A stretch of 58,940 nt of DNA, from IMG/VR virus record IMGVR_UViG_3300050821_002544. One strand, written 5' to 3'. This DNA comes from a virus (lineage: Duplodnaviria > Heunggongvirae > Uroviricota > Caudoviricetes). Shown in pieces: positions 1 through 58,940 of this stretch; within the stretch, counting starts at the first letter, position 1; every line of letters begins with the position of its first letter. Both the position numbers and the translations under genes were made by a program. The notes beneath the pieces are model-generated. The model did no database searches, was not told where the DNA came from, and saw only the letters and a list, made by a program, of their open reading frames with translations.

Positions 1-141
1 ATTTGCTATATTTGCAGACACATTGATGGATACAACATTGGCAGCAGCAATATTAGATAGATTGCGTGAACTATCCACAATTATTGTGTTAGCTACATCT
101 ACTCCATTTTTTACGCTGAAAGTTTTATTAATTGTTGCCAT
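1..141 (-). CDS. 5' part of a virion fibre/structural protein gene, running off the window's left edge (MATINKTFSVKNGVDVANTIIVDSSRNLSN...)
   Basis: Manually translated; ATG at 141 with GGA SD-like sequence and a CTAAATA late promoter at 165-171; the N-terminus resembles the MA..K.F.VKNG start of T4-like fibre proteins; not in the ORF track. Confidence 0.7.
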   Translation of the reverse strand, partial: MATINKTFSVKNGVDVANTIIVDSSRNLSNIAAANVVSINVSANIAN

Positions 142-174
142 GGTTTATCCCTGTGTTGACGATCTATTTAGGTT

Positions 175-1917
175 TTATGATGTAATAGCAGTTCTTAGTA
201 TCTTATAGGTAATTTGTTGACCTAATGGATTGAATGGGGTAAAATTGAGATTGAAGCTCACACCTGATATTGCCGTATTGAATGTGCCAACCGCATTGGC
301 AGAAAGAATAGTAGCGTATTCTGTGGTATAGGTACTAACTCCATCCTGGATAACGAGCAATTCTGTTGCTTGATATCCTATAACAGAAACCAATTGAATG
401 ATATATTTAATAGTTGTAAATTGGTTGGCAGGTACGTTATCTACTACAAATATACTATTTGATGTTGTTGTACCAGTAATAGTTGTCATTGCCGATACGA
501 CACCAATATTATATACATTTGAATTGATTGTATTTGCTACTAATAGATTGAACACATTGCTTCCGGCAGAGTTTGCAGCAGCATATGCTAAATTTGCCTG
601 TGTATAGGCAGAGTTAGCTTGAGTATATGCTGTATTTGCCTGAGAATAAGCAACAAGAGTAAAATTGGCATTGGTCTGTGCTGCATTGGCAGCAGCATAT
701 GCGAGGTTTGCCTGTCTATATGCAGAATTAGCAGTATTCAATCCTAAAAATGCAATTACATTAGCTGTATTTGCCTGAAAGTATGCTGCATTGGCTTGTT
801 CGAACGCAGCACATGCATTACATGAACTATTAGAACTAGAAGAACCATTGCTTCCATTGGCACCAGAAGAACTATCTCCACCACCCGAACCTGCTGGTGG
901 AGATATAGAACCACCGGTGAATGGAAATTCTGTAATATAACTAGTAAATCCAAAATCATCTGATATGGATGCATTGGCAGGATCGACTGTATCAACAATA
1001 GTTGCAAGAATTAGAGAACTAGGTACCGTCAATATTTCTACAGAAGATCCAAAGTTCACTCCATGTACATTCACATTAGATAAGAATTGACCAGAAGTAA
1101 TAGTTACTGCTAACTGACCAGTATTATAATTCCAATTAGATACAGTACCTATAGCATTTGCTGTCTGTAATGAATCACCTTGATAGACTATTTCTCCTAA
1201 TGCAAAATTACCTAATGGTGTATTGGCAGTAGTAAAAATCAATGCCTCTTCATCAAGAGGACTTCCGGATAGATAATTAATATTAGTAATAGTTTGCCTG
1301 ATGATACTACCAGAAGAGATAGGACCATAGAAAGAAGTCTGCATAGTAAAATGAATAGTCCATACTAGACGGCGCTCTGTCTCATCGGCACCACCTTCGA
1401 ACTCATTAGGCATCTGTACAGAATCTATAATGATAGGCGCATTATGAGTAATACCCATCGAATCAATATAATTAATAGTAATAGTGTAATCAGGATTGAA
1501 GAATGGAAGTATCTGTTCTACAATCTGTAAACCATCATCTATATTTCTGATATAAATGTTTAGTTCAAATCCTAGATTATATGGAACACCGTTATATTGC
1601 GTTGCAACACCAGTGGCAGTCTGTTGAAAACTCTGTAGACCTGACTGTAATTTACGTGCTGCATCATATTCAAGATCAGTAATATTGAATGACATTGATG
1701 GTAATGTAATTTCAATAGATGCAGGAAGATCAGGAGTATTGAGTAGACGTGATAGATAGTTTTCCTTACCTGCATAGGTAAGGGGCACAGTTCTACGATC
1801 AATCTCAGAACGGTTGGTATTACTGTATTTGACTAATGTAATGTCTTTGAATATGTTACCGAATCCGACAACATTCTTACGGACAATCTGATAATAGTAT
1901 GGATTAAACCCGAAAAC
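175..1917 (-). CDS. gp15: Tail sheath stabilizer/terminator gp15 with an inserted beta module and a ~250-aa C-terminal fibre-like extension
   Basis: gp15 motifs (VPLTYAGKE, LPSMSF, PYNLGFELNIY, QIVEQILPFFNPDYT); the frame stays open 43 codons upstream of the ORF-track start (VFGFNPYYYQIVRKNVVGFGNIF), but the codon there is GTT. Confidence 0.85.
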   Translation of the reverse strand, partial: VFGFNPYYYQIVRKNVVGFGNIFKDITLVKYSNTNRSEIDRRTVPLTYAGKENYLSRLLNTPDLPASIEITLPSMSFNITDLEYDAARKLQSGLQSFQQTATGVATQYNGVPYNLGFELNIYIRNIDDGLQIVEQILPFFNPDYTITINYIDSMGITHNAPIIIDSVQMPNEFEGGADETERRLVWTIHFTMQTSFYGPISSGSIIRQTITNINYLSGSPLDEEALIFTTANTPLGNFALGEIVYQGDSLQTANAIGTVSNWNYNTGQLAVTITSGQFLSNVNVHGVNFGSSVEILTVPSSLILATIVDTVDPANASISDDFGFTSYITEFPFTGGSISPPAGSGGGDSSSGANGSNGSSSSNSSCNACAAFEQANAAYFQANTANVIAFLGLNTANSAYRQANLAYAAANAAQTNANFTLVAYSQANTAYTQANSAYTQANLAYAAANSAGSNVFNLLVANTINSNVYNIGVVSAMTTITGTTTSNSIFVVDNVPANQFTTIKYIIQLVSVIGYQATELLVIQDGVSTYTTEYATILSANAVGTFNTAISGVSFNLNFTPFNPLGQQITYKILRTAITS

Positions 1918-1921
1918 TGGA

Positions 1922-2425
1922 CTATCCTACCTTTGTCTTATTCCAGCGCATTTTCGCAGCCAGAGACATTTTGAGTTTTTGTTCAGAAGTTTTTGGTTTA
2001 CCTTTCATTAGTATACTTTGTGCTTTTCTTTTTTCTTCACTCACAATCATTCCTGGTTGAAATCTAGTTTTGATTCCACCTTCTGTTAATTTTATTATTC
2101 TTGATTTATTAGAGAAACCATTTATTCTAGATTTTTCTCTCATCTGTTCACTTTTCTTTTTACCAATAGTTGCTTGATGCATTCGAATATTTTCTTCTGG
2201 TGTTCTTTTTCTACCTGTCTGTGCTTTTTTGATTGCTAAAATAGTTGCTTCTTCATGTGCTATTTGTCCACTTAAAACCAAATAAGCAATTTCATCTTGC
2301 CAACGACGATCCATAAGCCACAATTGCTTATGGATTTCTGCATGTTCTTCAATAGTTAATTCTATTAGGTTAGACGGAGCATCTGTGCCGCCCAAATGTC
2401 TAGGAATAATATGATGCTTATGCAT
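1922..2425 (-). mobile_element. Free-standing HNH homing endonuclease with basic NUMOD3-like C-terminal repeats
   Basis: HKHHIIPRHLGG...NLIELTIEEHAEIH HNH motif; KKSEQMREK / KTSEQKLKMS repeats; inserted between gp14 and gp15. Confidence 0.85.
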
Positions 2426-2427
2426 GA

Positions 2428-3351
2428 TTACTCCTGCATGTCAGGAGTTGCAAAAGGATTATCTTCACTAAAGTTAATAATACTCTGACCTTCGGCTTCT
2501 AGCTGTGCATTGTTATCTAAGTTTCTATTAACATCATCAATGATTGCAGTAGATGCAAGAACATATGATGCACGAGAATTTTGTCCTACTATAGCCGTAT
2601 TCACATGGAATATACCATTGATATGCTTTAATGTGAGAGTAAGTGAAGGCAAATCCCATGAGATTACTGTTGCATTCGCACCAGGTTGATATACTAATTC
2701 GCCCTCAGTAAATGCTCCTGCACCATTGGCAACCATAGTAAAGTTGAATGCAGGAATTACGGAATTAATAGTATCATCAAGATCGGCAACGCCGGTAACA
2801 ATACGTTCATTAGAATAGCGAAACTTCTCACATACCATAGAATAACCATATATCTTAGAATTACCAAATGTATAGAATAGATGTTCTTCATCACAGAATT
2901 TGATTTCAAATAGCGCATGAAAATTCTTCATCCATAATAGATCACCCTCGCGTGGTCTGAATAGAATTTTAACTGCATTCTGATTAATATATTGTGTTGT
3001 TATATCTGTTTGATGCGGATAATTACTAGGAGATTCAGCAGCAACAGAGTTTTGAAAGGCACGATTCATAATAAGAAATCGTGCCTGTTTCTTTACTTCT
3101 AATCCAAACTTAGAAAATAATTCTCCACCTTCGAAATTGTCCACTGACTGCACATAGACCTCTACAGGATATGAGCGAGTAAATTTGCTGGTAGGGTCTT
3201 CTCCAAACAATAGATCAATCTGTGATTCAGAATCACGAACTAGATAAAGCGCATCAATACCATAGGTCTGAACGCACTCATGGAGTAAATCTTCATAGAG
3301 TCGTTGTTCTGCCTTATCATTGAAATTGTTGAAGTACTTATTAGTTGCCAC
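2428..3351 (-). CDS. gp14: Neck protein gp14
   Basis: MATNKYFN start (GTG at 3351), YGIDALYL.R, FSKFGLE, RPREGDLLW, FEIKF, CEKFRYSNE, NPF C-terminus; T4 synteny 13-14-15. Confidence 0.92.
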   Translation of the reverse strand: MATNKYFNNFNDKAEQRLYEDLLHECVQTYGIDALYLVRDSESQIDLLFGEDPTSKFTRSYPVEVYVQSVDNFEGGELFSKFGLEVKKQARFLIMNRAFQNSVAAESPSNYPHQTDITTQYINQNAVKILFRPREGDLLWMKNFHALFEIKFCDEEHLFYTFGNSKIYGYSMVCEKFRYSNERIVTGVADLDDTINSVIPAFNFTMVANGAGAFTEGELVYQPGANATVISWDLPSLTLTLKHINGIFHVNTAIVGQNSRASYVLASTAIIDDVNRNLDNNAQLEAEGQSIINFSEDNPFATPDMQE

Positions 3352-3472
3352 TTTTCTTCTCATTATCCTTGGTAGGAACGAATCCTTTTGCCACAAATCC
3401 TTTATTCTTTAGGACGCGCATCTTCTCTATTGGCTTGATTACTTCTTTTAAGAATTGTCTGAAAGTCTTCAT
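3341..3472 (-). CDS. 43-aa peptide with a capsid-targeting-like N-terminus (MKTFRQFLKEVIKPIEKMRVLKNKGFVAKGFVPTKDNEKKSGN)
   Basis: Manually translated; fills the gp13-gp14 gap and its stop overlaps the gp14 start region; N-terminus resembles T4 internal-protein CTS MKTYQEFIAE. Confidence 0.6.
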   Translation of the reverse strand: MKTFRQFLKEVIKPIEKMRVLKNKGFVAKGFVPTKDNEKKSGN

Positions 3473-3478
3473 GATTCT

Positions 3479-4234
3479 TTAACCTATAATGAAGCTAGGT
3501 GGTGCTTCCCAATGATCGCGCAATTCTGTATATAATTCTGCTTTCTCTTGAATTGCTTCGGCATAAATTCCTTGACCATCCAATTCTACGCCACCAGGAA
3601 GTTTTACACCCTTGAATTTCTTAAGATTATTTCCCCATTGTTCCTTGAACATGGCAGTTGTATAACGTAATAGCCATGGATCATTCCAGAAACCAGTAGA
3701 ATTACCTAGAATCTGATATGATTCAAACAATAGCCAACTACCAGATACTACTTGATTACCCCAATTTAACATAGGTTTCAGGATATTAGTATAGCGATTA
3801 TATGTAAACGGTACTTCTCCAAAGAATAACATCTGAAGAGTCTGAATATGTTCATTTGCTAATTCATAATATACGTAATCCGCAGATGTGAAATCATATA
3901 ATTCATTCAGACGAATTTGATAGTTGATATCAAAGATATTAAAGTTTGAGGTACCGGTAGAGTTAATAGAATCACCGGCAATAGGATAGATATTATTAAC
4001 TCCGATAACTGTATTAGGTAATGTCACATATTGATTAGTAACATCATTTGCAGTTAATTGATAGGCAATGTAAATTTTCTGAGTAGCATCCACGTGGAAC
4101 TGTTGGAATAGACTGATAGCATCATCAATACGATCATCCAATTGGTCATCATCGACATTAATGGTAATGACGGGAAAGCCAAGTTTACGTAGACAATAAT
4201 CCTTAAGATTTGCTCTGGAAGTTACAATTGCCAT
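3479..4234 (-). CDS. gp13: Neck protein gp13
   Basis: LKDYCLRKLGFPVITINVDDDQLDDRIDDA, WLLRYTTAMFKEQWG.NL.KF.GV.LPGGV.LDG motifs. Confidence 0.95.
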   Translation of the reverse strand: MAIVTSRANLKDYCLRKLGFPVITINVDDDQLDDRIDDAISLFQQFHVDATQKIYIAYQLTANDVTNQYVTLPNTVIGVNNIYPIAGDSINSTGTSNFNIFDINYQIRLNELYDFTSADYVYYELANEHIQTLQMLFFGEVPFTYNRYTNILKPMLNWGNQVVSGSWLLFESYQILGNSTGFWNDPWLLRYTTAMFKEQWGNNLKKFKGVKLPGGVELDGQGIYAEAIQEKAELYTELRDHWEAPPSFIIG

Positions 4235-4259
4235 AATTTCACCCTATTACTGAATGTAT

Positions 4260-4266
4260 TATTTAG
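4260..4266 (-). promoter_or_regulatory. T4-type late promoter variant CTAAATA upstream of gp13
   Basis: Matches the TAAATA core of the T4 late promoter TATAAATA; the same (C/A)TAAATA occurs at 165-171, 15314-15320, 18652-18658, 29452-29458, 35012-35018, 40161-40167(+), 40188-40194, 40653-40659(+), 45823-45829, 48996-49002, 53535-53541. Confidence 0.7.
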
Positions 4267-4289
4267 GAATACTACCTATAACCGGTTTA

Positions 4290-7200
4290 TTATGTCACAG
4301 TCAGAACATAATTACGAAGACCGAATGTTGCAGGAGATGTTTGTGGCTGGAAATCCATCTTATAAAGAGAAGATTGAATTATAAAACTACCATTAGAAAA
4401 TGCTCCATTAGGTGCAGTACTATTACGATAATCCTTACGTAATGTTGACAACGGAATCTTAATAGTTACCCACTGATTCAACTGTGTCACATTGAAATTA
4501 TAAGAAAAATTGCCACCAGTAGCATTGAATAGATCATCCAAAGTATCCCCACCGACAGTACGGACATGTGGAGTCAAATTGAAGGTATTGTTGCTAGTAA
4601 CCCATACATCGAAACTTAGGAAATTGAATGCACCTGACCATAGATTATATTGACAACCAGAATTACCTAATGCCATTAGCCATGCACCGAATTGTTGTGC
4701 GGCAACGACTATGCATGGTCCACTAGCACCAATAGAACCACCATATGTAATAGTAGAAGCATAAGAAAGTTCCTGATGTAATCCACCGATATCAAGAACG
4801 CCACCAGAAGTAGTACCTGATTGAGTTTGATACAACCACCAAGAAAATTGTGTAGATTTACTACCTTCACCTAATGCATTGACAGTAGACACATAGTATG
4901 CATAGCTATTTGCTGCTGCAAATTGTGGTGGTGGTGCTGGCTGAAATCCTACACAATTGATTGCTGTATTATCGGTATATTTCTGATTTGCTCCATTTCC
5001 GGCAGCAACATTGGCTGCGAGAAGTGTTGCTGCGCCACCATTAAAACTACGGTAAATATTATATCCTGTTGCACCAGCAACAGTATCGAACTGAATAACC
5101 ATGGTATTAGGTAGAGAAGGCTGGAACCATGCACTATTTGCAGTAGATTGACTATTAGAAGTCTGTCCTTGATATAGTACCTGTACATTATTTGGAGCAG
5201 CAAGAGTTCCGCCAGCAGGAGGAATCCATGCTTGCAAATTGCTTATGTACATAGAATAAGGTACATTTCCGGCATGTGCTTGTGGAATAATAATAGGGAA
5301 ATAATGATAATCACTGACACTAGAATCTAAAACAACACCATAGATATCAGTTATTGCTGTATTTACAGTAAGATTTAGAAAATCATTGATATAATATTTC
5401 GCAGTCATTGTACCAGGATCATAACTAAATGCATACGTATTAAATTTAGTATGATCTATTACCGGATTAGGTGAATTGAAGCTATTATCATCTGCTCCTT
5501 TTGCTTGACCACCACCCATAAAATAACAAAAAGTCATTCCTGTAGGTACGCCTGCTGTCGTAGTAATAGCTGCATTTGCAGCAGTGACTAATGTAAAGAG
5601 TGTCAGATTGCCAGATACACTAACATTTGTAATATGATAACCAGTACCGACCGCCGTAGGTCCAGGATATGTACTACCAACATTACCTGCACCTGTCGAA
5701 ACTTCATTGATATTGATTGCGCCACCGTTTGACATTGTTGCAGGTCCAATAGGAAGCGTAGGTGTATTACAACTACACTGACCAGCAGTGCCAATAATAT
5801 GAACATTACTCAATGGTAATGATGTCACCCAACTTATGAAAGATGAGAACATAGAATTACCGGTATTTCCACCACCTTCATTACCTTCATGCACATCGAT
5901 TTCACAATAGTTTGCACCACCGTTGACATGCTCTTGCGGCATAATATACATTGTTTCCCAATGATCTGTGTTGGAGGTAGATAATGCAAATTGAATCTGT
6001 AAATAAATTCCATTTGCCATCACAAGATATCCATATTTACCAGCCTGACTCAACTGGCTTTGCATGAATAATGCACCCACCGTATTTTGTCCGCCGCCAC
6101 CGGTATTGTTTAGAGATAGGACACCATTGACTTCTGTTGCAAGTGCAGGATTTGTCCAATCAGTATTTCTTGTAGTAGAATATGGCTGTCTTGCGGGGAA
6201 TGCATATGCATTTTCGTTTCCTGTACCTTGTATATTTGGTGGAACGATATCTGAAAGTTGTGGAGCAAAATTGAATTGAGCTACTGTAAAACCAAGGTTT
6301 GCAGCACCAGGAGGAATGCTAGGTAGTGTAATTGTATAGGTAGCACTGCCATCGGCACTCTGAGCAAAACCAGGAGCAGTAGCGATTGCCTGAATGGTTT
6401 GAGTAGTGGGAACGTTCAATGTTCCTGTGTATACTGTGCTTGCCGTAGTAGGTGTAGTACCATCGGTGGTATAATATATTGTAGAACCAGAAGTTGCACA
6501 AGAAATACTAACTCGTTGCGCAATATTATAATTACCGGTTGCAACACTAAATGTTGGTGTAGCAGTAGGTACAGAATTAACCGAGAATGTGGCATTACCT
6601 GATGTACCAGTATTACACTGAACATCAACATTTGCAACAATAACATTACCCAATAGAGTAGAACCGACGATTGCAGTCACAGAACCAGTATTCACAAATG
6701 AGGTTACTAGATTAGCACCATTCCATTGTACATTGGCTGTATTATTAAAGTTTGTACCGGTCACTGTCATAGTAAAGCCGCCATTACCGGTATTACATGA
6801 CGACGGCGCAAGAGAAGAAATCGTAGGAGCGCCTGCGGCTGCTATAGTAAATGTAGCATTACTAGAATTTGCCGCAACACCAGGATCAGTAATCAATACA
6901 TTTGCAGTACTTATAGTTCCTAATAAACCAGATGTGACATTTGCTAATAATGATGTACTATTGGTAAATGTGGTTGAAAGATTGGTATTATTAAATGACA
7001 CAATAGATGTATTAAGGAAATTGTTTCCTGTTACCGTCATGGTAAATCCACCATTTCCTACAGAAACAGAAGAAGGGGTCAGACTATTAATATGAGCAAT
7101 TGGTAATCCATGATATGCCATCCAATTATACAATACTGTTCCAAATCCGATAGTAGGAATATTACCTGTTGCCTGTAGTTCTGTAGAACCACCAGAGAAT

Positions 7201-8642
7201 GATCCATTGGTTGTATTAGATACAATGTTCTTAAATTCCCAACCCAAATATGAAACGCCGTATTGATCTGCCCAATTGGTCATGAATGTAATATGGGGTT
7301 CACCTACGTTTGCCGCAGGACCAGAGTTTCCACCATCTTCTGTAATAACAATAGGATACCCTGCTGTCAATACTGCTTGTGCAGCATTCATAACGGCGAC
7401 AGTACCAGAACCTACAACAGCATGAGGATAGAATGTATTTCCAGCATATGGATATGTACCATTAGTATATGGATGCCATGCTGCGGCAAAGTTATTGACA
7501 GGATCAGTAATTATAACATTTGCCCATTGAGAGAAATCGCTAGTAAAACCATTAGAGCCAATCAAGATCAAATTATTGGCACCGGTTGCGCGTACTGCAT
7601 TTGTTAATTGCTGATATCCAGCAATATTCCATGTAGATGTAATAGTTCCGGAATTGAATGAACTGCCTTGATATGTATTAGCATAAGGAATCTGAGTAAG
7701 AGTTCCACCATTGATTAATGCTGTATAGACATTCGCTCCACCATTAGCGGAAACAAGTGTACCAGATGCAGAATTAAGGAATGGCTCATTGAATAGTTCA
7801 AATATAACGCCATTAAAATTAATACCAGAAATAGGGGTTGCATTGGTGCCAAATGTTTGTGCAATAGATGTCCAGAATGGAATAGATGTATCTGCGTCTG
7901 CCATAGGCGTCTGTGTCAATGGCATTAATTGATGAGTCACACCACCAATAGTAACATTAGGAGCAGTCCAATGAAGATCAAGAATTACATAACAACCATT
8001 AGATTGCGCAGTTTTGATCTGTTGAATAACATTTGCTTTGTATGTTCCATTGAAATCTGCATTTGCAGAGAATGCCCAGGCAGTACCTGCCGTATTAGGT
8101 TCCCAACATATCAAACCTTGCCATGATGCAGAATTTAATGGAATACGAACAACATTAGGTTTCCATGTAAAGTAATAACCCCAATTTGGAGCACTTCCAT
8201 ACCATGGAGCAAACCCCTGAGCTTCTGATGCTTCAAGACCTTGCATGTTAGCACCACGTAATTGTAGAACATAACCAGCAGAGTTAACAAGTTGTGAGCC
8301 ATTAGCGCTTATAACACCATCATACGTTCCAGGAGATGAGATTGCAACAGTGTACACAATCCCACCAGAAAAAACATTATAGGTTGGGAAGGCACCTACG
8401 GGCGAAGAAATGGTATATGTATAGGTGTTTGTAGAAACATTATAGCTAAATGTCACATTCGCTGCCAATACCGTGATATTGCTACTATTATTGTTAGACG
8501 TTACATTATATGTAATAGTATTGGTATTAGTGTAATTAACATTAATATTTTCACTAGGAATCGCTACCGATAATACATTACCTGATGTATTAGAGGATAG
8601 TGCAACATTTACTGTTTGTTGTGGAATTTGATAAATTGGCAT
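4290..8642 (-). CDS. Multidomain glycoside hydrolase: GH5 catalytic domain, 2 IPT/TIG-like, chitobiase C-terminal/Fn3-associated, GH16-like, Fn3, CBM-like C-terminus
   Basis: GH5 motifs LRGAN, VVRIPLN, ILDLHW, FELFNEP (acid/base), WHPY, VITEDG (nucleophile); IPT-like INSLTPSS...FTMTVTGNNF twice; TIYYTTDGTTPT; GH16-type EIDVHE; ATGYNIYRS...YAYYVSTVN. Confidence 0.85.
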   Translation of the reverse strand: MPIYQIPQQTVNVALSSNTSGNVLSVAIPSENINVNYTNTNTITYNVTSNNNSSNITVLAANVTFSYNVSTNTYTYTISSPVGAFPTYNVFSGGIVYTVAISSPGTYDGVISANGSQLVNSAGYVLQLRGANMQGLEASEAQGFAPWYGSAPNWGYYFTWKPNVVRIPLNSASWQGLICWEPNTAGTAWAFSANADFNGTYKANVIQQIKTAQSNGCYVILDLHWTAPNVTIGGVTHQLMPLTQTPMADADTSIPFWTSIAQTFGTNATPISGINFNGVIFELFNEPFLNSASGTLVSANGGANVYTALINGGTLTQIPYANTYQGSSFNSGTITSTWNIAGYQQLTNAVRATGANNLILIGSNGFTSDFSQWANVIITDPVNNFAAAWHPYTNGTYPYAGNTFYPHAVVGSGTVAVMNAAQAVLTAGYPIVITEDGGNSGPAANVGEPHITFMTNWADQYGVSYLGWEFKNIVSNTTNGSFSGGSTELQATGNIPTIGFGTVLYNWMAYHGLPIAHINSLTPSSVSVGNGGFTMTVTGNNFLNTSIVSFNNTNLSTTFTNSTSLLANVTSGLLGTISTANVLITDPGVAANSSNATFTIAAAGAPTISSLAPSSCNTGNGGFTMTVTGTNFNNTANVQWNGANLVTSFVNTGSVTAIVGSTLLGNVIVANVDVQCNTGTSGNATFSVNSVPTATPTFSVATGNYNIAQRVSISCATSGSTIYYTTDGTTPTTASTVYTGTLNVPTTQTIQAIATAPGFAQSADGSATYTITLPSIPPGAANLGFTVAQFNFAPQLSDIVPPNIQGTGNENAYAFPARQPYSTTRNTDWTNPALATEVNGVLSLNNTGGGGQNTVGALFMQSQLSQAGKYGYLVMANGIYLQIQFALSTSNTDHWETMYIMPQEHVNGGANYCEIDVHEGNEGGGNTGNSMFSSFISWVTSLPLSNVHIIGTAGQCSCNTPTLPIGPATMSNGGAININEVSTGAGNVGSTYPGPTAVGTGYHITNVSVSGNLTLFTLVTAANAAITTTAGVPTGMTFCYFMGGGQAKGADDNSFNSPNPVIDHTKFNTYAFSYDPGTMTAKYYINDFLNLTVNTAITDIYGVVLDSSVSDYHYFPIIIPQAHAGNVPYSMYISNLQAWIPPAGGTLAAPNNVQVLYQGQTSNSQSTANSAWFQPSLPNTMVIQFDTVAGATGYNIYRSFNGGAATLLAANVAAGNGANQKYTDNTAINCVGFQPAPPPQFAAANSYAYYVSTVNALGEGSKSTQFSWWLYQTQSGTTSGGVLDIGGLHQELSYASTITYGGSIGASGPCIVVAAQQFGAWLMALGNSGCQYNLWSGAFNFLSFDVWVTSNNTFNLTPHVRTVGGDTLDDLFNATGGNFSYNFNVTQLNQWVTIKIPLSTLRKDYRNSTAPNGAFSNGSFIIQSSLYKMDFQPQTSPATFGLRNYVLTVT

Positions 8643-8643
8643 A

Positions 8644-9516
8644 TTATACTATTATAGTAGAATTTACGGTTAATTGTCCATTTGCAAATAATCTAATTGC
8701 ACCGGCACCATTAATATTTAGATTAGCAACATGAACAACATTATTAGAATATAATCGCATTGCAGTATTTGCTGGTAATGTTGCCTGAACAAATGCATTT
8801 GCCTGAAATGCTCCATTTGCATACATTCTGAATACTGTAGGAAGTAATCCACCACCAGTTCCACCTACAAATGCATCCAAAGAACCTAAAACAAATTGTG
8901 ATGCACCATCTGCCCATTGGACGCCATAACTACCGGCAGCATTAACAACTTTATATGCCCAACCACCATTGACAGCACCATTAGAAATATCAGTAGCTAG
9001 TATAGTAAACCCGTTTGCAACCGTAACACTTGCAGGAGAAAAGGCTTCTGTACCAAAACACGAAATAAGTAATTCACCATTAGAAGTATTTGCTGCCGTA
9101 AGAGTCAGATTAGCAACATTATGAGGATTACCACCGAAACCAGATAATACGGTACTAGATACATCGTATGAAGGACTTGCCAATAAAGATACAATTTCAC
9201 CAAAGAAAATATCAAAGTTTGCAGTACCTGCCGCAGTATGAGCAGTTGCTGTATGAGTAGTACTGCCAGTACCGGATGCACAATAGAAACGATCTATTGC
9301 AACACCAGAACCATCATACACCTGAGAACCAATATGAGTATAACCATTGCCATTGCTATCAGAAACTGTAATGGCTTCTGCTGTTGTATTCTTTGATAGA
9401 ACACCAACAAAAAAACCACTACCAGAAACATTAGAGTTGATACTTCCACTAGTGAAAGAAGCAACCGCAGCACCAGTTTTGATGCTCATAATATTTGCCG
9501 CAATAGTAATACTCAT
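8644..9516 (-). CDS. Putative virion structural/fibre-associated beta-rich protein
   Basis: 290 aa, S/T/A/G/N-rich, between fibre genes; three C-terminal RxYxNG-like repeats. Confidence 0.6.
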   Translation of the reverse strand: MSITIAANIMSIKTGAAVASFTSGSINSNVSGSGFFVGVLSKNTTAEAITVSDSNGNGYTHIGSQVYDGSGVAIDRFYCASGTGSTTHTATAHTAAGTANFDIFFGEIVSLLASPSYDVSSTVLSGFGGNPHNVANLTLTAANTSNGELLISCFGTEAFSPASVTVANGFTILATDISNGAVNGGWAYKVVNAAGSYGVQWADGASQFVLGSLDAFVGGTGGGLLPTVFRMYANGAFQANAFVQATLPANTAMRLYSNNVVHVANLNINGAGAIRLFANGQLTVNSTIIV

Positions 9517-9528
9517 AATTATTAAATC

Positions 9529-12500
9529 TTAATTCGTAAATATAGAGAAGTCTAGCGAAGTTGCTGCTGCATTGAAACTTACTGCGAATCTAGAATTAGA
9601 TGCACCATTCGCTTGCGCGCCACCGAATAATAGATAATTGGCATTTGCAACTCTTACGTTTGCATCATAGCTAACCATATGAGCAGCAGTATTATATGTT
9701 ATATTTGCCGCACCACCAAATGATCCATTGTTGTTAAATTGAATCTGACCATTGGCACCGCCAGGAACGCCAGTCGCATTATTCGCAAGATTATATGCAT
9801 TTGCTGCAAGAGCAAGCGCAGAGTTAGCAGAATTATAAGCAAGATTTGCTTGTCCATATGCATTATTAGCTTGTCCTGTGACATCAAATCCACCATTAAT
9901 AAAATATCCATTAGAATAGTAATTACCAGGAATTGTTAATGTTGCAACATTACTAGAATATTGATATACCATTTCACCATTGGTATTACCACCAATTATC
10001 CATGTGTGGCTAACAATAGAAACGCCGTTAGAATTAAAACCATATCCTAGATTGTTTGGCTCTGATAAATTATCAGAAGTTGCTAACCAATGATTATTTG
10101 CACCATCTTTTCCAAGATAGGTTCTTGCATTACGATTAACTACGCCACCGAGACTTACACTTGTCGTACCTACGTATAATCCAACAGAATTTACAGTGGC
10201 GGTAACATTCATGTTGCCTGCAACATTAGCGCCTACTCCACCAAAACCTAATGCCTGACTATTGACTGTAAATCCAACATTAGAATATAGTGTTCCATTG
10301 GCAGATGCAATAACATTTACTGTTGCAGTATTATTAAAGTTTACATTTGCATTGGCAGCGACAATGGTTCCATTGGCATATGTAGAAACAACATTTGCAC
10401 CTGAACCAGATCCACCGCCACCAACACCAATCTGTAATGCAGAGAATATTCTTGCTTCTACAACGTCATTCACATTATTATTGGCTGTGAACTGAAGAAT
10501 ATTATTACCTACTACATTATAGTCAGTACCAGGAATCTGTAATAGACCGTTGACGGTAACAAGTACATATTGTGAACCAGTTACATTTGCAGATAGAGTA
10601 TATACAGACTGATTAGCAGCAGAAGTATAGCTATTGCTTGTAACACTAGTAAATGGAACATTAACAGTGAATGCAATATTTGATTGTGTGGTACCATTTG
10701 CAGTAACAGAAACATTGACCGTATTAGTATTATTAAAGTTTAGATTAGACTTGGCTAGTACTATTGTTCCATTGGCATATGTAGAAACAGTAGTGCCGGT
10801 TGCATTTGCAGCCGCGTAAGCTAGATTTGCCTGACCATATGCTGCATTTGCCTGACCTACAACATCTAATCCTGCTGCTGTAAAGAAAGAACCAGAATTA
10901 ATTGTACTTGTAGAAATAGAAGATACGATAACATTTGTACCAAGTATATTTCCGAAGAATGTATGTGGAGGTAAATCTTGTGGATTGCCATAAGAAATAC
11001 CAGTAATATTACTGGTATTAGCGCCACGCGTTGCTGTCAATACAGCAGCGCCATTTCCTAGATTATCGGCTTTTGCGAAAATATTAAAGTTTCCACCCGT
11101 ACCAGTCGAAATGGACCACATTCTACCATTTGGAGTTGCACCACCAGTAAAGAAATAATATCCGGATGCTGTTGGTCCTGTTGCCATAACATTACCATTG
11201 AAGGTATGTGATGGATTATCGGTGGAATTTCCATATGTTATGGAAGTGATATTTGTAGTTCCATTTGCTCTTGATGCAAAGTATAGATCGTTTCCGTTAC
11301 TTTGATTATCATTACGTGCCTGTATACGGAATGTACCAACAGAATCAACATAACTTGTCCAAAATCCTGTGTTTGCTGGTGGTGATTGTGCCTGCCAAAT
11401 TAATTGTGCGGAACTACTTAGAACTGTAACTATATTTGAACGAACAGTACCAGGAACTATAAGTGTTGGAATTCCACCACCAAATCCTCCACCATAGTTC
11501 ATCTGTTGTGCAATATTACCATTCATATTCCACATGTGAGAAATGATTGTTCCATTAGAAGTGAATCCATATGATAATGAATTTGCCTCACCAGGAGAAC
11601 CATTTACTGCATCATATGTTACGAACCAATGATTATTTGCTGCATCCTTACCTAAGAATGTACGCATACCACGATTTGTTAAGTTACCTAGATTTGCAGA
11701 AGTATTGCCACTAGCAGCAACCCACAATGAAGATGCTACATTCATAACAACTGCATTTACTACAGCAATCGATCCATCAATAGCAATATTTGGAAGATCA
11801 TTATTATTTCCAATAGTAATACCAGAAATATTTGATGTACCATTTGCACGATTAACAACCAGCCATGGATTTACATTTGTCTGTAAATCATTACGTGCCT
11901 CAAAACTTAATAGACCACCAATACCTGCATAAGTATCCCATAATTGGGTATTAGCATTTGCACTTATATTGTTCTGATATAGGATAGGAACGCCAGATGC
12001 AATAGATTCAGAAGGAACAGTTACACCACCAGATAATGTACCACCAGACAATGGTAGGAATTGGGTAGATAGTGCAGCAGTATTTGTTGTTACTGTAATA
12101 TTTGCTTTTGTGCCATTTGCAGATACTGTTATATTGGTTGTGGCAGAATTATTGAATGTAATACCAGATGCATTGGCAACGATAGTACCAGAGTTTTGAG
12201 CAACAAGAATAGAAGCAGATGCCGCATTTGCCACATTGAATGCATTGTTTGCCTGAGTATATGCAAGATTTGCGGTAGTATTAGCAGTATTAGCAAGCGT
12301 GAATGCAGTCTGACCGGTTACATTAGCAGTTCCTGCAAGTGTTACAGCAGATTGTGCAACAGTATTTGCAGTATTTGCCTGAGTGTATGCAGATTGAGCA
12401 ACACCATTTGCAGTATTAGCTTCTGCAAATGCAGAGTTTGCTTGACCATAGGCAAGATTTGCTTGTCCGTATGCAGCATTAGCTTGCCCATATGCAGCAG

Positions 12501-14925
12501 ATGTTGCAGCAGCAGAGAATGTATTCAGACCTGCAATTGCAGTATTTACATTAGTAGATAAACTGCCAATTGCAGTATTTACATTATTATATAGAGTTCT
12601 AACAGAATTTGCAGTTGCCGCATTTCCTGCATCGGTAGAAGAAATACTATCGATGAGTAATGTCACACCCTGGACTGTTGTATTAGCAATATTAGCAGAT
12701 ACAGTTCCGATTGTAGTGATAGGTCCACCGGTCAAACCAGTTCCAGTAGAAACCTGTAGAACAGAGCCATTACCACCACCATTACCACCAGCACCTAATG
12801 CAATAAAACTAATATTAGAAACACCACCAGAATTGGCAATAGAAACTAATACAGTAGAAGTATTAACAAAGTTTAATGGCTGACCGGATAATGTGCTGCC
12901 GCCGTTAGCAGAAACGCTAATAGTATTCAATGCAGCATTAGCTTGAGCATAAGCAAGATTTGCTTGTCCATATGCAGCATTAGCTTGACCGTATACTAGA
13001 TTGGCTTGAGCATAGGCAGAGTTAGCTTGGGTATAAGCAGATTGAGCAAGAGTATTAGCAGTATTTGATTGCGCTCTTGCAAGATTTGCTTGAGTATTTG
13101 CAGTAATGATTAGTGTTGGAAGAGTCTGAGCAAATACATTAGCAGCAACTGCAAGGGCAATACCGGTTTGACCAGTAGTATTTGCAGTAGAAATATTGAT
13201 ATTGAGTGTATTTAATGATGTACTTACTGATGCATTCATTGTATTTAATGATGTACTTACAGAAGTATTCATTGTATTCAATGCAGAATTGATTGCTGGA
13301 ATACCCAATATAGTACCATTGGCAACCAAAGATATATCACCGGTTCTAGAACCATTAGCGGCAGCAGCGACATTATTAGTCAATGATACTGTAATAGTAG
13401 AAGTATTGATAAAATTAAGGTTTGCATTAGTAACGGCAAATAAATTATTTGCCAATAGAGAAATATTGGCACCCTGAGAGATTCTTGTATCTATAACCAC
13501 ATTGTTTGTAGTCCCTGTTACGACAAGATTTGCAATATTACCAGAAGTAATATTTGCAACTGCAAGATTAGCAACACTGTATGCAAGATTTGCGGTAGTA
13601 TTAGCAGTATTAGCCAAAGTAAATGTTGATTGAGCAAAGGTATTACCTGCAAGTGCTAATGTGACACCTGTTTGTGCTAATGCATTGGCAACATTTGATT
13701 GACTGTATGCAGAATTAGCTTGACCATATGCAAGGTTCCCAGTATTATTAGCGGTATTGGCAAGTGTAAATGCTGCTTGCCCTGTAATATTAGCCGTCAA
13801 TGCAAGAGAAATTCCTGTTTGTCCGGTGGTATTTGCTATTGTAATAAGAGAAGGTAGAGTCTGAGCAAATGTATTTGCTGCAACTGCTAATGTAACACCT
13901 TGTTGTGCGGTATTCTGTGCAATAGTAATAAATGCAGGCAAAGTCTGTGCATAATTATTTGCTGCAATTGCAAGAGAAATTCCTGTTTGTCCACTGACAT
14001 TAGCAAGATTAATTAATGCAGGAAATGTTTGTGCATATGTATTTGCAGCAATCGCTAATGCAATTCCACTCTGACCATTGGCATCGGCAGAACTAATTAA
14101 TGCCGGTAGAGTCTGAGCAAATGTATTTGCTGAAATAGCAAGAGTAATACCTGTTTGTGCAGTAATATTGGCAGTGTTAGCAGCACTATATGCCAGATTT
14201 GCCCGACCATATGCTGTATTTGCTTGAGCATAAGCAAGATTTGCATTCGCACCTATACTTGCTGCGAAAGTGTATACGCTCTGAGCATAAGCATTTGCTT
14301 CTATAACAAGAGTAGTTGCATCAAGAGCAATAGATGCAACCAAATTTGCCTGTTGAAAAGCATTATTTGCTTGAGCAAATGCTGCTTGTGCTGTTGGTTC
14401 TGCATTTGCCTGTGCATAGGCAAGATTGGCTTGAGCATAAGCAGCATTAGCCTGACCATATGCTGCATTAGAAAGAAATACGATTGTCTGAGCAAATGTA
14501 TTACCATTAGATGCCAATTCTATAGCAAGATTCGCTTGTTGATAGGCTAGGTTTGCGGTACCATAGGCATTATTTGCAACACCATACACGATATGAGCAA
14601 TTGGTTCGTTATTTGCTTGAGCATAGGCAAGGTTTGCCTGACCATAGGCATTATTAGCTTCATTATATGCGGCATAGGCAACATTGGCTGCTGCATCAGC
14701 AGCAATGGTGGCATTATCACCAGTGACCATTGCAATATTTGCCTGACCATAGGCAGAGTTAGCTTGAGTATATGCTGATTGAGCAAGAGCATTTGCTGTA
14801 TTTGACTCAGCGTAGGCAAGATTTGCAATGTTGAGTGCAGTATTAGCCTGATCGTAAGCAAGATTTGCTTGTGCGGTCTGAACAACTTGTGGTAAAGTAT
14901 TCTGTGTAAAAATAACTGTTGGCAT
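9529..14925 (-). CDS. Long tail fibre (1798 aa) with QANxAY heptad coiled-coil segments and repeated beta modules
   Basis: Dozens of QANxAYx heptads, ~28-aa ANxxGQTGIxLAIAANxxAQTLP repeats, fibre-type QGVTLLIDSISSTDAGNAATANSVR motif, VTVNGLLQIPGTDY module. Confidence 0.85.
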   Translation of the reverse strand: MPTVIFTQNTLPQVVQTAQANLAYDQANTALNIANLAYAESNTANALAQSAYTQANSAYGQANIAMVTGDNATIAADAAANVAYAAYNEANNAYGQANLAYAQANNEPIAHIVYGVANNAYGTANLAYQQANLAIELASNGNTFAQTIVFLSNAAYGQANAAYAQANLAYAQANAEPTAQAAFAQANNAFQQANLVASIALDATTLVIEANAYAQSVYTFAASIGANANLAYAQANTAYGRANLAYSAANTANITAQTGITLAISANTFAQTLPALISSADANGQSGIALAIAANTYAQTFPALINLANVSGQTGISLAIAANNYAQTLPAFITIAQNTAQQGVTLAVAANTFAQTLPSLITIANTTGQTGISLALTANITGQAAFTLANTANNTGNLAYGQANSAYSQSNVANALAQTGVTLALAGNTFAQSTFTLANTANTTANLAYSVANLAVANITSGNIANLVVTGTTNNVVIDTRISQGANISLLANNLFAVTNANLNFINTSTITVSLTNNVAAAANGSRTGDISLVANGTILGIPAINSALNTMNTSVSTSLNTMNASVSTSLNTLNINISTANTTGQTGIALAVAANVFAQTLPTLIITANTQANLARAQSNTANTLAQSAYTQANSAYAQANLVYGQANAAYGQANLAYAQANAALNTISVSANGGSTLSGQPLNFVNTSTVLVSIANSGGVSNISFIALGAGGNGGGNGSVLQVSTGTGLTGGPITTIGTVSANIANTTVQGVTLLIDSISSTDAGNAATANSVRTLYNNVNTAIGSLSTNVNTAIAGLNTFSAAATSAAYGQANAAYGQANLAYGQANSAFAEANTANGVAQSAYTQANTANTVAQSAVTLAGTANVTGQTAFTLANTANTTANLAYTQANNAFNVANAASASILVAQNSGTIVANASGITFNNSATTNITVSANGTKANITVTTNTAALSTQFLPLSGGTLSGGVTVPSESIASGVPILYQNNISANANTQLWDTYAGIGGLLSFEARNDLQTNVNPWLVVNRANGTSNISGITIGNNNDLPNIAIDGSIAVVNAVVMNVASSLWVAASGNTSANLGNLTNRGMRTFLGKDAANNHWFVTYDAVNGSPGEANSLSYGFTSNGTIISHMWNMNGNIAQQMNYGGGFGGGIPTLIVPGTVRSNIVTVLSSSAQLIWQAQSPPANTGFWTSYVDSVGTFRIQARNDNQSNGNDLYFASRANGTTNITSITYGNSTDNPSHTFNGNVMATGPTASGYYFFTGGATPNGRMWSISTGTGGNFNIFAKADNLGNGAAVLTATRGANTSNITGISYGNPQDLPPHTFFGNILGTNVIVSSISTSTINSGSFFTAAGLDVVGQANAAYGQANLAYAAANATGTTVSTYANGTIVLAKSNLNFNNTNTVNVSVTANGTTQSNIAFTVNVPFTSVTSNSYTSAANQSVYTLSANVTGSQYVLVTVNGLLQIPGTDYNVVGNNILQFTANNNVNDVVEARIFSALQIGVGGGGSGSGANVVSTYANGTIVAANANVNFNNTATVNVIASANGTLYSNVGFTVNSQALGFGGVGANVAGNMNVTATVNSVGLYVGTTSVSLGGVVNRNARTYLGKDGANNHWLATSDNLSEPNNLGYGFNSNGVSIVSHTWIIGGNTNGEMVYQYSSNVATLTIPGNYYSNGYFINGGFDVTGQANNAYGQANLAYNSANSALALAANAYNLANNATGVPGGANGQIQFNNNGSFGGAANITYNTAAHMVSYDANVRVANANYLLFGGAQANGASNSRFAVSFNAAATSLDFSIFTN
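13200..13280. repeat. 33-nt tandem repeat encoding NTMNxSVSTSL in the long fibre
   Basis: gtatttaatgatgtacttac recurs at 33-nt spacing. Confidence 0.7.
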
Positions 14926-14933
14926 TTTGATCC

Positions 14934-15299
14934 TTAAGGTTGTATTGGTGAGCCAGTCATTGTTACTTGAGGACTCACAACCGCAATGCCTTCGACAATT
15001 CGACTCGTTACATTGGCGGTATCCACCATATAGATATCATATACATATCTGCCTGCTGCAATATTGGTCGTATTTGCTGCTGTACAGATAATAGAGGCAA
15101 CACCATTACTCGCATCTGTGACTGTTATAGTAAGACTTGCTGCTACGTTTGCAGCATAATAAGATTTACGTATTTGACTAGTAAATACATAATTTGTAAT
15201 ATCAACAGGCGAACCTGCTGTGTCTCTCATTACAAGTACATCAATATAATCAGCCCCTTGATTTATATAAATGTCCTGATATACCATTTCAAACTCCAC
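14934..15299 (-). CDS. Small Ig-like fibre adaptor protein (BppU N-terminal-like)
   Basis: INQGAD...DITNY.FTSQIRKSY...GRYVYDI...RIVEGIA.VSPQVT pattern common next to fibre genes in T4-like phages; own late promoter. Confidence 0.75.
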   Translation of the reverse strand: MEFEMVYQDIYINQGADYIDVLVMRDTAGSPVDITNYVFTSQIRKSYYAANVAASLTITVTDASNGVASIICTAANTTNIAAGRYVYDIYMVDTANVTSRIVEGIAVVSPQVTMTGSPIQP

Positions 15300-15347
15300 A
15301 ATAGATTATGATCTATTTAGGAATCGTGGCGCACCAGGATTGTACTA

Positions 15348-15938
15348 TTAACGAAACTTATCACCACAGAACCATATTACGAGGGATTTGCGAGTTCCGG
15401 CAGTAATAGGCGTAACACGATGAATGATATAACTAGGGAAAGCATAAACGATGCCTTTTTCTTTTTTTGCAGTAATTGGTTCAGGACCAACCAAAAATTC
15501 AAAATCACCACCCTCATATTCGGACGGATCAGATAGTTGAACAACAAGAGATAGTTTACGGGGTGGTGCGTTCAGATTACCTTTATCCATATGCCAGTTA
15601 TATTTGTCATCATCAGATTGATAAACAGTGTATTGAATATCTTCAATAAAACCATATAAATTTAAATCAAAGAATTCACCATTCATCATTCTACCGATAT
15701 AACCAAGCTTATCATATATAAAACTACTATTTGTATCATGAGAAATCCAGCCAACCTTAGATTTTCTAATAGAAGTATTAGATTCACCCCTATCTACAAT
15801 AGCTTGATTTAGTGTCAATGAATCGCCTATAACCTTAATACGACTAATTTCATCATCTGAAAATCCATTCTCCCAAAATGCAAAATTACGCTCTTTAGTA
15901 GATAAATCAGGACTAGGACATAGTGGATAATTGCTCAT
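15348..15938 (-). CDS. 2OG-Fe(II) oxygenase (PKHD/prolyl-4-hydroxylase-like)
   Basis: YNWHMD (HxD), RKLSLVVQLSDPSEYEGGDFEF, FPSYIIHRVTPITAGTRKSLVIW (distal His, RxS). Confidence 0.9.
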   Translation of the reverse strand: MSNYPLCPSPDLSTKERNFAFWENGFSDDEISRIKVIGDSLTLNQAIVDRGESNTSIRKSKVGWISHDTNSSFIYDKLGYIGRMMNGEFFDLNLYGFIEDIQYTVYQSDDDKYNWHMDKGNLNAPPRKLSLVVQLSDPSEYEGGDFEFLVGPEPITAKKEKGIVYAFPSYIIHRVTPITAGTRKSLVIWFCGDKFR

Positions 15939-15939
15939 A

Positions 15940-16662
15940 TTATTTTCGACTCCATACACTATCTCTATAGTGTGATTCATGTGATGCTCTTTTCTTTCTC
16001 GTAATATCTAATTCTTGTAAATCTTTTTCGGATAATTTATTGTTAGAATAGTCTGTTAACATAGAACCCCTCTTGATTGGTATGACCTGAACCAATGGAG
16101 TTCCTGCTTTTAATATTCCAGTATAATTGGGTTCTGTAAAGAAAAATGGAAAATTAATAAATTCAAAATATCCATCACAATCTACCATCCCTGACATACA
16201 TTGAAATCTTTTATCAATACGATTCATCGGTGGAATAAAAAGAACAGAATAATCTTTAGGAACTTTGATTGCCCACCAATTAAGAAATTTCATTGGAGGT
16301 TTAGGTGAAGTAGGATGCGGAATTTTATCTGTTTCTATTTGATTTCTATTATGATTTTCTATCATTGTTCTATAGAACATAGATTTATATGTGACACCTG
16401 ATGCATCATCATTGGTAATAAATTCTACGTCAGCAGCAAGAGGAATGATATATCCAATACACATTGCATCAAGAAAAGGTGCGCAGCGCTTGATAGTACT
16501 ATTTTCCAATAACTCTTTTTTTTCAATTTTTGGAGGAAGAGATTTATACCATTCTGGCATTAGCTTACGGGCTGAATATGGTTCTGGTATTATACCGAAA
16601 TCTTCGGAATGACATAGAAATTCTATCTCAGGAGTCTTTATAACAGACTTCAAATTAAACAT
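15940..16662 (-). CDS. Conserved phage protein often beside 2OG oxygenases (DUF6065-like, tentative)
   Basis: TIKRCAPFLDAM..GYIIPL, KFLNWWAIKVPKDYSVLFIPPMNR, AGTPLVQVIPIKR. Confidence 0.65.
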   Translation of the reverse strand: MFNLKSVIKTPEIEFLCHSEDFGIIPEPYSARKLMPEWYKSLPPKIEKKELLENSTIKRCAPFLDAMCIGYIIPLAADVEFITNDDASGVTYKSMFYRTMIENHNRNQIETDKIPHPTSPKPPMKFLNWWAIKVPKDYSVLFIPPMNRIDKRFQCMSGMVDCDGYFEFINFPFFFTEPNYTGILKAGTPLVQVIPIKRGSMLTDYSNNKLSEKDLQELDITRKKRASHESHYRDSVWSRK

Positions 16663-16708
16663 AATCTACCTCATAACAAATGTATTATCACATAAGAGTA
16701 TGTAGGTG

Positions 16709-18283
16709 TTATTGATTAAGCCATGAGATAGTTGTTGTACCATTTACAACACCACTTCCTACTGTTACAGTTGCCGCCGCACCTACTGAAACAGATTTTT
16801 GTAGTTTAGTTGTAATATTAGAAAATGGAGCAGAACCAGAAGGATTGCCAGTTCCACCAGTTCCAGCACCAGTTCCGGCAGAACCTATAGACCCAGGATT
16901 TCCATTTGCCCCATTTGCACCGGCAGACCCAGGAGAACCAGCATTTCCTCCCACACCAGCAGTTGCTCCCGCACCATTTGCTCCTGCATTTCCAGGAATA
17001 CCAGCAGAACCAGCATTACCTGGAGCACCAGCCCCACCCGATCCTGATCCGCCTCCACCACCACCAGATGCAGCAGAACCACCGGAATCTTGTCCACCAC
17101 CTAATCCACCTGCGCCACCACCCGGATTTCCGGCAGCACCAGCAGTATTACCACCAGATCCAGAACCAGCAGTACCAGGATTTCCGCCATTTCCAGCGGC
17201 ACCACCACCGCCACCACCACCTGTTCCTGCCCCGCCGCCTACACCCGCTCCACCACCTGTTCCGCCTGCGCCACCGCCCGCTCCACCGTTACCATTTGTA
17301 CCTGATGTTCCTGCATTTCCGGCAGTGCCAGGATTTCCTGCATTACCGGCAGCACCACCATTACCTCTTGCTCCACCGGTACCATTAATACCAGGATTTC
17401 CAGGATTTCCTGCTGTTCCTACATTTCCAGGATTACCGGCAGCACCAGCAGAACCAGCACTTCCGCCTACACCACCAGTAAGATTAACTGGCGTAATAAT
17501 TACTACAGAAGCTAATGCAGTTAATGATGTAGGATTACCGGTAACACCAACATTTCCAGGATTTCCTGCTCCCCCACTTTGACCGGTCCATGATGTTGGC
17601 GCTGCGCCACCACCATTTCCTACAGTAGCACCAGAACCAGCAGCACCAACATTTCCCACCGCACCAGCACTTCCAGTGGTACCAGCAGTACCAGGATTGC
17701 CTGCGCCGCCACCGGTTGCGCCACTTCCTACGCCACCAGCAGAACCGGCGACCCCAGGAGTTCCCGCATTTCCAGGATTACCGGAAACAGGACCAACTCC
17801 ACCAAGTCCACCATTTCCTCCAGTTCCATTTATTGCTCCACCACCAGCATTTCCAGGAAATCCTGCTTCTCCGGGAAATCCTGGAAATTGATCGATAGCA
17901 ACCTTTGCGCTTCCGTGACCACCACCGCCTCCACCACCACCACCAGGACGACCAGTATTGCCAGGAGCACCAGGATTTCCTGCACCGCCTGCGGCACCAC
18001 CGTTACCTCTTACGCCATTAGTTCCAGGATTTCCGGCACCACCTGCATTTCCGGCACCACCCGGATTTCCGGCAGCACCAGCATTACCAGCAATGCCCGC
18101 AGGACCAGCAATTCCGTTGAATCCTGGATTACCTGGATTACCTGGACTACCTGTTCCTCCTGCTCCCGCAACAGTAATTTTACGAACACCAAAAGGAATC
18201 GTCCACGTAGAACCGGCATTAAATGTAACGCTTCCCGCTTGTTTACGAGTAATCTGACGTAGGGCTGTAGCAGCTAAAGGCAT
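16709..18283 (-). CDS. Glycine-rich Gly-X-Y (collagen-/polyglycine-II-like) virion protein
   Basis: Long GNP/GAA/GGA triplet runs framed by WTIPFGVRKITVAGAGG and GTTTISW motifs typical of phage glycine-rich domains. Confidence 0.8.
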   Translation of the reverse strand: MPLAATALRQITRKQAGSVTFNAGSTWTIPFGVRKITVAGAGGTGSPGNPGNPGFNGIAGPAGIAGNAGAAGNPGGAGNAGGAGNPGTNGVRGNGGAAGGAGNPGAPGNTGRPGGGGGGGGGHGSAKVAIDQFPGFPGEAGFPGNAGGGAINGTGGNGGLGGVGPVSGNPGNAGTPGVAGSAGGVGSGATGGGAGNPGTAGTTGSAGAVGNVGAAGSGATVGNGGGAAPTSWTGQSGGAGNPGNVGVTGNPTSLTALASVVIITPVNLTGGVGGSAGSAGAAGNPGNVGTAGNPGNPGINGTGGARGNGGAAGNAGNPGTAGNAGTSGTNGNGGAGGGAGGTGGGAGVGGGAGTGGGGGGGAAGNGGNPGTAGSGSGGNTAGAAGNPGGGAGGLGGGQDSGGSAASGGGGGGSGSGGAGAPGNAGSAGIPGNAGANGAGATAGVGGNAGSPGSAGANGANGNPGSIGSAGTGAGTGGTGNPSGSAPFSNITTKLQKSVSVGAAATVTVGSGVVNGTTTISWLNQ

Positions 18284-18284
18284 A

Positions 18285-18626
18285 CTATGCCTCTATCAAT
18301 TTAGCATACTTCAATAGGTCACTTTTCTTAATTTCTTCTAGACCAACAGCATTATGAACCTGTTGCTCATAATCATCATAAAATGCCTTCCAATGAAGGA
18401 TTGGGAAATCCTTAAATTCTCTCTGAGCATTGAGTTTTATATCACCCCATGTCCATGTATTCAGACTATCAAAAACGCTCTTGTGCTGTGAAGGATCATT
18501 GTATGAAAGCAATCCATACTTAATACCTTTTTCATCTAGTAACTTTTTTGCGGCATAAGAATCCGCAATGGAATCTGTCAATCCAATATATAAATAAACT
18601 TCTTTAATTTTGACTATTTTCGCCAT
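18285..18626 (-). CDS. Glutaredoxin/thioredoxin-fold-like protein lacking CxxC
   Basis: AAKKLLDEKGIKY and FPILHW resemble Grx helix-1/strand-2 and the cis-Pro loop; no Cys in the ORF; ATG at 18626 downstream of a late promoter. Confidence 0.55.
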   Translation of the reverse strand: MAKIVKIKEVYLYIGLTDSIADSYAAKKLLDEKGIKYGLLSYNDPSQHKSVFDSLNTWTWGDIKLNAQREFKDFPILHWKAFYDDYEQQVHNAVGLEEIKKSDLLKYAKLIEA

Positions 18627-18657
18627 AATTGTAAATCTCCAAATCCTCTTATATTTA

Positions 18658-21045
18658 TTAACCAACATTCGCCATGGCATGTGCGCCATAGAAAGTTATA
18701 CCACCATCAACAGTTATAAAAGTTAGAATATCTAGCTTATTTGCAATTCCAGAAGAAAGTACAGGAACTTCACCATTTGACCATTTAACAGTATTTGCAT
18801 ATGTTACCACATTACCGGTAGTAGAAGGTTGTCTTAGAATAACTGTAATTGATTGTGCCACACCCGGAGATGGAGCATTTGCAAACGTCAATGCATATGA
18901 TCCTACTTCTAATGTCAAATCGAAAATATTAGAATTGAATAGATTTAATGCAAACGGTCCTGTTATAGTAAACGGCGCGCTAGTTTCTCTATATCCCTGT
19001 AATTGTGGAGTAAGAATTGCATTTCCATTATATGTGGTATTGCCTGTTATTACTCCACCAGAACGTTGTAATGATCCTGTTGCTAACGCAGATACATTTG
19101 CACCATTACTTAATATGAATGCGGATGCATTTACCAATCCATAGAATTGGTGTGGCGCACTATCCATTGGATTACCATACGCCATGATAGTAAGATTAGA
19201 CGTATTTGCCGCTCTATAAAACCAGAATACGGGATTATCAATTAATTGATTATCTGATCTTGCTTGAAAAGTCCACGAACCATCAGCACCAATATATGAA
19301 GTCCATAAACTACTATTGGGTGGATTATTGGCTGGTTGTTGAATTATTTGAGCATATTGACCATTAATCTGAACAGTATTTGATACAACATAACCAGGAA
19401 CATTAAGAATAGGAGTTCCAGATTGAGCAGTATATGTCATATTTGGATATTGTAGACCATTCAATATCCATTCGTGTAGAATTATAGATTGTCCATTAGA
19501 ACTAAAACCATAAGCCAAATTAAATGGTTCTGCAAGATTATCAGAAGTTGATAGCCAATGAGAGTTAGCACCATCCTTACCAAAATAGCTTCTTGCATTA
19601 CGGTTAATCATTCCGCCAAGACTTGTAGATGTACTTTGAGTAAAGAAACTTTGTGTAGTAGTCTGTCCTGTTACGACCAAATTACCATTAATAATACCAC
19701 CAGAAGTATTTAAACCACCGGTTGCAGCAGTCAATGCAATATTAGCTTGAGCATAGGCAGAATTGGCTTGTGTATAGGCAGCATTAGCCTGACCATATAC
19801 AGGACCATTGACAAAATTATTTAATTGACTTAAAGCATTTGCAGTAGGAGCATTTGTAATATTACCGACACCAAATACACTATCGATTAAATTAGCAGTC
19901 GTAAGTAACGGTCTGAAAGTAGTCTTATCATTTGCCGTAGTCTGCCATGTACCAGAGTTCTGAGAGAATCTTAATACTGCGTTTCCATTAGTAGTACCTT
20001 GTTGAGCAACCAGCTTTGCATCACCGGAAGTAGCAAGATTAGTACGTAATACTAGCGTATCGGTACCGAATACAACATTTCCAACAAGAGTCTGAGTACC
20101 ATTAATTTGAATATTTTGAAATATTGCATTTCCATTAGCAATCTGAAAAGTATGAGTAGGATCAAGATAAAGTAAATCAATTTCAGCAGAATTTAGAAGT
20201 TTTAATGTTCCTATGGTTGCTGTATTAATATTTGCCACATTAATATTTGCAGTCTGACCAACAGAAATATTACCTACTATATTCATAGTAGAGGCAATAT
20301 TAGAAAGTATAGAATTACTAGTCACATTCAATGTCTGGAGAATTGCATTTCCATTGACAATCTGAAATGTCTTTGTAGGATCAAGATTTAATGTATTGAT
20401 TTGTGCATTGGCAATAACATTTAGAACCGTAATATTTGATGCAACGATATTAGCATTAGCAATATTAGCAAAAGTAGATATCTGAACATTTCCTACAACA
20501 TTTAATAATGCAGTAGCATTTGAATGAAGAACATTACCTTTAATTTCCATATTACCAGCATTAGATGCCAGAATATTATTAGCAACATTGATGCATGCAT
20601 TACCAGAAATTGTTGCTGCAAATGCAAATGCTGGTCCACCAGCAAAAGAATTGCCTGCCAGATTTGCTCCTGAAATATGTAAACCACCATTAGAGAATAG
20701 TTTATTATTAGCAATTACTACTGGACCAGTTACTACATTGGCAAATCCAATCTGACTATTGACACCAATAGCTGCTACATTATCGAAGAAAGTAGCAAGT
20801 CCAGTAGTAATACTGGTGTTCATCGTAGTCAATGCAGAAAAAATAGCATTATCTGTTACAGCAAGACCAGTACCAATTGTGCTAGTAATGAACAAGGCAC
20901 CATTGGCAAGCGTGAAATTCCCACCATCCTTATAATAGTTACCATTGCGCAATTCATTGACACTATTGGCAAGATTGTTAATACAGATTCTTTGGTCATT
21001 GAATGTATTGGCTAATTGGATTAAATTAATATTTGCGTTTGCCAT
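18658..21045 (-). CDS. Tail fibre protein (795 aa)
   Basis: LANTFNDQRICINNL N-terminus, ANI-rich beta-helix-like region, QANxAY heptads, C-terminal LTFANAP...ITVILRQ...VKWSNGEVP.L...DILTFITVDGG domain. Confidence 0.8.
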   Translation of the reverse strand: MANANINLIQLANTFNDQRICINNLANSVNELRNGNYYKDGGNFTLANGALFITSTIGTGLAVTDNAIFSALTTMNTSITTGLATFFDNVAAIGVNSQIGFANVVTGPVVIANNKLFSNGGLHISGANLAGNSFAGGPAFAFAATISGNACINVANNILASNAGNMEIKGNVLHSNATALLNVVGNVQISTFANIANANIVASNITVLNVIANAQINTLNLDPTKTFQIVNGNAILQTLNVTSNSILSNIASTMNIVGNISVGQTANINVANINTATIGTLKLLNSAEIDLLYLDPTHTFQIANGNAIFQNIQINGTQTLVGNVVFGTDTLVLRTNLATSGDAKLVAQQGTTNGNAVLRFSQNSGTWQTTANDKTTFRPLLTTANLIDSVFGVGNITNAPTANALSQLNNFVNGPVYGQANAAYTQANSAYAQANIALTAATGGLNTSGGIINGNLVVTGQTTTQSFFTQSTSTSLGGMINRNARSYFGKDGANSHWLSTSDNLAEPFNLAYGFSSNGQSIILHEWILNGLQYPNMTYTAQSGTPILNVPGYVVSNTVQINGQYAQIIQQPANNPPNSSLWTSYIGADGSWTFQARSDNQLIDNPVFWFYRAANTSNLTIMAYGNPMDSAPHQFYGLVNASAFILSNGANVSALATGSLQRSGGVITGNTTYNGNAILTPQLQGYRETSAPFTITGPFALNLFNSNIFDLTLEVGSYALTFANAPSPGVAQSITVILRQPSTTGNVVTYANTVKWSNGEVPVLSSGIANKLDILTFITVDGGITFYGAHAMANVG

Positions 21046-21263
21046 TAGGTACTCTTATTCAATAGGGCTGAAAGCATCATCTTTATTTCATTCATGTCAT
21101 TCTTTAGGTTATTTATTTCAGCATCACGTGCCTGTTCTTTCTGCAAGTCTTTAATACGTTTCTCATGCTGTCTCACGACAACTAAATCAGTCTCAAGGAT
21201 TGCCTGAGATTCCATATCCCTAATGAGAGATTTGTGATCTATAATTTTAGCATAGGTACGCAT
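21045..21263 (-). CDS. Small conserved T4-like protein with a C-terminal coiled coil, typically following DUF4815/VrlC genes
   Basis: SLIRDMESQAILETD...EINNLKNDMNEIKMMLSALL; TAATG coupling to the next gene. Confidence 0.7.
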   Translation of the reverse strand: MRTYAKIIDHKSLIRDMESQAILETDLVVVRQHEKRIKDLQKEQARDAEINNLKNDMNEIKMMLSALLNKST

Positions 21264-21268
21264 AGAAA

Positions 21269-23971
21269 TTAACCGGCAGGAACGGAAATTGCCTGCATAC
21301 TTTGTACTTCTGGTGGTACAGTAGGATCATTTGCAGTTAATACAATCTTAATAGCAAAATTTGCAAACTTTCCACCCAAAGGATATTGTATACCATTATA
21401 TGTATAGTTGACGCTTCCGATAGGACCGATAGCATTAGTTCCTGTATTAAACGTCAAACTAATAGGAGTCTTTTGATCTGGTGAAAATATATCTACTGCC
21501 TTGGACATAATTCTCCATGGAACAGAAGTAAATGGTTGTGTATCTTGTCTGCTCAATACTTTATAATAGACATTGACATCGGTACCTTGTGGGCGAACCG
21601 CAGATAGATATACTACCAAATCTCCTGCATCAAACCCATCTGCAAGAGTAATTTGACGCGTCACATAACGTGCAAGTCCATTTCCTCCTGCAATACCATC
21701 CTCACCATTGAATATAGCAGTTGCATTAGTTGCCACACCCGGTTCTGCAATAGTAATAGTAGGAGATACAATATATCCCGAACCCATCTTATCGATTGTC
21801 AAGGCAACTAGATTACTACCAGATAGACCATTTGCTGCAACATAAGCATTTGCCTGGATTCCGTTATCTCCAGTAGGAGCAGAGATAGTAACCTTAATAT
21901 TAGCAGCATTACTATGAACACCAGGAGAAGTAATCGTAATACAATTATTAGTCAAACCACCATTATTGACAATATTGGTTACAGAAACAAAATTTAATGC
22001 CTCAGAATGGAACATAGGTGTAATATCAGGATCACTAGAATCCATAATAATTTGAATTTGTGCAGAATTAGCAACGCCAGCCTGAATGACGCGACGACGA
22101 TTACTATCAGCAGAAGAATTTACAAGATCACTGCCAAAGAAGAATGGTGCATCAGGAACTACACTCAAGTAATTTACATCAGCAATACCAGTATTTGCAA
22201 TAATACCTTTAATACCATATGTAATATTAGCAACAGGAAATGTAAAATCAGAACTATGAAGAATTGCAATATCAGTAAACGTATTCTGTGCTGGCGGTGC
22301 AAGATCAAACACTAGACTGACTGCTTGATTAGAGAATTGTGCTTTATTTACTACAAACATTAATTGTTGATTAGGAATTGGATTCCATGTAGAAGAGTTT
22401 TGTGATTTGTATAATTTACCAATGAATGGAGAAGAAGAAGCAAGACGATTACTATTAACAATAGTCTGACCAATTTCTGCAATCCATACTTCATAATCTG
22501 GCGATTCAGAATAAACAACAATACCATATTCAGTTCCTGGTGCAATGTATACAGGATCAGGAAATGAGAATTTAGTTAGAGTAGCATTATTTGCAGGATT
22601 AGGAAATGTAGAAAAACCGTCTGTAATAGCCACATCATCCCATCTTGTAGTTGCTACTGCAAGAGGTTGTGTTGTAGGAAAACCATTTACAGTCGATACA
22701 AGATATACAGAAACAGGAAATTGTGTAGAACTTCCGGATGGTTTATTTTGGAAGAATAAATCAATAGAAGTCACAAAAATACCATTATCTGTCTTATTCG
22801 TATTTGGTTTAGGAGTAAAGAATGTCTGAACCAGCGGATCAGCAGATGCTGCTGGATTATTAGAATTATCTGAATTATTAGTAATATCCGATGATGTAGG
22901 ACTTGCAGATACAGTCGTTGTTCCTGCTGCCGCTGATGCTTGTGGAGTCACATTAACAGTAGGAGTACCAGAACTACTCAATTTACCGGATGCCAAAAAT
23001 GTTGCAGTTCCAAGCATTGTCGCAGTAGTATCATTATATGTCTGACCATTATTGATGGTAAACAAACGTGCGCCAGTCTGAAAATTGAAACTATTCAATT
23101 CCGGAATCTGGAATATGCCTGCGCAGATACCGATATCATCTACTACAACATTTCCTATGCCATACATGCTATTACCGATAACACCTTGTACAGTACCATT
23201 CAAATTAAGAATGTTGTTTGAAGATATGCTATTGATTTTGATAATCTGACCAATACCACCACCATTAGTGATATAGATGTTACTATTGACTACAGCAGGC
23301 GTCACATTACCGGATACTTGAATAGTAGAACCATTTCCTGTAACCACACCAACTACACCAGATTGATGTAAATAACCATTTGCAGTAAATATTTTACCTA
23401 TGTTTGAAACAGATTGTACAGATGCACCGACAGGAAATTTATTTCCTTGTACAATACCGGTAATATTAGCAAGATTTGTAGCACCGACCTTTATAAGAAC
23501 AGAACCCACATTGACTGTACCACCTTGTACGAACAATGCCAATACTCCATCAGAAGGATTCCAATATACTACAGTTCCTATACAGATATTAGCAAGTACA
23601 TTTGCCTGGTTGTTAGCAGTTAAATATACAAGATCATTGACATTATAGTTACCTTGTGTAAATGTATTTGAATTAACAGGACCATATGGAGATACATTTA
23701 CACAAGTAAAATTTTCACTTAGATATAATAGATGATTTTGTGAATGTTCAATAATTCTAGCATAGGCATGAGAAGTATGACAATAAATCGCTTCATCAGA
23801 TACAAAGGTATTTGCTAAGAAACCAGCATTAGTAGATAACACAGATGCTGGCTGAATGAAATTATTGATATTAATATCATCAAACCAAAAATTACATTGA
23901 GAATAAGGTTTAAGATCATGTGCCTTAAATTCAACAGGAATTTGACGAATATATGGAATTAAAGTTGTCAT
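21269..23971 (-). CDS. Baseplate/fibre-network protein, C-terminal half of a VrlC/DUF4815-like protein
   Basis: PYIRQ..EFKAHDLKP, DPLVQTFF, GIFVTSIDLFF, LYKSQNSSTW, ARYVTRQITL..GFDAGDL.VYL.AVRP. Confidence 0.8.
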   Translation of the reverse strand: MTTLIPYIRQIPVEFKAHDLKPYSQCNFWFDDININNFIQPASVLSTNAGFLANTFVSDEAIYCHTSHAYARIIEHSQNHLLYLSENFTCVNVSPYGPVNSNTFTQGNYNVNDLVYLTANNQANVLANICIGTVVYWNPSDGVLALFVQGGTVNVGSVLIKVGATNLANITGIVQGNKFPVGASVQSVSNIGKIFTANGYLHQSGVVGVVTGNGSTIQVSGNVTPAVVNSNIYITNGGGIGQIIKINSISSNNILNLNGTVQGVIGNSMYGIGNVVVDDIGICAGIFQIPELNSFNFQTGARLFTINNGQTYNDTTATMLGTATFLASGKLSSSGTPTVNVTPQASAAAGTTTVSASPTSSDITNNSDNSNNPAASADPLVQTFFTPKPNTNKTDNGIFVTSIDLFFQNKPSGSSTQFPVSVYLVSTVNGFPTTQPLAVATTRWDDVAITDGFSTFPNPANNATLTKFSFPDPVYIAPGTEYGIVVYSESPDYEVWIAEIGQTIVNSNRLASSSPFIGKLYKSQNSSTWNPIPNQQLMFVVNKAQFSNQAVSLVFDLAPPAQNTFTDIAILHSSDFTFPVANITYGIKGIIANTGIADVNYLSVVPDAPFFFGSDLVNSSADSNRRRVIQAGVANSAQIQIIMDSSDPDITPMFHSEALNFVSVTNIVNNGGLTNNCITITSPGVHSNAANIKVTISAPTGDNGIQANAYVAANGLSGSNLVALTIDKMGSGYIVSPTITIAEPGVATNATAIFNGEDGIAGGNGLARYVTRQITLADGFDAGDLVVYLSAVRPQGTDVNVYYKVLSRQDTQPFTSVPWRIMSKAVDIFSPDQKTPISLTFNTGTNAIGPIGSVNYTYNGIQYPLGGKFANFAIKIVLTANDPTVPPEVQSMQAISVPAG

Positions 23972-23983
23972 TTAGAATTTATC

Positions 23984-26900
23984 CTAATAATAATATAGAT
24001 GAGAACCGATGTAGCCATAACCATAATAACCCGCATATGATACTGTATTTGCAACAGTCTTTGTGGTTACAAGTTGTATACTACCGCCTGCCTTTAAGGT
24101 TGGTGTTACTGTTGTTGTGGTTGTAGTCTTAATGATTTCACCACCATACCAATCATCAATCAAGTTCAAATAGCCAAATCCAATATAATTTATAGGTATA
24201 TTGACTACAGTGTATGGTACACCAATTCTACTTATACCATCTGCCCAATAGTAACCATAGTAATAATCACGGAATCCCACATATGTATATGTACTTACGA
24301 CAGTAGTCGTAGGCTTTGGTAATACAACAGGAGCAGGAGTAGAAACAGTTGTTTTTGGTGGAGGAACAGGTACTACTGGTGGTTTTTGTGGTGCCACTAC
24401 AGGTGCAGGAACAGGCTTAGGAGCTACTGCCATAGGAATGATATTAGAACTAAAGAAACTATCTGTCTGTGGATTAAGAGTAATACTACCCTTGAACTGA
24501 CCAAACAAATATGGTTGTACAGATATAAAGGTACTTGCCACATTCTGTGTCAATGCGGGAGTTTCTGTGAATGATAGAGAATATACTTTATCATTCTGTG
24601 TATAGTTACCACCAGAAGAAGATGCAAATACAGGTGTAAATGCCTGCTGACTCTTGAAAGGTGTCATAGAATTATTTGCAAGAAAACAGAATAGATCAAA
24701 ACTCTGATTATCGGCAACAGAGAAATCTCCAAAACTATCAGCAATAATACCATATGATGGTTTCTGTGTCACACCATCAGAATATAAAATAGGAGAAGTA
24801 TTGCTTTCTAGTTGACTCAAAGAAGAATAATATTCTAACTGTTGAATACGAGTATCAAGAGTACCAATATCTTGCATAGTATAACGCTTATTCTGTACAT
24901 ACTGTAGACCAATTTCAGCAGTATTAGGCGTATAAGCAGGAGTATTGATGATGTATAATGTCATTGCATCAGAAACATCATTAGGAGTGACAGGATTTGC
25001 CGCAGGAACACCTTGAATAATCTTGAATGCTTTATCTTTTGTCAATACAATCTTATCAGTTCTAGGTAGATAGAACTGATAGCTCAATGTCATTGGATTA
25101 TCTGGAAATGGTGTATCTAAACCAGTTAGATTAAATGTTTTGACATTAGCAGTAGTTCCTATAGTACGTGTTGGTCTAAAATCAATAGAATCACGTAGAT
25201 AGATACTACCAAAATTAGGCGAGTTATATATTGGAATCAAACCCTGTGCATAGGCATTTGAAGAATAAGAATCAGCATCAAAGAAACCAGCAACAGAATC
25301 GTGCTGATAATATTGAAGCATACACATTACTTGACCAGTAGGAGGATTTACACCTGGTTTTAGGATCAATGCGGCATGGTCATAATAATTATCTCTCTGA
25401 CCGGAATTTAGATAGTAGTTTGTGGTGATATCAATAGAATTCGTCACATTAGGTTGAAAACTAGGATTACCAGAATCAAATATCTTAATGACATTGAATA
25501 CATCGGGCAATGCCATATATTGCTGAGCATTTGGTTGTGTTGCAATCGTAGAATGTTGAGGGAACCATACATAGCCATTTGCCGCATCGATGTATATAGA
25601 ATTGGCTACGGACGTTCCTATGACTGCCGTACCATTTAGATAGCTATCTGTGGTCCGTAGAGATGTATTAGACGTATTTCCTACTAATGTTTTTGTTCTA
25701 CGTGCTACAGCAGATTGTGCCGCATTTGTTACCTGTACAGTAAATAATACATCTCCAATGAATGTATTGTTTGTACCAATTACTACAGTTACAGAATTCT
25801 GGCTAGTCTGAAATATACCATTTCCGCCAGGAATAGTACTTCTATTGAAGTTTATAATCTGACCATTTGATAGGTTAGAAGACATTGCATTGCGCACCAC
25901 AACAATGAAATTATTATTGGCAGTTATATCAGGAAGAAATGCATTTGTAAAACCATATGTGAAGCTTTCACCAGTTCCTAAACCAGAACCAGAAGAAATT
26001 GTCAAATTTCCAGAAGAAAATGTCTGACTCCATAGATTCTTTCTATGAGAGAAAGAGGCATTGACAATAGTACCTTGTGCAATAAAATTTTGTGGCAATG
26101 GATATAATAGGCTATTAAACTGTGTATCGGTTAATACTGTATTTCCAGTAGGAAGTTTACCAGAAGGAGAAATATCCATACATGCATAGATTGCATTTCC
26201 TACGCTCTGTGTTGCATAGACATTTACAGCAAATACTGTAGGTGTAACAACGAGAGATTCTGCATCTTTAATACCATAATTCAATGTAATATTAGAAGTA
26301 GAATTTGCATTAATAGAGAGATTCAGATTAAGGTTAGCTACCTTAGTTCCGGCATTATATGTGGTGATAATACGTTGATCTATAATACCGGCAGTATTGA
26401 CTGTTACTAATACATTTGCATATGCATTTGCCACACCAGTTGCATTAGCAGGAAGAGTAATAGAATTCTGAGTGCCAGCAGATGCAATGAAATTCAAAGG
26501 AATAAGATTCACATCGGTCACGTATACATAATAATTTCCTAGACCAAGAAATTCGATATCACGCACTCTTGCAGTACCAATTACCGTGTTACTATATGTG
26601 GCATTATTAGTACTATTAATGACACCAGATGCAACCATATGAATATCAACAGATTGAAATTGGGTAATATCAAATATACCGGTTGCATTTCCACCATTGA
26701 TATTATTAATAGTTAAAATATTACCAAAATCAAGGGACATACCATATGCAGTAATAGTATTAGTTGCTAACGCCTTATCATTTACTAGCTTCTGAGTACC
26801 GATGGTTTCAAACTCAAAACCTTTGACATATGCCTTACCAGGTTCAATTACTAATTGATACTTTGTATTATCTGTTGGATAATCGGCAGTAGTAATAGAG

Positions 26901-27802
26901 AATGCCTTTACGGTAAAATCACCAGATGTATCATATGTTCTCATTGCAAGAGATTTATCAAGATCGGCAAATACAGGATAATCTACTTGTTGAGTAATTA
27001 AACCGTTCTCTACACGGATCAATTCATAGAATGCAGAATCATCTATAGAAGTTAAAGTACGTTTTGCAAGTGCAAGAGTATATTGATAACGCGTTGCACC
27101 GGGTGCCTGGTAGTTAAAACTACCCTGCGCAGGATCAAGCAATGAAGAATCTGTTACCTCATCAACAATAGCTTCTTGAATTTGTAATCCAATACGATAT
27201 GTTGGTGTGGTTGTAATAGAATCTAATACGATAGTCTGACCTGGAACATCAACGAAAAAACCACCAGAATAAAATACACCATCGTTAATAGAAGCAACAG
27301 ATGCGCCAGTAGAGGCATTGGATGTAACCAATTGTGCTTGAGTTTGGATACCAGTAGCTACTTGAATTACGTCGCCAGGATTAAATTCATTACCTGTTAG
27401 ATACTTAACTAAAATTGTAGGATTGGTCTGTGTATCATCTATTGCAACAACAACTGCCTTTACAATAACAGCACCAGAGGCATTGACAATAAGTGTAGAA
27501 TTTCCATTGACAAGGAAATTCGTAAGATCAATATCTACATTCGCATATTGCTGTTGTAGTTGAATTGCAACTACAGTGGTATCGATAGAAGCATGACCTC
27601 CAGAAACAGGCGAACCATTTTGAAATACAAAACCACCCAAAGAACTAATCTGATTTTGAAGTATGCTCTGTAGAGCAGTCAATTCTCTAGCCTGTACTGC
27701 ATATCCAGGTCGAAAAAGAATACGCATATAATTATTATCGATTGCACCACCTGGAGAGGCAGAATCATCATAATAAGGACTAATGTCAAAATCTAATGCC
27801 AT
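23984..27802 (-). CDS. VrlC/DUF4815-like virion structural protein, N-terminal half
   Basis: SPYYDD...RILFRPGYAVQARELT.LQSILQNQI, APGA.RY, PGKAYVKGFE, SIDFRP, YLPRTDK, KRYTMQDIG.LD.RI..LEYYSSLS.LE. Confidence 0.85.
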   Translation of the reverse strand: MALDFDISPYYDDSASPGGAIDNNYMRILFRPGYAVQARELTALQSILQNQISSLGGFVFQNGSPVSGGHASIDTTVVAIQLQQQYANVDIDLTNFLVNGNSTLIVNASGAVIVKAVVVAIDDTQTNPTILVKYLTGNEFNPGDVIQVATGIQTQAQLVTSNASTGASVASINDGVFYSGGFFVDVPGQTIVLDSITTTPTYRIGLQIQEAIVDEVTDSSLLDPAQGSFNYQAPGATRYQYTLALAKRTLTSIDDSAFYELIRVENGLITQQVDYPVFADLDKSLAMRTYDTSGDFTVKAFSITTADYPTDNTKYQLVIEPGKAYVKGFEFETIGTQKLVNDKALATNTITAYGMSLDFGNILTINNINGGNATGIFDITQFQSVDIHMVASGVINSTNNATYSNTVIGTARVRDIEFLGLGNYYVYVTDVNLIPLNFIASAGTQNSITLPANATGVANAYANVLVTVNTAGIIDQRIITTYNAGTKVANLNLNLSINANSTSNITLNYGIKDAESLVVTPTVFAVNVYATQSVGNAIYACMDISPSGKLPTGNTVLTDTQFNSLLYPLPQNFIAQGTIVNASFSHRKNLWSQTFSSGNLTISSGSGLGTGESFTYGFTNAFLPDITANNNFIVVVRNAMSSNLSNGQIINFNRSTIPGGNGIFQTSQNSVTVVIGTNNTFIGDVLFTVQVTNAAQSAVARRTKTLVGNTSNTSLRTTDSYLNGTAVIGTSVANSIYIDAANGYVWFPQHSTIATQPNAQQYMALPDVFNVIKIFDSGNPSFQPNVTNSIDITTNYYLNSGQRDNYYDHAALILKPGVNPPTGQVMCMLQYYQHDSVAGFFDADSYSSNAYAQGLIPIYNSPNFGSIYLRDSIDFRPTRTIGTTANVKTFNLTGLDTPFPDNPMTLSYQFYLPRTDKIVLTKDKAFKIIQGVPAANPVTPNDVSDAMTLYIINTPAYTPNTAEIGLQYVQNKRYTMQDIGTLDTRIQQLEYYSSLSQLESNTSPILYSDGVTQKPSYGIIADSFGDFSVADNQSFDLFCFLANNSMTPFKSQQAFTPVFASSSGGNYTQNDKVYSLSFTETPALTQNVASTFISVQPYLFGQFKGSITLNPQTDSFFSSNIIPMAVAPKPVPAPVVAPQKPPVVPVPPPKTTVSTPAPVVLPKPTTTVVSTYTYVGFRDYYYGYYWADGISRIGVPYTVVNIPINYIGFGYLNLIDDWYGGEIIKTTTTTTVTPTLKAGGSIQLVTTKTVANTVSYAGYYGYGYIGSHLYYY

Positions 27803-27814
27803 GGGTAAAATACC

Positions 27815-29431
27815 TTAAAATTGAAAGATTAACTTAATATTTTCTGATTGACCGGGTGATCTTTTGACTGCCGCACGATTTTCCATAAAGAGAAGTTCGC
27901 CACCAAAAAGATCAATAGCCGGTGTATTCAAACTAAATGCGGTCACGGCAGTATATGGTGAAACATTAGGATTTTTAGTGCCGTACAATTGAGAAAAACC
28001 TGAAAATATTCCGTTTGTGTTATTTATATGCAAAGTATTGGTCGCAACGTCAAAGTAAACAACAGTAGCAGTAAAGGTTGCATTTGCATATATTCCTGTA
28101 TTACTTTGATATACTGTGTCATTCATAGAAAATGCAGTATTTGCAGGAATCGCAATTGTATACGTTAAATCATAATTTATAGAATTGGCAACTGCACCGC
28201 TAGCAGCGATAGTAGGAGAATCTATTATAGAAATCTGTCTATATGTAAAGAAATTACCAAATGCATCTATTGTAGGTATTGTACCTTCTTCTGTATCATT
28301 TAGATTTAATGAAAACATTACACTAGATGCACCAAGGTCCATGGCTGCATTCGCACCCCAACCACCGGGAGGTCCAATGGTTGCCACTATAACCGCATTA
28401 GCGCCGTTTGCGCCTGTATTGGCAGTGATAGCTGCGGTTGTGTAACCGGACCCCCCATTGAGCACGTTAACGCCGTATATGGTACCATTTGCATCAACTT
28501 GAGCCGTTAGGTTTGCTCCTACTCCATCACCTATTACATTAAGAATAGGAGCAGAGAATGATGCGGCACTATTATTATAATTCCGTCCACCATTGAGTAC
28601 TCTAATAATATCAAGTCTACCATCTACTGCCGCTAATTCTGCATTGATATCTGTAGAAACAGGCATCCATTCAGATGTAAAAAATGCCTGTTTAGCACCA
28701 CCAGAGATAGTATAGAGATATTTCCATTTATAACCATCGGCAGCAATGATATATGGATTAGAAGGTAATTGACCACCTAGAGATATTTTTGGCATATCAG
28801 TAGAAGATGAACCGAAATTATTATCAAGACAGATAAACACTTGGTCGTATGAATTTCTTACATAGAAGTCTTTTGCATAATAAGGTGCAAAGTCTTCTAA
28901 TAGTTGTGGAGTATTTGCAGTAAAACTACCAACAAAAGCAGAATTAACTATTAATGAAGTATTATTGATTACATTAATAATCTCACGAGTTTGTGGTGTA
29001 ATAACAATATTATCGCCAGGCAAAACCATTAGATCGTTATTGGCATAATCCAATAAAAACGTAGTTCCATTTCCTGTAATTATTGTAGAATTACTTACGC
29101 TGACAGTACCATTTGCATTGGTTATTTGCATAGTAGAATACATTTCTATAGATTCAGAAAATGCATCATAGTTCGTATTAGCAACCCAATCGACACGTCT
29201 TACTACAAGACTGCCATTAGAAATATAAAGTTTCTTAATAGCAACTAACTGACGACGTAGTTGGTTCTCATAGTCTATTGATTGTAGTGGTGTTTCAATA
29301 TTAAGATCGGAATTTGCCCATGTGAAATTTCTACCTATACCAATGTAACCATTAGCAGTAAGATCATTAAGCTGATCCGCTGCTAGTGTTACTCGTTCTC
29401 TGATAGTTAGATTATTGACTGAAACTGACAT
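27815..29431 (-). CDS. gp8: Baseplate wedge subunit gp8
   Basis: YIGIGR, VVRRVDW, FYVRNSYDQVFICLDNN, DGYKWKYLYTI, WMPV, ENRAAVKRS..QSENIKLIFQF. Confidence 0.88.
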   Translation of the reverse strand: MSVSVNNLTIRERVTLAADQLNDLTANGYIGIGRNFTWANSDLNIETPLQSIDYENQLRRQLVAIKKLYISNGSLVVRRVDWVANTNYDAFSESIEMYSTMQITNANGTVSVSNSTIITGNGTTFLLDYANNDLMVLPGDNIVITPQTREIINVINNTSLIVNSAFVGSFTANTPQLLEDFAPYYAKDFYVRNSYDQVFICLDNNFGSSSTDMPKISLGGQLPSNPYIIAADGYKWKYLYTISGGAKQAFFTSEWMPVSTDINAELAAVDGRLDIIRVLNGGRNYNNSAASFSAPILNVIGDGVGANLTAQVDANGTIYGVNVLNGGSGYTTAAITANTGANGANAVIVATIGPPGGWGANAAMDLGASSVMFSLNLNDTEEGTIPTIDAFGNFFTYRQISIIDSPTIAASGAVANSINYDLTYTIAIPANTAFSMNDTVYQSNTGIYANATFTATVVYFDVATNTLHINNTNGIFSGFSQLYGTKNPNVSPYTAVTAFSLNTPAIDLFGGELLFMENRAAVKRSPGQSENIKLIFQF

Positions 29432-29454
29432 GATTACTCCATATGACTCATTAT

Positions 29455-32124
29455 TTAGGAAGCAGTTCGAACAATACTATAGCTGGCATTTACTATCGTA
29501 GGATAGACTATCATAACGATATTTGATATATTAGCATTGAATACAGTATTCACAGTAATATTATTCTGTGTAACAGACAATACATTAGAAGTTATGACAT
29601 TCCCATTGGCATTAATCTTCACTATATCGTTGATTGTTACAACACCAAATATACCATTCGCAGTGATTACATTAGATGTATTTTGTATAGATACTGGTCC
29701 ATCAAAAGAAAACGCTGTATTACTTTCTACTACAATCGATGTAGTATTGGTGACAGAAATAATCTGCTTTGCCTGTAGCCATTGATTACTATCAGCAGTA
29801 TTGAATACAATCAAATCACCAACATTTCCGAATGCACCAAAGCTGGTTCCTAATCCTGTTATAATTCCAGTAGGAGCAAATGCATTAGTAGAAACACTTC
29901 CTGCAACCACAGGAATAATATTAACATTACCCTCAGTCTGTATACCTTCTGAAATATCTGCAATCACAGAGAATTTACCTAGCATAGAAGTACCGGCAGG
30001 ATGAACAAGCTTCATTAATGTATTCTTAAAATCAATCAATGCCTTTTCTACTACAACCACATATGAATAATTATGATAGGTTGTTCCATCCTGTAGATGT
30101 TGATCGGCACTCAACATACCATCTGTGGTCAAATAGAAACCAGGATATTGAATCAGACCATTTAAGAATATAGCATTTGCCTGTGCCAATCCATTACCAT
30201 AAATGGTCACATTACTGGTTGTAGCCGTATTAATCTGTGCATTTACAGTAGTAGATATCAAATTTGCTGTTATATTCAATGCTCCCTGATAATTATAGAC
30301 TCTAAGAACAGATGATGTTACATTATAGGAATCAATATACGCAGTCCAACTAGCAATATTGATATTAGCACCCTGGAAAATCCGAGAATCTGTTACAAAA
30401 CTATTATTATTTCCTATTGGATTAATAACCAAATCGGCAACACGAAGTGATACATTAGGCGTAGAGATATAATCAAAACCACGACTTACGATTCTAAAAT
30501 CTGTAATTTGACCAATTTGATTCACTGCAACATTAAGAATAGCTCCTTGACCAAAACCATATGCGGTCAAGGATGCACCGACTCCTGCTGCTGGCATCGC
30601 AACATTAGCGCTATTTACTACAAGAAGGTTAGTAGGTAACTCAATATAACCTTCACCACTAGAAGTTATATTGACATTGGCAATAGTGCCATTTGCCCCT
30701 GTGGTAAAGGTAAAGGCAGCATTATAGCCAATACAAGAAGGTACTACAATCCGGTCTGTTACATTACTATAACCCGATCCACCTAAATTGACTACAACAT
30801 TAGCCACCAATCCTAAATCACTCATAGTCTGAATATTATTAGCAACATCTGGAAAATCAGCAATGTTTGCAAGATCATTAACAAAATCCGTATAATAATT
30901 AGTAGTGACGTTGATAGTAGGAACTTCTGTGAATCCTCCACCACCATTAATGACATTCATAGATGTCAATGCTGCAAATTGAAGATTAGAAAAACTCATT
31001 GCAGCGCCTATTGCAGTATTGATATTTGCATTGGCGATATTAGTAAATGCATAATTTGCACTATTTAATGGTGCATTCATTTTATATTCTATAGAATCTG
31101 TATTTACAAGAACGAAGGTTGAGTTCAATGTATCGAACCCTTGTACAATAATATTTGCACCGGCACCTGTATTATCTGTAGGACCATTTATTACATGAAC
31201 ATTACTATTAGGATATAATCTATATCCTGTGCCACCATAAGCAATAGAAACACCAGTAATAGAACCAGAAGTAACATTACCTACAAAAGCGACTGCCTTT
31301 GCTGCTTGTGTATCACCAGACTGTAATCCACCAGAGATAACAACAGGATCGCCCTGATATACAATTTGTCCTAATCCATTCTGAATAAAGCCTTTATACT
31401 TTAAACCTCTTTTTTTAGGATTAATTACAATATTAGAAATAGAAGAAATGATTTTTTCTGTAAATACTAATGGATTGTTATTAGAATCGAATCCATAGAC
31501 TACATTCAAATTCTCTAGATCAGTAAAATTTTGATTTAAGTTAGAAATGTATACTTCTACTAATTCTATACCTAACCCCTGATCGACTGTTTTTATGGCA
31601 GCCTCAATAATACAAGATGCATTTGATTGGGAACCCAATCCTTGTCTACCCACTAATAAATTTATATCAAAATTTAAATTACTAGGATCAAGAACAAGAC
31701 GCAATGCTTGTGGGAGAGTCCATTTTCCATCCGATGCTTTAAGTATATAATCTTTAGGAAAATAAATATCGGCTTCTTTATTATAGAGTACTCTAAAAAG
31801 AAATTGAATCGATTCTATAGAACCTTTCTTCTGATAGAAATTTCTCGCAGCCTTGATTAGTTTACGTTCATCTAGAGCAACATCATTTGGAAAATATGGA
31901 AGAAAGTCATTGATAAAGTATTGTATAAATGCATCTGTAGTCTGGTCGATATCCTTATATGACAATAGAGATTTTGTCTGTGCAATGACAGCCGAATCAG
32001 CAGAAGTTTCCATCCACTGATAGTATGCCTTAATAAATGCACCAAAATTAGGATTATCTTCCCTTATGAATTGAGGAAGCTGAGAATCAATAAATGTGCT
32101 TACAGTATTAGTAATAGCGGTCAT
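29455..32124 (-). CDS. gp7: Baseplate wedge initiator gp7-like
   Basis: SQLPQFIRED.P.F..FIKAYY, FYQKKGSIESIQFLFR, LKASDGKW, YHNYSYVV, VHPAG; lies after gp6. Confidence 0.8.
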   Translation of the reverse strand: MTAITNTVSTFIDSQLPQFIREDNPNFGAFIKAYYQWMETSADSAVIAQTKSLLSYKDIDQTTDAFIQYFINDFLPYFPNDVALDERKLIKAARNFYQKKGSIESIQFLFRVLYNKEADIYFPKDYILKASDGKWTLPQALRLVLDPSNLNFDINLLVGRQGLGSQSNASCIIEAAIKTVDQGLGIELVEVYISNLNQNFTDLENLNVVYGFDSNNNPLVFTEKIISSISNIVINPKKRGLKYKGFIQNGLGQIVYQGDPVVISGGLQSGDTQAAKAVAFVGNVTSGSITGVSIAYGGTGYRLYPNSNVHVINGPTDNTGAGANIIVQGFDTLNSTFVLVNTDSIEYKMNAPLNSANYAFTNIANANINTAIGAAMSFSNLQFAALTSMNVINGGGGFTEVPTINVTTNYYTDFVNDLANIADFPDVANNIQTMSDLGLVANVVVNLGGSGYSNVTDRIVVPSCIGYNAAFTFTTGANGTIANVNITSSGEGYIELPTNLLVVNSANVAMPAAGVGASLTAYGFGQGAILNVAVNQIGQITDFRIVSRGFDYISTPNVSLRVADLVINPIGNNNSFVTDSRIFQGANINIASWTAYIDSYNVTSSVLRVYNYQGALNITANLISTTVNAQINTATTSNVTIYGNGLAQANAIFLNGLIQYPGFYLTTDGMLSADQHLQDGTTYHNYSYVVVVEKALIDFKNTLMKLVHPAGTSMLGKFSVIADISEGIQTEGNVNIIPVVAGSVSTNAFAPTGIITGLGTSFGAFGNVGDLIVFNTADSNQWLQAKQIISVTNTTSIVVESNTAFSFDGPVSIQNTSNVITANGIFGVVTINDIVKINANGNVITSNVLSVTQNNITVNTVFNANISNIVMIVYPTIVNASYSIVRTAS

Positions 32125-32129
32125 GGCGA

Positions 32130-34190
32130 TTATTGATCGTTAACATCCGTTAGAGATACTAGGATTGCATTGACATCATTAGGATCAATAGTCAGAATGT
32201 TTTGCTTGGAAGAAGAAAATGATAAAACATCTGGTTGCACAAGAATTTTAAGAATACCAGATGTATTTGATATCGCAGTAGGAGCAAAATTATTCAATGT
32301 TATAATACCATCAACATAATTAATAACCCCGGCAACATCATTTAATATAATTTTATTATTATTAGTATCGTAATAATATGTCCTCAAAGTTCCTGTCTTT
32401 CCTTGTAGTGTAGAATTGAATGTTGCTCCGCTGCCGCCGCCTCCCGATGCAGTAACGGTTGCAGTAGTATATTCAGATCCTGGGTTGTCTATAATTACGG
32501 ATGCTACCTTACCATTGACAATGATAGAATAGGCATTTGCGCCCACACCATCACCTATTACAGTAAGAGTAGGAGAAGTAATATATCCAGAACCAGGATT
32601 AATAATATCTACCTCTTCCAAACCAGAAAAGCTATTTGGTGTTTCTTCGATATATGCCTGGCGAGAAGTACCACTCAAGTCATTAATAGAAAATGCTGGT
32701 GTAGAGAATAATCTATCGTTTGTAGTACCACGTTTCAAAGGGAAACCAATGGTAGTTGTATATATGGCACTGACATTCAAGGCAGGAGTCAGATGTTTCT
32801 CAATATAGATGGTTGCCGTAGAAGATAAAATAGAGATTTCAGAATCATCAATCGCACGCAACATACGAGAAAGACGAAATTCTGAATTAAATGTGTTAAG
32901 GTTTAGATTTGCATAATTATTAATTGCATTGATAATAAGAGAACTAATCTGACCAGTATTTCTTGTAGTCTGTGTAGAATCATATTCTGCATCGATTGCA
33001 AGAACGATATAATTATAATCAACATCAACAAATTCTGGCGTGACAGTAAGAATAGAGATTGGTTTGATAATCTGGCTAATTACAAATTGTTTTTGTGCTT
33101 CTGTGATTGCGAAACCATTCTTTGGTTTCGCAGAAATAAACACTTTTCCATAGACAGGAGGAACTTCATCTTCGCCCCCCCAAATAGTAACAGCATCGAA
33201 ATATGGATAGTTCTTATTAATCAAGGCAATATAATCGTTTACAGTAATTGCACGATTTTGAGCAATATATGATTTTGGTGCATTGAATTTAATAGAAGCA
33301 ACATCCTCTATTACAGAACCACCGGCAGAGCCAGCAACAGTAGTAGTATTTGATGTAGAACTAGAAAGAACAGCAGATTTCAATTGGAATGTCTGTAGAT
33401 CATTTGCCACATTCGCATTGGTAATAATATAGCTGACTACAAGAACAGAACCATTATCCAGATTTGCTCCTATGATGCCGTCTCCAAAATAAATCTGGTA
33501 GTTACCATTGGTTCCTTCTTGTAGGAAGTATACATTATCGGTAGCTCCTACCTCTGTAAAGTCCGTAGCAAGAGTAAATTTGGTCTGTTGGATATTGGTA
33601 GGAGATTGCTGTACAATAACCTGAATAGTAGAAGTATCAATATTTTGATCTGTAAGATCGAATGTCTGAGTAGAATTAGTTGTTGTATCGACAAGAAAAC
33701 TTACTACGGTAGGTGCACCTTCCTTAATAATAACATTAGGAAAGAAAAAAGTATTTCCAGATGCCTGTACCGTAACATCATCCAATGTTACAAAGTTATA
33801 TGAATTGCCAGAAAGTGCCGCTGAACCAAACGAGGTAAATCTAGGTAAAGTCAATAAAACCGTGTTATCTGTATTAGACTTTGTAATTGCAACATTAATG
33901 GTTGCCTGGGCGGCAGTAGCGGATTTAGGAGTATAGCCAAGAGACTTTGCATGAGAAACGACGGTTTGACGAAGTACGGCAGTATCCAAAAACATTTCAT
34001 TTGCGATCATGTTCATATAGAATGCATTATAGTGTGTATTATATGCAAGTATGTCTAGCAATACATTGATCGCTGCACCTTCAAAGTTATAGTCCTGAAA
34101 CTGTGTCTGATTCTGTAGGAATGATTTCAGACTAGCCTTGAGAGAATCAAAGTCTATATTTGTAAGCTGAATTTTGCTATTTGCGCTCAT
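32130..34190 (-). CDS. gp6: Baseplate wedge subunit gp6
   Basis: DFDSLK..LK.FL, DYNFEGA..VLLDILAYNTHYNAFY.NM.ANE.FLDTA, YIAQNRAITVNDY, VPPVYGKVFIS.KP. Confidence 0.95.
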   Translation of the reverse strand: MSANSKIQLTNIDFDSLKASLKSFLQNQTQFQDYNFEGAAINVLLDILAYNTHYNAFYMNMIANEMFLDTAVLRQTVVSHAKSLGYTPKSATAAQATINVAITKSNTDNTVLLTLPRFTSFGSAALSGNSYNFVTLDDVTVQASGNTFFFPNVIIKEGAPTVVSFLVDTTTNSTQTFDLTDQNIDTSTIQVIVQQSPTNIQQTKFTLATDFTEVGATDNVYFLQEGTNGNYQIYFGDGIIGANLDNGSVLVVSYIITNANVANDLQTFQLKSAVLSSSTSNTTTVAGSAGGSVIEDVASIKFNAPKSYIAQNRAITVNDYIALINKNYPYFDAVTIWGGEDEVPPVYGKVFISAKPKNGFAITEAQKQFVISQIIKPISILTVTPEFVDVDYNYIVLAIDAEYDSTQTTRNTGQISSLIINAINNYANLNLNTFNSEFRLSRMLRAIDDSEISILSSTATIYIEKHLTPALNVSAIYTTTIGFPLKRGTTNDRLFSTPAFSINDLSGTSRQAYIEETPNSFSGLEEVDIINPGSGYITSPTLTVIGDGVGANAYSIIVNGKVASVIIDNPGSEYTTATVTASGGGGSGATFNSTLQGKTGTLRTYYYDTNNNKIILNDVAGVINYVDGIITLNNFAPTAISNTSGILKILVQPDVLSFSSSKQNILTIDPNDVNAILVSLTDVNDQ

Positions 34191-34579
34191 CTAATTCTCT
34201 CTAAAAATACTGTTATTGTTATAGGATCAGGAAGTGTAATAATAGAGAATTCTATTGTCACATTATAACCATCACCGGTGATATCAGACGAAACATACAC
34301 ACCTAATACATCGGCTCTAGGTTCAAAATTCTTTATGACAACATTAATCTCATTAGAAAGTAAATTTGCCGTAATATTATCACAAGGTTCAAATAGCAAT
34401 CTTCTTAGGTTTCCACCAATCTCTGGATGAAATGGCTTCTCGTAATATGCCAATTGAAGAAGATTCAATACTGCCTGAACAACGGCGGCGCTTCCTGTTA
34501 CTTTTGTCAAATCACTAGTAATAGGATTCGGAATAAAAGACACATTAAAGTCACTGTATGTGCGGGTATTTAAACTCAT
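34187..34579 (-). CDS. gp25: Baseplate wedge subunit gp25
   Basis: YSDFN.SF..NP.T.D, YYEKPFHPEIGGNLRRLLFE, IKNFEPRA, VFLERIR. Confidence 0.93.
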   Translation of the reverse strand: MSLNTRTYSDFNVSFIPNPITSDLTKVTGSAAVVQAVLNLLQLAYYEKPFHPEIGGNLRRLLFEPCDNITANLLSNEINVVIKNFEPRADVLGVYVSSDITGDGYNVTIEFSIITLPDPITITVFLERIR

Positions 34580-35007
34580 AACCAAATCCTCTTACCAGTT
34601 ATTTCATCCTTTTTCCATGATCTACCTTTATAGATTTTGCCAGGATTTAAATCTCCCATATGAGAAATTGAAATCTTTTGTTTATGAGAATTTGTTAATT
34701 TTTTACCTAACTTAGCCTTACGAAACTTTTCTTTCATTTCTATAGACCATGGTTTGCCTTTATTATTTCCTGGTATTAGATTCCCTTTATTGGCTTTTCC
34801 ACATGCACTAAAAACCATTTGTAATACTTCTTCTTGACCTATTTGTCCACTTAATGCTTTCCAAGCAATTTCGTCTTGCCAATGTCTATACATTAACCAT
34901 AGTTGTTTATGCGCTTCTGCATGTTCTTCAATAGTTAATTCTATAAGATTAGAGGGATCGTTTGATCCACCCATATGTTTTGGAATTATATGATGTTCAT
35001 GTAACAT
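34576..35007 (-). mobile_element. Free-standing HNH homing endonuclease (paralogue of 1922-2425)
   Basis: HEHHIIPKHMGG...NLIELTIEEHAEAH; NUMOD3-like KLTNSHKQKIS; own CTAAATA promoter at 35012-35018. Confidence 0.85.
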
Positions 35008-35020
35008 ACGGTATTTAGAC

Positions 35021-37027
35021 TCAACTTAAAAACAGAGAACGTTCTTTTGCACGTCTTGCGGATAGTGCAGGAAGCGTCTTCCCGGCTGCTTTGTTCCATA
35101 CCAGAAATGCATCACCGGCAGCACACCATTGAGAAGCATTAATGCGCTTACGGAGCGTAGATTTAAGGAAATTTGATCCTCCGATATTATACATCAGACT
35201 CAGACATGCGTCTACCATATTTTGAGTTAATTGTACAGAGATTGCCTGACGAAGTGTAGGAAGAAATGTATTGTTAATAGCATCCTCTAGGAAGCTTTCG
35301 GCTGTAGCACGACTGATTAGTTCACCTATCGTAACAGGCTGACCGATTGCCGATGCAGTACTTCCATAGCCGATTGTGAGTGGTTCTCCACCGGTTGCAG
35401 GATCAGGATAGGCAGTTACTGTATCGGCAGAAACAACCTTTGCAAAGCCTTCTGATGCTTTTATGAGTGCCAATCCACTAGCTCCAATTGCCCAACTAGA
35501 AGAATCTGAAAGAAATGTTACTTTTGTAGGATCAAAAGTACATGGTTGTGAAGGTATATTTGCTGTATTTGCATCTGGTGGAACGAGACTACCATCACCA
35601 GAAGTATTAAGAAATTGTTGCTGTTTGAATGCAAGTCCAGTCTCAGGATCGTAATTAGGTAAGAATGGACCCGGAATTGGCACAGGAACATCTTCTGGCA
35701 ATGCCTCTCCTGTATTCTTAGTCATAGCAGAAATAGGACCACCAATTCCTGTAGGTGTTCCTGCAACTGCCGCCGATGCAGAAGAAACAGAACCAGTAGG
35801 TACAATAGTTCCGAATCCGCCTTGTGGGTCCATTACTTGATTAGATACAGTTCCTGTCAAAGCAATACTTCCACCACCCATAGAAATCAATCCTACACTC
35901 ATATTAGGAGCAGTAAAATTACCAACCCCCGATGCCTTTAAATTAAGGTCTCCGGTAGAAGTAATAGAAGTAGCAGGAGAAGTTTCATCTAGAGATGTTT
36001 TTCCAGTAGAGTGTATAGTTTCAGCAATTGCTGAAAAATCATTTGTAATATCAAAATTAGCAGAATTTGCTTTGACATTAAACGCACCACCAACAGAAAA
36101 ATCCATATCTCCTGCTACATTGGCAGTCATCTTTCCGCCACCCTCTAGAATAATATCACCTTTCACACGGATAAGAGCATCACCGTCGATAGTTAGCATT
36201 ACTGTTCCCATGACATGCACATGATCGTCTGCCATGATTACTGTATAATTACTCTTAGTAATTTTTTCTACTTTGGTTCCTGTAGGAAACCACTCTACAT
36301 AGGAGCCTGTTCTATGAGCAATATGTACACGTTCAAATCCTGGTGTATCATCCAGTTCAAATACATGACCAGATTCTGTCTCAGTTGCCTGATTGTATGG
36401 ATACAAAGGATTATAGGCAGGATACGGTTCACTCCATATCTTTCCATTAGCAGTAAGAATGCTTTTATCCAGATTAGATTTACGTGCTTGTATAACAGTA
36501 TTTGCAAGATTTTGATAGGATGCAACACCGGTAATACTACTCTTATCCAATTCATCTTTATTGGGATGACGAAGAGATTCTAATACTGCCGTATCTGCCG
36601 TATTTGCTTCTGTGAGGATAATACCAGAACCATCTATATTATATTTTCTAGATATAGGATGTTTAGGAGCATATTTTAATGTTGCTTGAGAACGAAGATC
36701 ATTAAAGCCCAATCCTACATTAGGAGGACTAGTAAAATATCCGGGAATAATTCCCAATACTACAGGATATTGTCCATTACGACCATCAGTAAAAAAACCA
36801 AATACTAGGTCTGCTTCTCTAGGTGTTCCGAATGCACGAGTATTTACTGCATGAGATACTGATGCCCATGGAAGATTCACAGTAGGAATATCTGTCAAGG
36901 AATTAGAATGCCAGCCAAATATACGTACCTGAACTCTTCCTAAACCTAATGGGTCTTGACGGTTCTCTACAATACCATACCAGAAAATAAATTCCATTCC
37001 CATAAAATTCTTGTCTAATATTGTCAT
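35021..37027 (-). CDS. gp5: Baseplate hub/needle protein gp5 with a C-terminal GH24-type lysozyme
   Basis: OB-fold VENRQDPLGLGRVQVRIFGWH, YPYNQ.TETESGH.FELDDTPG.ER.H..HRTG; C-terminal LIKASEG...TIGYG...YNIG...RRAKERSLFL. Confidence 0.9.
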   Translation of the reverse strand: MTILDKNFMGMEFIFWYGIVENRQDPLGLGRVQVRIFGWHSNSLTDIPTVNLPWASVSHAVNTRAFGTPREADLVFGFFTDGRNGQYPVVLGIIPGYFTSPPNVGLGFNDLRSQATLKYAPKHPISRKYNIDGSGIILTEANTADTAVLESLRHPNKDELDKSSITGVASYQNLANTVIQARKSNLDKSILTANGKIWSEPYPAYNPLYPYNQATETESGHVFELDDTPGFERVHIAHRTGSYVEWFPTGTKVEKITKSNYTVIMADDHVHVMGTVMLTIDGDALIRVKGDIILEGGGKMTANVAGDMDFSVGGAFNVKANSANFDITNDFSAIAETIHSTGKTSLDETSPATSITSTGDLNLKASGVGNFTAPNMSVGLISMGGGSIALTGTVSNQVMDPQGGFGTIVPTGSVSSASAAVAGTPTGIGGPISAMTKNTGEALPEDVPVPIPGPFLPNYDPETGLAFKQQQFLNTSGDGSLVPPDANTANIPSQPCTFDPTKVTFLSDSSSWAIGASGLALIKASEGFAKVVSADTVTAYPDPATGGEPLTIGYGSTASAIGQPVTIGELISRATAESFLEDAINNTFLPTLRQAISVQLTQNMVDACLSLMYNIGGSNFLKSTLRKRINASQWCAAGDAFLVWNKAAGKTLPALSARRAKERSLFLS

Positions 37028-38331
37028 GATTTAATCAATCCTGAAATTGTCTGAGAATTTTGTGCAGAGCTTGGTAATGTAATATTCACAGAATCTGATA
37101 GTAGTTCTAATGTGGTAGATGCAATATCTTGTACAAATTTATGATGAACAGCAGATACTAGATAGTTACCTGTCCTCATAGGATCATTCTGTGTTACATC
37201 TGCTTGGGGCGTCATTTTAGGAATAATTAAACCAACCACCGATCCTGCCTTTATCAAAATATCACCGGGAATAACAATAACTGCCTTAAATGAATTTATT
37301 TGTCCTAATCTCGTAGCAGTCTGCGGCAACCAATTTTTAATATTTGCGGGATTAAATGTGGGATCGGAATCACTAGAAGCAATATATTTCACCATATTCT
37401 CAGTAGTAGTATATAGAGACAATCCGAATCGATTCTGTAGATCATTTGCAGGTATGCTCTTGTTTAAAAGTCCTGATGCCGACACTTGTTTTGCATTAAA
37501 ATTTGTAGCAGAATAACTTCTATTTACAAGATCCAATACAGCAAGAGTAGAAGAAAAACTACCATATTTCATTGCCTTGATGATATCAAAATCTTCTATA
37601 ATACCAATGAAATTATAGGAATTAAAATTATCTGCCGGATCAGAAGTAATTTTTACTGATCGACTATAGGTATTATATACTGGCAAAGAAATTAGATTCT
37701 CATAGGATGTAAAATTATAGCCATCACGATTTTCAAAGAATAAAAAGAGATTTTGATTATCATTATATGCACGTGGCGTAAGCCATTCTATTGCTTCAAA
37801 TGGTTGCATACGCGGAATAATGATATCAAAATTACCCTTTGCAGTGGAAAATATACCATTAGAAGTTTTATTTGGATTCGTTTGTAGTCTATTCACTAGT
37901 ATATCATTAACCATCTTATCTATGGTTAAGCCTTTATAGGATTTGCTAATGATAGTCTGTGTAGATAGAATCAACTCTTCTGAACAAAAATGGATAGTAT
38001 AATTTTGGAGTGAATTAGTACCAAATTTTCTGTCAGATATCTTATAAATGCGGAAAGTCTTTATTATAGGCTTATCTAGAGTAGGTTTATCTATGTTGAT
38101 AAGGATATATTCATTACCATGTAGATTATAGGAAGAAATGATATCACCGGCATCGCCTAGTGTAACAGAACCAGTCATAACAGGAGAGAAAATATCTTCA
38201 TATAGATTTAATTCTAACATGATATTCTTTATATTTACTGATTGACCAGTACTTGTTACTATTACCAGAGCGCTAAGTTTATAATCACTTGTGGCAACAA
38301 GACCAGAAGTGGGTTGTGATTCATCTGCCAT
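37024..38331 (-). CDS. Baseplate hub protein (gp27/gpD-like)
   Basis: LYEDIFSPVMTG, F.FFENRDGYNF, TGNYLVSAVHH; position between gp53 and gp5. Confidence 0.7.
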   Translation of the reverse strand: MADESQPTSGLVATSDYKLSALVIVTSTGQSVNIKNIMLELNLYEDIFSPVMTGSVTLGDAGDIISSYNLHGNEYILINIDKPTLDKPIIKTFRIYKISDRKFGTNSLQNYTIHFCSEELILSTQTIISKSYKGLTIDKMVNDILVNRLQTNPNKTSNGIFSTAKGNFDIIIPRMQPFEAIEWLTPRAYNDNQNLFLFFENRDGYNFTSYENLISLPVYNTYSRSVKITSDPADNFNSYNFIGIIEDFDIIKAMKYGSFSSTLAVLDLVNRSYSATNFNAKQVSASGLLNKSIPANDLQNRFGLSLYTTTENMVKYIASSDSDPTFNPANIKNWLPQTATRLGQINSFKAVIVIPGDILIKAGSVVGLIIPKMTPQADVTQNDPMRTGNYLVSAVHHKFVQDIASTTLELLSDSVNITLPSSAQNSQTISGLIKS

Positions 38332-38335
38332 AATA

Positions 38336-39007
38336 TTAACTACTTAATAGTTGTTGAAATTCTTGCTCTAGAGAAGCGGCATATTGCTTGTCCAACAATT
38401 GAAGTTGTCTTTTACTTTCATTCTGTGATATTTCATAGTCATAATTGCTGACTGCAACCCACACTGTATCTGTGACAACAGTTGTTCCATCAGTTAACAC
38501 AATTGTTGTACTGCCTTGATCCAAAATAGGATGTTGGATACTAGGTAAAGTAATTATTTCAAGCTGATTGGTTGTGAAATTATAACTATAACCATCCTGT
38601 AGAGTAGAAACATATGATTGAACATTTGATGTACCTGCGCGCGATGTAGTCACATTCACATACTGATTAACATGGTGGAGTGTTGCCTGTGCATTCGCAA
38701 GAGAACCATATTTTATAATGATATTATTGTTTAGATCATTATCCTTTAAAGGCATATCAAAATAGGGATCTACTACTTGATTTGCAAAGAATACCATCCA
38801 ATGACGTTTTGTGTCACCATAATACTTATGAGCGATAATTTCTGCTGTATCTGAATCTTTCATGTTGTATTTGTAATACACAAGAGAATTCTGTAGGACA
38901 TCATCCAATACCTTGACCCTTGCAAAGATATTGACTACTGTTCGATAGTCATATTTTAGAGGATCGAAGGAATAAAGAATTTGAGGAAGTTGAGCAAAAT
39001 ATTCCAT
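38336..39007 (-). CDS. gp53: Baseplate wedge protein gp53
   Basis: YFAQLP, NIFARV, DTAEIIAHKYYGD...HWMV..AN, NYDYE...NESKRQ..LL. Confidence 0.9.
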   Translation of the reverse strand: MEYFAQLPQILYSFDPLKYDYRTVVNIFARVKVLDDVLQNSLVYYKYNMKDSDTAEIIAHKYYGDTKRHWMVFFANQVVDPYFDMPLKDNDLNNNIIIKYGSLANAQATLHHVNQYVNVTTSRAGTSNVQSYVSTLQDGYSYNFTTNQLEIITLPSIQHPILDQGSTTIVLTDGTTVVTDTVWVAVSNYDYEISQNESKRQLQLLDKQYAASLEQEFQQLLSS

Positions 39008-39009
39008 GG

Positions 39010-40158
39010 TTAATATCCGTAGGTATCTATCATTTCTCGCGTTATAATATCAGTTTCGATGAATGAAAGGGTCATGTTAATATGTACAGGCATACCATCC
39101 TGAAATGTTGTATATTGAGAAGAACCCGCATAATTCACAAGAATCTGAGTCAATGCACAAGTAGAGATTTTTGCAATAGCATCATTTTCTTTATTATTAA
39201 AATAAAATGAAATATCAAATTGAGCAGGAGGAATGAAGTATCTTCCATTTCCTTCTGATGAAATTTCTGGTGCTGCATACATTCTAAATGTTTTTATGAT
39301 ATCTAGAATTGCAGCAGATTCTGTTGCCGATCTTGGTTGAAAATCAAATACAAAGTTATAGGTACGATTCTTCGTACCATTGAATATCATTTCTACTTGT
39401 GGATTGATTGCCTGTCCTGTACCTCTCAATGCTAATTGTGTGAAACCAGGACCGGCACCTAATGCCTGTGCTGCTGCACCTACTGCTTCGGCACCTTGGG
39501 CATTGTTAAATAAGGTTGGGCTAAAGTTTTCATTTTTGATCCATGCAACAGCATCATTTTTAAGATTTTCTGCAATATTGCCCACGCCCTGTCCTAATGC
39601 AGCATCTGAACCTGCCTTTCCTAATGCTTCTGTGAGTGATACAGTATTCCAGTCATGTGAGTACTCGGATACTACCGTATCTGGCATATAGATGGCTATT
39701 GCTTTCTTTACGCGCTGTAGCTTAGGCACAAGAATAATCTGTTGACTAATGGCGGCAACAGTACCACTTGCTAATGCCGAACCAGCAACATCCAGACCAG
39801 GAACCGTACCACTAGATATGTCACTCAATGCCTTACGCGTCGCGCCACCACCTGCCGCAGCCGAAGTACTTGCCTGATAGACTCCACCCTGAGAGTTCTT
39901 TAGATCATAATTGGTCTGAGAAGCAGATTGTACATTCGCTACCTGACCACCAGCATTTGATGTATATTTGGAATTAGTAGGTAGATTGATATTGAAAACT
40001 ACATAATGTGGAACATCCTGAGAGCCAACAGTCAAAGGATATCTAGAAGTAGAAAAATCATATGTACTTTGATCTAATGAGGACAAAGCGCCAGTTCCTT
40101 GTGCTTTAGAACTGGCTGTTGGGTTATTTAATACATTGATATCGGAGATAATTCCCAT
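39010..40158 (-). CDS. gp48: Baseplate tail tube cap gp48
   Basis: IAIYMPD, AINPQVEMIFNG...RTYNFVFDFQPRS..ES..I..IIKTFR, P..I.MTLSF.ET. Confidence 0.88.
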   Translation of the reverse strand: MGIISDINVLNNPTASSKAQGTGALSSLDQSTYDFSTSRYPLTVGSQDVPHYVVFNINLPTNSKYTSNAGGQVANVQSASQTNYDLKNSQGGVYQASTSAAAGGGATRKALSDISSGTVPGLDVAGSALASGTVAAISQQIILVPKLQRVKKAIAIYMPDTVVSEYSHDWNTVSLTEALGKAGSDAALGQGVGNIAENLKNDAVAWIKNENFSPTLFNNAQGAEAVGAAAQALGAGPGFTQLALRGTGQAINPQVEMIFNGTKNRTYNFVFDFQPRSATESAAILDIIKTFRMYAAPEISSEGNGRYFIPPAQFDISFYFNNKENDAIAKISTCALTQILVNYAGSSQYTTFQDGMPVHINMTLSFIETDIITREMIDTYGY

Positions 40159-40207
40159 CGATAAATACTACCTATAGTTGGATTTTATATTTAGGAGCAA
40201 TTTCATA

Positions 40208-40660
40208 ATGGCATATTCTGGGATATATCTTCCTAAAAATCCTGGCAAGTATATGGGTGATCCATCTAATATAATATATCGTTCTCTATGGGAACGTAAA
40301 GTAATGGTAAAATTAGATGAATGGGATAGTGTAGAAGCATGGGGCTCAGAAGAAATCATAGTCCCATATCGTTCTCCGTTAGATAAAAAAATACATCGCT
40401 ATTTTCCTGATTTTTTAGCAAAGATTCGAAAAGAAGATGGTTCTTTAATAATTAGAATGTATGAAGTCAAACCATATGCTCAGACTATAGAACCAGTAAA
40501 ACCAAAAGATAAGCGCACTAGCAAGAGATTTATCCGAGAAGTTACGACCTATCTTGTCAATAAGGCAAAATGGGATGCTGCTTCTGCATATTGTGCTGAC
40601 AAAGGTTGGGATTTTGTGACATTAACCGAAAGAGAACTTTTTCCTAAACGCCCTAAATAA
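40208..40660 (+). CDS. gp4: Head completion nuclease gp4 (TnsA-like)
   Basis: MAYSG...PKNP.KY.GDP.NIIYRSLWER, W.SEE..VPY.SP.D.K.HRYFPDF, EVKP, N.AKW.AA. Confidence 0.93.
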   Translation: MAYSGIYLPKNPGKYMGDPSNIIYRSLWERKVMVKLDEWDSVEAWGSEEIIVPYRSPLDKKIHRYFPDFLAKIRKEDGSLIIRMYEVKPYAQTIEPVKPKDKRTSKRFIREVTTYLVNKAKWDAASAYCADKGWDFVTLTERELFPKRPK

Positions 40661-40665
40661 CCTTT

Positions 40666-41247
40666 ATGCCTAAACTCATCGATAGAATTTCTAAAGACCT
40701 TAATCAGACCGGTTATCATCGCCGTTCTACAGAGGCGCGTGCGTGGTTACAAAATAAAGCACGTCAACTAGGACAAGTCAATCGTATTGGGATCGTAAAC
40801 GATCCTGTACGTACTACTGGCGGTGCAGCAATAGGCAAGATGTTCTTTTTCTTCTATGACCCAAAATTGAAACTAACACTTCCTTACTACGATAAGTTTC
40901 CTTTGGTGTTACCAATTGAGCTTTATAGCGACGGTTTCCTAGGACTTAACTTCCATTACCTACCTATTAACCTCCGAATTGTACTACTTGATAAATTATA
41001 TGATCTTACTAACAATGATAAGTTCGACAATAGCACCAGGATACAAGCAAGTTATCAGATTTTATCATCGGCTTCTCGCTATAAAGAGTTCAAGCCATGT
41101 CTCAAAAGATATCTTGCACCGCATATTGCATCAAGAATGGTAGAGATAGAGGCACAAGAATGGGAAACTGCAATATTCTTAAATGTTCAGAATTTTGCAA
41201 AAGCATCGGCGCAACAAGTCTGGGCAGATTCTAGAGAGCAAATCTAA
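40666..41247 (+). CDS. gp2: DNA end protector gp2
   Basis: GKMFFFFYDPK.K..LPYYDKFPLV, GFLGLNFHYLP, PCLKRYL. Confidence 0.93.
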   Translation: MPKLIDRISKDLNQTGYHRRSTEARAWLQNKARQLGQVNRIGIVNDPVRTTGGAAIGKMFFFFYDPKLKLTLPYYDKFPLVLPIELYSDGFLGLNFHYLPINLRIVLLDKLYDLTNNDKFDNSTRIQASYQILSSASRYKEFKPCLKRYLAPHIASRMVEIEAQEWETAIFLNVQNFAKASAQQVWADSREQI

Positions 41248-42114
41248 ATGGCATTATTCAATTTTCAAGTAAGTCTCCCTAATCCTCTCAATGCGATTCA
41301 GAATGCAATCAGACCATTGAATCTGGCAGGATTTTTAGGAGGCGGAATTAATCAGATAGGTGGAGGATTTAGACCTTCTGGTTCTGGCGGAACGAATATC
41401 ATCAATACAGGATTTAGTATTGATGATTTCCGTATGAATTTTAGTAAAAATAATGAAGTATCCAAAACAGACAAATTCGATGTATATTTTACTATTCCTA
41501 CTCAGGTGTCTTCTGGTAGCAGCTATGGAATGAGAGAACTATCTTTACAATGTGAAGTATCTGAACTTCCTGGTAGAGATGTTTCTATGATAGAATATCG
41601 ACATTATGCTTTTATTAAGCGTATCCCTCATATCAACCAATATGGTCAAATTACTTTTACGTTTTATTGTACTGGCGCATTGTTAGAAAAGAAACTATTT
41701 GATCGCTGGATGGATCTTATGATTCCTGTAGATACCGGTCTTGTTAACTATTCAGAAGATAATTCTGGTAGTCCATTATATGAAACAACGATTGCTATCA
41801 ATCAATATGACCAATCAAGAAACCTGATATATACTGTGAATCTTATTTCTGCACTCCCTATATCTGTATCTAACATGGGACAAAATTGGGCAGATGATTC
41901 AATCCATAGATTGAGTGTAACATTTGCATTCTTAAAATGGACATCCGATCAGACTACAGCAAGTACGAATCAAGTTCCTTCTTCTGATGCTCCTGTTACA
42001 AACTTTACAAATAGATTTACACCAGCAACCACCAATCCTGCAAACCAACCTGTCAATTCAAATATGGGTGGAACAGATTTTGGTATCAAAAATCCTGAAT
42101 CATGGGATGATTAA
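41248..42114 (+). CDS. gp54: Baseplate tail-tube initiator gp54 (gp19-like fold)
   Basis: L.CE..ELPGR, ITFTFYC, EKKLFDRWMD, I.INQYD, LSVTFAF..W. Confidence 0.75.
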   Translation: MALFNFQVSLPNPLNAIQNAIRPLNLAGFLGGGINQIGGGFRPSGSGGTNIINTGFSIDDFRMNFSKNNEVSKTDKFDVYFTIPTQVSSGSSYGMRELSLQCEVSELPGRDVSMIEYRHYAFIKRIPHINQYGQITFTFYCTGALLEKKLFDRWMDLMIPVDTGLVNYSEDNSGSPLYETTIAINQYDQSRNLIYTVNLISALPISVSNMGQNWADDSIHRLSVTFAFLKWTSDQTTASTNQVPSSDAPVTNFTNRFTPATTNPANQPVNSNMGGTDFGIKNPESWDD

Positions 42115-42137
42115 ACCATAAACAAAGTGAGATTATT

Positions 42138-42923
42138 ATGAATTTACCACGCATCGAACAACCAACATATGAAGTAAAACTTCTCTCTAGAGATCAGCCG
42201 GTCAAATACCGTCCTTTTCTTGTAAAAGAACAGAAAATAATGATGATGGCAGTAGAGGCAAAAGAGGTAGAAACTACGCTCCGAGCAATAAAACAGATTA
42301 TCACCAATTGTCTTATTTCTCCTATTAATGTAGATGATCTTCCTCTTGCAGACCTAGAAACTATGTTCTTGAATCTACGTGCAAGATCGATGGGAGAAGT
42401 AATTAGTCTATATTTTAAGTGTACTAATATGGTAGATTATATTCCAGCACCAAATACCGCAATGTCACATACTATCGATGTTATGGGAAACGTTGTCAAG
42501 CCACAGATTCAATGTGGAATGGTAATTGAAGTCCCTGTAAATCTTATTACTGATGTAAAACAGACCAATACCGGTATTGATAAGAAAATCATGGTGTCTG
42601 ATGATATTGGTGTTATTATGAAATATCCATCTTTAGAAATGGTAGATAAACTATTAAAGGCTAATGATTCTCAAGTAATGTATACTGTTGTGGCATCATG
42701 TCTGGATACTATTTTTGATAAAGAAAGTGTTTGGAAAGCAAATGATGCAACAACAGAAGAATTGATAGATTTTGTAGAACATTTACCTGGTGATAAATTT
42801 GATCTATTAACAAATTTCATCGATAATATTCCAAAGTCAAAATTTGAGACAAAGAAGAAATGTCCTAAATGCCATTATGAACACGATTTTGTGTTGGAGG
42901 GTCTTTCCGATTTTTTTACCTAA
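42138..42923 (+). CDS. gp26: Baseplate hub subunit/assembly chaperone gp26
   Basis: LPRI..PTYE, YRPFLVKEQK, LRARSMGE, MKYPS, CPKC, LEGLSDFF C-terminus. Confidence 0.9.
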   Translation: MNLPRIEQPTYEVKLLSRDQPVKYRPFLVKEQKIMMMAVEAKEVETTLRAIKQIITNCLISPINVDDLPLADLETMFLNLRARSMGEVISLYFKCTNMVDYIPAPNTAMSHTIDVMGNVVKPQIQCGMVIEVPVNLITDVKQTNTGIDKKIMVSDDIGVIMKYPSLEMVDKLLKANDSQVMYTVVASCLDTIFDKESVWKANDATTEELIDFVEHLPGDKFDLLTNFIDNIPKSKFETKKKCPKCHYEHDFVLEGLSDFFT

Positions 42924-43132
42924 GCTTCGGTAACGGAGGTCTTAGAAATTTCTATACATTGAATTTTGGCATGCTATATCATCATAAGATCGATCCTAGA
43001 ATATTCGATGAAATGTTACCGTTTGAAAAGGATATCTACGTAGGAATGCTTGTGGCAAAGGTAGAAGAAGAGAACGAAAAATTGAAGTTAGAACAGTCAG
43101 CAAAGAGAGCAAGAGTAAAACGTGGCAGATAA
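42911..43132 (+). CDS. gp51: Baseplate hub assembly catalyst gp51 frame, probably reached by -1 frameshift from gp26
   Basis: Manual translation of the -1 frame: FFYLSFGNGGLRNFYTLNFGMLYHHKIDPRIFDEMLPFEKDIYVGMLVAKVEEENEKLK; gp51-like NF..LNF.M..HHK, E.LP.E.DIY; conserved part lies upstream of the first ATG (42971). Confidence 0.75.
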   Translation, partial: FFYLSFGNGGLRNFYTLNFGMLYHHKIDPRIFDEMLPFEKDIYVGMLVAKVEEENEKLKLEQSAKRARVKRGR

Positions 43133-44756
43133 AAGAAAAAATAAGAGCGGTAAGACAGTAACTGGTTCTGCATTGACCAGCCTTGCACTGCGCCTGATGG
43201 CACAAGATAAAAGTCTAAATTTGGATTCTGCCAAAGAAAAGGCTATTGACCAAATAAAGGCAAAACAAGCATTTGAAAAGAAACAACAGGGTTTGCGAGA
43301 TGTTCTAGAATATGGAGCAGGTGGTAAATTCAAGCGTAAGGTATTATCCAAACTTCTTGGTGAAAATATCGGACATAAGGTTTCTGATCTTATTCGTAAC
43401 AAAGATACCGAAGCAAATGCTGCACAACAATATGCCGATAATGAACGTCAAAGAACCGCAAAACCCCCTAAACCTATTGAACCACCAAAAAAAGTAGAAA
43501 ATAAGACTTCGAAAGAATTTGAAATAATTCTTAAAAGATTGTCTACTATAGAAGCTAACGTCCAGGCAATTAAGGCAGTAAAGGTAGAACCGCCAAAAAA
43601 GGAAGAACCTATTCTTAAAAGTCCGCATCATGAAGATGCAAAGGCGGCATTGAAAGGACTTGGTTATAAGAAGCATGAAATAGATACTATGCTTAAAGGG
43701 GCAACAGGATCGACTGCCGCAGAATTAATTAAATCTGCATTGAAGATTCCTAAAAAGTCAGAAAAGATTCCTACTAAGGATGTTCCGGCAGTCGTAGAAG
43801 CTACTAGAGCGGATGTAGAAAAAACCCCACCACATGTAGTCAATGTCGTAAGAAACGAACCTAGACCGTCTCCTGTGACTCCAGTACCATTAGAGGCACC
43901 ACCTAAGATCGAACCAGTTGCTAATACACAGACTGAGGCAGTTGCTGTTAAGAAAGAAGTAATGCAGGAAAAGGATACTGAGGAAGACAGAAAACAGAAG
44001 AAATCGATTCTTCAAGAATTGGATGAAATTAAAGATAAGATTAATCAATCCGGCGAAGGATTCATGGGATTATTAAGTAAATTCTTTGCGCCAATAGCAG
44101 CATTCATTTCTACTGGTGTTGCTGCATTGACGGCACTTGCTCCTATATTAGGAGGATTAGCAGCAATTGCAGTTGCGGCATATGCGGGTTATAAGATAGG
44201 ACAATGGTTAGAAGATAAATTTCATGTTTCAGAGAAACTAGTAGATAAGTTTGGTCCTCAATATGATAATAACAAAGTTTTACCTTCTGCCGGAAAAGAT
44301 GCTCTTAATAAGAAATTAGAGGGAACAGGATTTACATCATTAGGTGCTGGTAAATTCAGAGATAATTCTGGTAATATAGTAAAGCATGATGCATTACCTC
44401 CTGCTATTAAATCTAAATTAGATTCTGGTGTTTCGACAGTTCCTACTCCTGGTGCTGCTAAAGCAACTAATTCACAACCATCTCCTGCGCCAGTTGCTGT
44501 AATTGCAAAAGATACTGCAACATCTATGGCAAGTAAGAAAGTAGATTCTGCATCGACCGAAAATGCTCAGATGAAACAGAAACCAGCCAGTGCGCCTATT
44601 ATTCATCAAAGTATTGATAATAGAAAAACTGTTACTCAGGGTGGTTCTTCTTCCGCAAAACCTTCTATTGTCATTTCTACTAGAAATCTAGAACCATCCG
44701 TAGGAAATTATATTGGAAGTATTTTTAATCACCCAGTAGTTCGCTTCCCAATGTAA
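43122..44756 (+). CDS. Putative tape measure/gp29-equivalent with a hydrophobic segment and a RuvA-CTD-like motif
   Basis: 544 aa directly after gp26/gp51; helical, TM-like AAFISTGVAALTALAPILGGLAAIAVAAYAG; T4 gp29 has a similar size. Confidence 0.55.
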   Translation: MADKRKNKSGKTVTGSALTSLALRLMAQDKSLNLDSAKEKAIDQIKAKQAFEKKQQGLRDVLEYGAGGKFKRKVLSKLLGENIGHKVSDLIRNKDTEANAAQQYADNERQRTAKPPKPIEPPKKVENKTSKEFEIILKRLSTIEANVQAIKAVKVEPPKKEEPILKSPHHEDAKAALKGLGYKKHEIDTMLKGATGSTAAELIKSALKIPKKSEKIPTKDVPAVVEATRADVEKTPPHVVNVVRNEPRPSPVTPVPLEAPPKIEPVANTQTEAVAVKKEVMQEKDTEEDRKQKKSILQELDEIKDKINQSGEGFMGLLSKFFAPIAAFISTGVAALTALAPILGGLAAIAVAAYAGYKIGQWLEDKFHVSEKLVDKFGPQYDNNKVLPSAGKDALNKKLEGTGFTSLGAGKFRDNSGNIVKHDALPPAIKSKLDSGVSTVPTPGAAKATNSQPSPAPVAVIAKDTATSMASKKVDSASTENAQMKQKPASAPIIHQSIDNRKTVTQGGSSSAKPSIVISTRNLEPSVGNYIGSIFNHPVVRFPM

Positions 44757-44783
44757 AAGAGGCTAGATTTCTCTAGCCTCTCC
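44755..44783. terminator. Intrinsic terminator between convergent tape-measure-like gene and gp32
   Basis: GAGGCTAGA-loop-TCTAGCCTC hairpin (GAAA loop and U-run on the minus strand). Confidence 0.8.
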
Positions 44784-44813
44784 AATCACCAATACCTTAC
44801 GGTTTGTTGTGAT

Positions 44814-45722
44814 TTATTCGTTTGCCAACTTACGGAAATGATCCAAATCCGAATCATCATCCTTAAATGGAGTTCCTACTGCTTCATCGACTTCTGCGGC
44901 AGCACTAGATTCGGCATTTGACTGTGGCGATGCCGAAGCCCCGTCCAAACCAAGAACCTTATCAAGACGTGCCTTCAATTCAGCATATGGCTTGAACTTA
45001 TCTGCCTGAACTTCTGCTACCAAAGAATAGCTAGACTTCCAAACTTTTTCGATTTCAGCATCAGTACCAACAGGACTCTGATCCGCAAACTCTGACTTAT
45101 CATAGTTACGCTGACCTTCGACCTTACGTGCCTTTAGTTTGAAGTTTGCACCTTCCCAAAAGTTGTATGCATTAAACTTTGGCTTTGCTGCTTCATCCGG
45201 ATCTACAAATGCAGAATCTTCTACGACACCACCAGCAGACTGACCCGCCTTTTCCTGAATCTTGTCGAAAATCTTCTTGCCGTACTTGAACAAGAATACT
45301 TTTCCTTCACATTCTGGTTTTGCAGAATCCTTAACCACAAGGATGTTGCTAACATAAGAAAGCTTACGCTTCTGTTGACGTGCAATTGTTTTGTTAGATT
45401 CTATACCTGTTGCCCACAACTTAGAGTTGTATTCAGAGACAGGATCATTCTCACCTAGAGTAGTAAGTGAGTTTTCAATATACCATCCACCTGGACCTTG
45501 AAAACCATGTGTGAAGATTTGCTGAAATGGAAGACCATCTTCGCCATCTACATGAGGAGCATCCAAAAAGCGAATCGTTGCGAAACCATTTCCTGCCTTA
45601 TCGACAGTTAGTTCCCAATAACGCTCATCCTTCTTGAACTTTTTACTGCCTACATCTTCTAGTTGCTTATTTAGCTTTTCTAGGGAAGAGGACTTCTTTA
45701 GATTTGATAATGAATATGCCAT
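44814..45722 (-). CDS. gp32: Single-stranded DNA-binding protein gp32
   Basis: DERYW..TVDKAGNG.A.IRFL, HGFQGPGGWYIENSLTTLG..DPV, GKVFLFKYGKKIFDKI, GANFKLK, NYDKSEF, acidic tail. Confidence 0.97.
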   Translation of the reverse strand: MAYSLSNLKKSSSLEKLNKQLEDVGSKKFKKDERYWELTVDKAGNGFATIRFLDAPHVDGEDGLPFQQIFTHGFQGPGGWYIENSLTTLGENDPVSEYNSKLWATGIESNKTIARQQKRKLSYVSNILVVKDSAKPECEGKVFLFKYGKKIFDKIQEKAGQSAGGVVEDSAFVDPDEAAKPKFNAYNFWEGANFKLKARKVEGQRNYDKSEFADQSPVGTDAEIEKVWKSSYSLVAEVQADKFKPYAELKARLDKVLGLDGASASPQSNAESSAAAEVDEAVGTPFKDDDSDLDHFRKLANE

Positions 45723-45790
45723 TGTATTTCCTTTTATTCGTAATATGTCGTTGTATTTAAGTGTGTCAAAACATCATAATATAGATGACT

Positions 45791-45819
45791 ATCTTACAGT
45801 TTATTTGTATAATAGTCAA
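45791..45819 (-). promoter_or_regulatory. sigma70-type promoter for gp32 (TTGACT-N17-TAAGAT), with a CTAAATA late promoter just upstream (45823-45829)
   Basis: Direct motif match with a 17-nt spacer. Confidence 0.75.
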
Positions 45820-45833
45820 GTGTATTTAGGCAT

Positions 45834-46844
45834 TTACTCGTTGGAAAAGCCAAATTTTGGTCGATCTTCTGCTGTTTGTGAGTTAGGCTGGATATCATTC
45901 ATATCCTTTAGGCGCTTCACAGTTTCATCAAAATCATTACCCAAACATTCTACTGCAACAATCAACTCTCTCATATGCGCAATAGACCAACCATCGGTTG
46001 CCTTTACCCATTTTTTCAAAACAGAATCTTGTTTTTGAAGATGAGGATTTTTCTCTGCAAGATAAACTTCACGAGCAGGAGCGCTTGGCATACCAATATA
46101 GATGATTTCATCAAATCGACTTGGGCGATTTACGAATCTTTTATCTAATTGTTCAGGATAGTTAGTAGTAGCAATAAAGACTACATTGTCAATTTGTAAT
46201 TCTCCGTCTAAAAGTGCCAATAATGCGGCTTCTCCATGACGATCAATGATCGCATCGATATCTTCAATCATTACGATAATAGGACGATCAGGTTCAATTC
46301 TACGCATAATAGCAAGTCCATGAGCAACAAATTCAGGATCACCATTTACATATACAGAGAAGCCACCTTTTTCTACAATTGCCTTAGAAAGTTGCTGTAA
46401 AGTAGAAGTTTTACCTGATCCTGGTGGACCCCATAACATCATTCCACGCTTCCATAAGAAACCATGTTCTCTAAATGCATGTTCTTTAGTCCAGAAGTGA
46501 TTGATAGAATTTAATACTTGTTCTGAACGAGTATCTGGTAATACAATAAGATCATCTAGATTAATAGTCTTCTTAAGAAAATAATAACCCTTTCCATCAG
46601 AAAATCCAACAACATATTGTCCTGGTGGAAGCTTTTCTTCTGTTTTTTCACAGGGAAAAAACGCATCCCCACTTACTGCCCACATCTTCGCATCGGCAGT
46701 CTCATTCAACGTCTCTTCAATCTCTTTTTTCACTGATTTATTCCTCTCTTTAGCACGATCACGATCAACTATCTTTTTTGCCATAGTTGCTAATATCTTA
46801 TGCAACTTATTGACATTAACCTTTATTTTGGTTTTTCTTTTCAT
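45834..46844 (-). CDS. AAA+ ATPase
   Basis: Walker A GPPGSGKT, Walker B IEDID, ATTNYPE.LD.RF..RPSRFD (SRH). Confidence 0.9.
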   Translation of the reverse strand: MKRKTKIKVNVNKLHKILATMAKKIVDRDRAKERNKSVKKEIEETLNETADAKMWAVSGDAFFPCEKTEEKLPPGQYVVGFSDGKGYYFLKKTINLDDLIVLPDTRSEQVLNSINHFWTKEHAFREHGFLWKRGMMLWGPPGSGKTSTLQQLSKAIVEKGGFSVYVNGDPEFVAHGLAIMRRIEPDRPIIVMIEDIDAIIDRHGEAALLALLDGELQIDNVVFIATTNYPEQLDKRFVNRPSRFDEIIYIGMPSAPAREVYLAEKNPHLQKQDSVLKKWVKATDGWSIAHMRELIVAVECLGNDFDETVKRLKDMNDIQPNSQTAEDRPKFGFSNE

Positions 46845-46845
46845 A

Positions 46846-47079
46846 TCATACAGGTAACTTCGAACCTTTAGTAATTTTTAAACATCTTAAATCAGTAGCT
46901 TCTTCTTCAATCTTACATTTAAGAGATTGATTCAAGAGTGTTGCGGCGACTTCTAATTCTAAATCAGTCTCTTCACAATAATCAATAATTGCTTCCATAT
47001 ATGAAATTTTCTGTGATTCTGCGCGTTGTTCTATTTTCAAAGAAAACACATTTTTTTCATCTCTTGTTGACATTAGCAT
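46846..47079 (-). CDS. gp33: Late transcription co-activator gp33
   Basis: FS..IE...ISYMEAIIDYCEE...E.E....L...LK.KIEEEA..L..L....LPV; near gp32 as in T4. Confidence 0.85.
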   Translation of the reverse strand: MLMSTRDEKNVFSLKIEQRAESQKISYMEAIIDYCEETDLELEVAATLLNQSLKCKIEEEATDLRCLKITKGSKLPV

Positions 47080-48140
47080 TACGATCCAAATATATTGTTT
47101 AGTTGACGATTTACTCTAATGAACTTGGCACGTCGATGAAAATCTTTGATAGAATCAGCGCCGATATACGTAGCAGCAGAACGCAATCCACCTAAAAAAG
47201 TCTTTATTGTATTATCAATAGAACCTTTGAAAGGTATTATTACTTCTTTTCCTTCGGATGCACGATAGTCTGCAACTCCACCATTATGGATATCCTGTGC
47301 AGTTCTACTTGCCATGCCATAAAATTTTCTATGGGTGTTTAGACTTTGGGTATGAACATACGCAGTACCATTCGCATCACAAGGCACGCCACCACCTTCA
47401 TAGTGACCAGCAAAATATCCACCTATCATTACCATGTCTGCACCGGCAGCAAAAGCTTTGGCAGCGTCACCAGGACAGGTAATACCACCATCGGCAACAA
47501 TCATACCTCCTGCATCCTTCGCAGCTTGAGCGCATTCTATGACTGCCGAAAGTTGAGGATATCCTACACCAGTAAGTTTTCTTGTTGTACAGACAGAACC
47601 AGGACCAATACCAATCTTTACGATATCAGCGCCAGCCTCTAGAAGTCTGTCTGTTTGTTCTGGTGTTACTACATTTCCTACCATAAGAATATATGATGGA
47701 AATTTTGAACTAAACTTTTCTACAAATTCTTCGAATTGACTAGTATATCCATTTGCCACATCAATACAAATAGTATGAGGTCTATGTTCTTCTAACAACA
47801 TTAAATCAAATGCTTCAAATTTTTTGAAATCTTTTTCATTTGAGCCCATAGAATATATGACTAAACTACTATGATCTTTATTTTCAAAATCTGCATAGAA
47901 ATCAACCAATTCTTCTACAGTATAATGTTTAGATAATGCCGTCATACAACCATGTTTTGCAAGTGCATCTGCAATTTCGAAGGTTCCTACTCCATCCATA
48001 TTAGCAGCAATGATGGGAATTAGATCAGTATCGAAATAATTAATGTTAAGATCAATTTGACTTCTAGAAGAAATATTAGAACGAGAAGGAGTCAACAATA
48101 CATCAGAATAATCTAGTTTCACTTCATTATCAATATTCAT
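47079..48140 (-). CDS. guaC: GMP reductase
   Basis: KLDYSDVLL.P.RS, ANMDGVGTF, CIDVANGY, VKIGIGPGSVCTTR..TGVGYPQLSA, KFYGMAS, YRASEGK. Confidence 0.95.
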   Translation of the reverse strand: MNIDNEVKLDYSDVLLTPSRSNISSRSQIDLNINYFDTDLIPIIAANMDGVGTFEIADALAKHGCMTALSKHYTVEELVDFYADFENKDHSSLVIYSMGSNEKDFKKFEAFDLMLLEEHRPHTICIDVANGYTSQFEEFVEKFSSKFPSYILMVGNVVTPEQTDRLLEAGADIVKIGIGPGSVCTTRKLTGVGYPQLSAVIECAQAAKDAGGMIVADGGITCPGDAAKAFAAGADMVMIGGYFAGHYEGGGVPCDANGTAYVHTQSLNTHRKFYGMASRTAQDIHNGGVADYRASEGKEVIIPFKGSIDNTIKTFLGGLRSAATYIGADSIKDFHRRAKFIRVNRQLNNIFGS

Positions 48141-48400
48141 AGGTTTTCCATAATTTCTTTGATTTCACTATACTCGGTTTCTTCTATCAATTTAATTTCA
48201 GCATCTGTTTCAATCCACAATCTAGCACCACAACGTAATGGCTTATCAGGGCTATAGACTAATCTACTAGGTCCGTTGATAACAACTTCTTTTGCATATT
48301 TGGTACCGAATTCATTTTGAATTCGACAGGCAGGTAGCCTGTTTCCATGTTTCTTATTGTGTCGAATGACATTGATGTTTACATGAATGATAGTGGTCAT
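48137..48400 (-). CDS. Conserved phage hypothetical protein
   Basis: IIHVN..VIR.N, GPSRLVYSPDKPL.CGAR.WIET; probably leaderless. Confidence 0.75.
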   Translation of the reverse strand: MTTIIHVNINVIRHNKKHGNRLPACRIQNEFGTKYAKEVVINGPSRLVYSPDKPLRCGARLWIETDAEIKLIEETEYSEIKEIMENL

Positions 48401-48406
48401 TATGTA

Positions 48407-48435
48407 ATCATAACATCTATTACTTTAACAGTCAA
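48407..48435 (-). promoter_or_regulatory. sigma70-type early promoter TTGACT-N17-TATGAT
   Basis: Motif match; ATG of 48400 is 6 nt downstream of the -10. Confidence 0.7.
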
Positions 48436-48665
48436 GCCAATGTTATATCTGTTTCCTTAATAATCTTAATCTTACCCACAAACTCTACCTGATAACCTAT
48501 TAAGGATTCATCATCGATTTCTTTCTTGTCATTACAAATAATAAACTTAGGAGATTTAGGAACGGCATGTCCTAGTGAGTGAATCCTACCGGCAACTCCA
48601 TTGACGAATACTGACTCACCAATCTTATACTTGTGTTTAAACATATTAACGCTCCTAATAGGCAA
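48432..48665 (-). CDS. Hypothetical protein (SH3/KOW-like)
   Basis: KYKIGESVFV..., probable start MFKHKY. Confidence 0.55.
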   Translation of the reverse strand: MPIRSVNMFKHKYKIGESVFVNGVAGRIHSLGHAVPKSPKFIICNDKKEIDDESLIGYQVEFVGKIKIIKETDITLA

Positions 48666-48693
48666 ATAAAAAGAGGGTCTTGCGACCCTCTTC
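48666..48693 (-). terminator. Rho-independent terminator downstream of the tmRNA gene
   Basis: AAGAGGGTC-GCAA-GACCCTCTT followed by a U-run on the minus strand. Confidence 0.85.
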
Positions 48694-48990
48694 CCGATCC
48701 GTTCTGTTTACAAGAGGATCAAACTCAGTTTAGGCAGCAAGTGCCTGAACAAACGTGTCATCGTTAGATGCAGTTATAGTTTTGCACTGTCACGGTCGTT
48801 ACATACCGGATTGCCTTCAAGTTATTCTACACAGAGTCGATACCAGTTCAAGCCCATCAGAAGCGTTCTTAGCCACCCATTTATGGTGGACAACTATACC
48901 TCCATGGATAGTCGTAAAAACGCTTGTGGTGGACCTGTCGGGATTCGAACCCGAGTGTTCCGTGCCTTTAGTTAAAGGTTAACAATCATT
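48694..48990 (-). ncRNA. ssrA: Circularly permuted (two-piece) tmRNA; tag (A)ASNDDTFVQALAA
   Basis: Minus strand: T-arm TCGGG-TTCGAAT-CCCGA + CAGGTCC-A-CCA (48954-48927) precedes the 5' arm GGGCTTGAACTGGTATCGAC (from 48855); 7-bp acceptor stem with G3-U70; tag ORF GCA TCT AAC GAT GAC ACG TTT GTT CAG GCA CTT GCT GCC TAA (48771-48730); outer limits approximate. Confidence 0.9.
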
Positions 48991-48998
48991 ATCAATAT

Positions 48999-49691
48999 TT
49001 ATCCTTTCTGAAATACTAGCTTCTTATAGCTAAGAAGTCTCTTACGATTAGACGCAAGAATAGGACTAGAAGCAACCGCAGTCATCACGTTCCCTATATC
49101 AGGTTCAATGAACGAATAGGCTTTTCCTCCCACATGTTCAATATCTGCAATAGCAGTATCCAAACCCTTTTGATCTGGAACACCAATCACTGCAAAATAG
49201 AGTTCATCAAAATTCTTAAAAGTAATTTGATTAAAGCCCATCTTCGCAGCAACATGCGCTGCCTGTACCAATTGATACTCAGGAGAAATATCCTGTCTCA
49301 CAAAGATATAAGAATAGTGTCTCTTCTGTTCTTCCTGAGTGATCTTATACTTGTCAAATACATCAGACACAATCTGAGTGAATTGATTCAATTCATCGAC
49401 TGTTTCCAATGGTGAGAAAAGTTGTGCGGGGTCTTTCTTCTGCATCTTGCAAAACCAATGCAAGGATGACAAAAGATTTCTTACTTTCTGCCAGGGTTCG
49501 TTACCGTTATCAAGTTTGTTCTTTCTTGTAATTGGTGTGAATGCACGGCGAATCAATTGATTCGCCGTAACATCCTTTGGTTGGATACTAACCGCATCCA
49601 TTGCCTTATAGATGCACAGTCGCATAACATCATATGCGGTCGTCTTCTTGGCACGTGCCAAGGTTTTATAATCTTCTCTAAAATTCTTCAT
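48999..49691 (-). CDS. Protein with a C-terminal PTH2-like peptidyl-tRNA hydrolase domain
   Basis: YIFVRQDIS...QLVQAAHVA, VIGVPDQKGL, FIEPDIGN.MTAVA..PI pattern of PTH2-family proteins; N-terminal ~120 aa unassigned. Confidence 0.7.
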   Translation of the reverse strand: MKNFREDYKTLARAKKTTAYDVMRLCIYKAMDAVSIQPKDVTANQLIRRAFTPITRKNKLDNGNEPWQKVRNLLSSLHWFCKMQKKDPAQLFSPLETVDELNQFTQIVSDVFDKYKITQEEQKRHYSYIFVRQDISPEYQLVQAAHVAAKMGFNQITFKNFDELYFAVIGVPDQKGLDTAIADIEHVGGKAYSFIEPDIGNVMTAVASSPILASNRKRLLSYKKLVFQKG

Positions 49692-49790
49692 TTTCGTTCT
49701 CTCCGTTAATATGTAATAGTAATCAATAATCGTCTTGACTATTACACACGGAGGACCGTGTACATAATATAATTTCTACGTGTCAGGCTT

Positions 49791-49871
49791 CTACAAACCT
49801 TCGTATTCATCCCAATGCTTTTCATTTCCTATTGGAATGATAGCAATCATACCAGTTTTTTCGTTCTTCAT
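49791..49871 (-). CDS. 26-codon leader ORF (MKNEKTGMIAIIPIGNEKHWDEYEGL, amber stop), in frame with the PTH2-like gene
   Basis: GGAG SD 7 nt before the ATG; ends at TAG; frame continues through a second TAG to ATG 49691 with no TAA/TGA. Confidence 0.6.
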   Translation of the reverse strand: MKNEKTGMIAIIPIGNEKHWDEYEGL

Positions 49872-49887
49872 AATCATTCTCCAAAAT

Positions 49888-49961
49888 TGGTTCCCTAGAC
49901 AGGAATCGAACCCGCTTACAAGAATTTAGAGTTCCCTGCTAAACCAATCAGCTACTAGGGA
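49888..49961 (-). tRNA. Amber suppressor tRNA, anticodon CUA
   Basis: TCCCTAG/CTAGGGA acceptor, A73, CCA encoded; D-stem GCTG/TAGC; anticodon arm GGGAA-CTCTAAA-TTCTT; T-arm GCGGG-TTCGATT-CCTGT. Confidence 0.88.
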
Positions 49962-49969
49962 ATATTCTC

Positions 49970-49977
49970 TATTTATA
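49970..49977 (-). promoter_or_regulatory. Perfect T4 late promoter TATAAATA upstream of the suppressor tRNA
   Basis: Exact consensus 8 nt upstream of the tRNA 5' end. Confidence 0.75.
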
Positions 49978-50428
49978 CTTGTCGTCCATCAAATCGTTTC
50001 TGGGCGGCGAGAGCCGCTTCATCTTCAAATTCAAACGTATCAAGGTTATCACTAAATCGTCCTGGTGGACGATGATAGTCACAATAATCAGTGTAAGAAG
50101 AAGGATCAAAAGAACAATATGGACATTTGCCACCATGTTCTTTTAAGGTCTGTACCATCTTTTTATCTTCACGTTCTTTCTTAACTGATTCTAATTTCAG
50201 AAGCGCATTCTCTTGTGTGATAATCGCTAAGAGCGTAGATTGATCTACAAGTGCAGTATGCCAAACTTTGACACCTCCACCAATTTCATCAGAAATATAA
50301 CAACGACCTTGTTCTGTCGTTTCCCAATATCCGGTACAACCGTTGGGTAAACGGAAATTTCCCTTTTCAGGGATCGCCGGTAAAGTACCTGCTGATAAAT
50401 CTTGCCATTTTACATCATCATAATTCAT
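49973..50428 (-). CDS. Hypothetical protein with a C-terminal CPYC...YCDYH metal-binding motif
   Basis: 151-aa ORF behind a sigma70 promoter. Confidence 0.65.
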   Translation of the reverse strand: MNYDDVKWQDLSAGTLPAIPEKGNFRLPNGCTGYWETTEQGRCYISDEIGGGVKVWHTALVDQSTLLAIITQENALLKLESVKKEREDKKMVQTLKEHGGKCPYCSFDPSSYTDYCDYHRPPGRFSDNLDTFEFEDEAALAAQKRFDGRQV

Positions 50429-50436
50429 AGTACACC

Positions 50437-50465
50437 ATCTTACAGAGTAATTTCTTAATAGTCAA
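50437..50465 (-). promoter_or_regulatory. sigma70-type early promoter TTGACT-N17-TAAGAT
   Basis: Motif match; spacer starts ATTAAGAAAT as at 54637-54665. Confidence 0.75.
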
Positions 50466-50487
50466 CGGAATTTGACATTTCCTTATA

Positions 50488-50515
50488 AATCAATGACTTA
50501 TGTAAGTGCTTGATT
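50488..50515. promoter_or_regulatory. Inverted pair of IHF-consensus sites
   Basis: AATCAATGACTTA-tg-TAAGTGCTTGATT; both arms match WATCAANNNNTTR. Confidence 0.6.
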
Positions 50516-50571
50516 CTATTAGAAAATTTAAAGCCAATAGGAGGCTCTAGGAGCGGCGCAGTGCCTACCCT

Positions 50572-51258
50572 TCACCCTTGGGCTACCTTGCGCTGAAATG
50601 CCTCTGGATCGGCTCTAAAACGATCGAAAATCCTCTCACAAATTGACATTGACTCTTCAAAAACGACCGGACAGGGCGCATTTGGGGAAGCAATGATTAT
50701 GACAGCTTTTACCGGAATTATGTTAAATCGCTCTTTCATCATCTTTGAATATGCCGCGCATTGAATAAAGTAATCAAGTGCGTCAATTTTCTTCTTATCT
50801 GCCCAATTGTTCGTTTTGAAATCTACTATAGCAACTTCATTATCGAAGTCACCACAATAGTCAGGACTACCTGCTAGTTCTAATTCATCAGAATATATTG
50901 CTGCTTCTAAAAGTCTTATATTGTTCATTCTATTAAGAATGGGTTTCATCTTAATAAAGAGAGATTTGAAATTTGGATTAGTATTATCATCCCATGGAAT
51001 TTGTTCGTTTCTAAGATAATGTTCTATCGTATCATGGATGAAATTTCCACGGACTTGAGCATTATCGCGAATACGATTTGCTTCCTTCTCTCCTACCTTC
51101 TTACGCCACTTAACAAGTCCTGGCTTCTTAAAAGAGCGCGAAAGGAAAGTCGTTACTGATTCGTACGACTTTCCTTCTGGTGTAGTATAAAATCTCTTCC
51201 CATCCTCGGCAGTCACTTTTGTCATGACAGGAGGAATCACAAAGTCATGATTAAACAT
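50572..51258 (-). CDS. PD-(D/E)xK exonuclease (Cas4/RecB-like, conserved in T4-like phages)
   Basis: Y.SVTT.L, RG..IH..IE.YL.N, LAGSPD, IVDFKT, Y.IQ..AY..M. Confidence 0.88.
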   Translation of the reverse strand: MFNHDFVIPPVMTKVTAEDGKRFYTTPEGKSYESVTTFLSRSFKKPGLVKWRKKVGEKEANRIRDNAQVRGNFIHDTIEHYLRNEQIPWDDNTNPNFKSLFIKMKPILNRMNNIRLLEAAIYSDELELAGSPDYCGDFDNEVAIVDFKTNNWADKKKIDALDYFIQCAAYSKMMKERFNIIPVKAVIIIASPNAPCPVVFEESMSICERIFDRFRADPEAFQRKVAQG

Positions 51259-51412
51259 TATATACCCAAATTGAGAAACCTAACCAAACGAAAGTCCATA
51301 TAATCAAACTTCCAATTGTAACGATACCATAACCAGCCTCTAGAGGCTTAACAGCACGCGGAATTAGAAAACATACTATAAGCCATAATATAAATAATAC
51401 AACAATATGCAT
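51251..51412 (-). CDS. 53-aa two-TM membrane protein
   Basis: Manual translation MHIVVLFILWLIVCFLIPRAVKPLEAGYGIVTIGSLIIWTFVWLGFSIWVYNV; fills the gap and abuts both neighbours. Confidence 0.65.
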   Translation of the reverse strand: MHIVVLFILWLIVCFLIPRAVKPLEAGYGIVTIGSLIIWTFVWLGFSIWVYNV

Positions 51413-51805
51413 TTAAATCGCTCTTTCATCTTCACATGAAGCAGGAATACGAATATGCCACGGAGCAGATTCGGCATATTTAACTACTGCCTGTGCATCC
51501 TTGAATGCTTCATTATGCTTCTTATCTACTAACATTACCTGACCATCAGCATATGTGAAAACGGCAGATTCAATCAATGTGCATTGAGTAACAACAATAG
51601 CACTCAACAATACAGATTTAGGAATATTATTCGGTACAGATTCAAGAACACTATTATCAGTATTTTGTTCTCCATCTGTTATAGGCATATTATCAACAAC
51701 CTTAGTTCCTGCTGGAAATGTAATTGTCTTACCATGTTGAATAGGTAACGTAGAAGCACAGCCTGCTAGTACACTCAATCCAATAACTGCAAATAGTTTA
51801 TTCAT
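51413..51805 (-). CDS. Lipoprotein
   Basis: Signal peptide II MNKLFAVIGLSVLAGC with LAGC lipobox. Confidence 0.75.
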   Translation of the reverse strand: MNKLFAVIGLSVLAGCASTLPIQHGKTITFPAGTKVVDNMPITDGEQNTDNSVLESVPNNIPKSVLLSAIVVTQCTLIESAVFTYADGQVMLVDKKHNEAFKDAQAVVKYAESAPWHIRIPASCEDERAI

Positions 51806-52317
51806 AATTTCTTTCTATTCCTCATTTTCTTTAATGACTCTTCTGAGTGCTTTCTTCCAAACATTGGATTGTTTGCACCAATTCTTTTCAACAAATAATC
51901 AGCGTTGCGCATCTTTTCTTTAGATTCATCAGAACGTTTCTTACCAGTATTACCATAATTTGGATTTTCTCTATAACCTTTCTTAGCTGCTTCTGAATAT
52001 CGCCTTCTTGATTCTTCTGTTAGAATCACATTAACAACACCATCACCACCTAAAGTCATATTATATCCGTGTTTATCAACCGTTGATTGACATTCTTGAA
52101 TCCAATATTTCTCTCTTTCAACAGCAAGTTCTTTTGTTAACCCACTATCTAATACGAATAATTCGAAATTATCAGAACCATACTTATCTATAGCTGCCGT
52201 TAAGGCGAACCCTCTTTTATAATGTTCGAACATTCTCATTTCTGGTGACTTTTTAGTCAAACCAACATAACATTTACCATTCACTTTGTTTGTGATCTTA
52301 TACACCGAATAATTCAT
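51802..52317 (-). mobile_element. GIY-YIG (Seg-like) homing endonuclease with NUMOD3 repeats
   Basis: SVYKITNKVNGKCYVGLT, EKYWI, GYNMTLGGDG, GRKHSEESLKKM. Confidence 0.9.
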
Positions 52318-52367
52318 AATACCATTGTGCTCTTAAGACTTATAATAGTATATAGTAAAATATGACT

Positions 52368-53061
52368 TTACAAAAAATTTATTCCCATTTCATGTTGAAT
52401 TGTCAGAAACTCTTTACATAGTCCTGACCTTACAATATCCTCAATACCAAATTCAACAAAGGCAAACGACGGCATCTTTTGAATAATATTCATAAAATTA
52501 TGAAATCCATTTGCTTCATTTTTCTTTAAATCGGATTGTCTAAAATCACCACAATAAATCAACTTACAATCATTTCCGGCGCGCGTAATTAAAGTAGAAC
52601 ACTCTCCACCAGAAAAATTTTGTATTTCATCTGCGACTACGATACAATTACGGAAAGTTAATCCTCTTAGATGCGATGTAGTAACAAATTCTACTGTCAT
52701 CTTATTCTTAAGAACATCGTAGGCATCACCACGTCCGAATAGATCGCCACAAATTTCATAATAAGGTTCTTCATATACTTTCGCTTTTTTCTTTTGCGGA
52801 ACCAGGAAGAAAACCAATATCACGAGAAGGAACAACAGAACGTACAATAACAACTTTACTATATTCTTTATTCTTCATCACTTCCTCTAAAGCCAAAAAG
52901 AGTCCTATAAAAGTTTTGCCAGTACCTGCCACACCATGGAGCATCAAATGTTTCCCTTGATCGTATTGTTGAAATGCCAGATTCTGATTGTCCGTTAGCG
53001 GCTTGATATTCCTTAATGAGAAGTGCTGCGGATTCTTCGCTTTCTTGTTGGCTCTTGACAT
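52368..53061 (-). pseudogene. phoH: PhoH-family ATPase interrupted by a +1 frameshift in an A6 run (52785-52790)
   Basis: N-part GVAGTGKT, RSVVPSRDIGFLPG; C-part YEEPY, TTSHLRGLTF, DEIQN, GDFRQSDL, DIVRSG; removing one A restores AKEKAKVYEEPY. Confidence 0.8.
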
Positions 53062-53202
53062 GTTGACTCCATCTGTTATTTGCAGAAACGAAAAAAGGCT
53101 CGACAGTGTTACCTGTGAGCCTCTTATGTGTCACCTTATTCATGGATCACTAACGAAATACGATAAAGTTATGGGACTTCATTTAATTCTATGGGTTTCC
53201 TC

Positions 53203-53529
53203 TTAGCCGTGAAGTTTTTTATGAAGTTTCAAGGCATGCTTTTTTACAATTTCACGTGTCTTGATTTGCTTGTTTGTTTTATTCTTACGATACTTGTTAC
53301 CTAGAACAGTATTCGGATGATGCTCTCCGATTTTTGCCAATACTTCCTTAAAAGTATTATCAGTTTGACCATCAAGACTTCCGAATGTACGTCCATTATA
53401 AGTCACTGCTGGCGCAGATTCTATCGTGCGTTTTAATTCCGGATGATCTGCAACATACTCATCATACTCAGATATCTTGAGGTCTACGGTAATAAGCATT
53501 CCAGACTTTGATCTAAAAGTGTATGTCAT
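53203..53529 (-). CDS. Conserved T4-like protein (FmdB-like family, Cys-less)
   Basis: TYTFR, EYDEY...HPEL, TDNTFKEVL.KI...HP; late promoter at 53535-53541. Confidence 0.7.
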   Translation of the reverse strand: MTYTFRSKSGMLITVDLKISEYDEYVADHPELKRTIESAPAVTYNGRTFGSLDGQTDNTFKEVLAKIGEHHPNTVLGNKYRKNKTNKQIKTREIVKKHALKLHKKLHG

Positions 53530-53541
53530 GTTTTTATTTAG

Positions 53542-53742
53542 TCATGGTTTTTGCAAAATATACAATGGTGGTGTAAAAACTTTTCCTGATTCGATCAATT
53601 CTCTCAAAGTTAACAACTGCGCGCCAGATAGGTCTTCCCACAATCCATTATCTGCAATGAACTGATATGCCTCGACCTTATCATGATCGTTAGAGTTAAC
53701 AGCACCGGCAATAATTGCCAGTGCCGTATCCTTAAGAACCAC
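53542..53742 (-). CDS. Hypothetical protein
   Basis: 66-aa ORF in tight operon packing. Confidence 0.55.
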   Translation of the reverse strand: MVLKDTALAIIAGAVNSNDHDKVEAYQFIADNGLWEDLSGAQLLTLRELIESGKVFTPPLYILQKP

Positions 53743-53941
53743 GTTTGCCGTACACTATAGATTGAGACGCGTCGTGAGCAAGAACCATTAATGATACCAT
53801 TGCACAACTCTGATAAAAATCAAAATTGAATACTTTCGTACCAATATATGCTAACAACATGTAGAAGGCAAGAATAATTATATAGAATATCAAGCCAATT
53901 ATATATCGAATTGTCTTACCTTTAAAGTTCAATTCTTGCAT
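53732..53941 (-). CDS. Small membrane protein
   Basis: MQELNF... with two hydrophobic segments; start reassigned to 53941. Confidence 0.6.
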   Translation of the reverse strand: MQELNFKGKTIRYIIGLIFYIIILAFYMLLAYIGTKVFNFDFYQSCAMVSLMVLAHDASQSIVYGKRGS

Positions 53942-53942
53942 A

Positions 53943-54185
53943 TTATGCAGTCTTCTTTTTAGAAGAATTAAATTGCGTAAAATTGCGCAATCCAATACAA
54001 TAGACAGCAAGATATGTCCATATATTATGTGGAATATGCCAGCCCCAATGTGCTTGTTCAGAAAACGTATTAACTGCCCACAATGTGAGTACAGGAGCAA
54101 GAAGGAACAATCCTACAAATAGGACCATTAGAACACCAACCCCTAGAAATTGGATAAGCCATTGCACAGCTTTATCGTTTGACAT
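53943..54185 (-). CDS. Small membrane protein
   Basis: Hydrophobic LIQFLGVGVLMVLFVGLFLLAPVLTLW. Confidence 0.65.
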   Translation of the reverse strand: MSNDKAVQWLIQFLGVGVLMVLFVGLFLLAPVLTLWAVNTFSEQAHWGWHIPHNIWTYLAVYCIGLRNFTQFNSSKKKTA

Positions 54186-54593
54186 TTAGTATTCTCCTGA
54201 TCCACTGTTATAGTTCAGACCAAGAGAATCACGAACATCAGCAAATTCACGATCTGAAATTTGTGTGATTTCTGCGTCTTTGTCAAGAACAGGAATAGAA
54301 CCATCATCGGCAACTTCTACTGCTGACGACTTTATGACTGCCTTTGGCACTTCGATAGAGTTCTTACGAAACTGCGGAACTTTCGCATCAGTCTCAACTA
54401 GCTTATAGCCAATAACCTTGCGTCCATTACGAACAGAAACAATCTTCACCTTGAACTGATTCTTCAATTCATGGATATAGACAGGAACGGACATTAGCTT
54501 CACTCCTAGAGTCTCCGCAATAACATCCTTAGAAACAGTTCCGCCAGCCTTTAGAAGTTGGAACAGAACAAAGTTTTGTGTATTCTTAGCCAC
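54186..54593 (-). CDS. Winged-helix DNA-binding protein
   Basis: LFQLLKAGGTVSKDVIAETLGV....VPVYIHELK...IVSVRNGRKVIGYKL; GAGG SD. Confidence 0.7.
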   Translation of the reverse strand: MAKNTQNFVLFQLLKAGGTVSKDVIAETLGVKLMSVPVYIHELKNQFKVKIVSVRNGRKVIGYKLVETDAKVPQFRKNSIEVPKAVIKSSAVEVADDGSIPVLDKDAEITQISDREFADVRDSLGLNYNSGSGEY

Positions 54594-54636
54594 AATAAGT
54601 AAACCTCATATTAAGTAAATCAAATCAACAGATACT

Positions 54637-54665
54637 AGTATACGCTATTATTTCTTAATAGTCAA
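54637..54665 (-). promoter_or_regulatory. sigma70-type early promoter TTGACT-N17-TATACT
   Basis: Motif match with a 17-nt spacer. Confidence 0.75.
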
Positions 54666-54863
54666 GAAAAATTCTAGCGCTTTTAGACGTGCTTTGATAC
54701 ATGTCTGACAGAACTTTACCATGCCGTGAACGTCACGGACTTGTAATTCTTTGCCGCTCACTGCCTTATACGTAGGACCGGTATTATAGCCGGGAGCATT
54801 CCCCGTACCGCATTCAGGACATTTCAAATTAGACCACGCTTGACTGCTTCTACTTCTGCCCAT
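54648..54863 (-). CDS. Small Zn-ribbon protein
   Basis: CPEC...CQTC. Confidence 0.55.
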   Translation of the reverse strand: MGRSRSSQAWSNLKCPECGTGNAPGYNTGPTYKAVSGKELQVRDVHGMVKFCQTCIKARLKALEFFLTIKK

Positions 54864-55066
54864 TTTGAATAGTGCGGAATCTTAAGACCAGCCGCATACA
54901 GAATAAACTTATTACCAGACTCAGACAGGACACGCTTGTACCAATCATAATTGTATTGATACATCGCATGTTGCTTTGTTAGCTTAGACCACTTATCGCG
55001 GTTAGCTTGAACATGAGAATCTGACCATGGGACAAACTCTTCCTCGAAAAACATATCAAGAGTCAT
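54824..55066 (-). CDS. Hypothetical protein
   Basis: 80-aa ORF abutting the upstream gene. Confidence 0.55.
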   Translation of the reverse strand: MTLDMFFEEEFVPWSDSHVQANRDKWSKLTKQHAMYQYNYDWYKRVLSESGNKFILYAAGLKIPHYSKWAEVEAVKRGLI

Positions 55067-55067
55067 A

Positions 55068-55769
55068 TTAGAAATCCGTAAGAAGTTCGTTCATTTCACG
55101 ATCCAGCGCTGCGCCTGCCGTAGAAGTAGCTGGCATTTCTACTAACTCCTTCACATTCGGTTTTGTACGCGGCTGAGACTTACCCCATCCCTTATGCCAA
55201 ATCTTGGCACAGACAGGACCATAACCCACCGCAAGCGATTCTACGGTGTCTAGCGGCTTGCTGCAATAGCAACAAGAATGATTCAGCTTGCCATAATCGG
55301 CAGCGACTTGTTCAGGATCATTCGCAAATGCTTCCACCATTTGAAGAACATCAGCCTGAGTAAAACTATCTTTGGAATACCATCGGATGCCTTCACCCTT
55401 AACAATCTTACCATAGGAATCGGTCCCGAACCCACCCGAACCCAAGAAAACGGTATTAGGATGATTGCGCGATGTATTCAGACGCAGCGAACGACCACCA
55501 GTAGTCTTAAGATTGATTTTTGGATATTTTAGCGACTTCTGAGCATTCTCAAAAAGCGTAAAAATCTTAGAATCGTCAAAAGACGGCTTGACTACCTCTT
55601 TCGGCTTTTCATTAAGAATTTCATTCACAAGCTTGTCCACATGGAACAATTGCTTTGTGGAGGCATTTGGTCGATTCGCAATCGACCCCGCAAAAATAAT
55701 TGTAGAGGTTCCCTTGACAAGACCATTCTTGAGAAAGGTTTGGAGTGCGATTTGATTCTTTGTGAACAT
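55068..55769 (-). CDS. Protein with a C-terminal DUF6011-like Zn motif
   Basis: CCYCSKPL...SLAVGYGPVCA. Confidence 0.7.
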   Translation of the reverse strand: MFTKNQIALQTFLKNGLVKGTSTIIFAGSIANRPNASTKQLFHVDKLVNEILNEKPKEVVKPSFDDSKIFTLFENAQKSLKYPKINLKTTGGRSLRLNTSRNHPNTVFLGSGGFGTDSYGKIVKGEGIRWYSKDSFTQADVLQMVEAFANDPEQVAADYGKLNHSCCYCSKPLDTVESLAVGYGPVCAKIWHKGWGKSQPRTKPNVKELVEMPATSTAGAALDREMNELLTDF

Positions 55770-55775
55770 GGGAGT

Positions 55776-55803
55776 ATTATACGCTATTAAGGAAATCTTG
55801 CAA
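55776..55803 (-). promoter_or_regulatory. sigma70-type promoter TTGCAA-N16-TATAAT
   Basis: Perfect -10; shares TAATAGCGTATA with the 54637 promoter; ATG 6 nt downstream. Confidence 0.7.
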
Positions 55804-55821
55804 GATAATTAATCTTATGTA

Positions 55822-55850
55822 GATCAATCACTTAGCGTAAGTGATTGATT
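55822..55850. promoter_or_regulatory. Inverted pair of IHF-consensus sites (12-bp perfect palindrome)
   Basis: ATCAATCACTTA-gcg-TAAGTGATTGAT. Confidence 0.6.
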
Positions 55851-56057
55851 CTAAAGCGCTTCCTTGTTGACCGGACTATAAAACCACAATCCATTATGGT
55901 ATGACAGAATACCAATATCACCGAGTTTGACATTATGCGGTTTAGAGATACCCATCAGAATATCAATACCAGAACCATCCGTAATCATCATCTCATTGAC
56001 GATAACACGATCCGGTAGAATCTCTACTACTTCTACCTTTTTATGATTAACCACCAT
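55851..56057 (-). CDS. Hypothetical protein
   Basis: 68-aa ORF overlapping the upstream stop. Confidence 0.55.
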   Translation of the reverse strand: MVVNHKKVEVVEILPDRVIVNEMMITDGSGIDILMGISKPHNVKLGDIGILSYHNGLWFYSPVNKEAL

Positions 56058-56232
56058 AAACCATTCCCTTGTGCGTCTCGCCGCACAGTTTGCATTCGAA
56101 AGTCATAACATCACGACCTTGGAAATCTTCCTCAATATTGAGAAATTTGGTATCTGGCACCGGGACACGTTCCTCGCATCCCGCACAATATACCGTTGCC
56201 ACTCTTTCACCGTACATCTTAAATCCTACCAA
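56047..56232 (-). CDS. Small Zn-ribbon protein
   Basis: CAGC...CKLC. Confidence 0.6.
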   Translation of the reverse strand: MVGFKMYGERVATVYCAGCEERVPVPDTKFLNIEEDFQGRDVMTFECKLCGETHKGMVYGG

Positions 56233-57142
56233 CGTTATGCTTCACGCGGAAGCAAGTCTGTTTCGCCAAATTCTGCCAGTCGTTGCGATCCATTCGCATG
56301 AGAGCGGCAATCTTCAATACCATACGCAAACTCAATTCGCGCAACACTTCACAATTCGTATCGACAAAACGAAGCAGTTCGGCGGTATCGAAATCCGAAA
56401 GACCGTATTCCTTGAGCATTCCCTCTTCCACAACCATCGCAATTCGGACCATATAGTCCCGACGAGTATGCATCGCAAGATCAAGATAAATGCTACGTGA
56501 AATCATCGCTTCGAAGTGAGGAGCAAGACGCGAACCCTTTTCGATTGCAGCGTCAAAGTCCATGTTCGTAATGAACACGATAGAACCTTCGAAATCGAAT
56601 TTCGTCGGCAGACGTTCGCCACCATCATCTTCCATGCGCGTTTCAGCAAGCCAATGGAGAGTACGATTACGTGTCATATCGCAAGCACCTTTAAGAAGGT
56701 TCAGGCAAATGTCGTCACCGAAAATCGAATCCGAATCATCGAAAATTACGACGTGATTCTTAGTACGATTCTCATAGAGAACTTTATACAGTCCGGTAGG
56801 ACGCACAAAACCCTTGATGACGGTAACGATTCGTCCCATCTTTTCGTACTTTGCGGCAATCTTAAGAACACCGAAAGACTTACCAAGTCCCGCAGGACCA
56901 GAAATGATAAGAGACTTATTGACACCATTTACGGTTGCCTCAGTCATCTTATCCATTGCAGAAAAGCGATTCTTGAGTTTGATTCGAATCTGCTCGTCCG
57001 TCTCTATGACGGTAGGAGTAACAAACTCCTGAACAATCTTAAAGCTCTTATTAGAGAGAGTCTTAGAAGACTTGGGAACCTTTCCGTTAAGGATACGATT
57101 CTTAGTAAGCCGGAAACCAGCTTTAGGAACGCCACGTGGCAT
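56219..57142 (-). CDS. P-loop ATPase with a basic MPRGVPK N-terminus (conserved in large phages)
   Basis: SLIISGPAGLGKS, VIFDDSDS, LLKGACD, F.FEGSIVFITN; start reassigned to ATG 57142, TAATG-coupled to a 9-codon mini-ORF (57142-57171). Confidence 0.8.
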   Translation of the reverse strand: MPRGVPKAGFRLTKNRILNGKVPKSSKTLSNKSFKIVQEFVTPTVIETDEQIRIKLKNRFSAMDKMTEATVNGVNKSLIISGPAGLGKSFGVLKIAAKYEKMGRIVTVIKGFVRPTGLYKVLYENRTKNHVVIFDDSDSIFGDDICLNLLKGACDMTRNRTLHWLAETRMEDDGGERLPTKFDFEGSIVFITNMDFDAAIEKGSRLAPHFEAMISRSIYLDLAMHTRRDYMVRIAMVVEEGMLKEYGLSDFDTAELLRFVDTNCEVLRELSLRMVLKIAALMRMDRNDWQNLAKQTCFRVKHNVGRI

Positions 57143-57178
57143 TAGATTCTCACTCGGTTTGTCTTTAACATGGTGAGT

Positions 57179-57206
57179 ATTATACACTAGATAAGATTAA
57201 TAGCAA
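57179..57206 (-). promoter_or_regulatory. sigma70-type promoter TTGCTA-N16-TATAAT
   Basis: Perfect -10; ATG 7 nt downstream. Confidence 0.65.
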
Positions 57207-57224
57207 ACGATAAATACTCTTAAG

Positions 57225-57253
57225 AATCAAAGGGTTATCGTAAGTCTTTGATA
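57225..57253. promoter_or_regulatory. Inverted pair of IHF-consensus sites
   Basis: AATCAAAGGGTTA-tcg-TAAGTCTTTGATA. Confidence 0.55.
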
Positions 57254-57282
57254 TTATTAAGGTTCTTTCTAGGAGATTTCTA

Positions 57283-57618
57283 ATGCTTCTTGCAACTATC
57301 GCTCTTATTGGCTGTTCTCTTATCATCTTATTGATGGGAGTTGGTATTTTTACTGGTAAACATACATTCACCCGCTATGTTGCATTAGGTTTTGATATGT
57401 TCTGGAATGTAATGACAGGCGGTGGAATTGACGAGACTATTTCTTCACGTGCTGGTGTTGCTGCTATTCAGGGCAAGAAATGGGGAAAGCTTCTAGCATG
57501 GTGTTTAGGCAAGCTAGAAGCTAATCATTGTACCCTTGCTATTGAAGGCGATATAGACAGAGCAAAGGCACTCCTTGTTGCCCTTGCTCCGTATGACTCT
57601 CGTACTAATAAGAATTAA
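57283..57618 (+). CDS. Conserved phage membrane-anchored protein
   Basis: N-terminal TM; D...N...GG.IDETISSRAG...W...L...E.NHC..AIEGD pattern; AGGAG SD. Confidence 0.7.
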   Translation: MLLATIALIGCSLIILLMGVGIFTGKHTFTRYVALGFDMFWNVMTGGGIDETISSRAGVAAIQGKKWGKLLAWCLGKLEANHCTLAIEGDIDRAKALLVALAPYDSRTNKN

Positions 57619-58940
57619 CAATCGCTCTTATATCATCAAGAGATTGTTTACGATAAATCGTTCCGTTTCGATACACAGTCTCTAATGCAGGACTCATTCC
57701 TACTGCTGCCATCCTATTGATATCAGCAATAGTACCAGTGACATAAGTCTGACCAGAACCATAAAGCACCAGACGACCACGTTTTGATGCTTTTGATGCA
57801 TCCGTAAGTGGTTGTTTGAATACATCACGTTCTTCTACTTCTCCAGTCTTAGGATTGCGTACTGTAACAGAAGATGCCTTCATTGCAAATTCCTGAGTAT
57901 CACGATTCATATGTTGAAGCAACGCGCCGCCCATTCCAAATGCAATATTCTCAATAGAATATTTGTGCTGAATAAGATTCGCTATAATTGCCTTGATAGA
58001 ATCTTCGTTAATTCCATCACCCTGAATAATTCTAACATTATTAAGAACTTTATAACCTTCAGCATTCACAGTATGACCAAATTTCTCGTCTAGCAACTCA
58101 GCACAACGAAGAACAACCTTTGAAGGATTACCAGAATCAGGACGAATAACAACAGTCGCACCAGAAGCAATAATCTGATCCTTTAGAGCAGCGCCCCATA
58201 GATTAGTAATTGCATTCCATAGATCATATGAGTCAGATACAATTGCTACGATCTTCCCTGGTTTTGCAAATTGCTTAATCATATTATCATAGGCAGAAAT
58301 CTCATGTGCCTTACCCCATGAGGTAATAGTAGAATGCTCTGCCGCAGGAATAGAAAATCCTGCCATATTACAATTATAATATTTACGTGCATATTTCAAT
58401 GCAACAAGATTGTCTGTTCCCTTAAAATTAATAAGATGTGCTGTTCCACCAATTGCAGAACTTTCAAGAGAAGAAACGCCACGAGAACCAAAGTCATGAA
58501 GTTTGAAGTCAATACCTTCATAACCACCTGTTTTTACCAATGCCTCATAGATAATTTCTCGAATCGAACGAGATATTGTTGCAACCGTAGTAGGGTACCA
58601 AATTGCGCGAAGCAATGCGGTTTCTACATATGTCGTCAACCAGAAACATTTAGGATCGGTATTTCTAATAGTAAGAAGAACATTCTTAACAGGAACAATA
58701 GAACCTTCTTTTACTGCTTTAATTTCAAGAGGCAAAACACCTTGATACGTCAAAAGGATATATTCCCATCCTTCACGATTAAACGGGATTCCATGGAGTG
58801 CGAACATTTCTGCTGCTTCTTCAATATCATCGCGTGTAATAGGTGTCATCAGATGTTCTAGTACATATGCCTGTAAACCATGGAATACTGTTTGATAGTA
58901 TTCTCCACCACGCGATTCGATATAGGATTCTACATATTCA
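57605..58940 (-). CDS. nadV: Nicotinamide phosphoribosyltransferase (5' end beyond the window)
   Basis: YIESRGG...VFHGLQ, LHDFGSRG, GTDN, SIPAAEHST, VSDSYD, VIRPDSG, IQGDGI, FGMGG.LLQ..NRDT..FA.K. Confidence 0.95.
   Translation of the reverse strand, partial: EYVESYIESRGGEYYQTVFHGLQAYVLEHLMTPITRDDIEEAAEMFALHGIPFNREGWEYILLTYQGVLPLEIKAVKEGSIVPVKNVLLTIRNTDPKCFWLTTYVETALLRAIWYPTTVATISRSIREIIYEALVKTGGYEGIDFKLHDFGSRGVSSLESSAIGGTAHLINFKGTDNLVALKYARKYYNCNMAGFSIPAAEHSTITSWGKAHEISAYDNMIKQFAKPGKIVAIVSDSYDLWNAITNLWGAALKDQIIASGATVVIRPDSGNPSKVVLRCAELLDEKFGHTVNAEGYKVLNNVRIIQGDGINEDSIKAIIANLIQHKYSIENIAFGMGGALLQHMNRDTQEFAMKASSVTVRNPKTGEVEERDVFKQPLTDASKASKRGRLVLYGSGQTYVTGTIADINRMAAVGMSPALETVYRNGTIYRKQSLDDIRAIVNSY

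What the first reader, a model, noticed from the sequence alone, without database searches (positions are those of the whole stretch)
48666..49977. Candidate new system: a late-expressed ribosome rescue/recoding island (suppressor tRNA, leader, PTH2-like, permuted tmRNA)
Four elements acting at the ribosomal A/P site are co-oriented within 1.3 kb, between a late promoter and a terminator. Amber readthrough would create non-stop or stalled ribosomes, tmRNA would rescue and tag them, and a PTH would recycle dropped peptidyl-tRNA. The island could counter tRNA/mRNA-cleaving host defences or redirect translation late in infection. No smpB is in the window, so host SmpB would be needed. The functional link is inferred from co-location.
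Basis: inference. Interest (0 to 1): 0.85.

Follow-up and report, generated by a model that had tools for sequence, protein, structure and literature searches.

The report
Stop-codon-gated phage translation-rescue island
A T4-like phage carries, in one 1.3-kb block, a tRNA that reads the UAG stop codon, a tiny leader gene that reaches a ribosome-stalling motif only if UAG is read through, a tRNA-hydrolase-like gene behind that leader, and a two-piece tmRNA; the block recurs in dozens of phages and looks like a natural sensor of stop-codon read-through wired to ribosome-rescue parts.

Summary
All four elements are real and lie on the minus strand. They are a tRNA(CUA), a 26-codon leader, a 230-aa protein with a C-terminal PTH2 fold, and a permuted tmRNA that ends in a terminator.

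The link is more than co-location. The leader ends in UAG, has a second UAG five codons on, and then encodes His-Gly-Pro-Pro in the same frame. That motif sits on the 5' arm of a hairpin that pairs with the Shine-Dalgarno of the PTH2-like gene.

Eighteen distinct relatives keep this design, 12 with RGPP and 3 with HGPP. One relative has UGA in the leader and carries a tRNA(UCA). Across 111 distinct loci, the gating stop always matches the neighbouring suppressor anticodon.

A permuted tmRNA follows directly in about 15 of 19 assessable close relatives.

Late-promoter-like motifs precede both the tRNA and the tmRNA, so there are probably two transcription units.

No SmpB gene was found. The phage is not genome-wide recoded. 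The counter-defence idea and the hydrolase activity remain untested.

This scan found the same design earlier on other DNA. I found no publication describing it.

The parts
49970..49977 (-). Late-promoter-like motif TATAAATA, 8 nt upstream of the tRNA 5' end
   Evidence: Relatives have CTAAATA or TAAATA at the same place. In the window CTAAATA is 10:1 on the coding strand, lies mostly just upstream of structural genes, and is depleted overall.
49888..49961 (-). Amber-suppressor tRNA: anticodon CUA, 7-nt loop, short variable arm, encoded CCA, U1-A72, discriminator A
   Evidence: ARAGORN; Rfam RF00005 at 51.8 bits. Amino-acid identity not determined.
49791..49882 (-). Leader uORF: SD GGAG 49882-49879, ATG 49871, 26 sense codons, first UAG 49793-49791
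   Evidence: A TAG-terminated uORF at this place is found in 17 of 18 distinct relatives, and a TGA-terminated one in L088.
49749..49790 (-). Read-through extension of the leader: four codons (KPDT), second UAG 49778-49776, then six more codons ending in His-Gly-Pro-Pro (49760-49749)
   Evidence: Relatives have RGPP 12, HGPP 3, RDPP 1; Arg is encoded by both CGN and AGA, and wobble positions vary. HGPP and RGPP are reported arrest motifs (PMC12992588).
49695..49758 (-). Hairpin whose 5' arm holds the Pro-Pro codons (CCUCC) and whose 3' arm holds the SD GGAGA (49704-49700) of the PTH2-like gene
   Evidence: MFE -21.8 kcal/mol, z -4.5. An equivalent hairpin is found in 15 of 16 relatives with different inner-stem sequences, mean z -3.35, Wilcoxon p 3e-5.
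48999..49691 (-). Two-domain protein: N-terminal helical domain of unknown fold (1-120) and C-terminal PTH2-fold domain (about 124-226)
   Evidence: The N-domain has no convincing structural match. The family has 2898 representatives at E<=1e-3.
48996..49002 (-). Second late-promoter-like motif ATAAATA, overlapping the TAA stop of the PTH2-like gene, 8 nt upstream of the tmRNA model start
   Evidence: CTAAATA or ATAAATA lies at the same distance upstream of the tmRNA in 13 of 18 loci listed, and CTATATA in two more.
48667..48987 (-). Permuted (two-piece) tmRNA gene: acceptor piece to CCA at 48927, intervening segment, coding piece from about 48855, tag frame 48771-48730 (resume codon GCA, 13 residues ending ALAA, TAA)
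   Evidence: Rfam RF04321 at 109.3 bits and RF01850 at 106.4 bits; ARAGORN. The G3-U70 pair and CCA were read from the sequence.
48664..48692 (-). Intrinsic terminator: 9-10 bp G+C-rich stem, GCAA loop, T-run. It is also the last helix of the tmRNA model.
   Evidence: Sequence; last helix of the beta_tmRNA alignment.

Best explanation
The island is a late-expressed translation module built around a read-through sensor.

1. The phage makes a tRNA that reads UAG.
2. Directly behind it a short leader is translated.
3. If UAG is read as stop, the ribosome leaves at the first or second UAG. The ribosome-binding site of the next gene then stays locked in a hairpin.
4. If both UAGs are suppressed, the ribosome reaches His-Gly-Pro-Pro, an arrest-type motif. 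It stalls on the 5' arm of the hairpin and frees the Shine-Dalgarno, so the PTH2-like protein is made.
5. Two UAGs in series should make the response steep.
6. The PTH2-like enzyme most likely hydrolyses an ester on tRNA: dropped peptidyl-tRNA, or an ester on the suppressor tRNA or the arrested leader chain.
7. The two-piece tmRNA comes from its own late promoter and works with host SmpB and AlaRS. It rescues and tags ribosomes that ran to mRNA ends after read-through.

Shown: the parts, their conservation, the match between stop codon and anticodon, coding-level conservation of R/H-G-P-P, and the hairpin.

Inferred: the arrest itself, unmasking of the SD, the enzyme's substrate, the timing, and the purpose.
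For: Parts.

The leader is conserved in 18 distinct two-domain relatives. The Pro-Pro end lies 49-59 nt from the main ATG in the 17 leaders listed. The motif is RGPP in 12, HGPP in 3 and RDPP in 1. Arg uses CGC, CGA, CGT and AGA, and the third codon positions vary. This points to selection on the peptide, not only on an anti-SD sequence.

The nearest in-frame stop upstream of the motif is TAG in 17 of 18, although TAG ends only 6 of 59 genes in the window. The exception, L088, has TGA twice and carries tRNA(UCA) instead of tRNA(CUA), followed by the same gene and tmRNA.

In 111 distinct loci of the wider family, 73 have a suppressor tRNA in the fetched flank, and all 87 of these tRNAs are on the gene's strand. 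The gating stop type matches the anticodon in every case: TAG with CUA in 47, TGA with UCA, TAA with UUA.

The hairpin is supported.

RGPP is the strongest RAPP-like arrest motif and is EF-P-resistant. HGPP was found in E. coli arrest screens (PMC12992588).

A permuted tmRNA lies directly downstream in about 15 of 19 assessable relatives. Read-through by suppressor tRNAs is known to load the SsrA system. Late-type motifs.
Against: The window has HGPP, not the best-studied RGPP.

An ensemble test of SD accessibility did not differ from shuffled controls (Wilcoxon p 0.16). RNAalifold on a plain MAFFT alignment found nothing.

The PTH2-like gene has a strong SD and ATG of its own, so some ungated expression is possible.

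The protein fails the Pfam PTH2 threshold. In the only residue-level alignment, the position of the canonical catalytic Lys aligns with Tyr139, so hydrolase activity is uncertain.

The tmRNA has its own promoter motif, so it is linked by position rather than by the switch.

Why a phage with a standard code keeps a suppressor tRNA at all remains unexplained.
Confidence: 0.6

Rival explanations
1. The read-through gate works without arrest. Suppression lets ribosomes translate across the hairpin and melt it, which is ordinary translational coupling. On this view Pro-Pro is only a by-product of a CCUCC anti-SD sequence.
For: CCUCC pairs with GGAG in most predicted folds. In L009 the read-through frame ends in a TGA that overlaps the main ATG, a classic coupling layout.
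Against: The variable bases of GGN CCN CCN fall on codon third positions, and CCACC and CCGCC occur, which is not expected for a pure anti-SD. The preceding Arg is kept through CGN and AGA codons. In several relatives the read-through frame stops 0-5 codons after Pro-Pro, too early to melt the 3' arm by translation alone.
Confidence: 0.15
2. The island is mainly a counter-defence kit. The PTH2-like enzyme would detoxify tRNAs modified or blocked by host toxins, for example N-acetylated aminoacyl-tRNA. The tmRNA would rescue ribosomes stalled by mRNA- or tRNA-cleaving defences. The suppressor tRNA would be a decoy or a sensor of such attack.
For: Inference only. Other phage tRNAs are known to counter tRNA-targeting defences (general knowledge, not tested here). 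The island sits among accessory genes.
Against: No defence or anti-defence family was detected in the parts. The tight match between stop codon and anticodon points to suppression itself as the sensed signal.
Confidence: 0.1
3. The phage uses a recoded genetic code (TAG read as an amino acid) in its late genes. The tRNA, PTH2-like gene and tmRNA would be general support for that code.
For: Recoded phages do carry suppressor tRNAs (general knowledge). Some distant relatives carry 2-3 tRNA(CUA) copies.
Against: Long structural ORFs of up to 1798 aa are intact under table 11. TAG ends 6 of 59 predicted genes, with back-up stops 3-13 codons later in four of the five checked (78 in the fifth). The only amber-interrupted frame with a plausible start in the window is the leader.
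Confidence: 0.03
4. The elements are independent accessory genes that share a hot spot, and the in-frame stops are chance.
For: tRNA genes, tmRNA genes and small ORFs often cluster in large phages.
Against: The same order, strand and leader design recur across relatives with 30-77% protein identity. The stop type co-varies with the anticodon.
Confidence: 0.02

Closest known systems
RAPP/RGPP-type ribosome arrest peptides (ApdA, ApdP, ApcA; SecM with RAGP) that unmask a downstream Shine-Dalgarno
   Same: A small uORF carries R/H-G-P-P near its end, in the same orientation as and just upstream of the regulated gene. The SD of that gene is paired in a hairpin whose 5' arm lies under the stalled ribosome (PMC12992588, PMC10951233).
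   Different: The motif lies behind one or two in-frame stop codons, so it is reached only after read-through. The input is stop-codon suppression by a tRNA encoded next door, not protein export. The regulated gene is a tRNA-hydrolase-like protein of a phage, not sec or yidC. Arrest was not tested.
Phage-encoded two-piece tmRNA (for example OM43 phage Melnitz and pelagimyophages, PMC9004378)
   Same: A permuted ssrA gene in a T4-like phage without a phage SmpB, and a tag ending in ALAA-type residues.
   Different: Here the tmRNA is positionally tied to a suppressor tRNA and a gated PTH2-like gene. It is preceded by a late-type motif, whereas the Melnitz tmRNA follows an early promoter. Neither Rfam scan reported a glutamine riboswitch at gathering score.
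Pth2 peptidyl-tRNA hydrolase (Pfam PF01981; PDB 2ZV3, 1Q7S, 1WN2, 3ERJ, 1XTY) and PTRHD1
   Same: The same fold over about 105 residues. The R-x-D, Q-x-x-H and (E)-x-D-x-G segments align (invariant columns).
   Different: Sequence identity is 14-21% and below the Pfam threshold. The loop after the Asp is shortened. Tyr139 sits where canonical Pth2 has Lys; the role of that Lys is from my own knowledge of the S. solfataricus enzyme. There is an extra 120-residue N-terminal helical domain. Activity is unknown.
Stop-codon-recoded phages with suppressor tRNAs (TAG or TGA reassigned)
   Same: A phage-encoded suppressor tRNA that reads a stop codon in a phage reading frame.
   Different: Only the leader needs suppression here; the rest of the window uses the standard code.
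prfB (RF2) autoregulatory in-frame UGA, and the engineered amber-in-leader switch (Liu et al. 2011, cited in PMC6412442)
   Same: Gene expression is set by the outcome of decoding an in-frame stop codon in a leader or early coding region.
   Different: prfB uses frameshifting and senses a release factor. The engineered switch is synthetic and acts on transcription. This one is natural, appears translational, and comes with its own suppressor tRNA.

Membership tests
Permuted (two-piece) tmRNA, Rfam RF04321 / RF01850 | Covariance-model score above the curated threshold | tested here: met
   109.3 bits against a threshold of 47, and 106.4 bits against 84; ARAGORN calls it a permuted tmRNA.
Permuted (two-piece) tmRNA, Rfam RF04321 / RF01850 | tRNA-like domain with a G3-U70 pair, discriminator A and CCA; acceptor piece placed before the coding piece | tested here: met
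   The GGGCUUG and CAGGUCC strands pair with G3-U70. CCA ends at 48927 and the coding piece starts at about 48855.
Permuted (two-piece) tmRNA, Rfam RF04321 / RF01850 | Tag reading frame with an Ala resume codon, a hydrophobic ALAA-type end and a stop | tested here: met
   GCA at 48771-48769, 13 codons, ends ALAA then TAA.
Permuted (two-piece) tmRNA, Rfam RF04321 / RF01850 | Works with SmpB | not testable with these tools
   No SmpB gene in five related phage contigs or in the window ORFs scanned. Use of host SmpB is inferred.
Nonsense-suppressor tRNA | Canonical cloverleaf with a 7-nt anticodon loop carrying CUA | tested here: met
Nonsense-suppressor tRNA | Is aminoacylated and decodes UAG | not testable with these tools
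   Indirect support only: the stop type in the gate always matches the neighbouring anticodon. The isoacceptor origin is inconclusive.
Pth2 peptidyl-tRNA hydrolase (PF01981) | Pfam model above the gathering score | tested here: not met
   No PF01981 hit for the window protein. Only 3 of 37 relatives hit, with best E 0.036.
Pth2 peptidyl-tRNA hydrolase (PF01981) | Pth2 fold | tested here: met
   Foldseek probability 1.0; TM by target 0.64-0.74 to 2ZV3, 1Q7S, 1WN2, 3ERJ and 1XTY. All 30 listed Swiss-Prot matches are Pth2 or PTRHD1.
Pth2 peptidyl-tRNA hydrolase (PF01981) | Catalytic residues (Lys and Asp of archaeal Pth2; their identity is from my own knowledge) | tested here: inconclusive
   The Asp equivalent (D198) is invariant, and R132, D134, Q143 and H146 are invariant. 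In the HMMER alignment to a solved Pth2 the Lys position aligns with Tyr139.
Pth2 peptidyl-tRNA hydrolase (PF01981) | Hydrolyses peptidyl-tRNA | not testable with these tools
   Needs an enzyme assay.
RAPP/RGPP-type arrest peptide | R(A/G)PP-like motif near the end of a small uORF upstream of a co-oriented gene | tested here: met
   HGPP at 49760-49749. Relatives have RGPP in 12 of 18 and HGPP in 3 of 18. HGPP and RGPP are reported as arrest motifs.
RAPP/RGPP-type arrest peptide | Downstream SD held in a structure that the stalled ribosome would open | tested here: met
   Hairpin z -4.5 here, and a mean of -3.35 across 16 loci. The ensemble accessibility test was not significant.
RAPP/RGPP-type arrest peptide | Translation actually arrests | not testable with these tools
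   Needs toeprinting or reporter assays.
Stop-codon-recoded phage (code 15-like) | Many genes with in-frame TAG that are intact only under the alternative code | tested here: not met
T4-type late promoter | TATAAATA- or CTAAATA-type element just upstream of late genes, with strand and position bias | tested here: met
   Whether the phage has gp55- or gp33-type factors was not tested.

The most novel reading that the evidence does not exclude
The island is a closed homeostatic circuit for stop-codon suppression.

The leader measures how well the phage's own suppressor tRNA reads UAG. The induced PTH2-like enzyme, with its extra N-terminal domain acting as a tRNA or ribosome adaptor, then acts back on the same process. 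It could hydrolyse the ester of the suppressor tRNA, or release the arrested leader peptidyl-tRNA.

This would be analogous to monitoring substrates whose arrest is relieved by the product of the downstream gene.

It would give the 'orphan' suppressor tRNAs of standard-code phages a defined target and control loop. Controlled read-through of host UAG stops, with tmRNA tagging of the products, would then be a deliberate late-infection programme.
Probability: 0.25. Interest if true: 0.9.

Novelty: new variant of a known kind. Interest (0 to 1): 0.8.

Why it matters
Suppressor tRNAs in phages that use the standard code have lacked a known target. Here, and in over a hundred loci, the target is a defined stop codon that gates a tRNA-hydrolase-like gene.

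In this subfamily the gate is built from an arrest motif that has been studied experimentally, plus an SD hairpin. If that holds, it would be a natural sensor of stop-codon read-through.

The design can be tested directly with simple reporters in E. coli. It is also a ready-made part for genetic-code-expansion work.

It links three branches of translation quality control in one phage cassette: termination versus suppression, peptidyl-tRNA hydrolysis, and trans-translation. It therefore raises the question of what controlled read-through does for a phage late in infection.

Tried and rejected
1. **A designed 290-aa fusion.** In the window the leader frame runs into the PTH2-like ATG. The frames are continuous in only about 7 of 19 relatives with a scorable leader, close to the one in three expected by chance. 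I reject this as a conserved feature.

2. **Enrichment of TATAAATA in the window.** There are 4 sites against 9.5 expected. I replaced this test with the position and strand bias of CTAAATA and its conservation in relatives.

3. **Ensemble SD accessibility.** The observed values did not differ from 5'-shuffled controls (p 0.16). RNAalifold on a MAFFT alignment gave no structure. The hairpin rests on per-sequence folds and z-scores instead.

4. **Amino-acid identity of the tRNA.** Nearest-neighbour comparison with 152 phage tRNAs gave no clear answer.

5. **Fold of the N-terminal domain.** The best VIA-align Z was 6.1, Foldseek E-values were above 0.3, and the Atlas TM was below 0.5. These are at the noise level for helical bundles.

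6. **Close relatives among isolate phages.** There was no DNA match and no match to the 1798-aa fibre protein. Only the C-domain matched a few jumbo phages.

7. **Rho-type polarity linking the tmRNA to translation of the upstream ORF.** I dropped this idea because a conserved promoter-like motif directly precedes the tmRNA.

8. **Other amber-gated genes or arrest leaders in the window.** None was convincing.

9. **Unavailable resources.** No whole genome is held for the window.

10. **Literature.** Four searches for a described natural system of this kind found none.
Full report
**Context.** The window is part of a large T4-like myovirus. PHROG and Pfam matches identify the baseplate hub and lysozyme, wedge proteins gp6, gp7, gp8, gp25 and gp53, the tail tube cap, and fibres. 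Auxiliary genes include a GMP reductase, a NAMPT, a PhoH-like gene and a PD-(D/E)XK exonuclease. It has no DNA-level relative among isolate phages. No whole genome is held for it.

**Observation.**
- **tRNA.** ARAGORN and Rfam find a tRNA with anticodon CUA at 49961-49888, with encoded CCA.
- **tmRNA.** The same tools find a permuted tmRNA at about 48987-48667. It scores 109 bits for tmRNA_permuted and 106 bits for beta_tmRNA.
  - It has a G3-U70 acceptor pair and a CCA end at 48927.
  - The coding piece starts near 48855.
  - The tag frame starts with GCA at 48771, has 13 residues ending ALAA, and ends with TAA.
- **Terminator.** The last helix of the tmRNA plus a T-run (48692-48664) is an intrinsic terminator. 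The simple scan missed it because G-T pairs consumed the T-run.
- **Protein.** Between the two RNA genes lies a 230-aa ORF (49691-48999).
  - It has no Pfam, NCBIfam or PDB sequence match of significance.
  - Its alignment-based AlphaFold model is confident (pLDDT 91).
  - Residues about 124-226 match archaeal and human Pth2 structures and PTRHD1 with Foldseek probability 1.0 and TM by target 0.64-0.74.
  - A profile of 37 homologues gives a solved Pth2 as its best, though weak, PDB hit.
  - The first 120 residues form a helical domain with no convincing structural relative.

**Co-occurrence.** The protein has 81 close homologues of the same two-domain length. It has 2898 representatives at E<=1e-3 in the 50%-cluster library.

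I fetched 163 loci by three routes: the encoding contigs of three homologues, IMG/VR and JGI metagenomes.
- Of 111 loci with distinct domain sequences, 73 carry a suppressor tRNA within the fetched flank of at most 4 kb on either side. Many of the contigs are shorter than that.
- All 87 of these tRNAs are on the gene's strand.
- CUA is by far the commonest anticodon in these flanks: 63 CUA, with the next most frequent anticodon at 17.
- Among close two-domain relatives, a suppressor tRNA lies upstream in about 20 of 21 assessable loci.
- A permuted tmRNA lies directly downstream, 0-370 nt after the stop, in about 15 of 19.
- One distant relative (L045) has the same trio with a standard one-piece tmRNA.

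**The leader.** Sixteen nucleotides after the tRNA's CCA, a GGAG-led ORF (ATG 49871) runs for 26 codons to a TAG (49793-49791). In the same frame come four codons (KPDT), a second TAG (49778-49776), six more codons ending in His-Gly-Pro-Pro (49760-49749), and then an open frame into the ATG of the PTH2-like gene.

I first took the frame continuity for chance. The closest relative, L001, ends its first small ORF in TAA. Notes from earlier runs of this scan on other phages described amber-gated PTH2-like genes, and these made me look again.
- L001 has a second 7-codon mini-ORF that ends in the same TAG-KPDT-TAG cassette, followed by RGPP.
- Across 18 distinct two-domain relatives the design holds. 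A short ORF ends in a stop, often with a second stop 4-5 codons on. Then comes x-G-P-P, with its end 49-59 nt before the main ATG in the 17 leaders listed.
- The motif is RGPP in 12, HGPP in 3, RDPP in 1, and other in 2.
- Arg is written CGC, CGA, CGT and AGA. Gly is GGT, GGA or GGG. Both Pro codons vary at the third position.
- This is the signature of selection on the peptide. A pure anti-SD sequence would not tolerate CCACC or CCGCC.
- Continuity with the main ORF occurs in only about a third of the relatives, so a fusion protein is not the point.

**Match between stop codon and anticodon.**
- The nearest in-frame stop before the motif is TAG in 17 of 18, while TAG ends only 6 of 59 genes in this window.
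- The one exception, L088, has TGA...TGA...HGPP. It carries a tRNA with anticodon UCA at the place of the CUA tRNA, followed by the same gene and a permuted tmRNA.
- In the single-domain relatives the stop sits inside the gene itself, 1-12 codons after the ATG.
- There too the stop matches the neighbouring tRNA: TAG with CUA in 47 loci, TGA with UCA, and TAA with UUA. I saw no mismatched pair.
- This co-variation is the strongest evidence that the tRNA and the gene are functionally coupled.

**The hairpin.**
- The 66 nt from the Pro-Pro codons to the main ATG fold into a long hairpin in the window (-21.8 kcal/mol, z -4.5) and in 15 of 16 loci tested (mean z -3.35, Wilcoxon p 3e-5).
- The base of the hairpin pairs the CCUCC of the Pro-Pro codons with the GGAG of the gene's SD.
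- The inner stems differ completely in sequence between loci.
- A cruder ensemble measure of SD accessibility was not significant, and RNAalifold on a MAFFT alignment failed. I therefore rate SD sequestration as likely, not proven.

**What is known about the motif.** RAPP-like arrest peptides stall the ribosome with Pro-tRNA in the A site.
- RGPP gives the most robust, EF-P-resistant arrest in several contexts.
- RGPP is the most avoided tetrapeptide in bacterial proteomes.
- HGPP was recovered in random screens for arrest sequences in E. coli and is also under-represented in proteomes (PMC12992588; PMC10951233).
- Known natural examples sit upstream of sec and yidC genes and a few other classes, and none is behind a stop codon.
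- An engineered analogue exists, with an amber codon placed in the tna leader (Liu et al. 2011, cited in PMC6412442).
- Four literature searches found no natural amber-gated leader and no description of PTH2-like genes paired with phage suppressor tRNAs.

**Promoters.**
- TATAAATA as such is not enriched in the window.
- CTAAATA occurs 10 times on the coding strand and once on the other. Eight of the ten lie within 120 nt upstream of gene starts, including baseplate genes. The motif is depleted overall: 11 sites against 18 expected.
- ATAAATA is even more depleted, with 10 sites against 34 expected. Two of its five minus-strand sites lie 8 nt upstream of the tRNA (49976-49970) and 8 nt upstream of the tmRNA (49002-48996).
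- Relatives keep CTAAATA or ATAAATA at both places.
- Late expression is therefore plausible. The island most likely has two promoters: one for the tRNA, leader and PTH2-like gene, and one for the tmRNA.

**What the island is not.**
- It is not evidence of a recoded genome. ORFs of up to 1798 aa are intact under table 11. TAG is used as a terminal stop, with back-up stops 3-13 codons downstream in four of the five checked genes. No other gene in the window needs TAG read as sense.
- No SmpB gene is present in five related contigs, one of them 98% complete, or among the window's mid-sized ORFs.

**Mechanism proposed.**
1. Late in infection the suppressor tRNA accumulates.
2. Ribosomes on the leader either terminate at UAG, leaving the gene off, or read through both UAGs.
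3. Ribosomes that read through reach HGPP and stall on the hairpin's 5' arm.
4. The SD is freed and the PTH2-like protein is made.
5. The tmRNA, made alongside, rescues ribosomes that read through natural UAG stops and reach mRNA ends. This consequence of suppressor tRNAs was shown in E. coli (Ueda et al. 2002, cited in PMC3985003).

The substrate of the PTH2-like enzyme is open. R132, D134, Q143, H146 and D198 are invariant. The position of the canonical Lys appears to be Tyr139 (the role of that Lys is from my own knowledge). It could recycle dropped peptidyl-tRNA. It could also act on the suppressor tRNA or the arrested leader and so close a feedback loop.

**Earlier notes of this scan.** The same design was reported on other phage DNA (e1-5398229, e1-5398226, e1-5363455 and others), and the leader of this very window was flagged separately (e1-5430386). 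I derived the RGPP frame, the wobble pattern, the hairpin and the L088 opal variant from my own calls (47-54, 84-88, 94, 98). The notes agree with those results but are not independent evidence.

**Verdict.** The parts are of known kinds. The wiring is what is new, and I found no description of it: a stop-codon read-through sensor that gates a tRNA-hydrolase-like gene beside a suppressor tRNA and a tmRNA.

Noticed in passing
L088:2541-4114: This is an opal version of the whole island: tRNA(UCA), a leader with two in-frame TGA codons before HGPP, the two-domain PTH2-like gene, and a permuted tmRNA. It is a natural orthogonal control for the amber version.
   Followed up: yes
window 49766-49764 and relatives (L010, L012, L014, L023, L025): An ATG about 8 nt upstream of the GGN-CCN-CC motif is conserved in most leaders. 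In several relatives it is in frame with the PTH2-like ORF, and gene callers used it as the start. A ribosome stalled at Pro-Pro would cover it. Its role is unexplained.
   Followed up: partly
window 4266, 8721, 15320, 29458, 35018, 40194, 53541 (minus strand): CTAAATA sits just upstream of structural and other genes, is 10:1 on the coding strand, and is depleted elsewhere. It is a likely late-promoter core of this phage.
   Followed up: partly
window 51802-52853: A GIY-YIG group I intron-type endonuclease gene (51802-52317) lies directly next to a PhoH-like ORF that covers only the C-terminal two thirds of the PhoH model (52368-52853). PhoH may be interrupted by a mobile element. In relatives PhoH lies downstream of the tmRNA instead.
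   Followed up: no
L029:7690-8138: A GOLLD RNA (Rfam 183.6 bits) with an embedded or adjacent tRNA-Lys lies about 3 kb downstream of a PTH2-like gene, in a relative that lacks the tmRNA.
   Followed up: no
window 1922-2425, 34576-35007, 40178-40660: Two weak HNH-endonuclease ORFs (one at the Pfam cut-off, one just below it) and a TnsA-like endonuclease are inserted among tail and baseplate genes.
   Followed up: no
window 16001-18000: This segment has a G+C content of 0.46 against about 0.37 elsewhere, and a strong negative GC skew. It overlaps a 524-aa ORF (16709-18283) with no PHROG match.
   Followed up: no
window 49035-49018: An 18-nt inverted repeat (7-bp stem) lies inside the conserved C-terminal coding segment of the PTH2-like gene, about 30 nt before the tmRNA start. 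It could be a processing signal or a coincidence.
   Followed up: no

What the first reader, a model, noticed from the sequence alone, without database searches (positions are those of the whole stretch)
48694..48990. Phage-encoded circularly permuted two-piece tmRNA with its own tag peptide
On the minus strand the tRNA-Ala-like 3' end (T-arm, CAGGTCC-A-CCA) comes first. A 71-nt intervening segment (48856-48926) closed by AAGCGTT/AACGCTT pairing follows, then the 5' arm and a tag ORF ASNDDTFVQALAA ending in a ClpXP-type LAA degron. The acceptor stem has the G3-U70 Ala determinant, and TCTGTG/CACGGA can form helix 2 between the pieces. The gene has an ATAAATA late promoter and a terminator. Permuted ssrA is known from Alphaproteobacteria and some Betaproteobacteria and cyanobacteria. 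Phage tmRNAs are uncommon and I do not recall a permuted one. It is hidden under a spurious 75-aa ORF. It hints at the host group (inference) and at phage control of ribosome rescue late in infection.
Basis: partly seen in the sequence, partly recalled or inferred. Interest (0 to 1): 0.9.

Follow-up and report, generated by a model that had tools for sequence, protein, structure and literature searches.

The report
Two-piece tmRNA gene in T4-like phage
An uncultured T4-like phage carries a real split ("two-piece") ribosome-rescue RNA gene, a kind already reported in aquatic phages; the new point is that it sits in a conserved late-expressed block with a stop-codon-reading tRNA and a peptidyl-tRNA-hydrolase-like protein.

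Summary
ARAGORN calls a permuted tmRNA with tag ASNDDTFVQALAA. Rfam tmRNA_permuted (109 bits, cut-off 47) and beta_tmRNA (106 bits, cut-off 84) both match. Eleven homologous tmRNAs from related IMG/VR phage contigs show 27 of 43 base pairs with compensatory changes, an invariant G3-U70, and in-frame tags that all end in LAA.

The context is an uncultured T4-like myophage related to cyanophages and phage Melnitz. The novelty claim fails. Buchholz et al. 2022 (PMC9004378) described Melnitz's two-piece tmRNA, which lies in the same syntenic slot, and counted 53 distinct two-piece tmRNAs in public phage genomes. This is a new member of a known kind. The host hint is weak: relatives flip between the beta and alpha models.

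What is less ordinary is the setting. There is a conserved same-strand block: late-promoter box, tRNA(CUA), double-amber leader, PTH2-fold protein, late-promoter box, tmRNA. The PTH2-like family is linked to amber-suppressor tRNAs in 44 of 63 phage lineages and to a tmRNA in 16 of 63. Earlier notes of this scan on other genomes reported the PTH2-like and tRNA(CUA) pairing. A functional link to the tmRNA is inferred, not shown.

The parts
48996..49002 (-). Late-promoter-like box ATAAATA, 8 nt upstream of the tmRNA 5' end. It overlaps the stop codon of the upstream gene.
   Evidence: One search gives the coordinates. An (A/C)TAAATA or CTATATA box at the same distance is present in 10 of 12 related tmRNA loci. 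The heptamer is depleted in the window, 10 found against 33.8 expected. The promoter role is inferred from T4-type late promoters.
48927..48987 (-). Acceptor piece. It holds the 5' strands of the long inter-piece helix (48987-48983, 48978-48976, 48964-48959), the T arm 48954-48938, the acceptor 3' strand 48937-48931, discriminator A and the encoded CCA ending at 48927.
   Evidence: Rfam alignment, RNAalifold pairs with covariation, motif coordinates.
48856..48926 (-). Intervening segment of 71 nt, presumed to be removed. It has a closing stem and an internal hairpin.
   Evidence: Its length varies from about 3 to about 100 nt among relatives while the flanks are conserved. Where present, the closing stem keeps pairing through compensatory changes.
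48667..48855 (-). Coding piece. It holds the acceptor 5' strand 48855-48849 (G3 at 48853), the D-loop-like segment with the invariant UCGA core, the helix-2 3' strand 48835-48830, the closing strands 48819-48809, a PK1-like region, the tag ORF, a hairpin 48720-48696 and the terminator.
   Evidence: Rfam beta_tmRNA full-length match 49042-48667.
48730..48771 (-). Tag reading frame: GCA resume codon, 13 codons (ASNDDTFVQALAA), then TAA.
   Evidence: All 12 homologues have in-frame tags of 13-17 aa ending in LAA.
48671..48693 (-). Intrinsic terminator hairpin (12 bp, GCAA loop) followed by UUUUUAUUU.
   Evidence: the whole 66-nt 3' region, with both hairpins, folds at -24 kcal/mol, z -3.8. It aligns to the terminal hairpin of the Rfam beta_tmRNA model. 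The simple terminator scan did not list it.
48999..49691 (-). Gene for a 230-aa protein (P0001): a helical N-terminal domain plus a C-terminal PTH2-fold domain (residues about 116-226), directly upstream of the tmRNA.
   Evidence: No Pfam or PHROG hit. 81 homologues. AlphaFold pLDDT 92.6. The top 14 PDB hits and all 30 Swiss-Prot hits shown are Pth2, PTRHD1 or Bit1. The homologue is directly followed by a permuted tmRNA in L001-L012, L020 and L022.
49746..49877 (-). Leader region. A 28-codon ORF (49877-49791) ends in TAG. Four codons (KPDT) follow, then a second TAG (49778-49776) and a conserved hairpin (49761-49746).
   Evidence: The roughly 60-nt block is conserved in L003-L006. The PDT-TAG motif recurs before short-form PTH2-like genes in other phages. 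Its function is unknown.
49888..49961 (-). tRNA with anticodon CUA (amber-suppressor type) and an encoded CCA.
   Evidence: ARAGORN, Rfam tRNA 51.8 bits, canonical CUCUAAA anticodon loop conserved in relatives.
49970..49977 (-). Perfect T4-type late-promoter box TATAAATA, 8 nt upstream of the tRNA(CUA).
   Evidence: A CTAAATA box lies in the same place in L001 and L003-L006.

Best explanation
This is a functional, circularly permuted ssrA gene of an uncultured T4-like myophage.

Proposed mechanism:
1. A late-type promoter box 8 nt upstream starts a precursor of roughly 320 nt that ends at an intrinsic terminator.
2. The precursor folds so that 48937-48931 pairs with 48855-48849 into a tRNA-Ala-like acceptor stem with G3-U70.
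3. Host tRNA-processing enzymes cut 5' of G48855 (RNase P type) and trim to the encoded CCA at 48927. This removes the 71-nt intervening segment.
4. That leaves an acceptor piece of about 61 nt and a coding piece of about 190 nt, held together by the long inter-piece helix.
5. Host AlaRS charges the RNA, and host SmpB and EF-Tu bring it to ribosomes stalled on broken or stop-less mRNA.
6. Translation resumes at GCA 48771 and appends ASNDDTFVQALAA. The LAA end sends the product to host ClpXP-type proteases, and the ribosome is released.

The benefit to the phage is to keep ribosomes available late in infection.

Shown here: the gene anatomy, family membership by covariance models, purifying selection on structure and tag across phage relatives, the phage context, and promoter-box and terminator conservation.

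Inferred: processing sites, charging, SmpB dependence, proteolysis, timing and benefit.
For: - ARAGORN calls a permuted tmRNA with its tag.
- Rfam RF04321 scores 109.3 bits (cut-off 47) and RF01850 scores 106.4 bits (cut-off 84), both as full-length matches.
- Eleven homologous tmRNAs in IMG/VR phage contigs pass the Rfam cut-offs.
- 27 of 43 consensus pairs have compensatory changes. Acceptor positions 4-6 vary while G3-U70 is invariant. 94% of cells are paired, against 28-45% with slid partners and at most 79% when shuffled.
- All 12 tags are in frame, 13-17 aa long and end in LAA.
- The late-type box lies at a fixed distance in 10 of 12 loci, and the motif is otherwise depleted. The terminator is confirmed.
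- T4-like context: gp32, baseplate, tail sheath and gp33 genes; gp32 is about 50% identical to cyanophage and Melnitz gp32.
- Melnitz has a two-piece tmRNA in the same slot, between the PDDEXK nuclease and the gp33/gp32 genes.
- There is no SmpB gene in five related contigs, one of them 98% complete, so host SmpB is needed.
Against: The late-promoter reading rests on a 7-of-8 match to the T4 consensus and on knowledge of T4-type phages. The simple terminator scan did not list the hairpin. Whether the host's AlaRS, SmpB and ClpXP accept this RNA and tag is unknown, because the host is unknown. The window covers only about 59 kb, so a phage SmpB elsewhere in this particular genome is not excluded.
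Confidence: 0.88

Rival explanations
1. The RNA is the same, but its main job is specific. It is the rescue arm of a late-expressed cassette made of tRNA(CUA), a double-amber leader, a PTH2-fold hydrolase and the tmRNA. The phage's amber suppressor makes ribosomes read through UAG stops on host and phage mRNAs. Some ribosomes then run to the 3' ends or drop off. The tmRNA frees and tags those complexes, and the PTH2-like enzyme recycles peptidyl-tRNA.
For: The order and strand are conserved in the window and in L001-L012, L020 and L022. The P0001 family has a tRNA(CUA) within 3 kb in 44 of 63 dereplicated lineages, always on the same strand, and 51 of 180 nearby tRNAs are CUA. A tmRNA lies within 3 kb in 16 of 63 lineages. 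These include an unrelated one-piece tmRNA directly after the tRNA(CUA) in L037 and permuted ones in jumbo-phage loci L038, L048, L052 and L057. By comparison, only 2.3% of phage genomes carry any tmRNA (PMC9004378). Late-type boxes precede both RNA genes. The PTH2 fold is confirmed.
Against: Gene neighbourhood is the only evidence. RNA genes and translation genes cluster in large phages for other reasons. The window uses the standard code, and each of its six TAG-ended genes has a backup stop 3-21 codons downstream, so read-through would rarely reach a 3' end on phage mRNAs. L013-L019 have the protein and the tRNA(CUA) but no tmRNA nearby. Melnitz has the tmRNA without the other two.
Confidence: 0.2
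2. It is a counter-defence tool. Host abortive-infection nucleases that cut mRNA or tRNA leave stalled ribosomes and peptidyl-tRNA. The phage brings extra tmRNA, and a PTH2-like hydrolase, to keep translation going under that attack.
For: It is co-located with a peptidyl-tRNA-hydrolase-fold protein. It has late expression signals. tmRNAs recur next to tRNA-maintenance genes in large phages, as in earlier scan note e1-5325978 (not checked here).
Against: No defence or anti-defence gene was identified nearby. There is no experimental link. This is pure inference from established knowledge that mRNA cleavage creates non-stop complexes.
Confidence: 0.1
3. It is a decoy that inhibits host trans-translation by titrating SmpB, like the TLD-only RNA of mycobacteriophage DS6A, and does not act as a working tmRNA.
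For: DS6A-type RNAs exist and inhibit tmRNA (PMC4131195; PMC11915505). No phage SmpB was found in relatives.
Against: The full mRNA-like domain is kept. The resume-codon context, the in-frame tags and the LAA ends are conserved in all 12 relatives, with indels only in multiples of three. A decoy would not need any of this.
Confidence: 0.04
4. It is a non-functional remnant of host DNA: an integration-site fragment or a recent accidental pick-up.
For: Prophages often carry ssrA fragments (PMC9004378).
Against: The gene is complete. It is conserved with compensatory changes across phages whose neighbouring protein is only 34-47% identical. It has its own promoter box and terminator. The genome is T4-like and no integrase was seen in the window. 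No near-identical bacterial sequence was found in 401 sampled Pseudomonadota genomes.
Confidence: 0.02

Closest known systems
Two-piece tmRNA of Methylophilales phage Melnitz and related aquatic T4-like phages (Kyanoviridae; Buchholz et al. 2022, PMC9004378)
   Same: It is a permuted ssrA in a T4-like myophage. It lies in the same genomic slot, downstream of an orthologous PDDEXK nuclease (35% identity) and upstream of gp33 and gp32. It passes Rfam tmRNA_permuted (113 bits in Melnitz, 109 here). The tag ends in LAA.
   Different: Melnitz scores as alpha type (106.7 bits), carries a glutamine riboswitch at its 3' end and was assigned an early promoter. The window's copy scores as beta type, has no riboswitch hit and has a late-type box. 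It is flanked by a PTH2-fold gene and a tRNA(CUA), which Melnitz lacks. No DNA-level similarity was found to any INPHARED phage.
Betaproteobacterial two-piece tmRNA (Rfam RF01850; Sharkady and Williams 2004, cited in PMC9004378)
   Same: This is the best-scoring clan model, a full-length match of 106.4 bits against a cut-off of 84. The match covers the permuted order, the inter-piece helix, the hairpin after the tag and the terminal hairpin. The tag has the proteobacterial style, A-N-D/E at the start and ALAA at the end.
   Different: The gene is in a phage. There is an extra Ser codon after the resume codon. The intervening segment is 71 nt where the model expects about 12 nt. Close phage relatives score best on the alpha model instead, so descent from a betaproteobacterial gene is not established.
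Caulobacter two-piece tmRNA (Keiler, Shapiro and Williams 2000, cited in PMC9004378 and PMC11915505)
   Same: The gene form is the same. The precursor is cut by tRNA-processing enzymes into two base-paired pieces. This is the only experimentally demonstrated mechanism for this architecture.
   Different: It is a cellular gene. Processing has not been shown for any member of this phage clade.
One-piece phage tmRNAs (mycobacteriophage Bxz1 group, Bacillus phage G) and the TLD-only RNA of DS6A (PMC4131195)
   Same: They are phage-encoded tmRNA-family RNAs without a phage SmpB.
   Different: Those are unpermuted, or lack a tag frame in the case of DS6A.
Pth2 / PTRHD1 peptidyl-tRNA hydrolases (PDB 2zv3, 1q7s, 1wn2, 1xty) and orphan amber-suppressor tRNAs of large phages such as XacN1 (PMC5852040)
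   Same: The neighbouring protein has the PTH2 fold (TM about 0.7 by target). It lies next to a tRNA(CUA), as in many large phages. The XacN1 authors could not find targets for that phage's CUA tRNAs.
   Different: There is no Pfam PF01981 match. This version has an extra 120-aa helical N-terminal domain and no in-frame TAG inside the gene, unlike the short forms. A tmRNA follows it directly.

Membership tests
tmRNA, permuted (two-piece) form | Covariance-model match above the curated cut-off | tested here: met
   RF04321 scores 109.3 bits (cut-off 47) and RF01850 scores 106.4 bits (cut-off 84), both full length. ARAGORN calls tmRNA*.
tmRNA, permuted (two-piece) form | tRNA-Ala-like domain: 7-bp acceptor stem with G3-U70, discriminator A, CCA, and a T arm with a GGUUCGAAUCC loop | tested here: met
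   G3-U70 is invariant, and positions 4-6 covary in 12 sequences.
tmRNA, permuted (two-piece) form | Gene order permuted: the acceptor 3' half and CCA lie upstream of the acceptor 5' half and the tag frame, with an intervening segment between them | tested here: met
   CCA ends at 48927 and G1 of the acceptor 5' strand is at 48855, with 71 nt between them.
tmRNA, permuted (two-piece) form | Tag reading frame with an alanine resume codon, a hydrophobic C-terminal degron and a stop codon | tested here: met
   GCA resume codon, ASNDDTFVQALAA, then TAA. All 12 relatives are in frame and end in LAA.
tmRNA, permuted (two-piece) form | Pseudoknot PK1 upstream of the resume codon | tested here: inconclusive
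   A hairpin at 48807-48790 plus a 3-bp loop-to-downstream pairing (48802-48800 with 48786-48784) that shows covariation. The full pseudoknot was not modelled.
tmRNA, permuted (two-piece) form | Precursor processed into two RNA pieces | not testable with these tools
tmRNA, permuted (two-piece) form | Alanylation, SmpB binding and trans-translation activity | not testable with these tools
   Biochemical. No SmpB gene (PF01668) in five related phage contigs, so host SmpB would be needed.
Betaproteobacterial lineage of two-piece tmRNA | Consistently best match to the beta model across the phage clade | tested here: not met
   The window, L001, L004, L006-L008, L011, L020 and L022 score best on beta. 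L003, L005 and L009/L010 score best on alpha.
PTH2 peptidyl-tRNA hydrolase (for the neighbouring protein P0001) | PTH2 fold | tested here: met
   Model pLDDT 92.6. The top 14 PDB hits are Pth2 or Bit1 structures with TM 0.50-0.74 by target (0.65-0.74 for all but one NMR model). All 30 Swiss-Prot hits shown are Pth2 or PTRHD1.
PTH2 peptidyl-tRNA hydrolase (for the neighbouring protein P0001) | Sequence-profile match (Pfam PF01981) or a PDB sequence match | tested here: not met
   No Pfam hit at E <= 0.01. No Pth2 among the sequence or profile hits in the PDB.
PTH2 peptidyl-tRNA hydrolase (for the neighbouring protein P0001) | Catalytic residues and hydrolase activity | not tested
   The family-invariant residues R132, D134, Q140, Q143, H146, E196, D198 and T204 resemble Pth2 motifs by eye only. 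They were not mapped residue by residue.

The most novel reading that the evidence does not exclude
The tmRNA is one arm of a conserved, late-transcribed phage cassette: amber-suppressor tRNA, a leader ORF ending in two UAG codons, a PTH2-fold hydrolase and the tmRNA. The parts work as a unit. The suppressor causes deliberate UAG read-through, the double-amber leader senses or gates it, and the hydrolase and tmRNA clear the resulting peptidyl-tRNAs and stalled ribosomes. This would give both the orphan suppressor tRNAs and the tmRNAs of large phages a joint function that I did not find described in the searchable literature.
Probability: 0.2. Interest if true: 0.75.

Novelty: new member of a known kind. 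Interest (0 to 1): 0.4.

Why it matters
On its own, the gene adds one more divergent lineage to the known set of phage two-piece tmRNAs. At least 12 related contigs carry it, and no cultured phage in INPHARED has a similar sequence. It also shows that gene callers hide it under a spurious 75-aa ORF.

The more useful point is the context. Phage tmRNAs and phage amber-suppressor tRNAs both lack an established role. Here, and in about a dozen related phages, they sit on either side of a peptidyl-tRNA-hydrolase-like gene, and each RNA gene is preceded by a late-promoter box. That gives a compact three-part cassette that can be cloned and tested in a laboratory host. The test would ask whether read-through, peptidyl-tRNA recycling and ribosome rescue are functionally coupled during late infection.

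Tried and rejected
- DNA similarity to cultured or INPHARED phages: none for the tmRNA region (blastn) or for the 19-kb flank (megablast).
- Exact 26-nt TLD pattern in IMG/VR: no match.
- Host inference by a degenerate TLD pattern in genome contigs: 120 or more hits spread over many phyla, so it does not discriminate.
- Host inference by BLAST of the tmRNA against 401 sampled Pseudomonadota genomes: only T-arm-sized matches.
- Whole genome of the window: not held.
- Environment of the source contig: not given.
- TAG recoding of this phage: rejected. Coding density is 97% under the standard code, and stops are TAA 42, TGA 11 and TAG 6.
- Programmed read-through fusions at TAG-ended genes: rejected. 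Backup stops lie 3-21 codons downstream, and no convincing TAG-split gene other than the leader before P0001 was found.
- Amber gate inside P0001: rejected. There is no in-frame TAG in it or in its full-length relatives.
- A leader-P0001 fusion by read-through is possible in the window and in L003, but it is broken by TGA in L005 and L006, so it is not conserved.
- 77-aa ORF downstream of the tmRNA as gp33: rejected. gp33 is the ORF at 46846-47079.
- SmpB in relatives: none.
- Glutamine riboswitch as in Melnitz: no Rfam hit in the window.
- P0001 by sequence: no Pfam, PHROG or PDB match.
- The sigma-70 and terminator scan added nothing useful.

Full report

Yes.

- T arm at 48954-48938.
- Acceptor 3' strand CAGGTCC at 48937-48931, followed by ACCA ending at 48927.
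- A 71-nt intervening segment at 48926-48856, closed by AAGCGTT and AACGCTT.
- Acceptor 5' strand GGGCTTG at 48855-48849. This gives seven pairs, with G3-U70 third.
- CACGGA (48964-48959) pairing with TCTGTG (48835-48830).
- A tag frame from GCA at 48771 to TAA at 48730 that reads ASNDDTFVQALAA.

ARAGORN calls a permuted tmRNA with exactly this tag. Rfam's tmRNA_permuted model matches at 109.3 bits against a cut-off of 47. The beta_tmRNA model matches over its full length at 106.4 bits against a cut-off of 84. The intervening segment folds into a closed structure (-24.7 kcal/mol, z -3.9). The 3' end is a 12-bp GC-rich hairpin followed by a U run. The plus-strand 75-aa ORF that covers the gene exists and has no support.

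**2. Evidence from relatives**

The protein gene directly upstream (P0001, 48999-49691) was used to fetch related phage loci from IMG/VR. In all of the closest loci (L001-L012, L020, L022), a permuted tmRNA follows the homologue directly. ARAGORN finds it in most of them. Rfam finds it in the rest and in every one of these loci that was scanned (L012 was checked with ARAGORN only).

An alignment of 12 of these tmRNAs was made (A2). RNAalifold recovers the inter-piece helix, the T arm, the acceptor stem and the stem that closes the intervening segment. Of 43 pairs, 27 have compensatory changes. In my own count, 94% of pair cells are standard pairs, against 28-45% when partners are slid by 1-3 columns and at most 79% in 500 column shuffles. 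Acceptor positions 4-6 change in a compensatory way, while G3-U70 never changes.

The intervening segment varies from about 3 nt (L007, L020) to about 100 nt, while both flanks stay conserved. This fits a spacer that is discarded. All 12 tag frames are intact, 13-17 codons long, and end in LAA. These are the marks of a gene under selection both as an RNA and as a short message.

**3. What genome is it?**

The window encodes the following:

- gp32.
- A gp33-type late-transcription coactivator.
- Baseplate wedge and hub proteins.
- A tail sheath stabiliser and tail fibres.
- A PDDEXK nuclease and a homing endonuclease.
- GMP reductase/IMPDH and NAMPT.

Its gp32 is about 47-59% identical to those of marine cyanophages and of Methylophilales phage Melnitz. 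No cultured phage is similar at the DNA level. The code is standard: coding density is 97%, and stops are TAA 42, TGA 11 and TAG 6. So this is an uncultured T4-like myophage of the aquatic Kyanoviridae-like group. The contig it comes from is at least 138 kb long.

**4. Is it new?**

No, not as a kind. Buchholz et al. 2022 (PMC9004378) described a two-piece tmRNA in Melnitz. They counted 133 distinct tmRNAs in 18,146 phage genomes. ARAGORN called 53 of these two-piece, and 50 of those came from aquatic phages. In 2014 only one-piece phage tmRNAs were listed (PMC4131195).

I fetched the Melnitz locus. Its tmRNA lies between an orthologous PDDEXK nuclease (35% identity) and gp33/gp59/gp32. This is the same slot as in the window. 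The differences are these:

- Melnitz scores as alpha type and carries a glutamine riboswitch at its 3' end. The window's copy scores as beta type and has no riboswitch hit.
- The window's copy has a late-type promoter box.
- The window's copy has different neighbours.

**5. The host hint**

Within this phage clade the best clan model flips between beta and alpha. The Melnitz precedent shows a mismatch between tmRNA type and host. A degenerate pattern scan of bacterial genomes did not discriminate. BLAST against 401 sampled Pseudomonadota genomes gave only T-arm-sized hits. The proteobacterial style of the tag (A-N-D/E at the start, ALAA at the end) is the only hint, and it is weak.

**6. Expression signals**

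ATAAATA lies at 49002-48996, 8 nt upstream of the first base of the Rfam match. Ten of the 12 related loci have an (A/C)TAAATA or CTATATA box at the same distance. The heptamer is three-fold depleted in the window, 10 found against 33.8 +/- 5 expected. That depletion is what one expects of a motif that acts as a signal.

A perfect TATAAATA lies 8 nt upstream of the tRNA(CUA) gene. CTAAATA boxes lie at the same place in relatives. That these are gp55-type late promoters is inferred from T4-type phages. Buchholz et al. used TATAAAT as the late motif. From my own memory, CTAAATA is the cyanophage variant; I did not check this.

**7. Mechanism**

The best-supported reading is the standard one for two-piece tmRNA (Keiler et al. 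2000, as cited):

1. A precursor is transcribed.
2. tRNA-processing enzymes cut it 5' of G48855 and trim it to the encoded CCA.
3. The two pieces stay paired through the long helix.
4. AlaRS charges the RNA through G3-U70.
5. SmpB and EF-Tu deliver it to stalled ribosomes.
6. The tag is added and the product is degraded through its LAA end.

No SmpB gene was found in five related contigs, one of them 98% complete. The phage RNA must therefore use host SmpB. Processing, charging and tagging are all inferred.

**8. The neighbourhood is the unusual part**

P0001 has no Pfam, PHROG or PDB sequence match. With an alignment of 51 homologues it folds at pLDDT 92.6. Residues about 116-226 have the Pth2/PTRHD1 peptidyl-tRNA hydrolase fold. 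The top 14 PDB hits and all 30 Swiss-Prot hits shown belong to that family.

About 200 nt upstream of P0001 lies a tRNA with anticodon CUA. I dereplicated the 80 IMG/VR loci that encode a relative of P0001 into 63 lineages at 90% identity. The counts are:

- 44 lineages have a tRNA(CUA) within 3 kb, always on the same strand, at a median distance of 526 nt.
- In 18 lineages the tRNA(CUA) is the only tRNA nearby.
- 51 of 180 neighbouring tRNAs are CUA.
- 16 of 63 lineages have a tmRNA within 3 kb. These include an unrelated one-piece tmRNA directly after the tRNA(CUA) in L037 and permuted ones in jumbo-phage loci L038, L048, L052 and L057.

By comparison, only 2.3% of phage genomes carry any tmRNA.

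Earlier notes of this scan on other genomes reported the PTH2-like and tRNA(CUA) pairing. They also reported that the short PTH2-like genes start with an in-frame TAG. I reproduced that pattern: 41 of 51 short-form loci have a start codon followed within a few codons by TAG.

In the window the long-form gene is not gated. Instead, a 28-codon leader ORF ends in TAG, is followed by the codons for KPDT and a second TAG, and then by a conserved hairpin. This roughly 60-nt block is conserved in L003-L006. The PDT-TAG motif recurs in the short forms of unrelated phages.

In the papers I could search, I found no description linking these elements. The stop-codon-recoding preprint does not mention peptidyl-tRNA hydrolase. 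The XacN1 authors could not find targets for that phage's CUA tRNAs.

**9. What the cassette may mean**

The conserved order and the shared late-type boxes suggest co-expression. One reading is that the tmRNA and the hydrolase clear up after amber read-through. This rests on neighbourhood alone.

Three observations argue against a strict dependence:

- The phage's own TAG-ended genes have backup stops 3-21 codons downstream.
- Some relatives (L013-L019) lack the tmRNA.
- Melnitz has the tmRNA without the other two parts.

I give the cassette reading about 0.2.

**10. Verdict**

The claim that a permuted phage tmRNA is unheard of is wrong, so the finding is a new member of a known kind and of moderate interest. 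Its most useful product is a compact, testable three-part cassette.

Noticed in passing
window 49888-49961 (-), with TATAAATA at 49977-49970: An amber-suppressor-type tRNA (anticodon CUA, encoded CCA) in a phage that uses the standard code. A perfect T4-type late-promoter box lies 8 nt upstream of it. The same tRNA lies upstream of the P0001 homologue in related contigs.
   Followed up: partly
window 48999-49691 (-): A 230-aa protein with no Pfam or PHROG match. Its C-terminal half has the Pth2/PTRHD1 peptidyl-tRNA hydrolase fold. The family is linked to tRNA(CUA) in 44 of 63 phage lineages and to a tmRNA in 16 of 63.
   Followed up: yes
window 49746-49877 (-): A 28-codon leader ORF ends in TAG, then four codons (KPDT), a second TAG and a hairpin. 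The roughly 60-nt block is conserved in L003-L006. The PDT-TAG motif recurs at the start of short PTH2-like genes in unrelated phages. It may be a read-through sensor or gate.
   Followed up: partly
whole window: The heptamer ATAAATA is about three-fold depleted (10 found, 33.8 expected from shuffles). Minus-strand copies lie before the tmRNA, before the tRNA(CUA) and near tail-fibre and baseplate genes (18658, 21116, 28027).
   Followed up: partly
L037 3001-4309: In an unrelated 136-kb phage contig, the order is short PTH2-like gene, tRNA(CUA), then an ordinary one-piece tmRNA (156 bits), all within 1.3 kb. This is the same three parts with a different tmRNA form.
   Followed up: partly
L035 212-696 and L051 924-1411; L056 4871-4955 and L061 5435-5516: GOLLD RNA (about 195 bits) and wcaG RNA motifs lie within 3 kb of PTH2-like genes in large-phage contigs.
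   Followed up: no
window 16001-18000: A local G+C jump to 0.46 (against about 0.37 elsewhere) with a strong negative GC skew. It lies inside the 524-aa ORF 16709-18283, which has no PHROG match.
   Followed up: no
window 51802-52317 (-), 47079-48140 (-), 57605-58849 (-): A GIY-YIG/HNH-type homing endonuclease gene, a GMP reductase/IMPDH-family gene and a nicotinamide phosphoribosyltransferase gene: ordinary auxiliary genes of aquatic T4-like phages.
   Followed up: no

What the first reader, a model, noticed from the sequence alone, without database searches (positions are those of the whole stretch)
49691..49871. Amber-gated leader ORF with an HGPP arrest-like motif, in frame with the PTH2-like gene and directly behind the suppressor tRNA
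16 nt after the tRNA CCA, a GGAG-led ORF reads 26 codons, TAG (49793-49791), KPDT, TAG (49778-49776), then KLYYVHGPPCVIVKTIIDYYYILTERTK straight into the PTH2-like ATG at 49691 (exactly 60 codons, no TAA or TGA). HGPP resembles RAPP/RAGP-type ribosome arrest motifs (ApdA/ApdP, SecM). It can only be translated if both ambers are suppressed, because there is no start codon between them and HGPP. The HGPP codons also form a CACGG-TCCT-CCGTG hairpin. Hypothesis: a sensor that couples suppressor-tRNA activity or ribosome stalling to expression of the hydrolase. Caveats: an open 30-codon run can arise by chance, and the hydrolase has its own GGAG SD.
Basis: partly seen in the sequence, partly recalled or inferred. 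Interest (0 to 1): 0.85.

Follow-up and report, generated by a model that had tools for sequence, protein, structure and literature searches.

The report
Stop-codon-gated ribosome-arrest leader in phage
A short leader in front of a phage peptidyl-tRNA-hydrolase-like gene can be read only if the phage's own suppressor tRNA reads through two stop codons, after which a known ribosome-stalling motif (HGPP) probably unmasks the gene's ribosome-binding site; this would be a natural sensor of stop-codon suppression and gives "orphan" phage suppressor tRNAs a target.

Summary
On the minus strand a GGAG-led 26-codon ORF is followed by TAG, KPDT, TAG and KLYYVHGPP, and stays open to the ATG at 49691.

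It is not chance. About 25 diverged phage loci (33-77% identity in the downstream protein) share the layout: an ORF, one or two stops, 4-12 codons, then (R/H)(G/A/D)PP ending 49-58 nt (65 in one locus) before the gene.
- The motif is kept through synonymous codon changes.
- Where a suppressor tRNA lies in the fetched DNA, the gating stop matches its anticodon: TAG with CUA, and TGA with UCA in three separate lineages.
- In every gated locus the Pro-Pro codons, or the bases just after them, are predicted to pair with the gene's Shine-Dalgarno.

Best reading (about 0.7): suppression lets ribosomes reach the arrest motif, the stalled ribosome frees the SD, and the PTH2-fold gene switches on.

Two details are incidental: being in frame with the gene, and the small CACGG/CCGTG hairpin.

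Many other phage PTH2-like genes, including four cultured phages, carry the amber inside the ORF (ATG-NNN-TAG).

I found no earlier description. Arrest and regulation are untested. This scan had noted the tRNA/PTH2-like/tmRNA island before.

The parts
49970..49977 (-). T4-type late-promoter-like TATAAATA, 8 nt upstream of the tRNA; likely start of the tRNA-leader-hydrolase-tmRNA transcript
   Evidence: The same box stands before the tRNA in L005, and CTAAATA-like boxes in L001, L003 and L004. The motif is not enriched in the window (4 hits against 9.5 expected), so promoter function is inferred only. No sigma-70-like promoter lies on the minus strand between the tRNA and the gene.
49888..49961 (-). 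Amber suppressor tRNA (anticodon CUA, encoded CCA)
   Evidence: ARAGORN; Rfam tRNA, 51.8 bits. A CUA or UCA tRNA sits upstream of the homologous gene in most related loci.
49794..49882 (-). SD (GGAG, 49882-49879) and 26-codon feeder ORF MKNEK...DEYEGL, which delivers ribosomes to the first gating stop
   Evidence: The C-terminal (D/E)YEG(L/F) before the stop recurs in L013, L016, L095, L168, L170 and L118. In other loci a 2-7-codon mini-ORF, or the end of a long upstream gene, plays this role.
49776..49793 (-). Gate: TAG (49793-49791), KPDT, TAG (49778-49776)
   Evidence: The pattern stop - xPDT-like - stop is conserved in most T4-like relatives. The stops are TGA...TGA in L090, L092 and L172, whose tRNA is UCA.
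49749..49775 (-). Arrest-peptide segment KLYYV-HGPP (HGPP = CAC GGT CCT CCG, 49760-49749); the Pro-Pro codons double as the anti-SD
   Evidence: The motif is RGPP, HGPP, RAPP, RDPP or HDPP in relatives, with synonymous codon variation. RGPP, RAPP, RDPP and HGPP are reported stalling or strongly avoided motifs (PMC12992588).
49695..49758 (-). SD-sequestering hairpin: 5' arm from the G/P codons (UCCUCCGUGUGUAAUAGUC...), 3' arm ending in the SD GGAG (49704-49701) of the hydrolase gene
   Evidence: MFE -21.8 kcal/mol, z -3.2, 0 of 200 shuffles fold as well. The same architecture holds in 19 of 19 loci and in the 15 further gated loci (P 0.64-1.00). 55 control genes give mean P 0.26. The inner stem covaries. 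Masking a stalled-ribosome footprint frees the SD.
48999..49691 (-). Regulated gene: 230-aa protein, N-terminal helical domain plus C-terminal PTH2-fold domain
   Evidence: 81 homologues cover 99-100% of the 230 aa, and nearly all of the 34 aligned start at MK(D/N)F.... AF2 model pLDDT 92. Foldseek top hits are archaeal Pth2 and human Bit1, probability 1.0. No Pfam hit.
48639..49042 (-). tmRNA gene overlapping the 3' end of the hydrolase gene (same module, not part of the leader)
   Evidence: ARAGORN 48639-49019; Rfam beta_tmRNA 48667-49042 and tmRNA_permuted 48730-48987. tmRNA follows the gene in L001, L004, L005, L014, L018, L088, L092, L169 and L172.
49742..49765 (-). Unexplained: conserved out-of-frame ATG (49765-49763, inside TAT-GTA) opening a 7-codon ORF (MYTVLRV) that ends in the 5' arm of the hairpin
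   Evidence: Read directly. 'TTATG' or 'AATG' is kept 2-4 codons before the R/H codon in most T4-like relatives. In L016, L018 and L172 that ORF runs in frame into the gene. Third-position changes alter this frame's residues (V/D, L/H) while RGPP stays fixed, so selection acts on the RGPP frame.

Best explanation
This is a suppression-gated ribosome-arrest leader.

The tRNA(CUA), the leader, the PTH2-fold gene and the tmRNA appear to be made from one (probably late) transcript. Ribosomes start at the GGAG-led 26-codon ORF.
- Without an active amber suppressor, they terminate at TAG 49793-49791, or at the back-up TAG 49778-49776. That is too far upstream to touch the hairpin in which the Pro-Pro codons (CCU CCG) and the following bases pair with the SD (GGAG, 49704-49701). 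The gene stays poorly translated.
- With the phage's charged suppressor tRNA, both ambers are read. The ribosome translates KLYYV-HGPP and arrests there, as at known RxPP/HGPP motifs, where peptide-bond formation with the A-site Pro-tRNA fails.
- The arrested ribosome holds the 5' arm of the hairpin. The SD is freed and the hydrolase-like protein is made.

Two gating stops would make the response steeper and less leaky.

Shown here: the anatomy, its peptide-level conservation, the covariation of stop type with anticodon, and the predicted anti-SD pairing.

Inferred: that arrest happens, that it switches the gene ON, and the purpose. The likely purpose is to make a peptidyl-tRNA hydrolase, next to a tmRNA, only when read-through is occurring and creating stalled or non-stop ribosomes.
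For: 1. Conservation at the peptide level. The layout [ORF] - stop - (4-6 codons - stop) - 4-12 codons - (R/H)(G/A/D)PP occurs upstream of homologues at 33-77% identity. Codons vary synonymously, for example CGA GGT CCT CCT, CGA GGA CCA CCT, CGT GGG CCG CCC and AGA GGA CCT CCC.

2. Fixed geometry. The end of the PP codons lies 49-58 nt before the gene's ATG in the T4-like loci (65 in L031; 50-62 in the jumbo-phage loci), while the frame relative to that ATG is random.

3. Covariation with the tRNA. About 18 lineages with TAG gates have a CUA tRNA in the fetched flank. L090, L092 and L172 use TGA...TGA and have a UCA tRNA. The three opal cases sit apart on the protein tree: 3 changes, with starred branches forcing at least 2. 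The L090 (UCA) and L093 (CUA) tRNAs share one scaffold.

4. Anti-SD structure. The SD pairs with the PP codons or the 7-12 nt after them in 19 of 19 loci, mean z -3.9, mean P 0.90. The 15 further gated loci give P 0.64-1.00; the ungated L173 gives 0.18. 55 control genes give mean P 0.26, and 13% exceed 0.7. The window hairpin has z -3.2. Compensatory changes occur in the inner stem. A stalled-ribosome mask releases the SD.

5. Motif biology. RGPP and RAPP give robust arrest that EF-P does not relieve. RGPP is the most avoided tetrapeptide in the major bacterial groups surveyed. RDPP is partly permissive. HGPP came out of E. coli stalling screens (PMC12992588). The window has no other such motif on its coding strand.

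6. Enrichment. 30 gated-RxPP hits on the gene strand (27 TAG) against 1-8 for decoys.

7. Independent route to the same logic. 47 of 50 PTH2-like ORFs with a stop close to the N-terminus have TAG, 30 of them as ATG-NNN-TAG, and 39 have a CUA tRNA in the flank. These include phages ME3, Arash, XacN1 and RAS14.

8. A homing-endonuclease insertion in L001 split the leader. RGPP is rebuilt in frame behind the endonuclease gene's own TAG, with different codons.

9. The base after the gating stop is a purine in 27 of 33 cases. From my own knowledge of E. coli amber suppression, that context favours suppression.
Against: - There is no experimental evidence of any kind: no toeprint, ribosome profile, reporter or proteomics.
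- HGPP is less well characterised than RGPP or RAPP, and arrest strength depends on upstream context and on the host ribosome, which is unknown.
- All RNA structures are predictions. An all-locus MAFFT/RNAalifold run gave no consensus, so covariation is shown only for the inner stem of a 10-sequence subset.
- The nucleotide conservation of the block TAG-AAGCCTGAYACG-TAG, and of an out-of-frame ATG just before the motif, exceeds what the peptide model needs. This hints at a further RNA-level or re-initiation role.
- One relative (L173) has an ungated ...TRPP... ORF with weak SD pairing.
- The amino acid inserted by the tRNA, and its efficiency, are unknown.
- The window is not amber-recoded, so why suppression exists at all is unresolved.
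Confidence: 0.7

Rival explanations
1. Same anatomy, different logic: a monitoring or feedback loop, or a negative switch. The arrested leader peptidyl-tRNA would itself be a substrate that the PTH2-like enzyme or the tmRNA resolves, so the leader measures rescue capacity as SecM measures Sec activity. Alternatively, arrest triggers mRNA cleavage or blocks initiation, lowering expression.
For: Classical arrest peptides are released by the product of the downstream gene (PMC12992588). Here the downstream product has a peptidyl-tRNA hydrolase fold and is followed by a tmRNA. The arrest site lies 57 nt from the start codon.
Against: The anti-SD pairing with the PP codons, found in every gated locus, predicts activation on arrest, not repression. 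Nothing tested here shows that the enzyme acts on ribosome-bound peptidyl-tRNA. A feedback release would add to the ON-switch model rather than replace it.
Confidence: 0.14
2. The gate senses release-factor activity or the host's termination state (RF1 for TAG, RF2 for TGA), not the phage tRNA specifically. Read-through would rise when RF is depleted or inhibited, and the neighbouring tRNA would be only one contributor.
For: Read-through always reflects competition between tRNA and RF. The logic resembles prfB autoregulation at an in-frame UGA (my own knowledge). Some gated loci show no suppressor tRNA within the fetched flank: L014, L018, L088, L094, L097 and L174.
Against: Stop type tracks the anticodon of the linked tRNA through at least two independent switches. 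The missing tRNAs may simply lie outside the 2.5-kb flanks or beyond the ends of short contigs.
Confidence: 0.08
3. Read-through makes an N-terminally extended isoform of the hydrolase. The 60 codons are in frame with the ATG at 49691, so the leader would be coding sequence of a 290-aa protein.
For: In the window the frame is open from 49871 to the gene. L003 is also open and in frame.
Against: The frame relative to the gene is 0/1/2 in 8/7/5 of 20 listed loci, and most loci have a TAA, TGA or further stop in between. Homologues are 215-250 aa and nearly all of the 34 aligned start at the same MK(D/N)F. The 290-aa read-through product gains no Pfam domain. An arrest motif inside an ORF would hinder its own synthesis.
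Confidence: 0.03
4. A purely nucleic-acid element (promoter, RNase processing site between tRNA and mRNA, or structured RNA) whose TAGs and GGTCCTCC are conserved as bases. The peptide reading would be coincidental.
For: The block TAG-AAGCCTGAYACG-TAG-N14-GGTCCTCC is almost identical in L003, L004, L005 and the window despite 44-77% protein identity. tRNA and tmRNA maturation must cut this transcript.
Against: Distant loci keep R-G-P-P with entirely different codons, and keep the gating stop with different flanking bases. TAG changes to TGA together with the anticodon. There is no Rfam family there, no repeat of the block elsewhere in the window, and no promoter-like site on that strand.
Confidence: 0.03

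Closest known systems
RAPP-type arrest peptides upstream of regulated genes (ApdA, ApdP, ApcA, CruR; SecM with RAGP)
   Same: A short upstream ORF carries an R(A/G)PP-like core near its end, followed by a stem-loop that hides the SD of the next gene. A stalled ribosome is thought to open it (PMC12992588, PMC10951233, PMC7897499). The motif variants seen here (RGPP, RAPP, RDPP, HGPP) are the ones reported as stalling or avoided.
   Different: Known examples start at an ordinary start codon and usually carry a signal or membrane segment; arrest is tuned by secretion force or a ligand. Here the arrest segment has no start codon of its own and is reached only through one or two stop codons matched to a phage-encoded suppressor tRNA. 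There is no localisation signal, the setting is a phage, and the regulated gene is a PTH2-fold protein. No sequence homology to ApdA or ApdP was found or claimed.
AMD1 C-tail (vertebrates): stop-codon read-through followed by an arrest peptide
   Same: Ribosomes that read through a stop codon run into a conserved arrest sequence, and the stall has a regulatory effect (abstract of PMC13025110).
   Different: AMD1 is eukaryotic, with spontaneous read-through of the main ORF's own stop. The stall is at the next stop and limits the upstream ORF. There is no dedicated suppressor tRNA and no SD unmasking.
Engineered amber-gated leader peptides (Liu, Qi, Yanofsky and Arkin 2011, as described in PMC6412442)
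   Same: A TAG placed in a leader peptide makes downstream gene expression depend on an amber suppressor tRNA.
   Different: That design is synthetic and acts through transcription attenuation of the tna leader. The element here is natural, translational, and uses an RxPP arrest with an anti-SD hairpin.
Phage-encoded suppressor tRNAs and stop-codon recoding (for example bioRxiv 10.1101/2021.08.26.457843; XacN1, PMC5852040)
   Same: A phage carries a CUA or UCA tRNA that changes how a stop codon is read during infection.
   Different: The window is not recoded: it has long TAG-free ORFs and uses TAG as a stop. For non-recoded phages, targets of the tRNA were reported as not identified (PMC5852040; the abstract of PMC9022506 says the same for phage Summit). 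Here a specific, conserved target is identified.
prfB (RF2) autoregulatory frameshift at an in-frame UGA
   Same: An early in-frame stop codon is used as a sensor of decoding and termination capacity (my own knowledge).
   Different: prfB works by a +1 frameshift within its own ORF and senses RF2. It has no arrest peptide and no suppressor tRNA.

Membership tests
RAPP-like ribosome arrest peptide leaders (ApdA/ApdP/ApcA/SecM type) | Core motif R-A/G-P-P, or a documented permissive or stalling variant, near the end of a small upstream ORF | tested here: met
   HGPP in the window. RGPP, RAPP, RDPP or HDPP in about 25 related loci. Motif status comes from PMC12992588.
RAPP-like ribosome arrest peptide leaders (ApdA/ApdP/ApcA/SecM type) | The downstream gene's SD is held in a stem-loop that a ribosome stalled at the motif would disrupt | tested here: met
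   Prediction only. 19 of 19 loci (mean P 0.90) and the 15 further gated loci (P 0.64-1.00), against mean P 0.26 in 55 control genes.
RAPP-like ribosome arrest peptide leaders (ApdA/ApdP/ApcA/SecM type) | Demonstrated elongation arrest (peptidyl-tRNA accumulation or toeprint at the motif) | not testable with these tools
   Needs in vitro translation or ribosome profiling.
RAPP-like ribosome arrest peptide leaders (ApdA/ApdP/ApcA/SecM type) | N-terminal signal or membrane segment, so that arrest is released by the localisation machinery (monitoring substrate) | tested here: not met
   Read by eye; no signal-peptide predictor was run. Feeder ORFs are 2-30 codons, or the tail of an unrelated gene, with no signal-like segment. 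So it works like an arrest leader but is not a Sec/YidC monitoring substrate.
PTH2 peptidyl-tRNA hydrolase (PF01981) | PTH2 alpha/beta fold | tested here: met
   Residues about 120-230. Top Foldseek hits are 3erj, 2zv3, 1wn2, 1q7s and 1xty, probability 1.0, TM about 0.7 by target. The nearest Atlas clusters are viral PF01981-bearing proteins (a lead only).
PTH2 peptidyl-tRNA hydrolase (PF01981) | Match to the Pfam model above its gathering score | tested here: not met
   No PF01981 hit at E <= 0.1.
PTH2 peptidyl-tRNA hydrolase (PF01981) | Catalytic residues and hydrolase activity | tested here: inconclusive
   Invariant D198 and T204 in EPDIGN..TA, and H146 in QLVQAAH, are present. From my own recollection of archaeal Pth2, the Lys of the GK motif seems to be replaced (E-Y-Q). 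No residue-level superposition was done. Activity is untested.
Stop-codon-recoded phage genome (code 15 or code 4 type) | Many essential genes interrupted by the reassigned stop; ORFs lengthen specifically under that code | tested here: not met
   ORFs of up to 1798 aa are intact under code 11, and TAG ends 6 genes. Reading TAG as sense gives no greater gain than reading TGA or TAA as sense. The TAG-terminated genes checked have back-up stops.
Suppressor-tRNA-dependent (read-through) gene | An in-frame stop that must be decoded, cognate to a co-encoded suppressor tRNA | tested here: met
   TAG with CUA in about 18 lineages and TGA with UCA in 3, with no mismatch. There is no start codon between the gate and the motif in the window. 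The scan excluded hits with an in-frame ATG there.

The most novel reading that the evidence does not exclude
Orphan suppressor tRNAs of non-recoded phages may be dedicated trans-acting translational switches, with the PTH2-like gene as their conserved target. The gene is gated either directly (ATG-NNN-TAG) or through a stop-gated RxPP arrest leader. The tRNA would then act as a timer or 'code-state' signal. The PTH2-like enzyme may in turn release the arrested leader, closing a monitoring loop analogous to SecM-SecA but for ribosome rescue.
Probability: 0.3. Interest if true: 0.95.

Novelty: new variant of a known kind. Interest (0 to 1): 0.88.

Why it matters
1. It gives a concrete, conserved target for suppressor tRNAs in phages that are not recoded. 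Genome papers state that no target could be found (XacN1, PMC5852040; phage Summit, abstract).

2. It would be the first natural arrest-peptide leader whose input is stop-codon suppression. That makes it a built-in sensor of the cell's decoding state, and it extends RAPP-type arrest peptides from bacterial secretion and metal control to phages.

3. It shows why such leaders escape ORF-based searches: the arrest segment has no start codon of its own.

4. It exposes systematic mis-annotation of phage PTH2-like genes, where internal GTG starts or truncated ORFs are called because of the early amber.

5. The parts (gate, arrest motif, anti-SD hairpin) form a compact natural design for suppressor-dependent gene switches.

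6. It is directly testable with simple reporters.

Tried and rejected
- blastn of the module against cultured-phage records found nothing.
- Pfam and PHROGs gave no useful hit for the 230-aa protein, the 290-aa read-through product or the upstream 151-aa ORF.
- Global TAG recoding: rejected.
- Read-through fusions at the other TAG-terminated genes (23984, 55851): rejected, because back-up TAA or TGA stops follow within a few codons.
- The block as a repeated promoter or operator: rejected, because it is unique in the window and no promoter-like site lies on that strand.
- An exact-pattern scan of viral contigs with the nucleotide block returned only two already known loci. This showed that conservation is at the peptide level, not the base level.
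- MAFFT plus RNAalifold on 18 leaders gave no structure, because the variable loops misalign. I replaced this with per-locus folding, shuffles and control genes and a 10-sequence subset.
Its wobble-wobble pair forms in 8 of 18 loci (my count).
- An anti-SD role for the UCCU loop alone: dropped, because L008, L090 and others have ACCA there.
- The small genes behind gated leaders in L061 and L127 show no detectable similarity to the N-domain by hhalign. Only the L052 gene does.
So there is no genome-wide tRNA or TAG census and no expression data.
Full report
**Observation**

On the minus strand the window reads as follows:
- a TATAAATA box (49977-49970);
- tRNA(CUA) (49961-49888, with encoded CCA);
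- 16 nt containing GGAG;
- ATG at 49871 opening a 26-codon ORF (MKNEK...DEYEGL);
- TAG (49793-49791), KPDT, TAG (49778-49776);
- KLYYV-HGPP-CVIVK..., running open to the ATG at 49691 of a 230-aa ORF;
- a tmRNA gene overlapping the end of that ORF.

No in-frame start codon lies between the second TAG and HGPP. The window uses the standard code: ORFs reach 1798 aa, TAG ends six genes, and reading TAG as sense gives no specific gain. HGPP is the only [RH][GADS]PP-coding site on the coding strand of the whole window.

**The leader is conserved as a peptide and as an arrangement**

The 230-aa protein has 81 relatives of 215-250 aa that cover 99-100% of it. Nearly all of the 34 aligned begin at the same MK(D/N)F start. 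I fetched the DNA around relatives from viral contigs, metagenomes and assemblies.

Upstream of the gene, about 25 distinct loci at 33-77% protein identity show the same layout:
- a feeder ORF, which may be a 2-30-codon mini-ORF or the tail of a long upstream gene;
- a stop codon, usually followed by 4-6 codons (often xPDT) and a second identical stop;
- 4-12 codons with no start codon;
- then (R/H)(G/A/D)PP.

Variants are RGPP (most loci); HGPP (window, L090, L092, L169-L171); RAPP (L088, L094, L174); RDPP (L020); HDPP (L168); and RPP-stop (L031).

The four codons vary synonymously (CGA GGT CCT CCT, CGA GGA CCA CCT, CGT GGG CCG CCC, AGA GGA CCT CCC). The same base changes alter the overlapping frames, so selection acts on this reading frame.

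The end of the PP codons lies 49-58 nt before the gene's ATG in the T4-like loci and 65 nt in L031.

In L001 a homing-endonuclease-like gene has split the leader between ...ARG and PP. Behind that gene's own TAG the sequence continues in frame as NYIRGPPSL, with new codons.

A blind scan of all 167 loci (766 kb) looked for an RxPP motif with an in-frame stop up to 9 codons upstream, no ATG in between, and a long ORF starting 44-67 nt downstream. It gave 30 unique hits on the gene strand, 27 of them TAG. Four scrambled motifs gave 1-8 hits and the opposite strand gave 2.

**The gate matches the tRNA**

Where a suppressor-type tRNA lies within the fetched flank, TAG gates go with anticodon CUA in about 18 lineages. 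In L090, L092 and L172 both gating stops are TGA and the tRNA anticodon is UCA. There is no mismatch.

On a tree of the downstream proteins the three opal loci are separate: 3 changes, with well-supported branches forcing at least 2. The UCA tRNA of L090 and the CUA tRNA of L093 share the same scaffold. Gate and anticodon have therefore switched together more than once.

One jumbo-phage locus (L061) has TAA before MPRGPP and a tRNA with anticodon UUA. An ATG follows that TAA, so the case is weaker.

**The arrest site is the anti-Shine-Dalgarno**

Folding from just before the Pro-Pro codons to the gene's ATG puts the SD (GGAG, AGGA or AAGG) in a long hairpin. Its partner is the Pro-Pro codons themselves (offset 0-6 nt) or the 7-12 nt after them.
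- This holds in 19 of 19 loci, with mean z -3.9 against dinucleotide shuffles and mean pairing probability 0.90.
- The 15 further gated loci, including jumbo-phage ones, give 0.64-1.00. The ungated L173 gives 0.18.
- 55 other genes in the same loci give a mean of 0.26, and 13% exceed 0.7.
- The window's hairpin (49758-49695; SD at 49704-49701) has MFE -21.8 kcal/mol and z -3.2; none of 200 shuffles folds as well.
- The inner stem shows compensatory changes at 7 of 11 pairs in a 10-sequence subset.
- Masking the footprint of a ribosome stalled with Pro1 in the P site leaves the SD unpaired.
- A ribosome terminating at either TAG ends at least 22 nt short of the Pro codons (my calculation from the coordinates, assuming a footprint of about 13 nt downstream of the A site). 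It would not open the hairpin.

**What is incidental**

The frame of the leader relative to the gene is 0, 1 or 2 in 8, 7 and 5 of 20 listed loci, and most loci have another stop in between. The in-frame fusion in the window is therefore not a conserved feature.

The 5-bp CACGG/CCGTG hairpin follows largely from GG and CC in the Gly and Pro codons. Its variable wobble-wobble pair forms in 8 of 18 loci, about the chance rate (my count).

**The regulated gene**

An AlphaFold model built on 34 homologues (pLDDT 92) has an N-terminal helical domain and a C-terminal domain. The best structural matches of the C-terminal domain are all archaeal Pth2 and human Bit1 (probability 1.0, TM about 0.7 by target).

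Pfam does not reach it, and activity is untested. In L040 and L052 the N-domain is a separate gene behind the gated leader, followed by the PTH2-like gene.

**The same coupling by a simpler route**

95 distinct PTH2-like ORFs in the fetched loci match the conserved first-strand motif.
- 50 have an in-frame stop within 20 codons upstream of the first conserved strand.
- 47 of these 50 stops are TAG, and 45 of the 47 have no ATG after the TAG.
- 44 have an ATG shortly before the TAG, 30 of them exactly as ATG-NNN-TAG.
- 39 have a CUA tRNA in the flank.

The cultured phages vB_AbaM_ME3, Arash, XacN1 and RAS14 show this pattern. Their annotations start at internal GTGs or are truncated. ME3 has an annotated CTA tRNA 450 nt upstream.

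The XacN1 paper reports two CUA tRNAs and says no target gene could be identified (PMC5852040). Expression of this gene family is therefore tied to amber suppression in two independent ways.

**Mechanism and rivals**

My reading (about 0.7) is an ON switch. Suppression of the gate lets ribosomes reach HGPP. Arrest there holds the anti-SD arm, and the hydrolase-like gene is translated.

The literature supports the motif:
- RGPP and RAPP give robust arrest that EF-P does not relieve.
- RGPP is the most avoided tetrapeptide in the major bacterial groups surveyed.
- RDPP is partly permissive.
- HGPP was found in E. coli stalling screens (PMC12992588).

The purpose is inferred. Making a peptidyl-tRNA hydrolase, beside a tmRNA, only when read-through is producing stalled or non-stop ribosomes is one possibility. 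A feedback loop in which the enzyme releases the arrested leader is another (0.14). Sensing of release-factor state rather than of the tRNA scores 0.08. An N-terminal extension and an RNA-only element score about 0.03 each and are contradicted by the frame data and the synonymous variation.

**Unexplained**

The bases of TAG-AAGCCTGAYACG-TAG are more conserved among the T4-like loci than the peptide model requires. The peptides before the stops, (D/E)YEG(L/F) and PDT, recur in both leader-type and direct gates.

An out-of-frame ATG (49765-49763) is kept just before the motif. In several distant loci the second TAG followed by G or GT forms an AGG(T) SD-like sequence 8-11 nt upstream of it (read). 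These features may tune suppression, or they may allow re-initiation.

**Novelty and limits**

Full-text searches found no natural suppressor-gated arrest leader. The nearest concepts are RAPP-type leaders, the AMD1 read-through stall, and engineered amber-gated tna leaders.

Everything here is computational. This scan had already noted the tRNA/leader/PTH2-like/tmRNA island and the conserved block with the tmRNA. The gated-arrest architecture, the covariation between stop and anticodon, and the direct amber gates are new here.

Noticed in passing
L175:1995-2040 (phage vB_AbaM_ME3), L178:1985-2040 (Arash), L176:1575-1620 (XacN1), L177:1575-1660 (RAS14); many metagenomic loci: PTH2-like genes of many phages begin ATG-NNN-TAG and then run in frame into the conserved domain. 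Of 50 ORFs with a stop near the N-terminus, 47 use TAG and 39 have a CUA tRNA in the flank. Public annotations start at internal GTGs or are truncated.
   Followed up: yes
L001:2318-2975 (same in L002, L009, L010): A homing-endonuclease-like ORF is inserted inside the leader between ...ARG and PP. Its stop is TAG and is followed in frame by NYIRGPPSL, with new codons for RGPP. The gate and arrest motif were rebuilt after the insertion.
   Followed up: partly
L031:1721-1797: ARAGORN reports the tRNA next to a minimal leader (ATG CAC TAG ... CAT CGT CCT CCT TAA) with an 8-nt anticodon loop and 'ccta'. The RPP motif is read only if TAG is decoded as a triplet.
   Followed up: no
L061:1500-1610 and tRNA at L061:3098-3188: A jumbo-phage locus has TAA followed by MPRGPP, a strong CCUCCG/CGGAGG anti-SD hairpin (-31.8 kcal/mol), and a tRNA with anticodon UUA. 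This may be an ochre version, but an ATG follows the TAA.
   Followed up: partly
L040:1700-1900, L052:1990-2500: In some jumbo phages the N-terminal helical domain of the 230-aa protein is a separate gene (hhalign probability 89%). It sits behind a TAG-TAG-gated RDPP leader and is followed by the PTH2-like gene.
   Followed up: partly
L060, L069, L070, L082, L123, L127, L166 (positions): Gated RxPP leaders with anti-SD hairpins also precede other small (100-145 aa) helical genes next to PTH2-like genes. L166 uses TGA for both the leader and the direct gate.
   Followed up: partly
L173:2383-2549: One relative has an ordinary, ungated 45-codon ORF ending ...NTRPPSAMN... at the usual distance. 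SD pairing is weak (P 0.18) and no suppressor tRNA lies in the flank.
   Followed up: no
window 49742-49765 (-): A conserved out-of-frame ATG sits just before the arrest motif. It opens a 7-codon ORF in the window clade, and runs in frame into the gene in L016, L018 and L172. Its role is unknown.
   Followed up: partly
window 49776-49812 (-): The pre-stop peptides (D/E)YEG(L/F) and xPDT, and their codons, recur before gating stops in distant loci and in direct gates (L118, L064, L034, L046). In the window AGGUUU/AAGCCU can pair so that the first UAG sits in the loop. This may be a context that tunes termination against suppression.
   Followed up: no
window 52368-53061 (-): The PhoH-like gene is split into two frames at a run of A (GAAAAAAGC, near 52790). 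One A fewer would join them. It could be an assembly error, a pseudogene or a slippage site.
   Followed up: partly
window 49970-49977 and whole window: TATAAATA occurs only 4 times in the window, against 9.5 expected from shuffles. Calling it the phage's late promoter rests on position and on conservation before the tRNA, not on enrichment.
   Followed up: partly
window 48999-49042 (-): The tmRNA gene begins inside the last codons of the PTH2-like ORF, so processing of the tmRNA would cut the 3' end of that mRNA.
   Followed up: no

Follow-up and report, generated by a model that had tools for sequence, protein, structure and literature searches.

The sole tRNA in the 58,940-nucleotide stretch of DNA analysed here (referred to as the window throughout) carries the anticodon CUA and would act as the 'key' of a self-contained cassette, in which UAG codons in a leader gate the adjacent gene for a Pth2-fold protein. 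We give this reading, which is drawn from sequence comparison, a probability of roughly 0.65. The conserved target of the tRNA seems to be the two leader UAGs that lie before the Pth2-like gene. The elements form a block on one strand, in the order late-promoter-like motif, tRNA(CUA), double-TAG leader ORF with an H-G-P-P segment, Pth2-fold gene and two-piece tmRNA. Their positions in the window, together with that of the ORF ahead of them, are:

49973-50428, minus strand: conserved 151-aa ORF that precedes the tRNA and serves as a synteny anchor (from the ORFs of relatives)
49970-49977, minus strand: T4-type late-promoter-like motif TATAAATA, read from the sequence, with putative promoter activity
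49888-49961, minus strand: tRNA with anticodon CUA, class I, 74 nt, predicted to be an amber suppressor (ARAGORN and Rfam)
49692-49877, minus strand: leader ORF with GGAG at 49879-49882 and its ATG at 49877 or 49871, in frame with the Pth2-like gene (from translation)
49791-49793, minus strand: gate codon 1, TAG followed by A (from sequence and translation)
49776-49778, minus strand: gate codon 2, TAG followed by A (from sequence and translation)
49746-49761, minus strand: 6-bp hairpin with a 4-nt loop, holding the H-G-P-P codons at 49749-49760 (RNAalifold)
48999-49691, minus strand: 230-aa protein with a helical N-terminal domain and a C-terminal Pth2-fold domain (AlphaFold and Foldseek)
48639-49042, minus strand: circularly permuted (two-piece) tmRNA gene with the tag ASNDDTFVQALAA, last of the block (ARAGORN and Rfam)

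The window derives from a T4-like myovirus, as seen from its gp32, a gp5-type lysozyme hub protein and a GIY-YIG/NUMOD3 endonuclease. The gp32 is 47–59% identical to that of marine cyanophages and of the Methylophilales phage Melnitz, and a nucleotide search of deposited phages returned no near relative of the window. Under code 11, the window holds 57 genes at 96% coding density, and a greedy ORF census assigned them 40 TAA, 11 TGA and 6 TAG stops. ORFs of up to 1798 aa are open, and no long ORF is broken by TAG. A genome-wide TAG census was performed on the relative G001 (98% complete, 166.7 kb), which retains the tRNA; it found 244 ORFs, 34 of which stop at TAG, and under code 11 their density is 92%, leaving no unexplained gaps. 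TAG terminates 10–14% of the genes in the two sets, and neither the window nor G001 is amber-recoded (code 15). A preliminary description, made from the letters of the window, had stated that the genome is not recoded and that its ORFs of up to 1798 aa have no in-frame TAG, and the census bears out both statements. It had also listed TAG gene stops at 1922, 18285, 23984, 57605 and 49791. All five are present, along with one at 55851, but that at 49791-49793 does not end an ordinary gene, being the first of the two gate codons in the leader.

A suppressor tRNA in a standard-code genome might also act generally, late in infection, on the UAG ends of phage and host genes or on host termination, so that the gate would be incidental or one target of many. 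We regard this explanation as unlikely. The suppressor cannot distinguish one UAG from another, 6 of the 57 window genes and 34 of the 244 G001 genes end in TAG, and the tmRNA in the same block would fit more run-off at mRNA ends. However, the extensions that follow TAG stops in the window and in G001 are short and do not differ in length from those after TAA or TGA. A stop-by-stop read-through of the window found TAG-open extensions to be no commoner than TGA- or TAA-open ones, no conserved extension and no other gated gene were seen there, and the authors of the Xanthomonas phage XacN1 report found nothing past its 18 amber stops (PMC5852040). General action also leaves unexplained the linkage to one gene family and the stop/anticodon covariation described below. 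The search for other gates of the form Shine–Dalgarno, ATG, one to eight codons and TAG gave none that was credible in the window. A 5' extension of the ORF at 39010-40158 through two TAGs was considered and rejected, as it translates to junk.

These results bear on the roles that had been proposed for the tRNA. Neither the disruption of host termination nor lysis genes as targets find support. The read-through extensions of TAG-terminated genes are unremarkable in the window and in G001, and in no other window gene does a ribosome-binding site precede an early in-frame TAG. Selective read-through stands as the most likely role, but its target would be one cis-linked leader, which the preliminary description had entered only as the TAG stop at 49791.

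The tRNA itself is confirmed as genuine. ARAGORN located it on the minus strand with the anticodon CTA, and the Rfam model RF00005 matched it over its full length with 51.8 bits (cut-off 29, E 2.9e-8), which upholds the earlier reading of a canonical 74-nt CUA cloverleaf with encoded CCA. The molecule has the layout of a canonical elongator, with stems of 7/4/5/5 bp and standard D- and T-loops. The 7-bp acceptor stem starts with U1-A72, C2-G71 and C3-G70, the D-loop contains GG, the variable region is 4 nt, the T-loop is UUCGAUU, and the 3' end consists of the discriminator A73 followed by CCA. Its 7-nt anticodon loop, CU-CUA-AA, places U33 before the anticodon and a purine at 37 (A37, A38). 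This loop is common to most of the 23 related CUA tRNAs, in which A37 and A38 hardly vary, like those of tRNAs for codons that begin with U. The tRNAs of the four close relatives are 63–78% identical; their stem differences are compensatory, while neither the loop CUCUAAA nor the CCA varies. At least 35 independent assemblies have the CUA anticodon in the same place in the genome, which excludes the assembly error that the preliminary description had named as a risk. The tRNA is predicted to be expressed, charged and able to suppress UAG, with indirect support from the conserved in-frame UAG targets and from the covariation of anticodon and stop.

The label 'tRNA-Pyl' given by ARAGORN was rejected as driven by the anticodon only. 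Hallmarks of tRNA-Pyl are a 6-bp anticodon stem, a 3-nt variable loop, a small D-loop without GG and accompanying pylS/pylBCD genes; the window tRNA has a 5-bp anticodon stem, a 4-nt variable region, GG in its D-loop and a normal T-loop. As for the inserted residue, the pair U1-A72 had been offered as a Gln-like clue. This argument fails because, among the 23 related CUA tRNAs, both the 1:72 pair (G-C, U-A or C-G) and the discriminator (A, G or U) vary freely. The acceptor identity positions show no conservation among them, and the D-arm is not Gln-like. A nearest-neighbour comparison with 156 co-resident phage tRNAs was discarded, its best matches, at 0.64–0.74 identity, being spread among Arg, Lys, Thr, Pro and Cys. 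Gln may be kept as the prior favourite, solely through the precedent of Borges et al., who saw no residue other than Gln at TAG in phages (bioRxiv 10.1101/2021.08.26.457843).

The motif TATAAATA stands 8 nt upstream of the first tRNA nucleotide and shares bases with the TAA stop of the preceding ORF. The claim that it is a late promoter is partly sustained: the motif, its 8-nt spacing and its position in relatives hold, but the exact 8-mer is not above chance, with 2 occurrences per strand in 58.9 kb against about 5–6 expected from base composition. CTAAATA occurs 6–11 nt before the CUA tRNA in the four closest module-bearing relatives, and the TAAATA core was counted 36 times on the gene strand compared with 16 on the other. 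Late transcription is plausible given this conserved position and strand enrichment, and the tRNA is probably transcribed late. The 151-aa ORF that precedes it shares 42–49% identity with the ORFs before the tRNA in the relatives L001 and L004 and 23% with that in L003; it had no Pfam or PHROG match.

The gene that follows starts 197 nt after the tRNA end, on the same strand, and has an ATG and a GGAGAG ribosome-binding site of its own. Its 230-aa product gave no PHROG match and no Pfam match even at an E-value of 10, including none to PF01981, and a 4-sequence profile retrieved nothing for it from the PDB. The first model of the whole protein was mediocre (pLDDT 67.8), its matches to Pth2 were weak, and it was set aside. 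The identity of the protein was resolved only by a 23-sequence profile of the C-terminal domain and a fold search. The profile matched the PDB peptidyl-tRNA hydrolase 24bt_A with an E-value of 0.0048, aligning an F-V-R-x-D-L...V-Q-x-x-H-A block with the I-R-T-D-L...V-Q-S-C-H-A of Pth2. The AlphaFold model built from the 23-sequence alignment reached a pLDDT of 94.3, and its top 13 Foldseek matches were all Pth2 structures (1q7s, 1wn2, 2zv3, 3erj, 1rlk and 1xty among them) with E-values no higher than 8e-5; 1q7s aligned with a TM of 0.77 and an rmsd of 2.3 Å. On the basis of the profile match and of these 13 matches, the C-terminal domain, at about residues 117–230 (49002-49343), has the Pth2 fold.

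The family has the fold of Pth2, the archaeal/eukaryotic enzyme known in humans as Bit1/PTRH2 (TM 0.69–0.77), and the R-x-D-L ... V-Q-x-x-H-A motif aligns. The R, D, Q and H of the N-terminal motif are conserved, as is an E-P-D acidic motif. In contrast to Pth2, the phage family has no match to Pfam PF01981, and the Lys of the Pth2 'GK' motif aligns to Gln, so that hydrolase activity is not assured. The window form further differs by an added 115-aa helical N-terminal domain, in place of which the proteins of XacN1 and RAS14 carry an HD-like domain.

The search of IMG/VR with the 230-aa protein gave four loci at 44–46% identity, all four of which have a CUA tRNA ahead of the gene and a permuted tmRNA behind it. 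The tmRNA of the window scored 109 bits with the Rfam model tmRNA_permuted and 106 bits with beta_tmRNA, and a tmRNA occupies the same position in L001, L003, L004, L052, L060, L062 and L089. A wider set was gathered by a profile scan of IMG/VR (38 loci), a scan of JGI metagenomes (50 loci) and tblastn against deposited phages (7 records). The pooled set comprised about 56 non-identical loci of the Pth2-like protein, with identities as low as ~28%, on contigs of 1–441 kb. A stop-anticodon tRNA was located within 3 kb, always on the strand of the gene, in 39 of the ~56 loci (35 CUA, 2 CUA with an odd loop and 2 UCA), counts that are inflated by shared ancestry and include just two UCA cases. 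The tRNA was looked for in fetched flanks of 2.5–3 kb, and some of the loci that lack it are contigs that end near the gene. About 20 relatives show no gate matching the patterns used, some of them being without a tRNA in the fetched span.

In most linked loci, the stop-anticodon tRNA is the only tRNA nearby. In G001, the CUA tRNA is isolated at 95 kb, and almost all of the 38 other tRNAs are grouped in an array at 109–119 kb; the CUA tRNA of G002 is similarly far from the main array. Homologues of the Pth2-like gene are also carried by the cultured phages XacN1, ME3, Arash and RAS14. XacN1 has two CUA tRNAs, located elsewhere in its genome than the Pth2-like gene (PMC5852040). Comparison of the loci thus shows linkage and co-orientation and, as set out in the following, conserved gates and stop/anticodon covariation, all read at the level of sequence.

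In the long forms, the gate is a leader with two stops. The window leader reads ...D-E-Y-E-G-L-TAG-K-P-D-T-TAG-K-L-Y-Y-V-H-G-P-P-C-V-I-V, and about 13 long-form loci, including the window, share a leader of the pattern TAG-xPDT-TAG-...-(R/H/C)GPP at a fixed distance of ~95–102 nt before the start of the Pth2-like gene. The Gly-Pro-Pro codons vary among GGT, GGA and GGG and among CCT, CCA and CCG; read in the TAG frame, these changes are silent, and read in the other frame, the one that the enzyme uses in some loci, they are non-synonymous. The restriction to synonymous changes in the TAG frame points to selection on a peptide that is made only if both TAGs are read. In the region from leader to start, RNAalifold returned just one small hairpin with weak covariation and no conserved anti-Shine–Dalgarno pairing. 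The ORF that follows the tRNA in relatives has at best faint similarity to the N-terminus of the window leader.

The leader shares the reading frame of the enzyme in the window and in G001. A TGA or TAA closes it in L046, L050 and L047, and in L051 its frame differs from that of the enzyme. Given these closed and out-of-frame leaders, the coupling would generally be indirect. The Pth2-like protein of the window could be made without read-through, since its gene has its own ribosome-binding site and ATG, and any dependence on read-through would for the same reason be regulatory.

The short and fusion forms have the gate in the enzyme gene itself. About 17 non-identical forms open with ATG, one to six codons and TAG, and the conserved Y-I-F-V-R-Q-D strand of the domain follows 4–16 codons later. 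L071 reads M-H-TAG and Arash M-L-TAG directly before the first conserved strand, and ME3 reads M-T-TAG. XacN1 and RAS14, the HD fusions, share M-K-TAG and conserved residues just after it, with 185 codons from the TAG to the conserved strand. Most TAG-gated short and fusion forms have no start codon after the TAG; with no start after the stop and the first strand only 4–16 codons away, the enzyme of most short forms could not be made without read-through. As a control, we examined 261 open frames of at least 90 codons at the same loci. An ATG one to five codons before the 5'-bounding TAG was rare, being present in only 17, about 10 of which were the Pth2-like genes themselves; the equivalents for TGA and TAA numbered 6 and 7. 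The frame of L083, on a 441-kb contig, departs from the pattern in having an early in-frame TAG without a nearby ATG and a TAG inside the Pth2-like domain.

An arrangement of Met, one residue and a stop is the classic layout of minigenes tied to peptidyl-tRNA drop-off and Pth. The gate stops might accordingly be true terminators of a mini-ORF or leader that loads the cell with peptidyl-tRNA, like the lambda bar minigenes, with the tRNA linked for some other reason, e.g., as a substrate or cofactor of the enzyme. The match in layout favours this explanation, as does the separate start of the enzyme gene in the window. We nonetheless judge it improbable: with true termination, the enzyme could not be made from most short forms, which lack a start between the stop and the strand 4–16 codons later; XacN1 and RAS14 show conservation right behind the TAG; the leader peptide past the second stop is under synonymous-site selection; and the anticodon matches the stop in 28 of 28 loci.

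Among the 28 non-identical loci in which tRNA and gate are both known, CUA is paired with TAG in 26 and UCA with TGA in the other 2, with no mixed case (exact p ~0.003, a value that is approximate given shared ancestry). The first UCA case, L072, is a short form with the tRNA 63 nt upstream, and it opens AGGAGG-N7-ATG-GAA-CAT-TGA, i.e., M-E-H-TGA. The second, L089, is a long form with a UCA tRNA and a tmRNA, and its leader reads M-L-I-R-I-TGA-I-P-D-N-TGA-I-L-L-Y-Y-G-H-G-P-P. Both of its gate codons have switched with the anticodon while the surrounding peptide is kept, which provides a second anticodon/gate switch, in the leader architecture. The covariation argues that the selected job of the tRNA is to read the gate; that function, and not code-15 translation, is the one we favour. 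The codon context was also examined. A purine follows the gate codon in 38 of 43 cases, and in 26 it is A; an A follows 13 of 40 genuine TAG terminators (p 0.015). In E. coli genetics, this context favours suppression.

The covariation bears equally on the proposal that the tRNA has a role other than decoding, as a decoy for anticodon nucleases, as an mRNA processing signal or as an inert mutant copy. Phage tRNAs that counter tRNA-cleaving defences are known. In the four close relatives, the tRNA lies at the 5' end of the transcript, directly before the ribosome-binding site, so that processing by RNase P and RNase Z could define the mRNA end. Such a role is nevertheless hard to credit, as CUA, A37, A38 and the encoded CCA are kept while the remainder of the molecule drifts, and the anticodon becomes UCA exactly where the gate is TGA.

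It might further be argued that the suppressor is a way-station of evolution, either a step towards TAG recoding or a relic of it, with no stable function of its own. Suppressor tRNAs do occur in standard-code relatives of recoded phages, for which Borges et al. proposed such a path (bioRxiv 10.1101/2021.08.26.457843), and the TAG inside the Pth2-like domain of L083 would agree with it. We consider this very improbable, given that standard-code phages retain the cassette, with the anticodon loop conserved, even where the partner proteins have diverged to 28–45% identity, that TAG is not depleted as a stop (10–14%), and that G001 is densely coding (92%) with no unexplained gaps.

Returning to the reading of the tRNA as the key to the gate, the following sequence of events is proposed. 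The tRNA(CUA) would decode both UAGs in the leader ORF, which starts ~15 nt past its CCA end. Only by outcompeting release factor 1 (RF1) at both codons would it allow the ribosome to translate the ...Y-x-(R/H)-G-P-P segment and the hairpin, which lie ~50 nt before the ribosome-binding site of the Pth2-like gene. A leader read in this way would yield more Pth2-fold protein through ribosome pausing and mRNA remodelling or, in the window, possibly through in-frame continuation. Ribosomes would stall at HGPP, and we put forward (R/H)GPP as a ribosome-arrest peptide as a hypothesis. The coupling would be simpler in the short forms, where the stop is codon 3–8 of the enzyme gene itself. In either form, the cassette would tie the output of an enzyme resembling peptidyl- or aminoacyl-tRNA hydrolases to the efficiency of stop read-through, and the tmRNA behind it would handle ribosomes that run off messages.

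Such a device would have its cost: a suppressor that reads two UAGs would also extend the 10–14% of phage genes, and the many host genes, that end in TAG. Some general read-through is possible since the suppressor cannot avoid other UAGs, and the neighbouring tmRNA may serve to handle it.

Candidate reasons for coupling a Pth2-like enzyme to suppression are RF2-like feedback, the sensing of RF1 activity or tRNA integrity, and the countering of tRNA-acylating toxins. One tentative form of the idea, which we would not count as likely, is a homeostatic tRNA-hydrolase sensor. The gate would gauge suppression against RF1 release, or else the charging and 3'-end integrity of the tRNA pool, and the enzyme would act back on the aminoacyl or peptidyl ester of the suppressor or on toxin-blocked tRNAs, such as those produced by tRNA-acetylating GNATs. 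If this were true, RF2-like feedback would keep read-through tolerable while the phage tmRNA clears run-off ribosomes, and the cassette would represent a natural, portable and orthogonal stop-codon switch.

Several known systems resemble parts of the cassette. In recoded phages (code 15, TAG to Gln; code 4, TGA to Trp; crAss-like, Lak, Jade 'code-change module'; bioRxiv 10.1101/2021.08.26.457843), a phage tRNA likewise reads a stop, stop-bearing genes are made only with the active tRNA, and stops serve as a translational regulator. Unlike the window, however, these phages carry in-frame stops in many structural and lysis genes and are effectively recoded; the window keeps the standard code, its sole conserved target is the adjacent gene or leader, and its partner is neither a synthetase nor a release factor but has the Pth2 fold. 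The autoregulation of prfB (RF2) also relies on an early in-frame stop in a termination-related gene, with expression that tracks stop recognition. There, a +1 frameshift at UGA senses the gene's own product, whereas the cassette would depend on bypass by a co-encoded tRNA, with enzyme feedback being hypothetical.

Arrest leaders (SecM, ApdA, ApdP and ApcA) and attenuation leaders (trpL and ermCL) control the next gene through a short upstream ORF as well. The arrest cores of RAPP-type peptides (ApdA, ApdP and ApcA) are R-A-P-P or R-A-G-P, which the (R/H)-G-P-P near the end of the gated leader resembles. The window differs in having HGPP rather than RAPP, and the proposed input is the suppression of two stops; to our knowledge, no known leader uses such an input. 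A full-text literature search found no paper on the pairing of the tRNA with Pth2 or on the gate; it returned papers with 'targetless' suppressor tRNAs and on recoding.

The closest precedents are the 'orphan' suppressor tRNAs of XacN1, Summit and ME3, which are the same kind of tRNA in standard-code genomes. The suppressor tRNAs of XacN1 (PMC5852040) and that of the Stenotrophomonas phage Summit (PMC9022506) were reported without a target, and in both reports the extensions past gene ends were examined. The gate described here lies instead at the gene start, upstream of the annotated starts of XacN1 ORF364 and ME3_195. A conserved, adjacent and anticodon-matched target would turn suppressor tRNAs regarded as 'targetless' or as stepping stones into a defined regulatory device, and it would explain the persistence of 'orphan' suppressors in unrecoded phages. 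The window contributes a version of its own, which combines a T4-like genome, a long two-domain enzyme, the double-stop leader and a tmRNA at the end of the block.

The gate can be tested directly in the cultured phages ME3, Arash, XacN1 and RAS14, and the cassette may offer a natural stop-codon switch for synthetic biology. Corrections to annotation also follow, for the Pth2-like genes of XacN1, ME3 and Arash and for the CUA tRNA of Arash. Database entries show the Pth2-like gene truncated in XacN1 and ME3 and split in Arash, the tRNA of the Acinetobacter phage ME3 is entered as 'tRNA-OTHER, anticodon CTA', and the CUA tRNA of the Salmonella phage Arash is annotated as tRNA-Phe.

The first gate codon, an in-frame stop matching the anticodon of the CUA tRNA, is preceded by a shared set of residues, and the pattern D-(E/D)-Y-E-G-(L/F)-TAG was common to the window (49794-49811, minus strand) and the homologous loci L051, L055 and L112. 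The gene in L112 is a short form, yet it keeps D-(E/D)-Y-E-G-(L/F) ahead of its gate TAG. The end of the nascent peptide ahead of the first gate codon may tune release versus suppression.

The Pth2-like gene of Salmonella phage Arash (L085, OQ632216) was deposited as two CDSs, gp85c and gp84c 'peptidyl-tRNA hydrolase', with the split falling around the M-L-TAG start of the gene, and its CUA tRNA (L085:4307-4381) is annotated as tRNA-Phe in the same record. In XacN1 (L086, ORF364) and RAS14 (L087), the region fused N-terminally to the Pth2-like domain contains the motifs H-D-I-G-K-P and H-D-M; judged by these motifs, it looks like an HD phosphohydrolase. The fusion gene begins with ATG-AAG-TAG, which lies upstream of the annotated start of XacN1 ORF364; a Glu-tRNA amidotransferase-like gene and a valyl-tRNA synthetase are among the genes around it.

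TAG codons were observed at other positions of Pth2-like genes. At L064:1554-1916 and L065:3001-3390, the Pth2-like ORF is closed by TAG and the in-frame stretch past it is kept between the two loci (SAEQIFKLVEKYKK vs SAKQIYKIAQKEMEN); this TAG may mark a C-terminal read-through extension instead of an N-terminal gate. At L083:3025-3330, on a 441-kb contig, a TAG lies within the Pth2-like domain at a column mostly occupied by K or R in homologues, and a second TAG lies upstream of it. Amber recoding may be genuine in this huge phage.

Other loci contained further stop-reading or irregular tRNAs. A 360-kb phage contig (L006:183-661) carries adjoining genes for tRNA-Lys(UUU), tRNA(CUA) and an ochre-reading tRNA with anticodon UUA, the anticodon arm of the tRNA(CUA) showing no difference from that of the window. 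The same arm was found in the CUA tRNA of L005 (10315-10390), which is located ∼2 kb from a GOLLD RNA (7938-8365; Rfam 204 bits). In L067/L068, the anticodon loop of a tRNA at 2221-2297 is 8 nt long (ARAGORN 'ccta'), and frame changes interrupt the long-form Pth2-like region (3001-3641). This arrangement may represent a four-base decoder or a cassette in decay. In L071, a pair of tRNA-like genes (3387-3537) whose anticodon loops are irregular (ARAGORN 'ta' and 'ttta') separates the CUA tRNA from its gated Pth2-like gene.

Two further features were located at and near the window cassette:

48639-49042, minus strand, circularly permuted two-piece tmRNA, tag ASNDDTFVQALAA
51802-52317, minus strand, GIY-YIG + NUMOD3 homing endonuclease gene, ∼2 kb upstream of the cassette

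The tmRNA gene and the Pth2-like ORF overlap by ∼40 nt at the 3' end of the latter, and similar tags ending in ...ELALAA were present in relatives. Two-piece tmRNAs have been reported from aquatic phages in the Melnitz paper, which does not mention a suppressor tRNA (PMC9004378). Elsewhere in the window, positions 16001-18000 showed a GC content of 0.46 and a strong negative GC skew, against 35-39% GC in the remainder, and this jump covers a 524-aa ORF (16709-18283).
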